From: a virus
Lineage: Duplodnaviria > Caudoviricetes
Virus record (IMG/VR): IMGVR_UViG_3300020045_002897
Span: 1 to 39,894 of that record
DNA: 39,894 nt
Reading direction: 5' to 3' (one strand)
A program made the position numbers and the translations under genes. Position 1 is the first letter of the stretch; every line of letters starts with the position of its first letter. Below are positions 1 through 39,894 of the stretch, one piece after another. The notes under the pieces are model-generated. The model searched no databases, was not told the origin of the DNA, and worked only from the letters and a program-made list of their open reading frames with translations.

Positions 1-1
1 C

Positions 2-214
2 ATAACAGCGACGGGTATGACGCCGGGCAAGCCGGTTACGATTGCGCAAGCCTTTGGGCCTTATACAGGAAAAGGGACTCGGGCGGATGAGGCGGAAATG
101 GGGATTGTGAGTGTTGTGGGGGAGGTTACGAGTTCGACGCAAATCACTTGTTATTGGCAGAGCTCGAACAGGGTTAAGGGCAATTTCAAATTCAACTACA
201 TTATTGGGGTGTAA
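2..214 (+). CDS. Hypothetical beta-rich protein, 5'-truncated by the window edge (possibly virion-associated)
   Basis: Frame is open from position 2 (ATA ACA GCG ACG GGT ATG...) to the stop at 214; next gene starts 3 nt later. Confidence 0.6.
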   Translation: MTATGMTPGKPVTIAQAFGPYTGKGTRADEAEMGIVSVVGEVTSSTQITCYWQSSNRVKGNFKFNYIIGV

Positions 215-217
215 GTC

Positions 218-862
218 ATGGCAGTTTTAGAAGACCCGAATGTTAATAACGAAGCGCGGATTGAAGACAACGGTGCGCTGAGGGTGAAGATCACTCCGGC
301 GGGGAATAGATACGGGCAAGCAAATACAACAGGGACAATGGCTGCGGCTTTGGCGGCGAATAGCACCTTGTATGGGATGCGGCTTAATCCGGGAAGTAGT
401 TTAAAAGTCCGAGTCCACCGCATCCGGCTTCAGTGGACAACGATTGTGGCCTTTACAGTGCCGCTGACAGCGGGAAGACGATTGGCCTTATTCCGAGGCG
501 TTGGGGCTGCAACAGCTGGTGGAACGGCGATTGGTGTGACGAGTGAAAAAAACTCCACCATGCCCCCAAGTCAGTGCGACATTGCCCAAGGCGGGGACCA
601 GAGAATTTCAGCCACAGCCAGTTTAGCAGTTACCGGCATCACGATCGAGGCCTCGCCGTTCAAACTCATGAGCCTTGCCCATGTCGGTGCAGCTGGAGCT
701 TTTTACGAGCAAGTCTGGGAGTTCGATGATGATAACGGAGGTCCGATTGAGCTAAACGCAGGGGAGGTTCTCCTCATCCGCAACCCCGTTGCAATGGACG
801 CGGCGGGAACTTGGACTTTAGGCGTGCAAGTCGATTGGACGGAAATTGCCGATCTGGCGTAA
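218..862 (+). CDS. Hypothetical protein, probable beta-sandwich virion protein
   Basis: 214 aa, rich in Ala/Gly/Thr, with alternating beta-strand pattern (PIELNAGEVLLIRN, WTLGVQVDWTE); closely follows the upstream ORF. Confidence 0.7.
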   Translation: MAVLEDPNVNNEARIEDNGALRVKITPAGNRYGQANTTGTMAAALAANSTLYGMRLNPGSSLKVRVHRIRLQWTTIVAFTVPLTAGRRLALFRGVGAATAGGTAIGVTSEKNSTMPPSQCDIAQGGDQRISATASLAVTGITIEASPFKLMSLAHVGAAGAFYEQVWEFDDDNGGPIELNAGEVLLIRNPVAMDAAGTWTLGVQVDWTEIADLA

Positions 863-877
863 GGTTTGATCTACCGC

Positions 878-906
878 TTGACAGGTTTTGAGGTTTCCGC
901 CAGTTA
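878..906 (+). promoter_or_regulatory. Possible sigma70-type promoter for the packaging/structural operon
   Basis: Perfect TTGACA at 878-883 in the intergenic gap, 17-nt spacer, poor -10 (CAGTTA). Overlaps a TCCGCC...GGCGGA inverted repeat. Confidence 0.4.
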
Positions 907-940
907 GGTTGGATAGATCGGCGGATTGAAGGTAGTTAAA

Positions 941-1582
941 ATGAGCGTTCCAGAAGGTTATGTCAGAAAGCAGGATTATTACTCCTTGGACAATCCGAGG
1001 TATCAAGGCCTTGCGGCGGAAAAAGGGTATGATCAAAGTTATTCGCGGGTGAATAAGCTGCGGTATTCGCACGAAGCCATGATTGATGTGATTATCGCCG
1101 AGCCGGGAATTAAGCAGAATGAGCTAGCAACGAAGTTCGGGGTCAGCGTGCCTTGGATTTCGCGAATAATCGGCTCGGACGCGTTTCAGGCTTCTTTAGC
1201 CAAGCGGAGGGAGGAGCTCACCGACCCTTTTCTCGTAGCAACGATTGAGGAGCGGATGCAAGGTGTTGCAATGCAATCTCTTGACGTGATTGCGGAGAAA
1301 TTGGCACTTCCGACAATTACACTCGACGGCGCTATGAAGGCGCTGGATATCACATCTAAGGCACTCGGGTTTGGGGCCAAAGTCCAGAACCAGAATGTCC
1401 AAAACAACTTCGTTGTCGCCATGCCGGATAAAGCCCCTTCGGCGGAAACATGGGCAGCTGCTCACGGCGGAAGCACTGGCCACACGATTGAACATCGAGC
1501 TTTCACCTCAACCACTGACCGCGATCCCCTTGTCCAACCTACTTCCATTTCAATAGTAGAGGACGAAGAAGATGCCGTTTGA
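941..1582 (+). CDS. HTH DNA-binding protein, candidate terminase small subunit
   Basis: HTH pattern PGIKQNELATKFGVSVPWISRII followed by helical segment and NVQNNFVV tail. Lies upstream of TerL. ATG 941 preceded by AAGGT is preferred to TTG 926. Confidence 0.65.
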   Translation: MSVPEGYVRKQDYYSLDNPRYQGLAAEKGYDQSYSRVNKLRYSHEAMIDVIIAEPGIKQNELATKFGVSVPWISRIIGSDAFQASLAKRREELTDPFLVATIEERMQGVAMQSLDVIAEKLALPTITLDGAMKALDITSKALGFGAKVQNQNVQNNFVVAMPDKAPSAETWAAAHGGSTGHTIEHRAFTSTTDRDPLVQPTSISIVEDEEDAV

Positions 1583-3890
1583 TGGAAGTGGGAATTATGT
1601 CCCACCAGCGCCTCCGACCTTTCCCGCCGTCGACGGGACTTTAATCCGGAGCGACTACTTCAACACCATTATCAATGACATTGCAACAGCTCTGTCTACA
1701 GTCGGGGTCTTTCAAGATAATTTAGGGACCGTAGACGGAGCTAGCTTAATCGGCACTGATTATGGGCTTCTTGAAACCCTCATCGGGAATCTCTTTGGCG
1801 GAAACCTAGTTTTTCTCCAATCCCTCACCAACGGGGCCAGTGACGAAAGTTCAAGGCTCTCAACCGCCATCGGGATATTAACCACGGGTCAGACTTTGAT
1901 CTTATCCGGAAACTGGCTAATCGGGAGCAAAAGCGAACTCGCCAGCGTGGATGGGGTCACTATTGTCTGCACCCCCGGAGTTGTTATCAAACTCGTAAGC
2001 AAGGTCTGGACCGACCCCGCCGGAATTGTTATTCGAGATTGTAAGGATTTCAGGCTCCTCGGCTGGCCAAAGCTTGACTGCAACTATCAAAGCGTTCCTC
2101 TAATCGCTGGCATATCAACTGACCCGACGACTCGGGCGACTTTAGCCTCAGTGCGATCGGAAAGGCATTTCTATCAAGTAAACGCCACCCGCTGCGCTAC
2201 TCGTGCGGTTGGGATTAGACTTGTAAGGGGTGTAATTTTCGATTACCCTAAGGCTTTATACAAATATAACGACTCACAGTTTTTTGAGGTCGCTAGGTCG
2301 AATAAAGTCTTATTTTGGTATCCTGAGATTGATGGAAGTCTTGAAACTGGAGCCGCGCAAGAGTTTGACATCTATGGTTCAGGAATTTCAGTCTCTCCCG
2401 GAGCTAATGGGAATGAGTTCGTAACTGAGCCTGCAATTAACTTAGTCGGGCCAACTACCTTCCTCGACCGCTGTCGTCGAACGGCTCCCACCGGCACTCC
2501 AACCGCGACGTTTTCTTTCGTAGGAGACCTTGGAGCAACTACGGTCTACGATCCCGGCACAGACTTTAGCGATTATACATGGAACTTCATCTGCACGGAA
2601 AAGCCCGCAGGGGCGAGAGACTTTAGGTCTAGTCAAGTCGTAGTCACAGCAGTTAATAGCGGGACTAAAGAAATTACAGCCGTAATGAAAGATGATTACA
2701 CCTTTGCAGATCAGGATTGGGAGGGTCAAACTTTATACCTTTACGGTTATGATGCTAGTCGACTTTGTGATGACGTTAAGGTCGTCGGTGGGAGTATCAA
2801 AAACTGCTCTGGCGCGGGGTCGTTCCTTCTCGGCTGTCGTGGTGCTTACAACATCGGAGTCCAGACAGAGAATAACATCGACATAGGTGTTGATCTTGAA
2901 TGGTGTCTTGATAGCTGGAATATAGATTGCCAAGATACCACACCTTTAGTAACAGGGACAACTCCACTCGGCTTCCCCATCGGAAATGCTTCTTCCGCCT
3001 ATCTCTATCCTATTGGGGGGACGGGCGGGATGAAGAATTGTCAAGGAAACAAAAAAGCCGAAGTCATAATGTCGGGGGAAGTCACTGATCAGATTGTCTT
3101 CGAAAATGTGAAAGCTCCTATCCAAGTCGGGCCAAATCTGTCTACTTCTAACCCGGCTCTTATAGCAAAGCTGTCTATAAAAGATTGCACAATTCCCGAC
3201 GCAGTTGTGAACGGTATGGATATCAAAGGCAGCACTACTACGAACTACGTTAAAGGCGCGATTAAGAGGATTATAATCGAAAGTCCGATCTTTGCTGGAG
3301 TTAGGGAGAATGGAATTACCCTCAACAGTTGCCAGTTCTTTTCCGTTCGAAATGCTGAAGCTGATAGACTAGGTCTGCGATTGGTTCGGCTTCTGGGAAA
3401 TCCCGGCGACATAACAACGGGAGAAGTTATCGGTTCCCGACTTCGTGGCATTGGTGGGGTGTTTAATGGCCTTGGAGTTGTAATGTGGGATGGGGTCGGA
3501 GCTACTTCGGCTAACTACCCCACAGTCAACTTTGAAGACAATTGGATACAAGATGAGACTGAAGCCGTAGGCGTAAATAGACCCCTATACGCCCTCTCGG
3601 ATGGCACAGTCTTACCAGCCTATCGCCGTGGTCAGGGCAAAATCACATGGGACGGTGGAGCAGCTTCTATTGCAGTTGGTGCGGTTTCAGCTTGGTCATC
3701 TAACATCTCGATCTCCGGAGCTCGCTTAGGAATTGATGTGATAAAGGCTCAACCGTCCGTTCCTATGAACTTTATTGTAGAGTCAGAGCTAACCGCTGAC
3801 GGGGTTGGCAGAATACGCCTTCGCAATGTAAGCGCTGGTGCCGCAACCCCTGCAAGCGCAGATTACATCTATCAGGTAGACTTCCGTTGA
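1572..3890 (+). CDS. Tailspike / receptor-binding protein, probable beta-helix depolymerase
   Basis: N-terminal anchor MPFDGSGNY...INDIATALS is shared with the tail fibre at 18924. GASLIG neck motif, beta-helix-like I/V-x-N/D-C repeats (IKNCSG, IKDCTI, LNSCQF), C-terminal small beta domain. Confidence 0.8.
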   Translation: MPFDGSGNYVPPAPPTFPAVDGTLIRSDYFNTIINDIATALSTVGVFQDNLGTVDGASLIGTDYGLLETLIGNLFGGNLVFLQSLTNGASDESSRLSTAIGILTTGQTLILSGNWLIGSKSELASVDGVTIVCTPGVVIKLVSKVWTDPAGIVIRDCKDFRLLGWPKLDCNYQSVPLIAGISTDPTTRATLASVRSERHFYQVNATRCATRAVGIRLVRGVIFDYPKALYKYNDSQFFEVARSNKVLFWYPEIDGSLETGAAQEFDIYGSGISVSPGANGNEFVTEPAINLVGPTTFLDRCRRTAPTGTPTATFSFVGDLGATTVYDPGTDFSDYTWNFICTEKPAGARDFRSSQVVVTAVNSGTKEITAVMKDDYTFADQDWEGQTLYLYGYDASRLCDDVKVVGGSIKNCSGAGSFLLGCRGAYNIGVQTENNIDIGVDLEWCLDSWNIDCQDTTPLVTGTTPLGFPIGNASSAYLYPIGGTGGMKNCQGNKKAEVIMSGEVTDQIVFENVKAPIQVGPNLSTSNPALIAKLSIKDCTIPDAVVNGMDIKGSTTTNYVKGAIKRIIIESPIFAGVRENGITLNSCQFFSVRNAEADRLGLRLVRLLGNPGDITTGEVIGSRLRGIGGVFNGLGVVMWDGVGATSANYPTVNFEDNWIQDETEAVGVNRPLYALSDGTVLPAYRRGQGKITWDGGAASIAVGAVSAWSSNISISGARLGIDVIKAQPSVPMNFIVESELTADGVGRIRLRNVSAGAATPASADYIYQVDFR

Positions 3891-5353
3891 CAGAGGGACA
3901 GACCATTCTGTGGTCTCCTCAGCCCGGACCTCAAACCGCGTTGCTAGAGTGCCCAATATTCGAGGTATTCTACGGCGGCGCTCGCGGAGGTGGGAAGACT
4001 GAAAGCTCAATCGGAGACTGGTTGCAGCATTCTTCGCAGTATCAGGAAGCCGCGATTGGTATTTTCGTCCGGCGGAAATTCAAGCAGCTGGCGGAAGTTA
4101 TCGCTCGGACGAAGCAGATATTTCCGAAACTCGGAGCGAGGTATAACGAGCAAAAAGCTGAATGGAGAATGGCCAATGGCGCAAGGCTTAAATTCGTCTA
4201 CCTAGAAAGGGATTCCGATGCTGAAGAATATCAAGGCCATAACTATACTCGGGTCTACGTGGAAGAGGTTACAAACTTTCCCTCCTCGTCCCCTATTGAT
4301 AAGCTGCGTGCTACTCTACGCTCTGGGTCTGGCGTTCCTGTTGGGATGCGTCTTACTGGGAATCCCGGAGGTCCCGGACATAACTGGGTAAAGAAGCGTT
4401 ATATCGACCCTTGCAAAACAGGGTTCAAGGTCATAGCTGAGGAGTGCGACATTGAGATCGACGGGGTCAAGCAGACTGTTAAGCTCGAACGGGTGTTTAT
4501 TCCTTCTAAGCTCGGCGACAATATTCTGCTTATTCGTAATGACCCTACTTACGTTCTCCGTCTGCGCCAATCAGGTTCTGAGCAGTTGGTTCAAGCCTGG
4601 CTTGACGGCAATTGGGATATTGTAGATGGAGCATTCTTCGATGAATGGGATGAAGCAGTTCATGTTAAGCCACACGGCATTATCAACTCAATCACGCCGC
4701 AAACCATTCGTTTCCGAGCGTTTGATTGGGGGTCCTATCGGCCATTCTCTGTCGGATGGTATGCCATTTGTGACGGGCTTTGGCCGAGGGAAAACCCGCT
4801 GCCTTATGGGGCAATCTATAAGTATCGAGAATGGTATGGTGCAAAGGCTCCCAACATCGGCTTAAAAATGACTGCGAACGAAGTTCAGGACGAGATACTA
4901 AGATGGGAAGAAAACGAGCGTATTCGCTACGCAGTCGCTGACCCTTCAATCTTCATCCGCAACGGCGGGCCTTCAATCGCTGAGAGCATGGCAAGATGTC
5001 GCTGGAGGCGGGCGGATAACAAACGTCAACCGGGCTGGGAAGCCATCAGACAGAGATTGACCGGAATTGATGGAGTCCCTATGTTGTATTTTTCCGACCA
5101 GTGCGAGGATACGATACGAACCTTGCCAACTTTGCAGCATGAGGAAAAGAACCCTGAGGACCTTGACACAGATGCAGAAGATCACGCAGCAGATGAGCTA
5201 AGATACGCCGTTATGTCACGGCCTTGGAAGCCAGCTCCGCCCGTCATGCCGCAGGGGATACAATATCCCTTACTGCCGAGTGAAATGACATTGAATGGTT
5301 TGGTTGAAAAAGCCAAGCGCGCCAGATTATTGAAGGAAATGCAAAATGCTTGA
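3887..5353 (+). CDS. terL: Terminase large subunit
   Basis: PQPGPQ, Walker A YGGARGGGKT, Walker B VYVEE, TGNPGG motif, RNase H-like nuclease AFDWG and EDHAADELRY. TTG start overlaps the upstream stop. Confidence 0.95.
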   Translation: MTEGQTILWSPQPGPQTALLECPIFEVFYGGARGGGKTESSIGDWLQHSSQYQEAAIGIFVRRKFKQLAEVIARTKQIFPKLGARYNEQKAEWRMANGARLKFVYLERDSDAEEYQGHNYTRVYVEEVTNFPSSSPIDKLRATLRSGSGVPVGMRLTGNPGGPGHNWVKKRYIDPCKTGFKVIAEECDIEIDGVKQTVKLERVFIPSKLGDNILLIRNDPTYVLRLRQSGSEQLVQAWLDGNWDIVDGAFFDEWDEAVHVKPHGIINSITPQTIRFRAFDWGSYRPFSVGWYAICDGLWPRENPLPYGAIYKYREWYGAKAPNIGLKMTANEVQDEILRWEENERIRYAVADPSIFIRNGGPSIAESMARCRWRRADNKRQPGWEAIRQRLTGIDGVPMLYFSDQCEDTIRTLPTLQHEEKNPEDLDTDAEDHAADELRYAVMSRPWKPAPPVMPQGIQYPLLPSEMTLNGLVEKAKRARLLKEMQNA

Positions 5354-7388
5354 GGAAATGAACGAGGCCAAGGCGAAAAGCTTCCACAAAAAGTGGATGG
5401 GGGAGATTTCCGACGCTTTAAATCGGGAGAAGACTTATCGCCGCCTTGGGCAGGAGTCGGTGGATATTTACGAGGCCAAGCATCCCGAAGCCGTGCCGTT
5501 TAACATCTTATACTCGAACATCGAGGTTCTGCAACCGGCTCTGTATAATTCCAAGCCCATTCCGATCGTAACTCGGAAATACAAGGACCCAGACCCTATA
5601 GCTAAGGTAGCAGCGGAGGTCGGCACTCGATTGTTGAAGTATTTGCTGGAAGCTGAAAGCGCAGATTGTGACTCTTTCGACGAGGGGATGCAGTCTTCGG
5701 TTCTCGACGTGATTGTGACCAATCGTGGACTTAATCGGTTCAAGTATTCTGACGACGAAGGCTATGCAGGGGAAGGTGTTTACGCCGAAGGGGTTCGGTG
5801 GGACAAATTCATTCACGGCTATGCGCGGACTTGGAAAAAAGTCCCATGGATTGGCTTCGAATGGGACATGACCGAAGCAGAAGTTCGGAAGAACTTTCCC
5901 GGACCTGATGGGGGGACGCTTCCCGGAATTGACTTTAAAAACCTTGCAGAAGATGCTGAAGATGCGGCCGATAACAAGGCGGAAAATCGCGAGCAGCTGA
6001 AAGGGGTTAAACTCGCTAAGGTTTATGAAATCTGGGATAAGAATAAAAAGGAGATGTTCTTCATCTCCGCAATCTATCCGAACGGCGTGCTTCGTCGGGT
6101 AAACGACCCGATGGAACTGGTGAACTTCTTCCCCGTTCCGAAGCCTCTGAACTTGATGCGGAAGATTACGACGCTGGTTCCAACTCCGCTTTATGAGCAG
6201 TATAAGTCGCAGGCGAAAGAACTGAATGAAATCACTCGCCGGTTGAAAGCTATTATCAAGGCCATGAAGGTCCGTGGTATGTATAACAACGCGGTGGAGG
6301 GGATTGAAAAGGTCTTGATGGCGGAGGATAATACCTTCACGCCGGTCGAGAATATGGCCTCGATGCCGGAAGGTATGGCGGTCGATAAACTGCTCTGGAT
6401 GATGCCGCTTCAGGAACTGGCAACCACGGCGCAAAACTTGTTCGCGGATAGAGAGCGGATTAAGCAGGTTATCTACGAGATCACAGGGATTTCGGACATT
6501 CTTCGTGGGGCTTCTGTCGCGTCCGAGACCGCAACCGCTCAGAACATCAAGAACCAGTGGGGCTCTTTACGTCTGAAGAAGATGCAGAAGGAAGTCCAGC
6601 GGTATGTGCGGGACAGTCTCGCCATCATGCTGGAGATTGCGGTTACGAACTTCGACGATCAGACAATCGCAGCCATGACCGGCTTGCCGTTGATGTTTGA
6701 GGCAGATAAGCAGAAGATACAACAGGCCTTCGCAGCCGCTGGCGCAAACCCAACCGAGCCGCCTCCACCAGAGGTTCAAAAAGCTATGGAGGCTCCTTCG
6801 TGGGAAGTTGTCCTGAAACTGCTGCGGGATGATAAGCTCCGCAGCTACAAAATCGACATCGAAACCAACTCCACCATCGACGCCGAAGCCGCGCAGGATA
6901 AGCAGGACATTGCAGAGTTGCTGAACGCGGTTAGTCAGTTCTTGAATGGTGTTGCGCCGCTTATTGAAAAGGGCGTTTTGCCGTTTGAAATCGCCAAGGA
7001 AATGCTGCTCTCTGTTTCCCGCCGATATACCTTCGGACCTCAGCTGGAAGATGCACTGCAAATGATGAAGGCACCGGAACCTCCGGAAGAGAAGCCAGAC
7101 CCTGCGGAAGCTCAGAAACTGGCTCAAATGGAGAAGCAAGGCGAACTTGACGCTGCCAAAGGCCAGATGGAAATGGAAGTCATGAAGATGGAGCTTCAGA
7201 TTAAAAAGGAAGAAGCCCAGATGCAGGCTCAAATCCGCAGGGAAGAGATGGCAGTCAAGCAAGCCGAACTGCAACTCCAAAAAGCTTCCCTATCCATGAA
7301 GCTCGAAGCCGCACAGGCTCAACACAAGATGAAAATGGAAGCAATCGCTGCCAAGCCCAAGCAGGAGACCTCAAATGCCTCTGTATGA
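5346..7388 (+). CDS. Portal protein (P22-like, long C-terminal coiled coil)
   Basis: 680 aa directly after TerL. FNILYSNIEVLQPALY, IYEITGISDILRG...ETATAQ motifs; Q/E/K/M-rich helical tail. Confidence 0.9.
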   Translation: MLEEMNEAKAKSFHKKWMGEISDALNREKTYRRLGQESVDIYEAKHPEAVPFNILYSNIEVLQPALYNSKPIPIVTRKYKDPDPIAKVAAEVGTRLLKYLLEAESADCDSFDEGMQSSVLDVIVTNRGLNRFKYSDDEGYAGEGVYAEGVRWDKFIHGYARTWKKVPWIGFEWDMTEAEVRKNFPGPDGGTLPGIDFKNLAEDAEDAADNKAENREQLKGVKLAKVYEIWDKNKKEMFFISAIYPNGVLRRVNDPMELVNFFPVPKPLNLMRKITTLVPTPLYEQYKSQAKELNEITRRLKAIIKAMKVRGMYNNAVEGIEKVLMAEDNTFTPVENMASMPEGMAVDKLLWMMPLQELATTAQNLFADRERIKQVIYEITGISDILRGASVASETATAQNIKNQWGSLRLKKMQKEVQRYVRDSLAIMLEIAVTNFDDQTIAAMTGLPLMFEADKQKIQQAFAAAGANPTEPPPPEVQKAMEAPSWEVVLKLLRDDKLRSYKIDIETNSTIDAEAAQDKQDIAELLNAVSQFLNGVAPLIEKGVLPFEIAKEMLLSVSRRYTFGPQLEDALQMMKAPEPPEEKPDPAEAQKLAQMEKQGELDAAKGQMEMEVMKMELQIKKEEAQMQAQIRREEMAVKQAELQLQKASLSMKLEAAQAQHKMKMEAIAAKPKQETSNASV

Positions 7389-7788
7389 TTTCCGCTGCCT
7401 CGACGACCATACCTTCGAACGCATGGTCAAATTGGCCGATTTTGAAGCTGTTCAAAATTGTGCTTGCGGAACACCGGCAACCCGTGTCATTCGTCCTGTT
7501 AGGTTCTCCGTCGAGAACGTCGGTTATGACTGCCCTGTGACAGGAGCTTGGATTGGTTCAAAGGCCGAACACGAAAACAACCTTGCAAAACATGGTTGTC
7601 GGGTTTACGAGACCGGCGAGACGGAACAGGCAAAAAAGGCAGCAGCCAATGCCGAAGCAGAGTTTGAAAGAAAGTTAGACGAAACCGTGGAAAGAGAGTT
7701 CGAAGCCATGCCGTCGGAGAAAAAGGAAGCTCTCGCAAACGAGCTTACTGCTGGCGTCGATCTCGGATATAGCAGGAGTGCCCAATAA
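7375..7788 (+). CDS. FmdB-like zinc-ribbon protein
   Basis: MPLYDFRCLDDHTFE...QNCACG matches the FmdB-type start MPxYxYxC..H.FE...CxxCG. Confidence 0.75.
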   Translation: MPLYDFRCLDDHTFERMVKLADFEAVQNCACGTPATRVIRPVRFSVENVGYDCPVTGAWIGSKAEHENNLAKHGCRVYETGETEQAKKAAANAEAEFERKLDETVEREFEAMPSEKKEALANELTAGVDLGYSRSAQ

Positions 7789-8846
7789 TGCCACCTTTTG
7801 AAGACGATATCATAGAAACCGAAATCGAAGCTCCAGATGCTCTGGACATGGAAGCCGCACAGGCCGAAATCGCCTCTGAACTTTTTGGGCAAGGGGCAGA
7901 GGACGCAGAGCATCCGGACGGGGAGGTCGCAGACGGTAAGGTCACGCCGACTGATGATACCGGCGCGCCTCCCCAAACAGGTAAAACAGCGGAAGGAGGT
8001 GATCAGACTTCTGAGGCTGAGGGAGCGGCTACTGGAACGGAAGCCCCTGCTGCTCCCTCAACTTGGTCGAAGGCAGCGGCGGAAAAATGGTCCACCGTTG
8101 ACCCGACTATTCAGGCCGAGATTGCCAAACGCGAAGAGGATATGTTCCGCGGGCTTGAGCAGTATAAAGGCCGTGCGGAACTTGGCGATCGGTATGAAGG
8201 CGTTATAGCTGAGTTCAAACCAATCTTGGAAGCCGAGGGCATTGATTCTGTTGAGATGTTCGGCAACTTCGCAGCCAATCACTATTTGCTTAGCCGTGGG
8301 ACTCCAGAGCAAAAGCTGGAAGTCGCAGCGAATTTGCTCAACCATTATGGTATTCATCCTGACCTTATCAAGGAACGGCTCGGCACTCGTCCGGAGCCTA
8401 ATCCCGAAGTCGACGCCCTCCGCGCTGAAATAGCCGAATTGAAGAGGGGCGTCACCACCATCACAACTCGGGAAGTCGAGGCCCAGAAAGCTCATTTTCA
8501 GCAGCAGATCGAGACCTTCGCCTCCGACCCTGCTCACCCCTATTTTAACGAGGTCGCAACCGACATTGCGACTTTGCTAAAAACCGGAGTCGCTACGACT
8601 CTGGAAGAAGCCTATGACAAGGCCGTCTTTGCCAATCCTGTAACTCGTCAGAAGGAAATCGACCGGCTCACAGCTGAGAGTCTTTCCACTGCAACCGAGC
8701 AGGAGAAAACCCGCAACGACAAGAAAGCCCGGCTCCAAGCTTCAAATGTGACTACCATCCCCAAGTCTGCGAACGGAACGGTTCCAGTCGGAAGCATGGA
8801 CGACACGCTCAACGCAACGCTCGCAGCTATTGAGGCTCGTGGGTAA
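7788..8846 (+). CDS. Capsid scaffolding protein
   Basis: Acidic disordered N-terminus, APSTWSK motif, helical body, TLEEAYDKAV motif; lies between portal and capsid genes. Confidence 0.8.
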   Translation: MPPFEDDIIETEIEAPDALDMEAAQAEIASELFGQGAEDAEHPDGEVADGKVTPTDDTGAPPQTGKTAEGGDQTSEAEGAATGTEAPAAPSTWSKAAAEKWSTVDPTIQAEIAKREEDMFRGLEQYKGRAELGDRYEGVIAEFKPILEAEGIDSVEMFGNFAANHYLLSRGTPEQKLEVAANLLNHYGIHPDLIKERLGTRPEPNPEVDALRAEIAELKRGVTTITTREVEAQKAHFQQQIETFASDPAHPYFNEVATDIATLLKTGVATTLEEAYDKAVFANPVTRQKEIDRLTAESLSTATEQEKTRNDKKARLQASNVTTIPKSANGTVPVGSMDDTLNATLAAIEARG

Positions 8847-8867
8847 CTTTATTAGAAAGGTTTAATT

Positions 8868-9842
8868 ATGGCAAGTCCTAGTGCAACCTTCACCGAGCTG
8901 GTTTCCACAACTTTCCGGAACCACTCGAAAGACGTGAAGGACAACATTACCCGAAACAATGCGCTTTACGCGTATATGATGAAGAAGGGCAATTATCGCA
9001 AGGAAGACGGTGGTTTGACCATCACGACTCCTCTCGATTACAACTCGAACGGCACGTATCAGCGTTACTCGGGTTATGACGTTCTAAACATTCAGCAGAG
9101 CGATGTTATCACCGCAGCTGAATACCAGTGGAGGCAGATCGCCCTTAACGTCGTGGCTTCGGGCCTCGAACTCCGTATCAACAGCGGGTCGAATAAGATC
9201 TTGTCACTGGCGAAAGCTCGCATCAAGAACGCAATGCGGACTTTCAAGAACAACTTCTCCTACGACCTTTACGGTGATGGAACGCTTCCGAACCAGATCA
9301 ATGGTTTGCAGGCTCTTGTTGCTGATACCGGTCTTGGCTCTGTTGGTGGGATTGACTCATCGGCGTGGCCTTTCTGGGCGAACGCTGTTCAGTCCGCTGC
9401 GGCTCCGTTGCAAGGCGGTGGCGCTGTTACCGTTTCGGCTACGACTATTGAGGCCGGCATCATGCTACCGCTTTGGTTGAACCAAGTCCGTGGCGACGAC
9501 AAGCCTGATCTCATCCTAAGCTCGAACGATTGGTTCGCCTTTTTCGAAGCCTCACAAGTCTCGATCAAGCGTTATACCAACTCCGATACTGCGGACGGCG
9601 GCTTCACGACCTTGAAATACAAGGGCGCGGACGTGATCTTCGACGGAGGCTCTGGCATTCCGGCAGCTCATATGTATTTCCTTAACACGGATTACCTCGA
9701 GCTGGTCGTTCACAAGGACGCTGATCTGTCTATCCAAGACGAAATGTCGCCGTATAACCAAGACGCGGTTGTCATTCCTGTTCTCTGGATGGGTAACTTG
9801 TCCTGCACCAATCGCCGCCTTCAGGGCGTTGCGAAAGCATAA
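8868..9842 (+). CDS. Major capsid protein
   Basis: 324 aa after the scaffold with AAAGG RBS. HK97-fold-like features (GG..ITTPLDY, LYGDG, INGLQALV, PDLIL, MYFLNTDYL). Confidence 0.9.
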   Translation: MASPSATFTELVSTTFRNHSKDVKDNITRNNALYAYMMKKGNYRKEDGGLTITTPLDYNSNGTYQRYSGYDVLNIQQSDVITAAEYQWRQIALNVVASGLELRINSGSNKILSLAKARIKNAMRTFKNNFSYDLYGDGTLPNQINGLQALVADTGLGSVGGIDSSAWPFWANAVQSAAAPLQGGGAVTVSATTIEAGIMLPLWLNQVRGDDKPDLILSSNDWFAFFEASQVSIKRYTNSDTADGGFTTLKYKGADVIFDGGSGIPAAHMYFLNTDYLELVVHKDADLSIQDEMSPYNQDAVVIPVLWMGNLSCTNRRLQGVAKA

Positions 9843-9846
9843 ACGG

Positions 9847-9874
9847 CTACGGGTTATATTCTTGTAACCCCTAG
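9847..9874. promoter_or_regulatory. Palindromic operator-like element, copy 1 (CTACGGGTTA-N8-TAACCCCTAG)
   Basis: Inverted repeat with one mismatch and 8-nt spacer; related copies at 21640, 30232 and 35967. Confidence 0.7.
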
Positions 9875-9898
9875 CATTTTGAACAGAAAGGAAATGAA

Positions 9899-10627
9899 AT
9901 GCCTTATTCAGTAATCGATGGCGTGCTTGGCACTCAGCAGCTCGCGCCATTCGGTCTCCCTGATACCACAAGTCGCCAACAGCCTGGCTTTATCATGCAG
10001 GCAGTTGACAACTATTGGGGAGCCGGTGAGTTCGTCTACGGACGAGCTACTGCGACCATTCGCCAGTTTGCGGTTTGCACTTTGGCGCCGACGGTTAACT
10101 CTGGAGCTTATCGCTTCGACATGACTGAAGTCGCAAATACCGCCAACCTTGGTCAGAGCGTCTTTGTCGCAATGACTTCCATGACGGTGGGCCAGTTCGG
10201 CTGGTTCTGCACAAGTGGTGTGGTTCCGGTCTTGTCCAACGCTACGGTGGCGGCGAATACCTCGACAGGTATTGTTGCAGCTGGCCAGCTTGGCGCAGTC
10301 GCTGCGGGTAAGCAGATTGTAAACGCTCGCGTTTCGGTCGCTGCTACTACGACGGTTGCTAAGGCCAACAGCGTTGCCAACTCCGGCTCGACCCGTTTGC
10401 AAGTCAGTAACTCCGATGGCTGGTTCATCGGGATTTATCTGAGCGGCACTGGTATCGCGGCAGCTACAACTGTCACGGACATCTCACCGGATGGAACTCA
10501 GGTCACCTTGAGCACTGCAACTACTGCGGCTGTTAACGGAACGGTCACTGGCACTTACAACAACGCCACGATCTTCTACAACGTGATTTACATGAACCGA
10601 CCATTCGCGCAGGGTGCAATTACCTAA
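9899..10627 (+). CDS. Capsid decoration/cement-like protein
   Basis: Follows the capsid gene with AAAGGA RBS. GEFVYG...GQFGWF motif, Thr/Ala-rich beta domain (SGTGIAAATTVT). Confidence 0.7.
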   Translation: MPYSVIDGVLGTQQLAPFGLPDTTSRQQPGFIMQAVDNYWGAGEFVYGRATATIRQFAVCTLAPTVNSGAYRFDMTEVANTANLGQSVFVAMTSMTVGQFGWFCTSGVVPVLSNATVAANTSTGIVAAGQLGAVAAGKQIVNARVSVAATTTVAKANSVANSGSTRLQVSNSDGWFIGIYLSGTGIAAATTVTDISPDGTQVTLSTATTAAVNGTVTGTYNNATIFYNVIYMNRPFAQGAIT

Positions 10628-10644
10628 GCGATGTCAACAGGTGA

Positions 10645-10686
10645 CTGGCGGGAAGTCCACTCTCAACTTCCCGCCAGCATTTATTT
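10645..10686 (+). terminator. Intrinsic terminator/attenuator after the capsid genes
   Basis: 12-bp perfect stem CTGGCGGGAAGT / ACTTCCCGCCAG followed by CATTTATTT. Confidence 0.75.
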
Positions 10687-10707
10687 CTAGCCCAGAAGGA
10701 ATTTAAC

Positions 10708-11298
10708 ATGGAACAAAAAGCTCGGCCGCCTTATGTAATGTTTGAAACTCGAGCAATAGAGGACCGCGCAGCTAGTCTCGCAGCGGGGCATTATGTCGGC
10801 AAAGATGTGAATTACGCGATTGTGACTCCAAGCGGGTCCAAGGACCGGATTGAGAAGATCGCGGAAGAGTGGCTGGCGGGTTTGGAAGAAGCTACGCAGC
10901 AAGAACGCTTCCCGCGTGAATGGTTGGAAGCCTATCGGTCGAAATATAAGACTTGGGTTGAGACTAGGGAAATTCCAGAGGACGGAACGCCTATTCTCGG
11001 TTGGCCAGCCCTTAGCCCCGCACAAGCACAAGCGATCTTGAACGCGAATGTTCGGACGCTGGAGGATTTAGCAGAGGCCAATGAGTCTACTCTAACCGCT
11101 ATCGGTATGGGTGCTCGGTCACTGAAGGAAAAAGCCATCGCATGGCTGGCAACTGCTCAGGACACCGGCAAGGTCGCAGAAGAAGTCGACAGTCTCCGGA
11201 AGGAAAAGGCTTCCCTAATTGCTGCGGCTGAGAATGATCAGAAGAAAATTGAGTCTCTGCAAGCAAAGATTGCGGAACTGGAAAAAGAGGACGCTTAA
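10708..11298 (+). CDS. Hypothetical protein with helix-hairpin-helix-like motif and C-terminal coiled coil
   Basis: NVRTLEDLAEANESTLTAIGMGARSL is HhH-like; AAGGA RBS. Confidence 0.75.
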   Translation: MEQKARPPYVMFETRAIEDRAASLAAGHYVGKDVNYAIVTPSGSKDRIEKIAEEWLAGLEEATQQERFPREWLEAYRSKYKTWVETREIPEDGTPILGWPALSPAQAQAILNANVRTLEDLAEANESTLTAIGMGARSLKEKAIAWLATAQDTGKVAEEVDSLRKEKASLIAAAENDQKKIESLQAKIAELEKEDA

Positions 11299-11301
11299 GC
11301 T

Positions 11302-12021
11302 ATGACGCTGCTGACTGTTATACAAGACCACTGCCGTATCCACGCTTTGAATGTTCCAAGCGCGGTTATTGGCGGGACCGATACGACGGTTCAGCAGCTT
11401 CTAGGCATCGCGCAGGAGTTGGTGGAGGAAATCACCGACGAGTCGAAGTTTCAGGGAATTACTCGTGAGGGGAACTTCACGATGGTTGCGACGGAGAGTC
11501 AGGGGAAGATACAAGACTTAGCTTCGGTGGATGGGTTTATGTGGGCCTATCCGGAAACTTTCTTCGACCGGACTCTTCGCCGTGCGTTGTATGGCCCTAT
11601 GACGGAGACAGAGTGGCAGCAAATCAAAGCCATTCCGAACCCCGGACCTTTCTACAAATTCCGACTCCGCAGTGATGAGATTTTAATCAATCCAGTCCCG
11701 TCGACGCCTTTTAGTGAGGTGTATTTCGAGTATGCGAGTTCGTGGGCTATCTTGGCTGAGGACGGAGTGACTTACAAGCCACGGTTTACAGTGGACTCGG
11801 ATTACTTCGCGCTGCCGGATAAGATACTGCGGAAGGGCATAGCTTATCGGTGGAAACAGATTAAGGGTCTGCCTTATCAAGGGGATGAAGAGAAATTCTA
11901 CTCTTTGTTGAACAACTATATTGTGCGGAATAAGGTCCCGCGGACTTATGACATTTCGCAGACTTGCCAGCCCGACGTCATGCCGGGAATTTTTGTCCCC
12001 TCCGGTAACTGGAACGTCTGA
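11302..12021 (+). CDS. Head-tail adaptor (tail tubular protein A-like)
   Basis: Position after the head genes; MTLLTVIQ start, FEYAS and LRKGIAYRWK motifs. Confidence 0.65.
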   Translation: MTLLTVIQDHCRIHALNVPSAVIGGTDTTVQQLLGIAQELVEEITDESKFQGITREGNFTMVATESQGKIQDLASVDGFMWAYPETFFDRTLRRALYGPMTETEWQQIKAIPNPGPFYKFRLRSDEILINPVPSTPFSEVYFEYASSWAILAEDGVTYKPRFTVDSDYFALPDKILRKGIAYRWKQIKGLPYQGDEEKFYSLLNNYIVRNKVPRTYDISQTCQPDVMPGIFVPSGNWNV

Positions 12022-13607
12022 TGAGGGGGCCGAGGCGTCAGCCTTCCCAACGGTCAGGGTTTAAGCCCTTTCCGCAGAACGAGGCCACAGCAGGGACAAC
12101 GACTGTTCCGGCTCCTGTTGGTGGGTGGAACGCGAGAGACTCGCTAGCGGCCATGAACCCGCTTGATGCGATTGTGATGGATAACTTCTTCCCAGGCACT
12201 TCCGACGTGGAATTGAGGCCGGGTTCAAGTGACTGGCTGACGGCATTGCCGGAGAATGCTAAGTCATTGTTGCCTTATAATGACAGCACTGGCGGGAACT
12301 TATTCGTCGCTACCGACGTTGGCCTATACGACGCTACAAGCACCGGAGTGGCTGGGGCTGTTGTGACAGCTTGCACGGATGGAGATTGGCAGTCGCTTAG
12401 TTTCATAAATACCGGAGGCGCGTTTCTCGTCGCTGTCAATGGCGTTGATTATATGAAAAACTTCGATGGGACTACTTGGACTGATGTAACAGCGGTCTCG
12501 ACGCCTGCAATTACTGGTGTGGATACAAGGGATCTTGTCAACTTGTGTATACACAAACGCCGACTTTGGTTTGTGGAAGATTTCTCCATGGACCTTTGGT
12601 ATCTGGACGTAGATGCGATCGGAGGAGCCGCGACTAGGTTCCCTGTCGGCCCACTTTTTGCCAGAGGTGGTAAGGTCGTTGCGGTTGGTAGCTGGACGAT
12701 TGATGGGGGTAAGGGCGTAGACGATCTGTTCGTTGTTATTACCTCTGAAGGCGAAATGGGCGTGTATCAAGGTACAGACCCAACGTCTACGGCTACTTGG
12801 GCTTTGGTTGGGGTTTACTATGTCGGAGAACCGATTGGTACAAGGTGTCTGACAAGGTATGGTGGGGATTTGCTGTATATCGGTAAGCAAGGCCTGTTCC
12901 CGCTCTCGAAACAACTCCTATCCGCGACTATCGATCGTGCACAGGCGCTTAGTTTTAAGATCGATGGAGCGTTTTTGGATGCTACAACAGCTTTCGGCAC
13001 AGTGGCCGGTTGGGAAGCAGTTGTCTATCCCGAAGCTAATGCGGTGCTTGTTAATGTCCCAATTTCGGCTGATACGGTATCTTATCAATACGTGATGAAT
13101 AACATCACAAAGGCATGGTGTAGGTTCGTAGGCTGGAACGCAAGATGCTTTACCGTATTCGGCGGGGAATTATACTTCGCTGGCGGGACTGTCGTTAAGA
13201 AAGCATGGGGTGGAGTTAGCGACTCTGGAACAGCTATTACTGGACAGATCGCTCAGGCTTATAACAAGCTAGGTGTCAGCGCGCAGAAGAATGTCAGTCT
13301 TGCTCGACCAAACGTTGCGGTGGAGGGTCAGGCGACTCTAGCTCTAAGCATCGATGCGGATTATAAAGCCAATCCGGCTTATACGCAGAATACTTTCCTC
13401 CCCGCCGGTGGCACAGGGATTTGGGATACGAGTCTATGGGATGCTGTTGTCTGGTCTTCCGGTCTATCGACAGTGGAGAGTAAATGGCTTACCGTTCCGA
13501 ACATTCCGGGGTATCTATACTCCTTCCGATTGCAGATTGTTACCTCCACTGCAAGGTTCGCATGGACCTCAACCGACTTCGCTGTTAGGCGCGCAGGTAT
13601 ACTGTGA
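12021..13607 (+). CDS. Tail nozzle / packaged-DNA stabilisation protein (P22 gp10 / tubular B-like)
   Basis: 528 aa, beta-propeller-like. PAPVGGWNARDS, MDNFFP, HKRRLWF and GVYQGTDP motifs; follows the adaptor. Confidence 0.75.
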   Translation: MRGPRRQPSQRSGFKPFPQNEATAGTTTVPAPVGGWNARDSLAAMNPLDAIVMDNFFPGTSDVELRPGSSDWLTALPENAKSLLPYNDSTGGNLFVATDVGLYDATSTGVAGAVVTACTDGDWQSLSFINTGGAFLVAVNGVDYMKNFDGTTWTDVTAVSTPAITGVDTRDLVNLCIHKRRLWFVEDFSMDLWYLDVDAIGGAATRFPVGPLFARGGKVVAVGSWTIDGGKGVDDLFVVITSEGEMGVYQGTDPTSTATWALVGVYYVGEPIGTRCLTRYGGDLLYIGKQGLFPLSKQLLSATIDRAQALSFKIDGAFLDATTAFGTVAGWEAVVYPEANAVLVNVPISADTVSYQYVMNNITKAWCRFVGWNARCFTVFGGELYFAGGTVVKKAWGGVSDSGTAITGQIAQAYNKLGVSAQKNVSLARPNVAVEGQATLALSIDADYKANPAYTQNTFLPAGGTGIWDTSLWDAVVWSSGLSTVESKWLTVPNIPGYLYSFRLQIVTSTARFAWTSTDFAVRRAGIL

Positions 13608-14056
13608 AGTGGGTCTTCTCCGGCAAGGACACAGTCTTTGGCCCATGGATAATGGAAAAACTCGAAGGTCACTTCATGCTCGGAAAGGGGCATACTATCG
13701 GGCTTTGGGACGACGTGCTTGACAGGCCTGTTGCGGCAGTTTATTACGAAGGCTGTAATGGAGCTTCAATTATGCTTCATTGCGCGGGAGAGGGAAAAAC
13801 ATGGCTTAATAGGGAGTTCCTATGGTATGTGTTCCACTATCCCTTTGTTGAATTAGAAGTTAATAAAATACTATCGCCGGTTGAAAGCGATAATAGTGAT
13901 AGCCGAAGGTTTATTGAAAACATCGGCTTTAGTCTCGAGGCTACCCTTCAAGACGCCAGCCCGAAAGGGGATTTACTGATTTATAGCTTGGCTAGATCAG
14001 ATTGTAAATGGCTAGGATTGAAGGACAAATATCGTGGGCAAACCCAAAGCACCTAA
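13604..14056 (+). CDS. GNAT-fold acetyltransferase-like virion assembly protein
   Basis: WLNREFL..VFHYPF.EL and NSDSRRFIENIGFSLEA (GNAT C-terminal N..S......GF..E). Same position as the T7 gp13-like gene. Confidence 0.7.
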   Translation: MKWVFSGKDTVFGPWIMEKLEGHFMLGKGHTIGLWDDVLDRPVAAVYYEGCNGASIMLHCAGEGKTWLNREFLWYVFHYPFVELEVNKILSPVESDNSDSRRFIENIGFSLEATLQDASPKGDLLIYSLARSDCKWLGLKDKYRGQTQST

Positions 14057-15266
14057 GGCACCGGATTACGCAGCAGCTGCGAAAGAGCAGGGGGTTGCGA
14101 ATACGAATTCGGCCTTGGCGACTAATTACCTGAACCAACCAAACCAAGTCGGGCCTGATGGGAGCCTGACATTCTCGTATGACTATGCGGGCGGGAATAG
14201 GCTTCCGGATGGAACGGTTATCCCTCGGACAACTGCAACCACTACGCTAAGTGCGGCGCAACAGAAGCTCTATGACCAGAACAATGCGATTTCGACTGCG
14301 CTGAATGATCTCGCGCAGAGGGGGATTGGGTATGTCGATCAGGCTTCAAGCAATCCTATTGACCAATCGACCTTGCCAGCCATGCAGGGAGCTCCCGGAG
14401 TTCGGGACTTCAAAGACACTATTGACCTGTCAGGGGTAAGCCGTCGGCCGACGTTCGATGACTTCGCGACAGATAGGGATAGGGTTACAGAAGCCCTTAT
14501 GTCCCGTATGCGTCCGGAGTTGGAACGCCAGCGGAAATCGAGGGAGGCGGTGCTGGCTAACCAAGGCATTAACATGGGTTCGGAAGCCTATGGCAGAGAC
14601 CAACAACAGCTTGGTCAGAATGAAAACGATGCCTTCATGCAGTCGATCTTGGCAGGGACTCAGGAGCAACAGCGTCAGTTCGGCAATGCGATGGACCTCC
14701 GTAACCAAGGCTTCAATGAACAAAAGAACATGATGGATACGTATAACCTTGCGCAAGAGGCGGAGTTCAATCAGGGACTCGCCGGAGCGCAGTTTGGTAA
14801 TGCGGCGAGATCACAGGCAATACAGGAAGCTGATTACTTCAAGAACCAGCCACTGAATATGCTGAATGCGTTGCGGAGTGGGAACCAAACCAATATGCCA
14901 CAGTTTGGGAATGTGGCAACAGGTGCGACGATCGCTCCGGCTCCGGTTTACGCCGCAACGAATGATCGGTATAACGCGGAAATGCAAGCTTATGAGCAGA
15001 AGATGGCTAATCAGTCAGCGTTGCTTGGAGGTCTGGCAGGTCTGGGCGGTGCGGCGATTACGAAGTTCTCGGACCGTAGGCTTAAGAGGGGTATTCAGAA
15101 ACTCTGGACAAAGGCTAATGGTCTTGGGGTTTACGCCTTCAACTACATCTGGTCGAAGGTTCCTGAAATCGGCTACATGGCGGATGAGGTTCAGGCCCTG
15201 TTTCCGCAAGCTATCGTCCAGCACTCAAGCGGTTATTTGATGGTTGATTACGGAAAGATCGGCTAA
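14034..15266 (+). CDS. Internal virion/ejection (pilot) protein with C-terminal peptidase S74-like chaperone domain
   Basis: MGKPKAPKAPDY start, Q/N-rich helical body, Gly-rich hydrophobic segment LLGGLAGLGGAAI, then FSDRRLK...GYMADEV...FP.A...VDY. Confidence 0.8.
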   Translation: MGKPKAPKAPDYAAAAKEQGVANTNSALATNYLNQPNQVGPDGSLTFSYDYAGGNRLPDGTVIPRTTATTTLSAAQQKLYDQNNAISTALNDLAQRGIGYVDQASSNPIDQSTLPAMQGAPGVRDFKDTIDLSGVSRRPTFDDFATDRDRVTEALMSRMRPELERQRKSREAVLANQGINMGSEAYGRDQQQLGQNENDAFMQSILAGTQEQQRQFGNAMDLRNQGFNEQKNMMDTYNLAQEAEFNQGLAGAQFGNAARSQAIQEADYFKNQPLNMLNALRSGNQTNMPQFGNVATGATIAPAPVYAATNDRYNAEMQAYEQKMANQSALLGGLAGLGGAAITKFSDRRLKRGIQKLWTKANGLGVYAFNYIWSKVPEIGYMADEVQALFPQAIVQHSSGYLMVDYGKIG

Positions 15267-16618
15267 TGATGAAGGATAAAGAAACTCCTATCTTGGCAAA
15301 CAAGGGCCAGACACCTTATATCCCTACAGGGTATGAGGGTTTGCAGCAGAGTGTCCAACGGAAGCGGCAGATTGGTCAGGCCTTGATGCAGCAGGGGCTT
15401 GCAGGTCCGGGAGCGAATGTGAGGTCATGGGCGCAGGTTCTAGGCAGCCTCGCGCAAACATGGGCAGGGAAATCGATACAGAAGGATGCGGATAAGGAAG
15501 AAGCCTCGATTGCAGAGAAGATAAAGGCAGAAGTAGCGCAAGCCAATCAGGGCTTGGAAGCTGACATTGCTGCTGACATGGACCCAAGGCAGATTGTGAC
15601 TAAGTGGGGCGGAAATCAGTGGACGAAAGATCGGGTTGAGCCTTTTGCAAAGGCTATGCAGCAGGGCTTGGAGAACGAGCAGGAATATGCTGCCCCAATC
15701 GAGATGAAGGATAAGGACGGTAACTTCATCACAGCGCAGGTAAACAAGGCTGGCGGAATTAGACAAGCTCCCGGTGGATTTGGCTTACCTCCCGTCGTCA
15801 CTAATGTCAATGATGTCGCAGTTGCATTGCAGCGTCAAGCTCCTGGGACTGTCCTACCACAAAACCTCACCGACTCGGTCATTCGTGGCCCAGGCGGCAA
15901 GCCTATGGTTAATCAGGAGGCACTTGACGCTAAGGTCAAAGTCGCGGCTGCTGGTGCGCCGAACTCGCAAGTCACGGTTAATACTGGTAAGGAACTCGGT
16001 GGGAAGATGGCTGATAGGCTGGCCGCGACCTTTACCCAAGCTGAAGGTGCTATAGCCAGCCTCGGCGCCGCTGATCGGATTGAAGCCGCTTTGAATACTG
16101 GTAAGGCTCGAACTGGTCCTTGGACTGGCTGGCGGAACTATGTGGAGAAGGCCTTCGGGGTTAATGAAGAAGGCGTGGCACAACGGAGGGCGGTGGAGCA
16201 GGGTATCGCCCAGCTTGGTATCGATGCACGTAAAGTCTTGGAAGGTCAAGGCGCTGTCTCGAACTCTGAAAGCTCTGCGGTTGAGAAGGCCTATTCGGGT
16301 AATATCGATGAAATGACGGAGAAGGAAATCCGCGTAGTTATTGACGTGGTTCGGAGAGGTAACAGAGCTAAGATTGAAACGCACAACCGTCAGCTTGAAG
16401 CAGCGGCGCGAGTGGAAGGTGCGGAGGAGTTCATCCCATCGTTTGAACTGCCGCCGGCTTATCGTAGACGGACAGATGTTGCGCCGAAGAGGACTGGGCC
16501 AGCTCCTGCTAGGAAAGGCTTGCCTCCAAAAGGCGCAACGAAACCAGCACCCTCAGGTAAGGCTACTAAGCCCCTCGTCGACAAATACAGCAAATACCTT
16601 CCAAAGACCGGAGGCTGA
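15266..16618 (+). CDS. Internal virion/ejection protein
   Basis: 450 aa, helical, SWAQVLGSLAQ and GAVSNSE motifs; located in the ejection cluster. Confidence 0.65.
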   Translation: MMKDKETPILANKGQTPYIPTGYEGLQQSVQRKRQIGQALMQQGLAGPGANVRSWAQVLGSLAQTWAGKSIQKDADKEEASIAEKIKAEVAQANQGLEADIAADMDPRQIVTKWGGNQWTKDRVEPFAKAMQQGLENEQEYAAPIEMKDKDGNFITAQVNKAGGIRQAPGGFGLPPVVTNVNDVAVALQRQAPGTVLPQNLTDSVIRGPGGKPMVNQEALDAKVKVAAAGAPNSQVTVNTGKELGGKMADRLAATFTQAEGAIASLGAADRIEAALNTGKARTGPWTGWRNYVEKAFGVNEEGVAQRRAVEQGIAQLGIDARKVLEGQGAVSNSESSAVEKAYSGNIDEMTEKEIRVVIDVVRRGNRAKIETHNRQLEAAARVEGAEEFIPSFELPPAYRRRTDVAPKRTGPAPARKGLPPKGATKPAPSGKATKPLVDKYSKYLPKTGG

Positions 16619-16620
16619 TC

Positions 16621-18924
16621 ATGCAATTATCAACTCCAGAACAGATGGAAGAAATCTTAAAGCAGCTTCCACCAGCTGAGCAGATGGCTTATTTGCAAGA
16701 ACAATCTGCGGCAGATGTGGAAGCTTGGGGGCAGTGGAAAGAGGCAAAGGGGGATTACACCGAAGCCCCTGCTGAGGTTTCGCCAGCTCCGATTGCGGGA
16801 ACGAGCACTCGCGTGGGTATACCTGTGAAGCGGATGCCTTACATCGCCGCTAATCAGAACGTAGCGGATGGGACTCCGGAGCAAGTAGACCCGCAGCAAC
16901 TGGCTCAGATGCAATCAATGGCTGCGGCGGTGGAAGCTAGCCAAGGTCGTCCGTCGAAAGAACCCACGCCGGTTGAAGGTCCCGGACCTCTAGGCGGCGA
17001 CTTGGGGATGTATCTCCGCGCCGGTATCGGTGGCGCAACTGCCTTGCCCGCTATTCCGATTAACGCGATGCTTTCCATGATGCCTTATGGCGGTGATGGA
17101 GATGCTGTCGGGCAGATCATGGATGCCTTCGGGGCTAAGAGACCACAGAACCGTGACGAGCGGATTACGTCTGATATTATCGCAGGGCTTACTGGTTCGG
17201 GTGCGGTGATGACTGGGGGTAAAGGGTTGGCGAAGCTCGGCATGAAGGAGACTGGCGAAAAGCTTGCAGCTGCGCCAGTTGCTCAGCTAATCGGTGGAGG
17301 CGCTGGTGGAGCGGCTTCAGGCACGGTTCGGGAAGAGGGCGGTAGTCAGAGTGAGCAGATATTGGCTGCACTGCTTGCCGGTGGTGTGCCTAGTGCAACT
17401 TCCTTCGGAACAAAGAAGGCTTTCACCGCCGGAGTGCCGAAGCAGCAGATGCAAGAGACAATGGCAAACTTTGCGGAAGCTGGAGATACGCCAACTATCG
17501 GCCAGCTTACTGGCGGGGATAAGGCGCAGGGAACGGAAGCATTTCTAGCGCAATTCTACGGCTCAAGTCCGGTGATTAAGAAAAAACTTGCCCAGCAAGA
17601 AGACTCTGTTCTAGGACGTGCTACTAATTTGGCAGAAGAGGTTGGACCTGTTGAACTTGGCCTTGATGGAACTGTTACGCCAGTTACTAACTCACCCGTC
17701 AGCCTTGGTAGGATGATTGAAGAGTCCTATCTCGGTGTAGGTAAACCAGCAATCTCGGCACAGCGTCAGGAGTTTGCTCAGAAGTTGGCAGATGAAGTCA
17801 ATCCCCGTTCGGTCACTCCGGTGGAGAACTTCAAAACCCAGATGGGAGACTTGACTTCTGTTGACCCCGGAGCTAAGAATCTGCTAGAAGGTAAGGTCTT
17901 TAATCCCGATTTGGACGCTTTTAAAGACACCAAAACCCGCTTGATGAAAGACTTGAAACGGAACGTTGATGCACAAATTCAAGCAGGTGTTCCGGAAGTT
18001 ATGGTGAAAGAAGGGCTGCCCTTCGAAGCTGTTAGGAAACTCAAAACCGCAGCAGGTGCGGCTATGGATAGCTCGGTATTTGGGGCGCAGAATGTATCGC
18101 AGGCTTCACAACGTCGTATCTATGGCGCGCTTGCAGAGGACCTGAAAGCCTTTGTTAAGAATGAAGGCATTGACGCAGAGAAAGCTTTTAAAGAGTGGAA
18201 TGAGTGGGAAGTTAAGTTGCACGATGAGGGTGCGGCAATTCGCAGCGTGCTTGATAAAAATGGTGGACCTGAAAAGGTGTTTAAAGCTGCGTTCTCTGGA
18301 ACTAAGGAAGGCCCTACGATCATTTCGTCTGTCTTTAACAACGTCGATGAGTCCACCCGTCGTGCACTGACTTCTGCCTACGTGCATCAGATGGGTAAGA
18401 CTTCTAGCAAGACGGACCCTGATGATTTTAATCTTGGTCAGCTGTTCGGCAACTATCGCGCTATGGACCCTGAAGCTAAGGATATTGTAATCGGGGCTAA
18501 GGGCACTACTTTACGCGACAGTCTTGATAAACTGAACTCGGCTGCTCAGACGATCTTGAAATCCGAAAAGGACTTCGGAATGAAGGCTGGCGGGAAATCA
18601 GGTAGCCTTGGCATTCAAGCCCCGATTTATGCCGGAACTGGCTTGTTGACTAGTTCGGCCAGTTTGACTGGAGGCTCTGAGCCGGGTATAGCGTTGTTCG
18701 CAGGTCTTGCCGCTATGGCAGGAACAGCCGTTGGTGCGAACGCTTTGGCTAGATATATGGTTAATCCTAAGACGGTAAAGTGGATGGCAGCTAATTCAGA
18801 CTTGCCTCCATCCGCCATGCCAACAGCGATTAACCTGCTGGCTCAGGAAGCTCGTAAGTCTCAAGACCCTGATATGATCGAATTCGCACGGCTTATGGAA
18901 GAGTCGCAGCAGGAGCAAGAATAA
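16621..18924 (+). CDS. Large internal virion/ejection protein
   Basis: 767 aa with Gly/Ala-rich hydrophobic segments, PTIGQLTG motif and C-terminal ALARYMVNP..VKW. Confidence 0.7.
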   Translation: MQLSTPEQMEEILKQLPPAEQMAYLQEQSAADVEAWGQWKEAKGDYTEAPAEVSPAPIAGTSTRVGIPVKRMPYIAANQNVADGTPEQVDPQQLAQMQSMAAAVEASQGRPSKEPTPVEGPGPLGGDLGMYLRAGIGGATALPAIPINAMLSMMPYGGDGDAVGQIMDAFGAKRPQNRDERITSDIIAGLTGSGAVMTGGKGLAKLGMKETGEKLAAAPVAQLIGGGAGGAASGTVREEGGSQSEQILAALLAGGVPSATSFGTKKAFTAGVPKQQMQETMANFAEAGDTPTIGQLTGGDKAQGTEAFLAQFYGSSPVIKKKLAQQEDSVLGRATNLAEEVGPVELGLDGTVTPVTNSPVSLGRMIEESYLGVGKPAISAQRQEFAQKLADEVNPRSVTPVENFKTQMGDLTSVDPGAKNLLEGKVFNPDLDAFKDTKTRLMKDLKRNVDAQIQAGVPEVMVKEGLPFEAVRKLKTAAGAAMDSSVFGAQNVSQASQRRIYGALAEDLKAFVKNEGIDAEKAFKEWNEWEVKLHDEGAAIRSVLDKNGGPEKVFKAAFSGTKEGPTIISSVFNNVDESTRRALTSAYVHQMGKTSSKTDPDDFNLGQLFGNYRAMDPEAKDIVIGAKGTTLRDSLDKLNSAAQTILKSEKDFGMKAGGKSGSLGIQAPIYAGTGLLTSSASLTGGSEPGIALFAGLAAMAGTAVGANALARYMVNPKTVKWMAANSDLPPSAMPTAINLLAQEARKSQDPDMIEFARLMEESQQEQE

Positions 18925-19823
18925 TGCCCTTTGACGGGAATGGAGTTTACACGCCGCCGAGCGCACCAAACTTCCCTGCGATTGCGGGAACGACGATTGT
19001 TGCGTCTTACTACAATGTGGTTATCAATGACATTGCTACGGCTTTGTCGAATACCCTGACACGGGATAATCAAAGCGGACCTTCGACAGACTATAACTGG
19101 AATAATAAGAACCTTACCAATGTCGCTACGTTCGGGGCGGTGGCGGGGGCTTTCAGCGGGTTGCTGTCTGCGAACGCTGGCATTGCGATAACAGGCACGG
19201 CGACGTTAGGCGGGGTAGGTTTGGCGGTTACGGTGTCTCCGGCGTTCACAGGGACGCCCACAGCACCCACAGCGGCCAATGGGACAAATACAACGCAGAT
19301 TGCGACAACTGCCTTCGTGCTGGCTAGTCTGCCTAGTCTAGTAGGGTATGCAACCGAAGCTTATGTTACAGCGGCGCTAGTGCCGTATGCGACGAGTGCG
19401 AGTGTCACAGCGACCTTGGCGTCTTATGTAACCAATGCTAGTCTGGCTACGACTCTTGGCAGCTACGCAACGCTGGCTAGTCCGGCTCTTACTGGAACCC
19501 CGACGACGAATGGAATTGAAGTAGGTTTCCGCACAATACCAAGGTCGACCACCTCCGGCACGATTGTTGTGGGTGATGTGGGTAAGACCGTTGCGATCAG
19601 CGCAGGGATTACGATACCCTCGGCTACGTTTGCGGCGGGGGATGCTGTTAGCTTGTATAACGACACTGGCGGAACACTGACAATCACACAAGGCGGTGGA
19701 TTGACCCTTCGCCAAGCTGCTACAGCTAACACCGGCAATCGATCATTGCTTCAACGCGGGTTTGCGACTGTTTGGTTTAATGGCCCGAATGAGGCTATTA
19801 TCACCGGCGCGGGGCTTTTCTAA
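18924..19823 (+). CDS. Tail fibre protein
   Basis: MPFDGNG anchor, SPAFTGTPTAPTAANGTNTTQIATTAFV fibre motif, 13-aa YAT repeats, C-terminal beta domain. Confidence 0.85.
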   Translation: MPFDGNGVYTPPSAPNFPAIAGTTIVASYYNVVINDIATALSNTLTRDNQSGPSTDYNWNNKNLTNVATFGAVAGAFSGLLSANAGIAITGTATLGGVGLAVTVSPAFTGTPTAPTAANGTNTTQIATTAFVLASLPSLVGYATEAYVTAALVPYATSASVTATLASYVTNASLATTLGSYATLASPALTGTPTTNGIEVGFRTIPRSTTSGTIVVGDVGKTVAISAGITIPSATFAAGDAVSLYNDTGGTLTITQGGGLTLRQAATANTGNRSLLQRGFATVWFNGPNEAIITGAGLF

Positions 19824-20236
19824 TGAGTATACAACAAGCTCTAATGGGCGGGACTTACGTTGATAAGATTGATCTTTTCGACGCTAATATAGTCGATCTG
19901 GTCGCAAACCCTCTCGATGCCCAAGCAGGGTATCAATTAACTTCAGGAGGCATAGTTAATGAAAATCTAGGAGTAGCTTTCAACCCAATCGGGACTTGGA
20001 TACAAGCCGCAGCCAATGCTAATCTTTATGAAGCCAGACTATCCGCGATTATAGGAACAACTCCAAGCGGTGACCTAACCGCTACGTGGTTGAACCTTGG
20101 AACGTCCCGTCTTTGGTTCATTACTCAAACCGTTGGAGGAACTGATAACTCTGAATTTTTAATTGAAATTCGGCAAGCTTCTACTGGTATTGTATTAGCC
20201 TCGGCAACTATAACTCTAACAGCAGAAGTCTTTTAA
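19823..20236 (+). CDS. Hypothetical tail-fibre-associated protein
   Basis: Translationally coupled to the fibre gene (TAATG); beta-rich, 137 aa. Confidence 0.65.
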   Translation: MSIQQALMGGTYVDKIDLFDANIVDLVANPLDAQAGYQLTSGGIVNENLGVAFNPIGTWIQAAANANLYEARLSAIIGTTPSGDLTATWLNLGTSRLWFITQTVGGTDNSEFLIEIRQASTGIVLASATITLTAEVF

Positions 20237-20238
20237 TC

Positions 20239-20514
20239 ATGAGCACAGACCAAACTTTAATAGAAGTGGCACTCGCAAGAATGGAAGGTAAATTGGACTT
20301 ACTCGCGCAGGGTATGGAGCATATTCGCGAGGACCGGCGTGGAGATATTGCGAAACAGGCTTTGTTGGAAGCTAGAGTTACAGAACTGGAGAAATCGAAA
20401 CATATGGAAGATGGAGAGCAGCGGGGGATTGAGAAGGTCGTGAAGATTGTCTATGCGACCTGTGCATTGGTAGGGTTCTCGGCACTTGCGGCTGCGGCGA
20501 AGTATATTTTGTAG
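20239..20514 (+). CDS. Coiled-coil protein with C-terminal TM helix (holin/antiholin-like)
   Basis: LARMEGKLD and RVTELEK heptads, hydrophobic C-terminus; directly upstream of the endolysin. Confidence 0.6.
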   Translation: MSTDQTLIEVALARMEGKLDLLAQGMEHIREDRRGDIAKQALLEARVTELEKSKHMEDGEQRGIEKVVKIVYATCALVGFSALAAAAKYIL

Positions 20515-20524
20515 GAGACTGAAG

Positions 20525-20908
20525 ATGAGTATTATTCTTGGAACTAGGTCGTTATCAAGGCTGGAAGGCGTGCATCCGGACTTGGTGAAGGTTGTGAAGC
20601 GCGCAGCTGCTTTGTCGGATATTGACTTCACGGTGTTAGAAGGTCTGCGGACGGTTTCGCGGCAGAAGCAGCTAGTAGCTGCGGGTGCGAGTAAGACAAT
20701 GAACTCTCGCCATATCACCGGCCACGCGGTTGATCTTGCAGTGTTGGTTGGTGGTAAAGTTCGTTGGGACTGGCCGCTGTATCATAAACTTGCTGTTCAT
20801 GTTAAACAAGCGGCGAAAGATCTTGACATTCCGGTCGAATGGGGTGGGGATTGGAAGTCATTTAAAGATGGTCCGCACTGGCAATTACCTTGGAAGGCTT
20901 ACAAATGA
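20525..20908 (+). CDS. Endolysin, M15-family (L-Ala-D-Glu type) Zn peptidase
   Basis: LEGVHPDL, EGLRT..RQ, SRHITGHAVD and WGGDW..FKDGPHWQL motifs; AGGAG RBS before ATG 20525. Confidence 0.9.
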   Translation: MSIILGTRSLSRLEGVHPDLVKVVKRAAALSDIDFTVLEGLRTVSRQKQLVAAGASKTMNSRHITGHAVDLAVLVGGKVRWDWPLYHKLAVHVKQAAKDLDIPVEWGGDWKSFKDGPHWQLPWKAYK

Positions 20909-21150
20909 AACTAGTAGATGAAGCATCGAGATGGTATAAACTCGGTTCCGTGCAGCTTGCGGCTCTGGCCGGAGTTGCAGCAGGGTATTTCGCAGCTAAT
21001 CCGAATGAGACGGAGAAGCTGCTGAACCTGCTACCAGAAGGTCCGTGGCGAGTCATTGCCTCGATTGGGATTGGCTTCGCCGTGTTCTCCGCAGCAGCGG
21101 GGAGTAGGCTGGTGACGAAGAGGAAAAAGGAGGCAGATGATGTTGAGTAA
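20905..21150 (+). CDS. Holin
   Basis: Two hydrophobic helices and a charged C-tail; MKLVDEASRWYKLGSVQL start; lies in the lysis cassette. Confidence 0.7.
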   Translation: MKLVDEASRWYKLGSVQLAALAGVAAGYFAANPNETEKLLNLLPEGPWRVIASIGIGFAVFSAAAGSRLVTKRKKEADDVE

Positions 21151-21484
21151 AATCATTGGGTTTGCGACGACCTTCAAATACTGGCTTATCGCACTGGTCG
21201 TTCTACTTCCAACAGCTTATATGAAAGGCTGTTCGGATGGGGAGGATCGGAAGGAAAGCGAATATAACAAGGTTTCCGCCGACATTCAGAAAGGGGCTAG
21301 AAAGGCCTCAGAAGAAACTCTGTCGGAAACCCAACTTCGTGATCAGGAATTTCAGAAACAGCAAGAGGAACTTCAAGATGGCATCCCGACTAAAAGTAGC
21401 GACGGTGTTGGCAGTAATACCACTAGCGTTCTTGAACGCATGCGGAGGCAGCAGCAGGGTGGAAGTAATAAAGCCCCCCGCTAG
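21137..21484 (+). CDS. i-spanin (Rz-like)
   Basis: N-terminal TM helix followed by a coiled coil; overlapped by a lipoprotein gene. Confidence 0.75.
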   Translation: MMLSKIIGFATTFKYWLIALVVLLPTAYMKGCSDGEDRKESEYNKVSADIQKGARKASEETLSETQLRDQEFQKQQEELQDGIPTKSSDGVGSNTTSVLERMRRQQQGGSNKAPR

Positions 21485-21629
21485 TTTGCTAACTTGTGCT
21501 GCCGAAACTCCTGTGCCGGAAGTGATTGACGATAATACCTTAGCACAGTTTATTATTGACTTACGCGGTGCAGGGCAGGATTGTAGGTCGAAGGTTACAG
21601 GGATTAAAGAATTTTTCGACAGGCAGTAA
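21378..21629 (+). CDS. o-spanin lipoprotein (Rz1-like)
   Basis: ATG 21378 with AGAGGA RBS. Signal MASRLKVATVLAVIPLAFLNAC with lipobox LNAC; PPASLLTC...GQDCRSK; +1 frame overlap with the i-spanin. Confidence 0.85.
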   Translation: MASRLKVATVLAVIPLAFLNACGGSSRVEVIKPPASLLTCAAETPVPEVIDDNTLAQFIIDLRGAGQDCRSKVTGIKEFFDRQ

Positions 21630-21630
21630 T

Positions 21631-21669
21631 TTGAAACGTCTAGGGGTTACTCATATATAACCCCTAGAC
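21631..21669 (+). promoter_or_regulatory. Sigma70-like promoter overlapped by operator copy 2
   Basis: TTGAAA (21631-36), 17 nt, TATATA (21654-59). Perfect 12-bp inverted repeat GTCTAGGGGTTA-N8-TAACCCCTAGAC at 21638-21669. Confidence 0.75.
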
Positions 21670-21696
21670 TGTTAATAGATAGAAAGGATTAAGACA

Positions 21697-21969
21697 ATGA
21701 CTACACTTACACATGAAGCTTATGAGTCCCTAGTCTGTGCGGCTAATTTTGTAGGCTTCGCCTGCACCGGCTCTTGTGTGGTTGGAGGTTTTATGGCAGT
21801 CACATCTGGAACTTTAGCACTAGCGGATGGGGAGACGTTTATTCCCCTTATAGACGCGTTTCCAATCGTTGCAGGAACTTTTTACAGACTACCGTTCAGC
21901 CGACCAAAAGGATTTACCGTAAACCTTACGGGGGGTGGCAGTGGAACGGTTTTCTTTAATCGTGTTTAG
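21697..21969 (+). CDS. Small beta-rich hypothetical protein with its own promoter
   Basis: AAAGGA RBS, 90 aa; convergent with the replication operon. Confidence 0.75.
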   Translation: MTTLTHEAYESLVCAANFVGFACTGSCVVGGFMAVTSGTLALADGETFIPLIDAFPIVAGTFYRLPFSRPKGFTVNLTGGGSGTVFFNRV

Positions 21970-23195
21970 GGGGCTTTGCCATCCGGCTCTAATCCATCAG
22001 GGGTGTTCGGTCCCGGATTAAGCATCATTACCGAACCTTCCTGTTTCAGGACAAGATAACCGGCCCGAATAGCGCCGGTTATCACTGCTTCGAAGTCAGA
22101 GATTTTGGGGAAGTAAGTATGGACGAAACGGTAGGCTTCGGTCCAAGGGCAACCACCCCGTTTGTGGACATACCAGATCAAGCGTTCGATGTAGAGGGAA
22201 TCTTCGGACTTGCCGATCTTGGAGAACACGAATTGCATATCAGGTTCAAGGTCTGTGACCATGGTATTGGCTAGGGCGAGGTGTTCGGGGGTTATGATGA
22301 GGCGGTCGGACTCGGCTGCGGCCAGTATCATGGCTAGCTTGTGGATATGGGTCTGTTTACGGGCGAGATAACCACCGAAACGGTCGTCGTCGAGGCCGAC
22401 GTGTTTGGATGAATAGTGTGCGGCATACCAAGCTTCACCCCAAGCTAGGGCGGAGGAGGTCATTTTGTATTCGCCAGCCAACAGTGATATTTGAGTCAAG
22501 TCTTCGATTAGTTTTTGCGCCGTGTCGGCTAGGTCCCTTGGCACGTGCTGGCCCGGATAAGCTACGTATTTGGCCTTCCTATCCGCGTAGACGAAAACAC
22601 AGCGGGAGGTAAACCCGCCGCCAATCATGTATTCAGGGAAGTTGCCCGCAATCCACGCGGGAGTGGTGCAAGCGATTAGATTAATCCACGGGTTCTCGAC
22701 AATGTCTGTGCCGGAGCCTTTTGTCCGCTTTTCAAACGCGCCGGGCTTGCCGTCCCATAGTGCCACGAGGAGATCGACCATTTCCTTGTCTTGAGGGTTG
22801 AGTAGGTTCCCGAACTCGGAAGACTCAATCGTCATGGCAGACATGGCGTGGTATTGGCCCTCGTATTCGAAAGTCATTGTGGAGTCCGCAAAGCCGGTTA
22901 CGAGTGCTTGCCAAGTCACGACGTCAGGGCCGAAGCGAATGTCGGGAACCTTTTTAAGCAGGGACATACCGATGCCAGCTGTGGTAGACTTGGACACAAT
23001 GCCCGGCGGAGCTACTAGAATGATGTAGAAGTTCGGATGCCATTTGAAGTAGGCCATGTCCAGCCAGACCTTACGACGAAGTGCCCCTGCGATAGATGAT
23101 ACCGCAGTCCAGAAGTGCATATGTTTTGGTGCTTCCGAATACTCGGCGTAGTCTAAGTAAGCCTGTATCCAGTTTTCAAAATGTCGTTTAGCCAC
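21966..23195 (-). CDS. DUF3987-type AAA+ (MCM-like) replicative helicase candidate
   Basis: SEAP...HFW, Walker A-like VAPPGIVSKST, Walker B-like TIESSEF, GGGFTSR arginine finger, C-terminal winged-helix-like segment. GTG 23195 overlaps the polymerase stop. Confidence 0.75.
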   Translation of the reverse strand: MAKRHFENWIQAYLDYAEYSEAPKHMHFWTAVSSIAGALRRKVWLDMAYFKWHPNFYIILVAPPGIVSKSTTAGIGMSLLKKVPDIRFGPDVVTWQALVTGFADSTMTFEYEGQYHAMSAMTIESSEFGNLLNPQDKEMVDLLVALWDGKPGAFEKRTKGSGTDIVENPWINLIACTTPAWIAGNFPEYMIGGGFTSRCVFVYADRKAKYVAYPGQHVPRDLADTAQKLIEDLTQISLLAGEYKMTSSALAWGEAWYAAHYSSKHVGLDDDRFGGYLARKQTHIHKLAMILAAAESDRLIITPEHLALANTMVTDLEPDMQFVFSKIGKSEDSLYIERLIWYVHKRGGCPWTEAYRFVHTYFPKISDFEAVITGAIRAGYLVLKQEGSVMMLNPGPNTPDGLEPDGKAP

Positions 23196-25551
23196 AAGCC
23201 CCCCACGATACTGTCGATGTTTTAAGTCCAACCGGAATGGTTAGCGGCTCTGGATAAGGTAGTTCGACAGCGCAGTGAGAAAGTATTCGGTCTCGATAAA
23301 CTTCACCTCGGTCGATAGGGTATTGCCCCGCGAGGCTATCGTGAACCTGAAGTAAGACTTGGACATCGGACTCGTTTCGATGGATATTTCTGTAGCCTCG
23401 ATTGATGAGACATGCAACAGTTGATTGAGGTATCCAAGCAACGGCCTGATTATAGATTGTTCCCTCAATACGATCAAAGAAATAGTATCGGTAGCCGAAG
23501 ACATTTTGGACATACCTTCGAGTATTGACAGCAGATATGATGCCGTCTTGCCAGTCGCGAATTTGGGGGAACTTCCCATAATACCACCTCTGGATACGTT
23601 CGACCTCGTGCGTAACGAGTCCAATTCGCCCAGATAGTCCGCTCGGAGTTCCGAGATAGTTTGTTCCATGGCAGAGGGCTTTGAACAGCTTATAGGAGGG
23701 GTGATACTTGTCAATCGTTGGGTCACGATAATATTCCTTTGCGACTTCTACATAGGGCTTGAGACCTTCGGCAAACATGGCCTTCATCTCGGTGCAGTCG
23801 GACTCCCACACTACTATTCTCAAATCGGCGGAGTCAAGGTCGATATCGAAGAACTCCATGGACTCATCGGCTAGGAAGAGCTCGCGGATATTGGGTAGGT
23901 CGGAGTCACCGGAAGGGACATTTTGCAGGTTCATTCCGGAGCCGAAGGCGTTTTCGGATGATGAGAAACGATAAGTGTCCGTGCCAGCAATATTGAAGCT
24001 ACAGCGCATTCTGTCATCAATATCGACCGGGGCTTCAAGAAAAGTCGATCGGAAGACATTGAGAGATCGGAGGTCGGAAATACGCTTCGTGATTGGGAGT
24101 AGAAGAGGTTCACGCGTTCCCAGCTTTGTGAGTGCTTGATCATCTGTTGTTATCCCTCCCCCTCGTTTTTTGATAGGTGTCTGGTTAAGCTGCCGGTAGA
24201 ATAAATCCTGCATCTGTTTGGGCGAGCGGATATTGATAGGGTAGCCGATAAGGAATTCGAGTTCCTCATTCCGTTCAGCAATCGCAGCTGCGAGCTTATC
24301 CGAAAGGGCCGATTTGGAAGAGTTATCAACACGGAGACCTCGTATCATGGTGGCAAGGACAGGGTAGAATAGAGATTGTTGGAAGTCGTGGACCTCGCGG
24401 AGTTCCGGCCAAGTGGGCAGCATCTTTTCCAATGCGGCTTGTTGGGAGGTATCGACCTCGTAGGTGACGCAACAGTCCTTGCAGTTGTAGACCCAGAGTT
24501 GGTCTTCGCCGAGCTTCGGGTCCCAGTTCTTCGACTCGTCCTTCCAGTAGATATGATGCTCGCAATGGATGGATGCGAGGAAGTCTAGGCCCTTGGGCTG
24601 GTTGGAGAACATAGAATGTTGCGCGATCATGGTGTCGCGCTTTAGGCGAGGGATGAAGTGGAAATGGCGGTAGAAGTATTGAGCGTCGTAGATGAAGTTC
24701 TGCCCGATGATCTCGGCGTTGGGGTGGGTTAGGAGGCGATATAGCAGGTGCATGATGAAGGCTTCTTCATCTTCCAGCCAGTAGTGGAGCTTGGACTCGA
24801 CGACTAGGTGAGGTATGCAGATGGCGTCGAGGTTGGACCATGCGATGCCGGTGCAAGCGGTGTGTCCGCCACGGGTTTCGATGTCTACGGATAGCTTGGT
24901 TGGACCGGCGGAAACCTTGGCCATGAGCATATTTAGGGTGGAGACAACGGCGGAGAAGCTAGGCCGGACAATGAAGTTGTATTCGGGCGGAGCTGGTAGG
25001 TTGTCGAGAGCGGAGATGGAAACGATCTTACGAAAATCATTAACGACGATGCTGCGTTCCTTGTAAACCATGCGAACATAGGATGGAGAGTAAGTCGCCA
25101 TGACTATGCACGAATGGCCGGAAGGGGTTGTGTAAGGTAGGATTGAGCTGCGCCATGACTTCATTCCCCATTTGCCGGTCAGGGCGTAGAGGACCTCGTT
25201 ATCGAATACCACGACGACCTTGGGCTTGACGAGATCGATGTCGGTGTTCAGGCGGATGAGGCCTTCGTGCATGGAAGGCAGAACCATCTTGGCTCCCATG
25301 GCTGTGTGTTCGTGGGTAATGTCGGCTTTCTTCTGCGCGACTTGTGTGGAGATGGAGTTTGATCTGACCTGCTCGCGGAGGAAGCTGGTCTGGAAACACT
25401 GGAATAGATTTCCGCCAGCCTCGGCAATTAACTTCCCTAATTCTCTCCCGTCTGAACCTTGAAATGGTTTACCGGCGCGAATGTCCTCCCAAGAAGGTGC
25501 GCCAGCAACTAGCATTATCCGAGCATTGCTCGGTCCGAATGGTTGGATCAC
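23188..25551 (-). CDS. polA: Family A DNA polymerase with N-terminal UDG-like domain and 3'-5' exonuclease
   Basis: ExoI VDIET, ExoII NFIYD, ExoIII YNCKD. GTDTYRFSS, NLQNVP, motif A DLDSADLR, motif B KALCHGTNY, motif C LLQVHDS. N-terminus GPSNARIMLV..AP...GKPF.G..G resembles family 4 UDG. Confidence 0.95.
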   Translation of the reverse strand: MIQPFGPSNARIMLVAGAPSWEDIRAGKPFQGSDGRELGKLIAEAGGNLFQCFQTSFLREQVRSNSISTQVAQKKADITHEHTAMGAKMVLPSMHEGLIRLNTDIDLVKPKVVVVFDNEVLYALTGKWGMKSWRSSILPYTTPSGHSCIVMATYSPSYVRMVYKERSIVVNDFRKIVSISALDNLPAPPEYNFIVRPSFSAVVSTLNMLMAKVSAGPTKLSVDIETRGGHTACTGIAWSNLDAICIPHLVVESKLHYWLEDEEAFIMHLLYRLLTHPNAEIIGQNFIYDAQYFYRHFHFIPRLKRDTMIAQHSMFSNQPKGLDFLASIHCEHHIYWKDESKNWDPKLGEDQLWVYNCKDCCVTYEVDTSQQAALEKMLPTWPELREVHDFQQSLFYPVLATMIRGLRVDNSSKSALSDKLAAAIAERNEELEFLIGYPINIRSPKQMQDLFYRQLNQTPIKKRGGGITTDDQALTKLGTREPLLLPITKRISDLRSLNVFRSTFLEAPVDIDDRMRCSFNIAGTDTYRFSSSENAFGSGMNLQNVPSGDSDLPNIRELFLADESMEFFDIDLDSADLRIVVWESDCTEMKAMFAEGLKPYVEVAKEYYRDPTIDKYHPSYKLFKALCHGTNYLGTPSGLSGRIGLVTHEVERIQRWYYGKFPQIRDWQDGIISAVNTRRYVQNVFGYRYYFFDRIEGTIYNQAVAWIPQSTVACLINRGYRNIHRNESDVQVLLQVHDSLAGQYPIDRGEVYRDRILSHCAVELPYPEPLTIPVGLKTSTVSWGACG

Positions 25552-25794
25552 TTAACGCTCCCAATGTGATTTGATACTTGCCCAAACTGTCCGACCGTTG
25601 AAAAGTCGGCGCAGGATGTAACTACGGGCTACTGAAACAAGAGTAAAGATAGCTGTGATGAGCAGGTTCTGACTCCAAGTCATTGGGATGCTCATTGCTT
25701 TAGCTACAATGACCCAAGTAATAAGGGAAATTATAAAACCTATAGCTGTGTTGGTTACAGCCTCCATGAAGGAGTCGATGCGGGACTGGCTCAT
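25552..25794 (-). CDS. Small membrane protein
   Basis: MSQSRIDSFMEAVTNTAIGF...SVARSYILRRLFN, two TM helices. Confidence 0.8.
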   Translation of the reverse strand: MSQSRIDSFMEAVTNTAIGFIISLITWVIVAKAMSIPMTWSQNLLITAIFTLVSVARSYILRRLFNGRTVWASIKSHWER

Positions 25795-27143
25795 ATCGAT
25801 AGCAGTTCAGGAGCTTCGTCCAGTGCGTTCAGTCGCTGGACGGAGATGCCGTAGTATTCAGCTGATTGCTCCAGACCGACAGCTTTGCATTTAAGCTGAT
25901 GCGCGGCAGGGAATATCGTTCCTGTTCCCGCAAAAGCATCCAATACCACGTCTCCGGGCTTGACCGATCGTTTGAGAAGATCGACGTATAACTCGACTGG
26001 CTTCTGCGCACCGTGAGTGAGATTTTCTTCCAAGACTGTGGATATGACGTCAGAGTAAACTCCAGTAACAGGCTTCCTGCCTTTAATGGCATATATGCAC
26101 ATCTCCCATTGACGCTTGGGTCCGTGCTCAGGAAGTGGTATGCGGCCGGAGCGTGGCTTGTAGTTGATAAGAGGTGTCCGAAAGACATACCAGTCAGCCT
26201 TTTGTAATAGATGTTTCAGTTCGTGGAAGTTGTCGATATCGCAGAACATATAGAGATGGGCTTGGGGTTTGGATACTTTGTAGAGCAGTGGGCAGAGATC
26301 GATCATCAAGGCTTGCCAAGTCGTCTTACTATCATCGTAATGGTGCTCTGCATTTCCCATTGTCCCCGCTCCATCCCCAAAAGACTCTGCGCCCATACCA
26401 TAAGGAGGGTCTGTGCAAATAACATCGAAAGTATTATTGGGACAGTTGCGGAGCCACTGAATACAATCTGTATGGTGAAGCTGATGGATAGAAGAGTTAA
26501 AATTCCTTCCGACTCGATCTGCAAGTTCTGCATTTTTCCTTTGCGCCTCCTGTTTGACGAGTATTTTCATCGCGTCCTTGGCGGTCTTGGCCTTGGCAAT
26601 CGCGGGGTTGTCGAGATGGTCGGCAAGGATAACGTCAGACCGAACCTTCGCGTGGAACGAGCCTAGGTCGGCGGATGATTTGGCTTCGATGTTGCCTTGG
26701 AGTTCGTTCGCCGTGTCGCGGATTGTTTGGGTTCTGCCGATGGCCTCGGCTTGCTTAATGCGCAGGGCGTGTAGTCGCGCAACTGCTTCCGACCTCTCCT
26801 GCCAAGTCAGGTCGCGGCGCTTGAGGTTCTCGTCTAGTTCGGCTTCTTCCGCTTCGAGTTCGCCTAGTTCTCCTAAGGTGACGTAGGGAACCTCATAGGG
26901 TGGATAGGCGGTTCCGTTGTGGCGTATTCCGTCGCCCATGGCCCATAGGTCCGCCATGGCTCGCAATCGGCGTTCACCGGCCACCAAAACCAGCCCTAGG
27001 GTGGTTTCACGCATGACAGGGGCGTGTAATAGACCTATAGCGGCTATACTGTTCGATAGGTCAACCAGCGACTCGGCTTCAAACTCTTGCCGCTGCCGAT
27101 TTTCCGAGATTATGATGTTGTCGATGTTGGTGGAGTGAGTCAT
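25791..27143 (-). CDS. ParB/Srx-domain plus beta-class amino (N6A/N4C) DNA methyltransferase fusion
   Basis: N-terminal RQR...SIAAIGLLHAP...LVAGERRLRA...ENLKRRDL. C-terminal motif IV TDPPY precedes motif I VLDAFAGTGT; HGAQKPVEL. Confidence 0.9.
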   Translation of the reverse strand: MTHSTNIDNIIISENRQRQEFEAESLVDLSNSIAAIGLLHAPVMRETTLGLVLVAGERRLRAMADLWAMGDGIRHNGTAYPPYEVPYVTLGELGELEAEEAELDENLKRRDLTWQERSEAVARLHALRIKQAEAIGRTQTIRDTANELQGNIEAKSSADLGSFHAKVRSDVILADHLDNPAIAKAKTAKDAMKILVKQEAQRKNAELADRVGRNFNSSIHQLHHTDCIQWLRNCPNNTFDVICTDPPYGMGAESFGDGAGTMGNAEHHYDDSKTTWQALMIDLCPLLYKVSKPQAHLYMFCDIDNFHELKHLLQKADWYVFRTPLINYKPRSGRIPLPEHGPKRQWEMCIYAIKGRKPVTGVYSDVISTVLEENLTHGAQKPVELYVDLLKRSVKPGDVVLDAFAGTGTIFPAAHQLKCKAVGLEQSAEYYGISVQRLNALDEAPELLSI

Positions 27144-27155
27144 TGGTGTCCTTAC

Positions 27156-27192
27156 AAAAATGTGGCGGGGAGGTGTAGGGGCCTCCCCGCCA
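27156..27192 (-). terminator. Intrinsic terminator after the SSB gene
   Basis: 11-bp stem TGGCGGGGAGG / CCTCCCCGCCA followed on the - strand by CATTTTT. Confidence 0.75.
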
Positions 27193-27206
27193 GTTGGTCT
27201 TTGGCT

Positions 27207-27656
27207 TTAAGCCGGTTTGGCGATGGCTTTGATTTCTGCGAAGATATCATCGTTATACGTGCGATGAGAAACCTTCACAGTTGCCATACGACCTTGTATC
27301 ATGCCGAAAGCGAATGGCTCGCCCGGAGTGTTCATGTCGAGAGCCTCGCGGATACGGCCAAGACCGACGTTTTTGCCTTTGCCGAGATCGAGGTTGCTGT
27401 CTTCGGTCAGGTCCAGCATTTGTTGCTGCGAGACCTTTACCGAGTCACGGCCGATCAAGGATTTGACATCGTCGTTTTGGATATCCCAAAGGATTTCGAC
27501 TTTGAGGCCGGAAGAAGAACCGTCCTTGGACGACCATTCCTTGACCTCAACCTTGTCTGCGATTGCGAGATATTCTCCGACAGGGCAAGGGATGAGTTTC
27601 GTGTCGAGTGCTTCGTCGAATGTTTGGTTCAAGAATGCGGTTGGATCAAATGACAT
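27207..27656 (-). CDS. Single-stranded DNA-binding protein (DUF669-like)
   Basis: PCPVGEYLA...LGRIREAL...GRMATVKVSHRTY...FAEIK, OB-fold-like; directly downstream of the Sak4-like ATPase. Confidence 0.7.
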   Translation of the reverse strand: MSFDPTAFLNQTFDEALDTKLIPCPVGEYLAIADKVEVKEWSSKDGSSSGLKVEILWDIQNDDVKSLIGRDSVKVSQQQMLDLTEDSNLDLGKGKNVGLGRIREALDMNTPGEPFAFGMIQGRMATVKVSHRTYNDDIFAEIKAIAKPA

Positions 27657-27728
27657 ATAGTGTGTGTCTTTCTGTTACAGTTGAATGTGGGGACGGAGTT
27701 ATATAACCCATCGGCCCCCTGCGAGGGG

Positions 27729-28607
27729 TTATTCTGTTTTCGCAGCTTCCTGCGGTTGAGGTTGTCCATTACGCTGAACCCACTTCTCCACAATCAGGCG
27801 GAAATTAGGCTCGTTGTCTGATTTAATCGGTAGGTTGCGGGTCTTGACATCTGCCATCGGACTGGCTGTGTCCCAAGTCCATTTCTCCCCCGACCGTGCG
27901 GTTAAGATCGCGTCCGAAAACATACTCGGGAACTTCGGTGCCAGCGCTTTCCCAAGCGTCGAGACCATCAACTTCACTCCACCGAGAACAGCATCAACTT
28001 CACGCTCCACATGAGCGAGTAAGATAAAATGGCAACGGCAATTATCGCAGAGCATACGGACAATTTTGAGAACTTGGTCTTGGGCAATGCCCCAATCTGA
28101 TTGGTTGCGGACCGCCTTGCCTCCAATAACCAGCGACATGGCGCAATCAGAGATACCAGTAGCGCCATCGACAACAAGAAATCGACTAGCATCCCACTCG
28201 TTAACGGGTCCATACTTAGTTCCTGTTCTATCGTCAGGGAAGTTGTTCAGGGCTTCGAGGAGTTTGATGAATTGGTTGTGCTTGGATTTATTGGGGTCAG
28301 ACATCTTAGCCAATGCGTCGAGGTTGAGAGTGTTAATATTCTTGGCGTTAGCAATGAGCTGATCGAAACCAGCAGTAGGCGCTTCGAGTCTGTGCCAGTG
28401 AAGATTGGAGGGGATAGGTAGACCTCTATCTGTCCAGTATCCTGCAAGGGATTCAAACCCAGACTCCAGGGCAAGATAGAAAACCTCGACACCGAGGTCA
28501 ACCAATGTGCCGGTGGAGTGAGTCTTGCCGGTGCCCGATGGTCCCATTAGTAAGACATTGACTCCGGGAAGGGTGAAGGGTGGGGATAGCTTGATTGGAT
28601 TGGGCAT
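27729..28607 (-). CDS. AAA_24 / Sak4-like ATPase (recombinase)
   Basis: Walker A GPSGTGKT, Walker B LVVDG, SDWG, HFILLAH, GKALAPK and KTRN motifs. Confidence 0.85.
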   Translation of the reverse strand: MPNPIKLSPPFTLPGVNVLLMGPSGTGKTHSTGTLVDLGVEVFYLALESGFESLAGYWTDRGLPIPSNLHWHRLEAPTAGFDQLIANAKNINTLNLDALAKMSDPNKSKHNQFIKLLEALNNFPDDRTGTKYGPVNEWDASRFLVVDGATGISDCAMSLVIGGKAVRNQSDWGIAQDQVLKIVRMLCDNCRCHFILLAHVEREVDAVLGGVKLMVSTLGKALAPKFPSMFSDAILTARSGEKWTWDTASPMADVKTRNLPIKSDNEPNFRLIVEKWVQRNGQPQPQEAAKTE

Positions 28608-28935
28608 AGCAGTTAAGTTCCATTTCTAGTTGGTGGCGGATAACGCCTTCCGGCGGATTGAGATACTGGTAGAAAAAGGGGAAGCCTCCCGGAATAGAAT
28701 GGGCGAAGCAACCTCGCCACACCCCGCCGACGGGTGAGCAATCCTTGCACAGGCCTCCCCAAGTTGTGTACGGCTGCTTGCGACCGAGGACGGTGATCAC
28801 GCGCTTGCCATACACACGCCCGCAGGCTTCGCAGAAGAACGACCGAGAATAACCGGCGAAAATATCGGGCGCAATGGCCAGATGTTCAAAGCCGAGGTAG
28901 TCGTCTTCGTGGAAGTAGAGGGCGGTTATGCTCAT
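28498..28935 (-). CDS. Zinc-finger protein
   Basis: FFCEACGRVY...LCKDC; coupled to the upstream stop (ATGA); 3' end overlaps the ATPase gene by 110 nt. Confidence 0.7.
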   Translation of the reverse strand: MSITALYFHEDDYLGFEHLAIAPDIFAGYSRSFFCEACGRVYGKRVITVLGRKQPYTTWGGLCKDCSPVGGVWRGCFAHSIPGGFPFFYQYLNPPEGVIRHQLEMELNCYAQSNQAIPTLHPSRSQCLTNGTIGHRQDSLHRHIG

Positions 28936-29903
28936 GACTCGAGGTATACCCGCGCCGCTTCAATATCGTCCTTGCGGCTTTCGAGGTAAGGCTCCCACTC
29001 AATCTCCTTCTTCGCCAGAGGGTCCCAGACCCGCCGTTCATAGTAGGTGTTAAGCCACTGTTCGGGGTTGGGAGACTTGCAGACTTGAAGCAGCGCACAG
29101 CCGCCATATTCCGCGCAGGAGTGGTCGAGGTTGTAGTCCCAATAGCCGGACTTCCAAGCATACATCATACGCTCGATATCGCGGCAGGTTTGCTCTAGCC
29201 AACGTTCAATCTCATAGTCACTTCGATAAGTGAGAACTTCGAGAGTGTCGTATTTTGTTTTAAGAATGCTGACACCTCGGACGATAACTCCGCTAGGATT
29301 AAATCCAAACTCTCTTGCTGCCCAGCAGTAACCTGTAAATTGGCTACGCATTTCCCACTGTCTGCCCCAAGAAGCTCCAAGTTGAGAGGTGGTCTTTTCG
29401 TCATAGATATATACTCCTCCAGCATATTCTGCAATCATGTCGCTCCGACCTGTGTATAAGATCGGGTCGCCGGTTATTGGGTGAGGGATTGGAAGAGGTT
29501 GCGCAAATGAAAACTCAATTCCCGAGCGTCCGTCTGGGAATTTGAGGGGGATTGCGCTGTCCGTTCCCAAGGGATAAGATTGGAAATAAAACTCGAGAGC
29601 ACCAGCTGTGCGTTCAAGCGATTTTGCTGACTCAGGAGGACATTCGAAACTCCCATATGACTGGATAAGCGCTGCAAGTCCAGCACCAACAGCATCATCC
29701 GCAGACAATCCTTGTTCATAAAAAGCTCGGCGCGCGAACTCAATACCTTCTGCAAATGCCTTTCCAGCCACAAGATGGACTGACTCGCCGAGGGGTTTGA
29801 AGTGTTGGAAGTAGGTCCGAAAAGCTTTTTGCGGACATGATCGGAAAGCGGCCAAGGTGGTGCTATCGATGGCTGCGGGGAAGGGGATGATTTCTCTGGG
29901 CAT
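28932..29903 (-). CDS. Cas4-like PD-(D/E)XK exonuclease
   Basis: FRSCPQK, GRSDM...DEKT, QFTGY and C-terminal C.EYGGC.LLQVC (four-Cys Fe-S arrangement); GGAG RBS. Confidence 0.85.
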   Translation of the reverse strand: MPREIIPFPAAIDSTTLAAFRSCPQKAFRTYFQHFKPLGESVHLVAGKAFAEGIEFARRAFYEQGLSADDAVGAGLAALIQSYGSFECPPESAKSLERTAGALEFYFQSYPLGTDSAIPLKFPDGRSGIEFSFAQPLPIPHPITGDPILYTGRSDMIAEYAGGVYIYDEKTTSQLGASWGRQWEMRSQFTGYCWAAREFGFNPSGVIVRGVSILKTKYDTLEVLTYRSDYEIERWLEQTCRDIERMMYAWKSGYWDYNLDHSCAEYGGCALLQVCKSPNPEQWLNTYYERRVWDPLAKKEIEWEPYLESRKDDIEAARVYLES

Positions 29904-30015
29904 GGGGTTTCTCCGTTTTCGAGTTTAGTTAATAGGCTGTAGAGGTATGTGCGGTCAGATTGCTTAGTCAGGTCGAGAAAACGATCATCGTAATAATCCA
30001 GTTCGATATGACACT

Positions 30016-30213
30016 TCACAGCCCCAACTCCGACAGCAGGTCGTTAGCATCGACCTTTGGCTTGGCTGTTCTGCTTTTCGCCGGTGGCATGGCTTGCCTT
30101 TCCTGCCGAAGGAATATAATCGCCTCCTTCATCTCTGGCAGAGATAGAGTCCCGTCGCGGGCCTTGGCTCGCCACTCGGCAACCTTTTGTTGCATTTCAA
30201 GGGATACGGTCAT
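30016..30213 (-). CDS. Small helical protein, first gene of the replication operon
   Basis: 65 aa directly downstream of the promoter at 30272; ends KPKVDANDLLSELGL. Confidence 0.8.
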   Translation of the reverse strand: MTVSLEMQQKVAEWRAKARDGTLSLPEMKEAIIFLRQERQAMPPAKSRTAKPKVDANDLLSELGL

Positions 30214-30231
30214 GGGTTGGTTTCCAATGGG

Positions 30232-30272
30232 CTAGGGGTTAGCTGTATATAATCGCTAGACGATTGTGTCAA
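30232..30272 (-). promoter_or_regulatory. Sigma70-like promoter of the replication operon, overlapped by operator copy 3
   Basis: - strand TTGACA (30272-67), 17 nt, TATACA (30249-44). CTAGGGGTTA-N8-TAATCGCTAG at 30232-30259. Confidence 0.8.
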
Positions 30273-30286
30273 ATGGAATTTGAAGA

Positions 30287-31630
30287 TTAGGTAATCCATA
30301 ATTCTTCCCTTTGACGGGTGCAGGCGACGTAGAGGGAGCGGAACGCCTCTGCCTTGTTGCGGTTGAGCATTATGTCCTCGAGGTCGACGAAGGTTTTGAG
30401 GTAGGACGAACCTTGGGAACGATGGGAGGTTATCGCGTAGGAATGACGGATTTCCGCGAAAGCTTCCTTTAACTCCCAGAACTCCTTCCACTTGTGGCGT
30501 TTGCCGCCTTTGGCTTCCATGGATAGTTCGTTTAGGCGATTGGATAAGTGGAACTGACCGGAGGCTGTCAGGGTGCGAAGGGTTATCTTGTGGTCACGTT
30601 CATCTAGGGCAAGGATGTTGTATATATCGAACTCGGTGTAGTTGGGGTGCTTGCCTTCGACGATTTCGAGGATTTCCGCCGTCTCATCGGTCTGGAGGAG
30701 GATGTTATCGTCGAGGTCAGTCACGCGGGAAGTCGCCACGATCTTATCCGTCGGTAGCCAGTGCGCGGACTTGGCTGCTTCCCTGCCGAAGATTAACCGC
30801 CGGACATAAGCGTTGTATTCATCGACCTTGATATTCCGCCAGCTTATGATCTTGGCTTGGTCGGATTTGAAGAGCTCGATGTTGGCCTCGATCTGGTCGA
30901 GCCATTCGGCCTTTGGCACTCTAAACACTGGCGCGTCAGTGACGATCTTGACAGAGGGGAATGGGGAGTCCACGACATTCCGGATGGAAGTCGCAAGGTC
31001 AAGCATCGAATTGCCATAGCGTAGGACCTTTGTTAGAGTGTAGCCGTTTTCAATCTTCCAAACAGGGGATGAAATTTCCCCAACCGGAGGCAGCTGCGCA
31101 GGGTCGCCCATGAAGATGAAGGGGACCTTCCAAACATCGAAAGCGTCGTGGATAGCGTCCATCAAGAACCGATTAACCATCGAGGCCTCGTCGACGATTA
31201 TAACCTTGTATTGGGATAGGTTCACGGGTTCTTCGGGTTTTGCGAGTTCTTTTACTTCGCCGTTGGTTTGAAGGGATAAGCCGAGCAGGGAGTAAATAGT
31301 CTTGGTAACGCAGGCTTCGAGCCCAGCCTCGTCGAGATAGTTTCGTAAAACTTTGACTGCTTTATTGGTGGGGGCGGTAAAGCAGATTTCGCTAGGTCGA
31401 AAGGTTCCGGCATTTACGAGTTCCTGTATGCAGAAGGTCTTACCGGTTCCGGCATAGCCTTTTAGGAGGAAGAAGGGTTGGTTGGTGTTGGTGAACTTAG
31501 GACCGGAGTGAATTATTCCCTCAGCTGGCTTGACGTAACCGGCGGAAAGCCAGCTAGTCATGAGGTCCAGAGCTTCCTGTTGGTCAGGGGTGGGGGAGAA
31601 TTTGGGCTTGTCGATTAGATTGGTGATCAT
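30287..31630 (-). CDS. SF1B (Dda/RecD/Pif1-like) DNA helicase
   Basis: GYAGTGKT, APTNKA, IVDEASM, GDPAQLPPV, YAITSHRSQGS and YVACTR motifs. Confidence 0.93.
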   Translation of the reverse strand: MITNLIDKPKFSPTPDQQEALDLMTSWLSAGYVKPAEGIIHSGPKFTNTNQPFFLLKGYAGTGKTFCIQELVNAGTFRPSEICFTAPTNKAVKVLRNYLDEAGLEACVTKTIYSLLGLSLQTNGEVKELAKPEEPVNLSQYKVIIVDEASMVNRFLMDAIHDAFDVWKVPFIFMGDPAQLPPVGEISSPVWKIENGYTLTKVLRYGNSMLDLATSIRNVVDSPFPSVKIVTDAPVFRVPKAEWLDQIEANIELFKSDQAKIISWRNIKVDEYNAYVRRLIFGREAAKSAHWLPTDKIVATSRVTDLDDNILLQTDETAEILEIVEGKHPNYTEFDIYNILALDERDHKITLRTLTASGQFHLSNRLNELSMEAKGGKRHKWKEFWELKEAFAEIRHSYAITSHRSQGSSYLKTFVDLEDIMLNRNKAEAFRSLYVACTRQREELWIT

Positions 31631-31710
31631 TATGGTTCCTTCTCAGGATTGTGGCTTATCGCCGGTTGGTAAAGGTTGAACGAGTGCTACTGTCACTCAA
31701 CATTTTTCTC

Positions 31711-31953
31711 TCATTCTATGTTATTGAGGAGAGCGCGAAATTTAGTTCTCATGCCGTCGCTCAAATCAAGACTGGTTGAGGCCCCGAATATAAGGCATCC
31801 GATCACATCACCTTGCCACACAACATCGCAATTCGTGGTGTCGCCAAGCAGCATTCCGCGCTGATCTGCAATGAAAACATTAGTGGCGCTTTGGCTATCA
31901 AGTGCGAGTGACTTGCGAGCTAAAAATCGCGCGAGCTTTGCTTTCAGTTCCAT
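31711..31953 (-). CDS. Hypothetical protein
   Basis: AGGAG/AGGA upstream of the ATG; co-oriented with neighbours. Confidence 0.6.
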   Translation of the reverse strand: MELKAKLARFLARKSLALDSQSATNVFIADQRGMLLGDTTNCDVVWQGDVIGCLIFGASTSLDLSDGMRTKFRALLNNIE

Positions 31954-32025
31954 TCCTATTACTCCTACTATACTAGACCTAACACACCATCGCGTCCATG
32001 ATTATGCTGTGTGCGCTTCCACCCA

Positions 32026-32331
32026 TCAGCTAGTCCTTTCAGGGAGTGCGGCAACCGCTGCGTGGCAGTCCAGAACGGCCTTGTCGTATGCTTCCCATAC
32101 CGCGCCCTTGCGTTCGAAGTTGCCAGCGTTACGCGCCCGAACGTCTATGATCGCACTCGTCGCATGGGCGATAACGGCTGCGATGCACCTGCGGCCAAGC
32201 GAATCTGCGGAGTCCAGACATTCATCAAACCCGCCATTCCGGACGCGCTCAGGGTCGGGCCAGCCTTCATGTTCGTGGTTGAATTGGAGAACAGTGTCGC
32301 GCACAGCCTCAATCAGTTTCGTGTCGGTCAT
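32026..32331 (-). CDS. Hypothetical protein
   Basis: ATG 32331 (MTDTKL) overlaps the upstream stop (ATGA); AGGA RBS. Confidence 0.7.
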   Translation of the reverse strand: MTDTKLIEAVRDTVLQFNHEHEGWPDPERVRNGGFDECLDSADSLGRRCIAAVIAHATSAIIDVRARNAGNFERKGAVWEAYDKAVLDCHAAVAALPERTS

Positions 32332-32522
32332 GCCGCTTGTTCCTGCGATGGGTGCCATCCCTCAAGTGATTTTGGGTGTGCAAGGTGAAATGGATGCTGG
32401 CCATTGAATAGGTGTGGCCTGTCCTGAAACGGCGGTGAGCAGTTTCTTGCGCCTTTGTCGAAGCGTTTTTCTGCCTCACTTTTCCAGCGTCCGCACCAAG
32501 TGCATAGGATGTCTGCGGTCAT
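32328..32522 (-). CDS. Small Cys/His-containing hypothetical protein
   Basis: CTWC...C...H pattern; AAGGAG RBS. Confidence 0.7.
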   Translation of the reverse strand: MTADILCTWCGRWKSEAEKRFDKGARNCSPPFQDRPHLFNGQHPFHLAHPKSLEGWHPSQEQAA

Positions 32523-32523
32523 G

Positions 32524-32790
32524 CTATTGCTCCTTTGCTGCGCGGATGGCTTGGGCGATGGCTTCCGTCCTGTCGTATGGGGAGCAGGGCAAGTCGAACG
32601 CTGGTGTTACGTTAAACCCTTCAGCAATCACAGCCGCCTGTTCCAGACCCTCTCGGCGGGCTTGTTCGGCATGGCGGGAGAAGGTAGTGGCAAGAGCCAA
32701 CCGAACGCCTTGGCAGTTGGGGTATAGATACCGTGTTGAGAAATTCGTGGCTGCATCCATGTCAGCCTGTGCAGGCGTTACCTCGGTCAT
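32524..32790 (-). CDS. Hypothetical protein
   Basis: EVTPAQAD, ARREGLEQAAVIAE...IAQAIRA, typical of small phage early-region ORFs; ATGA coupling. Confidence 0.75.
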   Translation of the reverse strand: MTEVTPAQADMDAATNFSTRYLYPNCQGVRLALATTFSRHAEQARREGLEQAAVIAEGFNVTPAFDLPCSPYDRTEAIAQAIRAAKEQ

Positions 32791-32972
32791 GTCAGCACCT
32801 CATAAATTGCAGCGATCACGCCAATGGCAAAGACATAAGTTCCGACTAGTGCGATAAAGTAAGAGCCGTCATTATGGTCGCTGCGTGTCCCGCCTGCGCT
32901 TGTGTTCATGCCTATGGCGAAAGCGCATAGCAAAACCAGAGCGCCGCATATGATTAGAGCGATGGAGGTCAT
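32787..32972 (-). CDS. Small two-TM membrane protein
   Basis: Two hydrophobic helices; AAGGA RBS; ATGA coupling on both sides. Confidence 0.7.
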   Translation of the reverse strand: MTSIALIICGALVLLCAFAIGMNTSAGGTRSDHNDGSYFIALVGTYVFAIGVIAAIYEVLT

Positions 32973-33739
32973 GTCGGTTCCTTTGTAAAAGGTGCGAGGG
33001 CGGCGTTCAGATTATCTCGGATAATTGGGCAGTTATGCTGCGCCGTTTCCAGTATTGCTGGTATTGGTATTGCCCCGATCCGCTGCATGACATTGACCAT
33101 ATCGAGAAAGGCTTGCACTGCTTGATTGGCATCCTGCGCAGCCTTCACCAGCCCCTCAACGTCAGCAGGGGATACCGTATTGCTGGCATCGGGCTTCCCC
33201 TGTGTGAGTGCCGTGCGGATAGAGGCAACAACTTCCGTATAGAAAGGGTCATTGCTGTGTTTCCGGCGAGCAACCGGAGTGTCTAAAAATCCAGAGGCAT
33301 TAGTTAAAGCCTCCCGCATTGCATCGCTTGGGGGCTGTCGGAGTGCAACTATGCGCTCAGCTTCTTCACTGAACCGGCTATCAGTTAAGTGCCTGTTGAG
33401 GCGAGTTGACGCCCTTCCGGCCCCGTAGAATGTTCGCAAGGCATCAGCGATTTCCTTAGCCAGTTCACTATGCTGGCTCGCTGCGTGATAAGCATCTTCC
33501 TCGGCGGTCATCGCTTTCAGGTCATGCAGACCAGCTTCAAAGCCACGAGCGTATTCAAGGCTCGGTGCGGGGGTGGTGCGGGATGGCTCGTGCTCTGCAA
33601 TCTGCTCAATCCATTCAGCCATAGTGTAGGCAATACCGTCACCCGCAACCTTGTTAGCCATGGTGATAAAACTGGCAAACTTGGCCTTGAGGTTGTGCAG
33701 AGTTATCTCCGCCTGCGGCTCAATCGGTGTGGTGGTCAT
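32969..33739 (-). CDS. Hypothetical mosaic helical protein
   Basis: Start reassigned to ATG 33739 (MTTTPIE) with AAGGA RBS. Confidence 0.7.
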   Translation of the reverse strand: MTTTPIEPQAEITLHNLKAKFASFITMANKVAGDGIAYTMAEWIEQIAEHEPSRTTPAPSLEYARGFEAGLHDLKAMTAEEDAYHAASQHSELAKEIADALRTFYGAGRASTRLNRHLTDSRFSEEAERIVALRQPPSDAMREALTNASGFLDTPVARRKHSNDPFYTEVVASIRTALTQGKPDASNTVSPADVEGLVKAAQDANQAVQAFLDMVNVMQRIGAIPIPAILETAQHNCPIIRDNLNAALAPFTKEPT

Positions 33740-33887
33740 GTGGTTTCCTTGCTGAAAGTGGCTTGCCGTGGAAGCCTTGCCAAAATGCACGTTTGATAGC
33801 GCGCCAGTCGGCGAGCATCCCGCGCAGTTCTGCTCGGTCTGCTTCCTCGCTTGCATCCTTTAATCGCTGGATTAGTGCGTCAGTCAT
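33720..33887 (-). CDS. 55-aa hypothetical protein (not in the ORF track)
   Basis: GAGGA RBS; MTDALIQRLKDASEEADRAELRGMLADWRAIKRAFWQGFHGKPLSARKPHDHHTD*; fills the gap between neighbours. Confidence 0.6.
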   Translation of the reverse strand: MTDALIQRLKDASEEADRAELRGMLADWRAIKRAFWQGFHGKPLSARKPHDHHTD

Positions 33888-34071
33888 TTGGTTGGTCCTC
33901 TAAAAAGCGCAGGTGAGGCGGCGTAAAATTCCAGATTGCTTGTTTGACAGACCGAGGCAGGACAGCATTGATCCCAGCCATATAGCCCGCGATCCACTGG
34001 TGAGCGCTTAGAAGTTCCGCCAGTTGTGCATCGGTGAATGACGTCCGTACAGGCTCGTATTGTTCAGTCAT
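33880..34071 (-). CDS. Hypothetical protein
   Basis: ATG 34071 (MTEQYE) with GGAG RBS and ATGA coupling. Confidence 0.65.
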   Translation of the reverse strand: MTEQYEPVRTSFTDAQLAELLSAHQWIAGYMAGINAVLPRSVKQAIWNFTPPHLRFLEDQPND

Positions 34072-34256
34072 GTGGTTTCTCCCTGCGGGTGGCCTGTGTC
34101 GGAGTCCGCCAAGACGCACTCCACCCATACAAGCTCTACTCCAAGTCCGGCTAGTATCTTGGTGTAATCAGAATTGGTTTTACCGTTCAAGGTGAGTGAG
34201 AAGTCTTCGCCTTCAATCTTGCAAAGTCTTCTATCGGTTGATAATGTTAGTTTCAT
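34068..34256 (-). CDS. Hypothetical protein
   Basis: AGGAG RBS, ATGA coupling. Confidence 0.65.
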   Translation of the reverse strand: MKLTLSTDRRLCKIEGEDFSLTLNGKTNSDYTKILAGLGVELVWVECVLADSDTGHPQGETT

Positions 34257-34537
34257 GAGAGTCTCCTGTTTTTAAGTTCGAGGTATTGGGCTTGGCTCAA
34301 CGACGCGGTGAGTGTCCCGCGCCAGTCTTGCTTGTATCTACCCCCGACGGTCATGGGCTTGATAGGCTCGTGACTGTTGGAAGGTAGATTGGCCTTCGCA
34401 GCTGCCATTGTCTGGTAGGTTTGAAGGATACGTATCCCACGGCATAGAGCGAAGCGCGTGGCTTGATGTGGCGGGCACTCAGTCCATTTGCGACCTCGTC
34501 CGACTTGACGTTGCGGGATGATCTTAGTCGTCCGCAT
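34253..34537 (-). CDS. Basic hypothetical protein
   Basis: GGAG RBS; tiles with neighbours. Confidence 0.65.
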   Translation of the reverse strand: MRTTKIIPQRQVGRGRKWTECPPHQATRFALCRGIRILQTYQTMAAAKANLPSNSHEPIKPMTVGGRYKQDWRGTLTASLSQAQYLELKNRRLS

Positions 34538-34766
34538 GGGTTAGCTCCGATGCGGATTGAGCGATGCGGGTGATGGTGTAAGTGATGTTGTCGCTATCGA
34601 TCTCGTCTTCAACGTCAAGTTGCTGGTGAACCTCTAAGCCGTAGATGCGAGAGATTAGTTTTTCGCCAGTATATTCTTCCATGATATTAGCAATCAACCA
34701 CCCCTCACCGGTAGCTTCCATCGCCACTCGGCCATTGACATTTATCTGTAAGCTATGTGTGAACAT
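34524..34766 (-). CDS. Acidic hypothetical protein
   Basis: 80 aa, AAAGG RBS; tiles with neighbours. Confidence 0.65.
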   Translation of the reverse strand: MFTHSLQINVNGRVAMEATGEGWLIANIMEEYTGEKLISRIYGLEVHQQLDVEDEIDSDNITYTITRIAQSASELTHADD

Positions 34767-34769
34767 GGT

Positions 34770-34868
34770 CTAGCCTTTCGTTATGACATAAACAGTTATC
34801 AGCAGGAAGGTCATAAAGGCCGCTGATATGAAGCACAGTATGACGCCTTTCATCCCATCGTCTAGCAT
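34770..34868 (-). CDS. 32-aa single-pass membrane microprotein (not in the ORF track)
   Basis: GAGGTG RBS; MLDDGMKGVILCFISAAFMTFLLITVYVITKG*; fills the gap exactly. Confidence 0.6.
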   Translation of the reverse strand: MLDDGMKGVILCFISAAFMTFLLITVYVITKG

Positions 34869-35047
34869 ATCACACCTCTGACTTCCAGCCATTCGCGGAC
34901 GAGGGACTCGATGAGCCGAGCCTTTGCGCCGTGCGGGACTGCTCCCATGACTTCGGAATATAGCTCCAATTCCATCTTGGCATAGATCGAGCCAGCGATC
35001 TTGACATTCAGCTGAACCGTCGGGTCAGTTTTCTTCGGCATGGGCAT
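34862..35047 (-). CDS. Ribbon-helix-helix (Arc/CopG-like) DNA-binding protein
   Basis: MPMPKKTDPT-VQLNVKI (alternating strand)-AGSIYAKMELEL (helix)...KARLIESLVREWLE (helix); AGGA RBS. Confidence 0.65.
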   Translation of the reverse strand: MPMPKKTDPTVQLNVKIAGSIYAKMELELYSEVMGAVPHGAKARLIESLVREWLEVRGVIC

Positions 35048-35540
35048 AAAGTTCATCCTGTTCGTAGTTAGGTGAGATGGTGAAAGGAGCTTCGGTGGAG
35101 GTGAATTTGATTTCCGCTGAAGGGAAAGAGAAGCCGAAATCCTCACAACAGTCTGCGCACATATGAGTGGTGGAGTGTTGGACTATGACTTCAGTTGGAA
35201 GCTCGTCGTTCGGGCGACGGACGCGCTTCCAGCGAGTTGTCGGGTTGTGCTTGCCTGTGGATTGCTTTTCCATATGCTGTAAGAACATCTTGTGGGAAGA
35301 CCCGCAGCTGTCGCAGGTTTGTTCGACGAACAAGGCCACAGCCGCCATCGGGGTCCAAATCATGGACTCGAGTATGGCATCGACTTCGGAGAGCTTGAGC
35401 TTGTTCTCTGCTTGAGCTTCGCGCGAGATGCGGTTGTCGCGCAGCCGCGCCATTAGCTTTTTCTTTTCAGACTCTAGCTTCGGGCGGGAGACGACGGCGG
35501 AAATTTCCGCGTCGAGTTGGGCGAGAAAGTCGTCGGTCAT
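35025..35540 (-). CDS. Coiled-coil plus zinc-finger hypothetical protein
   Basis: QTCDSCG...HMCADCC; GAGGAG RBS. Confidence 0.8.
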   Translation of the reverse strand: MTDDFLAQLDAEISAVVSRPKLESEKKKLMARLRDNRISREAQAENKLKLSEVDAILESMIWTPMAAVALFVEQTCDSCGSSHKMFLQHMEKQSTGKHNPTTRWKRVRRPNDELPTEVIVQHSTTHMCADCCEDFGFSFPSAEIKFTSTEAPFTISPNYEQDELYAHAEEN

Positions 35541-35722
35541 ATTGTATACTCCTCATTCCAGACTTGGCACATGGACTCAAGAACGTCGGTTGCGTCGATG
35601 TCTTCGTTGGCATCTTCGTAGAAATGACCAACTATTTCCTCGCCAAGCATTAGAACTAAATGCGCGCCCATCTGTCCACCTTGTGCAGGTCTGACAGATA
35701 GCTTTTTGTCTGATATTCTCAT
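35537..35722 (-). CDS. Small acidic hypothetical protein
   Basis: GGGAG RBS; ATGA coupling. Confidence 0.7.
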   Translation of the reverse strand: MRISDKKLSVRPAQGGQMGAHLVLMLGEEIVGHFYEDANEDIDATDVLESMCQVWNEEYTI

Positions 35723-35922
35723 TTCAAATACTCCCTAAGTTCTGCTTTAATCCTTCTCGCGGCAAATCCGCGCCATGTCTTTGCGTTATGCAAGAAGCTG
35801 CGGATATGGAAGCGATCGGTTGGTTGTTTAATTTTGGTGAAATGCTCCGAAGCCAAAGGCGGGAGCGGCGGATTGAGTTTCACAATCTCCGCCAGCAACC
35901 TTTCTAGTCGCTCATCTGTCAT
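35719..35922 (-). CDS. Small basic hypothetical protein
   Basis: AGGAG RBS; first gene after the promoter at 36005. Confidence 0.7.
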   Translation of the reverse strand: MTDERLERLLAEIVKLNPPLPPLASEHFTKIKQPTDRFHIRSFLHNAKTWRGFAARRIKAELREYLK

Positions 35923-35966
35923 CTTGAAATCTCCTGTTTATTCAAGACTAGGTCGGAAAATCCCGC

Positions 35967-36005
35967 CTAGACGTTACGCATAGCTAACCCCTACGGGTTT
36001 GTCAA
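35967..36005 (-). promoter_or_regulatory. Sigma70-like promoter overlapped by operator copy 4
   Basis: - strand TTGACA (36005-36000), 17 nt, TATGCG (35982-77). CTAGACGTTA-N8-TAACCCCTAC at 35967-35994. Confidence 0.7.
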
Positions 36006-36030
36006 CTGCGATTGCTACCTTACAGGCAAT

Positions 36031-36186
36031 AAAAACCCCGCTGGCATCCGGAGGGGTGGATACAACCAGCGGGGCAAAAACCAAGGAAAACGGGAGGAAA
36101 ACCTTGGTTTTTAATTCGGGGCGGGGAGATCAGCGCCAACCAACCTCCCCGCAGTCAGGGGTTCCAAGGAGCAACCCGCCCCTGAC
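36031..36186 (-). ncRNA. Candidate structured 3'-UTR small RNA: four stem-loops ending in an intrinsic terminator
   Basis: Closely tiled inverted repeats at 36154-36186, 36121-36152, 36076-36112 and 36036-36074. G-U extensions and the final U-tract fit the - strand. Two loops contain CCUCC. Confidence 0.55.
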
Positions 36187-36756
36187 TTATTCGGCCTTCT
36201 TGCCCTTGCCACCAAGGTCCAGCTCTGCCAGCAAGCTGTCGGTATCGACAGTTGTCTTGCTGTTCGACTGCTTCTCGGCTTCGAGACGCTGGACGATGGG
36301 ACGCAGCTTGTCCGAATTGCGGAGAGCCAGCTTTTCGGCCTGCGACTTGGTGGACAGATAGGTCTTGATGTCTGCGGGCGACTTGCCCGAAGCTTCGACC
36401 AACGCACGGGCCAAGATCGACGTTCCAGCGAACGAACCGCCGCTCGAACGACCTGCGTTCCATTCACCCTTTTCGAGGCGGGCGATCAGGTCTTCAACCG
36501 CAAGCACCTGATCATCAGGGTCGGTCTCACCTGCGATGCAATCACCGAGCTTCTGCTCCGCGCCGTGCGCTGCGAAACGAGCGAGCATCTCATCAGGCAC
36601 AGTGAACGAGCGAGTCTCGCCATTGCGAAAGTCAAGCTGGACGGAAACAACATTGCCGTCGATCGTGGAGGTCTTCACCAGCTTCTGTTTGGTGGTGAAC
36701 TCAACAACTCGGCCATCGGTCATTGTAACGGGGACTTTTGCAGCAGCTTCTGCCAT
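36187..36756 (-). CDS. Early protein of unknown function (paralogue A)
   Basis: AAAGGA RBS, own promoter and terminator; clear similarity to 38799-39314. Confidence 0.9.
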   Translation of the reverse strand: MAEAAAKVPVTMTDGRVVEFTTKQKLVKTSTIDGNVVSVQLDFRNGETRSFTVPDEMLARFAAHGAEQKLGDCIAGETDPDDQVLAVEDLIARLEKGEWNAGRSSGGSFAGTSILARALVEASGKSPADIKTYLSTKSQAEKLALRNSDKLRPIVQRLEAEKQSNSKTTVDTDSLLAELDLGGKGKKAE

Positions 36757-36817
36757 AGGTAATTCCTTTCAAAGGGTTTGTTGGTTGTGGGCTTAACGAT
36801 TGCTAATCCGACAATTG

Positions 36818-36846
36818 ACAATTGCATAGAGATAGGGCGGCGTCAA
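36818..36846 (-). promoter_or_regulatory. Sigma70-like promoter
   Basis: TTGACG, 17 nt, AATTGT with extended -10 TG, upstream of the ATG at 36756. Confidence 0.6.
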
Positions 36847-36849
36847 TGG

Positions 36850-37206
36850 TTATTGTGAGATAGCGTAGGCGGAATGTTCAATATTTGCCAGCCATGGGTT
36901 TAGGGTGAATAGGTCTGACAGCCTAGCGGGTTTGGATATGATACGAACAAACCAGCCAGACTCGACCGAGTGCATGACCTTGGTTCGGTAGTCGTATCGG
37001 TGTTCGAGGTCCCAGTAATGGCCGGCCTTGGCCTTGTCGGAACGGATGCACCAGCGGAAGCGGCGGAACTCCGATGCGATGGTGCGGGCGAGGGCTTCGG
37101 ATTGGTAGTAGTATCGGACCTCGCCGTCGGGGGAGCGGAGGCAGGCCGACATGATGGCGGAAACCTCAGGCCGGAAATTGGACGGAGGCTTGTAGGACCA
37201 AGTCAT
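36850..37206 (-). CDS. Hypothetical protein
   Basis: GAGGAGG upstream; ATGA coupling. Confidence 0.75.
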   Translation of the reverse strand: MTWSYKPPSNFRPEVSAIMSACLRSPDGEVRYYYQSEALARTIASEFRRFRWCIRSDKAKAGHYWDLEHRYDYRTKVMHSVESGWFVRIISKPARLSDLFTLNPWLANIEHSAYAISQ

Positions 37207-37409
37207 TGAGCACCCTCCTCAATAAAAGTCTTAGCCTCAGCCTCGCTGGAAAACCTTCCCGCCAAAGCTGCTATTGGCCCTCTTGTTCTGACTCCATCGG
37301 GTAGACGTATACCACGCCAAAAGCCGTTGCGAACAGCTTCTATCCAGACGATTTCTTGCCTCCCCTCGCGAGTTCTAACTCCATAGCATTTTCTTCCTAC
37401 CGCCATCAT
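37203..37409 (-). CDS. Small basic hypothetical protein
   Basis: GGGAG RBS; ATGA coupling on both sides. Confidence 0.65.
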   Translation of the reverse strand: MMAVGRKCYGVRTREGRQEIVWIEAVRNGFWRGIRLPDGVRTRGPIAALAGRFSSEAEAKTFIEEGAQ

Positions 37410-37819
37410 TCCGACTCCCTACCAAAGAACTTATTCGGCTGGTGCGTTGCATTTCCACCTTGTACCCTTTCCGCGATCTTCATAGCTGCCAGTTCCTCAT
37501 CCGTCATGAGGTCCATCTCATCAAGGCCAAGATCGGCGAAGAGCAGTTCAGCTGCTTCGGCTGACTTGCGTGGGACGACGAGGATAGTCGGCGGTTCGCG
37601 CTTGGTTACAAGGACATATTTCTCCGCGGCTTCTTTCAATTCCGAGTCGAAGAACTTCCCTTCCCGATAAGGCCGGATGGTTCGATACATCGTCATGCGG
37701 ACTGAGAGCGCTGTGTTGAAGTCGCTGAAGTTCAGGACTAGTTCTGGCTGGTCGTCTCGAAGGGCTTTCCGCCAGATTGCGAGATAGATGCGCTTCTCTC
37801 GTGCTAGGTCTTTGGACAT
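37406..37819 (-). CDS. Hypothetical protein
   Basis: ATG 37819 (MSKDLARE) with GGAG RBS. Confidence 0.8.
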   Translation of the reverse strand: MSKDLAREKRIYLAIWRKALRDDQPELVLNFSDFNTALSVRMTMYRTIRPYREGKFFDSELKEAAEKYVLVTKREPPTILVVPRKSAEAAELLFADLGLDEMDLMTDEELAAMKIAERVQGGNATHQPNKFFGRESE

Positions 37820-37878
37820 TGGGCTGTCTCCGTTTTGGGTGAATGGGAGCAAGGCGCAAACCCTGCTCCCGAGGTTGG

Positions 37879-38055
37879 TTATTCGATTTCTGCCGCAGCT
37901 GCTTGCTTCTCCATCTCCGCAACCACAGCTGCGTTGTAAGCAGCTTCTTTGATTGAGTCGTCAGGGTCGGAAGGGTCGGAGATATAACCAACTGGTTTGG
38001 CTTCCTCAACCGCAGCTTCTGCTGCTGGTTCTGCTGGTTTGTCTTTAACTGCCAT
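37879..38055 (-). CDS. 58-aa acidic protein (not in the ORF track)
   Basis: AAAGGA RBS; MAVKDKPAEPAAEAAVEEAKPVGYISDPSDPDDSIKEAAYNAAVVAEMEKQAAAAEIE*; promoter upstream and hairpin downstream. Confidence 0.75.
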   Translation of the reverse strand: MAVKDKPAEPAAEAAVEEAKPVGYISDPSDPDDSIKEAAYNAAVVAEMEKQAAAAEIE

Positions 38056-38100
38056 ATTTATTTCCTTTGCAAAGGCGATAGCAACCCGCTACCGTTAATT

Positions 38101-38129
38101 GGTATGACGGATGGAATGGTCGTAGTCAA
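38101..38129 (-). promoter_or_regulatory. Sigma70-like promoter
   Basis: TTGACT (38129-24), 17 nt, CATACC (38106-01). Confidence 0.55.
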
Positions 38130-38280
38130 TACGAGATTGATGGCTTATATCTCCAGTTGACGGATGGGAATTATCTCGCTACCCGCGCGCGCCTGTGCGC
38201 ATGTGCGCGTTACTTAAAGGTCTGCCAGATATTTCCCCGCCCGTTCGACATCCCAAACCCTTTCCGAGTCGATTGCTGTA

Positions 38281-38646
38281 TTATGCAGCTTTTGGGGAAT
38301 TAGTCGTAGGCTTAAACATCGATTTATCCTCTTTCTGCTGCTTAGCCGTCGCGTATCGCAAATTGAGGCTATCATTATTCTGTTTATCGCCGTCTATGTG
38401 GTCTATTCCGTCCGCTTCATCGGGCCGAGGTCCGATGAACGCCTCAGCGACTAGTTTATGAATTGTCAATGTTTTGGCTTTCCCATTCCGACATAGCCCT
38501 ACACAGAAATATCCATGCCCGTTTAAGCTAGCTGTTAATTCCGGTTTTGGTCTGTGGTTACGTAAACCGACTCGGACGCGTCGAACGTTGCCGATATTGC
38601 TGACCATATATTCAGGCCAACCGATTACTGAACGCCACTCTTGCAT
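38281..38646 (-). CDS. NUMOD4-HNH homing-endonuclease-like protein
   Basis: EWRSVIGWPEYMVSNIGNVR (NUMOD4); IHKLVAEAFI...IDHIDGDKQNNDSLNLRYAT (HNH). Confidence 0.88.
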   Translation of the reverse strand: MQEWRSVIGWPEYMVSNIGNVRRVRVGLRNHRPKPELTASLNGHGYFCVGLCRNGKAKTLTIHKLVAEAFIGPRPDEADGIDHIDGDKQNNDSLNLRYATAKQQKEDKSMFKPTTNSPKAA

Positions 38647-38672
38647 GATTATTTCCCTATCTGTTTAATTCC

Positions 38673-38709
38673 TAACGTAAAAATGGCATAAAATACGATA
38701 ACGTAAAAA
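38673..38709. repeat. 11-bp direct repeat TAACGTAAAAA, two copies
   Basis: Exact copies at 38673-38683 and 38699-38709 in the AT-rich divergent intergenic region. Confidence 0.7.
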
Positions 38710-38723
38710 CTGAATTTAGAGGC

Positions 38724-38751
38724 TTGCAATGTTGCTAGGTCTGTTTATATT
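38724..38751 (+). promoter_or_regulatory. Sigma70-like rightward promoter
   Basis: TTGCAA, 16 nt, TATATT; GGCTTGCAAT recurs at 39324-39333. Confidence 0.55.
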
Positions 38752-38798
38752 TCAGGTTGTCGGTCAATAGTGATCGCACAAAAACTGGAGTAAATGAA

Positions 38799-39314
38799 AT
38801 GGCAAGAAAGAACGCAATCGTATCCGTCGCAGTAGCTAGCGGCGCAATCACATTTACCGTCGCAGACGTTGGTGACATCGTCGTCGATGTCACAAAACTG
38901 TCGGACGAAATCACCGAGCGCGCAACCTATCACGGCCTAGTGCAGAAAATTAGCGATGCTGCCGCACTAGGCAAGGATGCAACCCCCGCCGACAAATACA
39001 ACGCTATGAAGGCTGTAGCTGACCGACTGGTTGACGGTGAATGGAAACAATCTCGCGGCGAAGGTGCTGGTCCTGTGGCTGGTGTTATCTTCCGTGCGTT
39101 TGTGCAGTGGGTTGGTGATAGGGCGAAGGCCGCGAAAAAACCCGCCCCCGCAACTGAGGCCATTCGCGCTGTCTATGACGGCAAGACCCGTGCGGAACAA
39201 CTAGCCCTTCGTAATGTGCCGGAAATCGCGGCCATTATCGAAACGTTGAAGGCGGAAAAACAACCCAAGACCGCTGTGGATAGCGCCGCGCTGTTGGCTG
39301 ATTTGGGGTTGTAG
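38799..39314 (+). CDS. Early protein of unknown function (paralogue B)
   Basis: GGAG RBS before ATG 38799; similar to 36187-36756; followed by a terminator. Confidence 0.88.
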   Translation: MARKNAIVSVAVASGAITFTVADVGDIVVDVTKLSDEITERATYHGLVQKISDAAALGKDATPADKYNAMKAVADRLVDGEWKQSRGEGAGPVAGVIFRAFVQWVGDRAKAAKKPAPATEAIRAVYDGKTRAEQLALRNVPEIAAIIETLKAEKQPKTAVDSAALLADLGL

Positions 39315-39359
39315 TATCAACGGGGCTTGCAATCGGTAAGAATTGCGCCCATAGAATAG

Positions 39360-39388
39360 CCAGCGGGTTTAGCGACTCGCTGGTTTTT
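39360..39388 (+). terminator. Intrinsic terminator
   Basis: CCAGCGGGT / ACTCGCTGG stem followed by TTTTT. Confidence 0.7.
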
Positions 39389-39412
39389 CGTTGTTTTGAA
39401 AGGTTTTTCGAT

Positions 39413-39613
39413 ATGAATATCATGCAACCCCCCGCTGACTATGCCGCAACTCTGCTAACCTTCTGCCTAGGCAATCACCAAACCGCCTTAGCCGAAACCT
39501 ACAACGCAGCCCGCAGCTTCCCGCAAACCCCGTGCAGCTATTGGCTCGCCGTTGCTGACGCTATCCGCGCTGATATGGTGTTAGCCGCTATCGTTCAGGA
39601 GTCCGCACAATGA
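39413..39613 (+). CDS. Hypothetical protein
   Basis: AAAGG upstream; ATGA coupling to the next ORF. Confidence 0.6.
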   Translation: MNIMQPPADYAATLLTFCLGNHQTALAETYNAARSFPQTPCSYWLAVADAIRADMVLAAIVQESAQ

Positions 39614-39801
39614 CCTTATTCGAACTGCAAGAGCATTGCCTAGCCAATGCCGTTGAAGCCGTGATCTGTGGCGACACAATGACTATTAACGTCTCAGACA
39701 TAGACACCGGCCATGTCTTCCCCAGCCTGCACACTGGTCGCGGTTACCTAGATGAACCTTGCGACTGGATAACCACAGACGCGGATTATGACTATACCTA
39801 A
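39610..39801 (+). CDS. Small acidic hypothetical protein
   Basis: AGGAG RBS; followed by a terminator. Confidence 0.65.
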   Translation: MTLFELQEHCLANAVEAVICGDTMTINVSDIDTGHVFPSLHTGRGYLDEPCDWITTDADYDYT

Positions 39802-39832
39802 CCGATCCGGCGCAAACCCCACCCCACCCTGA

Positions 39833-39860
39833 CCCCAGCCTAACCCGCTGGGGTTTTTCT
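39833..39860 (+). terminator. Intrinsic terminator
   Basis: CCCCAGC / GCTGGGG stem followed by TTTTTCT. Confidence 0.75.
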
Positions 39861-39894
39861 TTGCCCATCGCGGCCCTGCCATGACCTGCAAAGC

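What the first reader, a model, noticed from the sequence alone, without database searches (positions are those of the whole stretch)
36031..36186. Four-hairpin 3'-UTR RNA with anti-Shine-Dalgarno loops: candidate phage-encoded regulatory sRNA
Seen: the 156 nt after the stop of gene 36187-36756 are almost entirely tiled by four stem-loops. On the - strand they read GUCAGGGG..CUCCUU..CCCCUGAC; a 14-bp stem GCGGGGAGGUUGGU/GCUGAUCUCCCCGC whose four G-U pairs work only on this strand; AAAAACCAAGG-[UUUUCCUCCCGUUUU]-CCUUGGUUUUU; and CCCCGCUGG..UAUCC-[ACCCCUCC]-GGAUG.CCAGCGGGG-UUUUU. One hairpin would suffice for termination, and two exposed loops carry CCUCC. Known: alphaproteobacterial cuckoo/CcsR and AbcR-type sRNAs present C/U-rich anti-SD loops to pair with ribosome-binding sites, and CcsR RNAs are processed from a 3' UTR. 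Inference: an early phage RNA that occludes SD sequences of host or phage mRNAs.
Basis: partly seen in the sequence, partly recalled or inferred. Interest (0 to 1): 0.8.

Follow-up and report, generated by a model that had tools for sequence, protein, structure and literature searches.

The report
Phage RNA loops mirror own start-sites
In a large family of uncultured 40-kb phages, the RNA tail behind one conserved early gene folds into hairpins whose loops mirror the ribosome-binding sites of the phage's own early genes and change in step with them from phage to phage, so it likely acts as a built-in brake on early protein synthesis, although the match in this particular genome is imperfect and nothing has been tested at the bench.

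Summary
The four hairpins are real (minus strand z -5.7) and match no Rfam family. The cuckoo/host-silencing reading is not what the comparison supports. The gene in front belongs to a large phage-only family. In 57 dereplicated relatives the stems do not align, but the loops are complementary to the RBS of that phage's own next gene: at least 8 nt in 25 of 57, against 3.5% for other phages' sites, with 28 different words. They also match the RBS of a distant paralog, which sometimes lies on the other strand (15 of 24 at 7 nt or more; 2.1 expected). The gene's own RBS is spared. Held-out contigs replicate this (12 of 18). The window is a weak member: hairpin 3 pairs 8-9 bases around one mismatch with both predicted targets and has two compensatory changes against its nearest relative, but the duplexes are only about -9 kcal/mol. 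Best reading: a 3'-UTR antisense brake on the first genes of other early transcription units, working like P1 c4 RNA without being a member. No RNA data. The scan reported the same principle earlier in other phage genomes. Interest 0.7.

The parts
36187..36756 (-). Conserved early gene (189 aa, P0001) whose 3' UTR is the RNA; phage-only family, function unknown
   Evidence: 1493 homologs; no PHROG or Pfam hit; no clear fold match
36818..36846 (-). Predicted sigma70-type promoter of this gene (TTGACG-17-AATTGT with upstream TG)
   Evidence: consensus match only; a similar site in 25 of 35 relatives scored
36154..36186 (-). Hairpin H1; loop word UUGCUCCUU (36174-36166) is a perfect 9-nt complement of the RBS of gene 32522; not significant on its own
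36121..36152 (-). Hairpin H2, 14 bp with 4 G-U pairs; no loop seed; not seen in the nearest relative
   Evidence: L001 read
36076..36112 (-). Hairpin H3; seed CUCCCGUUUU (36096-36087), the likely antisense element; homologous hairpin in L001
36031..36075 (-). Hairpin H4 plus U run: intrinsic terminator with ACCCCUCC loop; no clear target found in the window
35977..36005 (-). Predicted promoter of the next early unit (TTGACA-17-TATGCG), directly behind the terminator
   Evidence: read from sequence; same layout in L001 and many relatives
35931..35939 (-). Predicted target 1: RBS AAACAGGAG of the first downstream gene 35922-35719 (8 of 9 pairs with the H3 loop)
   Evidence: family test
38780..38790 (+). 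Predicted target 2: RBS AAAAACTGGAG of the paralog (9 of 10 pairs with the H3 loop)
   Evidence: family test
38799..39314 (+). Paralog of P0001 (171 aa, 32% identity) on the opposite strand, with its own predicted promoter at 38724-38751
34263..34273 (-). Possible further target: RBS AAAAACAGGAG of gene 34256 (9 of 10 pairs)
   Evidence: post hoc
37828..37836 (-). Possible further target: RBS AAAACGGAG of gene 37819 (pairs with one bulged C)
   Evidence: post hoc
29911..29919 (-). Possible further target: RBS AAAACGGAG of the PD-(D/E)XK nuclease gene 29903
   Evidence: post hoc
32527..32535 (-). Possible H1 target: RBS AAGGAGCAA of gene 32522
   Evidence: about 0.5 matches this good are expected by chance among 58 starts

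Best explanation
This is the hairpin-tiled 3' UTR and terminator of a conserved phage early gene, whose exposed loops likely pair in trans with the ribosome-binding sites of the phage's own early mRNAs and would so shut down their translation. Shown: the hairpins; family-wide, phage-specific complementarity of loops to the SD region of the first gene behind the next promoter and of a paralog in a separate unit; sparing of the gene's own RBS. Inferred: the mRNA is made from its own sigma70-type promoter and accumulates, either whole or as a processed H3-H4 piece (cut site guessed at the A/U linker between H2 and H3). Loop-first pairing then covers the SD and blocks 30S loading, perhaps with polar effects on the units behind. 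The result would be a timer that turns down the first early units while the source gene stays on. In this genome H3 is the likely working loop; the roles of H1 and H4 are unresolved and H2 probably only stabilises.
For: Cognate first-gene RBS: at least 8 nt perfect complement in 25 of 57 versus 3.5% of non-cognate pairs; best of 20,000 permutations 9. Without the terminator filter 27 of 75 versus 4.0%. Held-out contigs: 12 of 18 versus 19%, permutation maximum 10; paralog 7 of 13 at 7 nt or more (2.35 expected); own RBS 0 of 14. Paralog RBS 15 of 24 at 7 nt or more (2.1 expected); loop-only test 5 of 7 for paralogs on the opposite strand (0.2 expected), which cannot pair in cis. In L135 two different loops match the two targets, which share only 4 nt. 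Orientation is strict: same-sense matches of 8 nt or more in 2 of 57. Matches sit in unpaired RNA (0.69 versus 0.39 for the whole UTR and 0.47 for non-cognate matches) and over positions about -14 to -5. 28 distinct words among 32 matches; cognate beats the nearest relative's RBS 32 to 12, 13 ties, p 0.002; the paralog's own 3' stretch gives 0 of 24 and coding sequence 2 of 57. Window: H3 pairs 8 of 9 and 9 of 10 with the two family-predicted targets in one register; loop and first-gene RBS show two compensatory changes against L001; AAAC.?GGAG is at 5 of 58 window starts versus 22 of 1905 elsewhere (pattern chosen after seeing the data).
Against: The window has no perfect loop match to its first gene (best perfect match 6 nt, in a stem). 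The H3 duplexes are only -8.7 and -8.9 kcal/mol, rank 25 and 22 of 58 window starts (many of those starts are false calls), and rank 40 of 57 in the family. The whole window UTR reaches the same scores with 13 of 56 foreign first genes and 2 of 24 foreign paralogs, so the joint chance is about 0.02, not tiny. Across all 58 window starts no loop shows an excess of one-mismatch matches. 25 of 57 relatives have no match of 7 nt or more. Flanking G-U pairs are not favoured over A-C (17 versus 18), so this test gives no RNA-specific signal. The sense strand is more stable in only 40 of 57. No target was found for H4. No expression data.
Confidence: 0.62

Rival explanations
1. The system works in the family but has decayed in this genome, where the hairpins now serve only termination and protection of the mRNA 3' end.
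For: Central mismatch in both window duplexes, weak energies and middling ranks; H2 and H4 without targets; H3 and H4 both end in U runs.
Against: Both predicted targets share the rare AAAC-N-GGAG word (0 of 56 foreign first genes, 1 of 24 foreign paralogs), and loop and RBS changed together against L001.
Confidence: 0.14
2. Pairing happens only in cis: in transcripts that read through the terminator the loop folds onto the next gene's RBS, so that gene is translated only from its own promoter.
For: The strongest class is the adjacent gene (24 of 54 versus 1.9 expected), 150-350 nt away on the same strand in most loci.
Against: Opposite-strand paralogs match too (5 of 7), and in L135, L170 and L183 the paralog match is not explained by words shared with the first gene.
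Confidence: 0.1
3. One reading: a generic anti-SD small RNA, cuckoo- or alpha-r8-like, whose main job is to occlude host ribosome-binding sites.
For: The window's H3 loop holds 9 of the 10 bases of the alpha-r8 core UUUCCUCCCU; weak Rfam likeness to anti-hemB, E 0.47, 22 bits against a cut-off of 49.5; CUCC lies in or beside a loop in 30 of 57 UTRs.
Against: Loop words differ between phages and follow each phage's own RBS words. CCUCCUCCC and the full decamer are in 0 of 57, and the 9-mer only in the window. The host is unknown, so host targets were not tested.
Confidence: 0.09
4. The shared words are DNA-level protein sites or relics of local inverted duplication, with no RNA pairing.
For: No G-U preference at match edges; first gene and paralog leaders often share 7-11 nt.
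Against: Only the complementary orientation is enriched, matches sit in hairpin loops and centre on the SD, and the surrounding stems are unrelated between phages.
Confidence: 0.05

Closest known systems
c4 antisense RNA of phages P1 and P7 (passage in review PMC12197685)
   Same: Phage RNA that presents complementary sequence in loops, pairs around the ribosome-binding site of a phage mRNA and blocks translation; specificity differs between related phages (P1/P7 heteroimmunity).
   Different: c4 targets the antirepressor mRNA of a temperate phage. Here the RNA is the 3' UTR of a coding gene, the targets are first genes of separate early units, no antirepressor, integrase or repressor was recognised, and there is no Rfam match.
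Cuckoo / CcsR (RSs0680) sRNAs of Alphaproteobacteria (PMC4615179, passages)
   Same: 2-4 adjacent hairpins with variable stems and anti-SD-like loops.
   Different: Cuckoo loops all carry a fixed CCUCCUCCC. Here the motif is absent (0 of 57), loops differ within one RNA, and they vary with the phage's own RBS words.
3'-UTR-derived autoregulatory sRNAs OppZ and CarZ (PMC7398697, abstract) and the icaR 3'-UTR/5'-UTR pairing (PMC3868564, abstract)
   Same: A 3' UTR that represses translation by pairing at a ribosome-binding site.
   Different: Those act on their own transcript. Here the gene's own RBS shows no excess complementarity (6 of 54 versus 4.4 expected; 0 of 14) and other units are the targets. 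Processing and Hfq dependence are unknown.
alpha-r8 sRNAs (MmgR, SisA-D) (PMC12559287, passages)
   Same: The window's H3 loop has 9 of the 10 core bases; terminator at the 3' end.
   Different: The full decamer is in 0 of 57 UTRs, the 9-mer only in the window, and it lies in the loop of an 11-bp hairpin.
T4 RegB endoribonuclease (abstract of PMC1702504 in search listing)
   Same: Phage-encoded shut-off of early mRNAs aimed at GGAG.
   Different: RegB is a protein nuclease; this would be an RNA doing a similar job on a few chosen leaders.
Start-associated sequences of cluster K mycobacteriophages (PMC3203893, passages)
   Same: Private extended RBS words in front of non-structural genes, with a lone copy in the opposite orientation in several genomes; function unknown.
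   Different: SAS are a 13-bp consensus at 93 sites across the cluster's six genomes. Here the words are 7-10 nt, on few genes, and the complementary copy is in a hairpin loop of a defined 3' UTR.

Membership tests
Cuckoo / CcsR | 2-4 adjacent hairpins with variable stems | tested here: met
   4 hairpins in the window; 2-4 in 52 of 57 UTRs
Cuckoo / CcsR | CCUCCUCCC in every loop | tested here: not met
   0 of 57 UTRs hold it; definition from PMC4615179
Cuckoo / CcsR | Rfam model match | tested here: not met
   no match to these families at E up to 5 in the window; 0 matches at gathering score in 20 of the loci
alpha-r8 (MmgR/SuhB/SisA-D) | UUUCCUCCCU decamer in a single-stranded stretch before a terminator | tested here: not met
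   9 of 10 nt in the window only, full decamer 0 of 57; no Rfam match
AbcR / alpha-r15 | Rfam model match; conserved anti-SD loops (features recalled, no paper read) | tested here: not met
   no match
c4 antisense RNA (P1/P7) | loop-displayed sequence complementary to the RBS region of a phage mRNA, varying between relatives | tested here: met
   (sequence prediction; imperfect in the window)
c4 antisense RNA (P1/P7) | Rfam C4 model match | tested here: not met
   no match
c4 antisense RNA (P1/P7) | target is an antirepressor mRNA in a temperate immunity region | tested here: inconclusive
   no antirepressor, repressor or integrase family among 55 ORFs scanned, but the target proteins are of unknown function
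3'-UTR-derived sRNA (OppZ/CarZ type) | stable RNA released by RNase E and bound by Hfq | not testable with these tools
   no sequencing run was listed for the region
3'-UTR autoregulators (OppZ/CarZ, icaR) | pairs with its own transcript's RBS | tested here: not met
   own RBS 6 of 54 versus 4.4 expected, 0 of 37 loop-only, 0 of 14 held out

The most novel reading that the evidence does not exclude
Each lineage of this phage family carries a private RNA lock-and-key code: modular 3'-UTR loops (one loop per target class, added or lost freely) matched to private words at the start of early units. Besides timing its own early genes, a resident phage would silence the first genes of any superinfecting relative that shares its word, giving c4-like exclusion specificity in a lytic phage and driving the words apart. 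The conserved protein in front, whose N-terminal sheet weakly resembles Pur-alpha, could be the matchmaker.
Probability: 0.15. Interest if true: 0.88.

Novelty: new variant of a known kind. Interest (0 to 1): 0.7.

Why it matters
Trans-acting RNA control of early genes is barely documented for lytic phages. The parts of the review I read (PMC12197685, parts 1-2 of 6 and passages) give mostly temperate-phage or cis-antisense cases. Here a widespread family (1493 homologous proteins) shows dozens of natural loop/RBS pairs that have changed together. That gives a ready-made compensatory-mutation test, an explanation for long structured 3' UTRs that would be read as plain terminators, and a lesson for detection: the element is invisible to covariance models because only the pairing relation is conserved. 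It also bears on unexplained private RBS words such as the mycobacteriophage SAS. Orthogonal loop/RBS pairs could serve as translational switches.

Tried and rejected
Rfam: only sub-threshold anti-hemB (E 0.47) and sR5 in the window; nothing in 20 related loci. Sequencing runs: none was listed; this is no evidence either way. Protein function: no PHROG or Pfam family; Atlas neighbours are unnamed viral clusters; Foldseek PDB has nothing at E 0.001 for the full or N-terminal model; BFVD gave 3 unnamed viral hits; VIA best Z 5.4 and 5.1, with Pur-alpha at Z 4.9 (rmsd 3.4, 58 aligned) and 4.2, too weak to name a fold. Unrestricted duplex-energy ranking of window hairpins against all starts was dominated by G-rich false starts and was uninformative. 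H1 to gene 32522 (9 of 9) is not significant alone. H4 to gene 37206 (bulged match) has no family support (first upstream gene 7 of 47 versus 6.2 expected). The G-U flank test was neutral. My promoter caller did not separate targets from non-targets and missed the window's own downstream promoter, so 'first gene of a unit' rests on layout, not on that test. The excess in the opposite-strand class is partly an artefact of antisense ORFs overlapping the UTR; these were removed. One search used a misregistered structure string and is not evidence. In one search the paralog start was one base off (38800 for 38799); corrected with the same match. A 39-codon ORF behind the SD-like 5' strand of H2 (from 36139) was set aside because L001 has no such hairpin (read by eye). 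Closer relatives than L001 were not found. The tree is a quick, poorly resolved one and was used only for orientation. Nine literature searches were answered; none listed a paper describing this element or this arrangement in a lytic phage, but most subscription papers are outside the library, and the primary c4 papers were not read. No supplements were consulted.

Full report
Context. The window reads as a 39.9-kb tailed phage: terminase, portal, head, tail and lysis genes on the + strand; primase, DNA polymerase, methyltransferase, Sak4-like protein, nuclease and Dda-like helicase on the - strand, preceded by a block of small unknown early genes. No integrase or repressor family was found among 55 ORFs scanned. 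The host is unknown: capsid relatives infect Bradyrhizobium, Myxococcus, Stenotrophomonas and others at 44% identity or less, and three contigs with the gene sit in bins labelled Gammaproteobacteria, which may be misbinned phage.

Observation. The four hairpins are as described. The - strand folds better than the + strand (z -5.73 versus -3.61), H2 has 14 pairs with 4 G-U, and H4 ends in a U run. A promoter-like site lies before the gene (36846-36818) and another directly behind the terminator (36005-35977). So the gene plus UTR looks like a one-gene unit of roughly 0.8 kb (inference). Rfam has no match.

Family. The protein has 1493 homologs, an unrecognised fold and a 32% identical paralog at 38799-39314 on the other strand. 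I fetched 211 loci; with the window, 196 of 212 were usable and 85 remained below 85% identity. Of these, 75 had a called gene within 420 nt and 57 also had a terminator by rule. UTRs are about 45-250 nt with 1-6 hairpins, mostly 2-3. By eye the stems are unrelated except between close relatives, while loops are C/U-rich.

Main result. Reading I noticed that loop words were the reverse complement of the RBS of the next gene in the same locus, and tested it. Longest perfect complement between UTR and positions -20 to -1 of the first downstream gene: 8 nt or more in 25 of 57 cognate pairs versus 3.5% of non-cognate pairs, and no permutation of 20,000 exceeded 9; 27 of 75 versus 4.0% without the terminator filter; 19 of 45 at 75% dereplication. 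Allowing one mismatch, 24 of 57 reach 9 pairs versus 2.7 expected. Genes 5-8 and beyond show no excess (4 of 135 versus 4.4; 11 of 277 versus 8.7), nor does the gene's own RBS. A second target class is the paralog: 15 of 24 at 7 nt or more versus 2.1 expected, including 5 of 7 on the opposite strand in a loop-only test. Other early genes behind a gap show a smaller excess (18 of 179 versus 7.6 at 7 nt), while middle and late genes mostly do not. Controls: same-sense matches 2 of 57; matches are unpaired (0.69 versus 0.39) and centred on the SD; the paralog's own 3' stretch 0 of 24 against 11 of 24 for the real UTR in the same genomes; coding sequence 2 of 57; nearest-relative swap 32 better, 13 equal, 12 worse (p 0.002); 28 distinct words among 32 matches; 23 of 32 matches lie upstream of the terminator hairpin and 9 within it. 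Held-out test: a new scan gave 31 new dereplicated loci, of which 13 were dropped by the same rules (6 no near gene, 7 no terminator); 12 of 18 matched at 8 nt or more versus 19% non-cognate (high because one clade shares a GAGGCUC word), permutation maximum 10; paralog 7 of 13 versus 2.35; own 0 of 14; other downstream genes 16 of 118 versus 5.5. So words are lineage-specific: sometimes shared within a clade, often changed. Against: 25 of 57 loci lack a 7-nt match (some through wrong start or terminator calls), and the G-U flank test is neutral (17 versus 18).

The window itself is a weak member. Its best perfect match to the first gene is 6 nt in a stem. The H3 loop CUCCCGUUUU pairs 8 of 9 with AAACAGGAG (35939-35931) and 9 of 10 with the paralog's AAAACTGGAG (within 38780-38790), with the mismatch at the same central base. 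The nearest relative L001 (71% protein identity) has the homologous H3 and H4 with altered but still paired stems; its loop CUCCUACU pairs perfectly with AGUAGGAG. Between the two phages, two loop bases and the two facing RBS bases have changed together, and the L001 paralog RBS follows its own loop (7 nt). The word AAAC.?GGAG occurs at 5 of 58 window starts versus 22 of 1905 in other genomes, a post hoc pattern. But the duplexes are only about -9 kcal/mol, rank mid-table, and the joint chance for the two predicted targets using the whole UTR is about 0.02 (13/56 x 2/24). H1 matches the RBS of gene 32522 perfectly over 9 nt, which chance could give; H4 has no clear target.

Mechanism. Pairing that covers the SD would block 30S binding (established for RBS-pairing sRNAs). 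Seeds that start in a loop and run into the top of the stem fit loop-first pairing followed by strand invasion (inference). Opposite-strand targets require action in trans. Sparing of the gene's own RBS means the source can keep being translated while it turns down the first genes of neighbouring early units: an RNA timer for the early phase (inference). Whether the active form is the whole mRNA or a processed piece is unknown, and no run was listed for the region. The direction of control, any chaperone, and host targets are untested.

Comparison. It works like the c4 RNA of P1/P7 (loop-borne pairing at a phage RBS with phage-specific words; review passage) but fails the Rfam test and has no recognisable antirepressor target. 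It shares the outline of cuckoo RNAs but not their fixed motif. Unlike OppZ/CarZ and icaR (abstracts) it spares its own RBS. T4 RegB is a protein analogue (listing). I class it as a new variant of RBS-pairing phage antisense RNA. After my tests, the scan's notes showed the same principle reported for other phage genomes (55 findings fit the words, 8 shown). These are unchecked AI notes and not independent support. No look-alike DNA was listed for this stretch, and the one note on this protein family concerns the paralog pair, not the RNA.

Verdict. Observation confirmed; interpretation partly right, with the target side changed from host-like generic SDs to the phage's own early leaders. Family-level covariation is strong and replicated; function in this genome is likely but less sure (0.62). 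Interest 0.7.

Noticed in passing
window 38799-39314 (+), promoter 38724-38751, terminator 39358-39385: A paralog of the 189-aa gene in its own small unit on the opposite strand; a paralog was found in 24 of 57 related loci, on either strand. Its own 3' stretch shows no complementarity to first-gene RBSs.
   Followed up: yes
window 35977-36005 and equivalent sites in L130, L133, L136, L132, L155: The promoter behind the terminator has an imperfect palindrome between -35 and -10, often with a second similar copy just downstream in relatives; candidate operator sites. In the window and L001 the -10 element lacks the final T.
   Followed up: no
window 34862-35047 (-): A 61-aa protein conserved in the same unit across relatives (starting MPRPKKIDRP-like); resembles a ribbon-helix-helix regulator from memory, but Pfam gave no hit. 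Candidate binder of the promoter palindromes.
   Followed up: partly
window 30016-30213, 36187-36756, 38799-39314: Three proteins end in a similar peptide (D-x-x-x-LL-x-[ED]-L-[GD]-L); the 171-aa protein at 35540-35025 begins with a related acidic amphipathic stretch. Possibly a shared docking peptide.
   Followed up: no
window 25791-27143 (-): ParB N-terminal domain fused to an N6/N4 DNA methyltransferase.
   Followed up: partly
window 23188-25551 (-): The DNA polymerase has an N-terminal extension that resembles a family-4 uracil-DNA glycosylase from memory; not tested.
   Followed up: no
window 36139 onward (-), inside H2: The 5' strand of H2 is a perfect SD (GGAGGU) followed by a TTG and a 39-codon ORF running through the terminator; no equivalent seen in L001, so probably chance.
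   Followed up: partly
L189, L183, L210 (MW202489): Some relatives repeat the private RBS word at several early genes (five or more in L189, four in L183, three in L210), so the target set can be larger than two.
   Followed up: partly
window 38281-38646 (-): Free-standing HNH endonuclease between the paralog unit and the leftward early genes.
   Followed up: no
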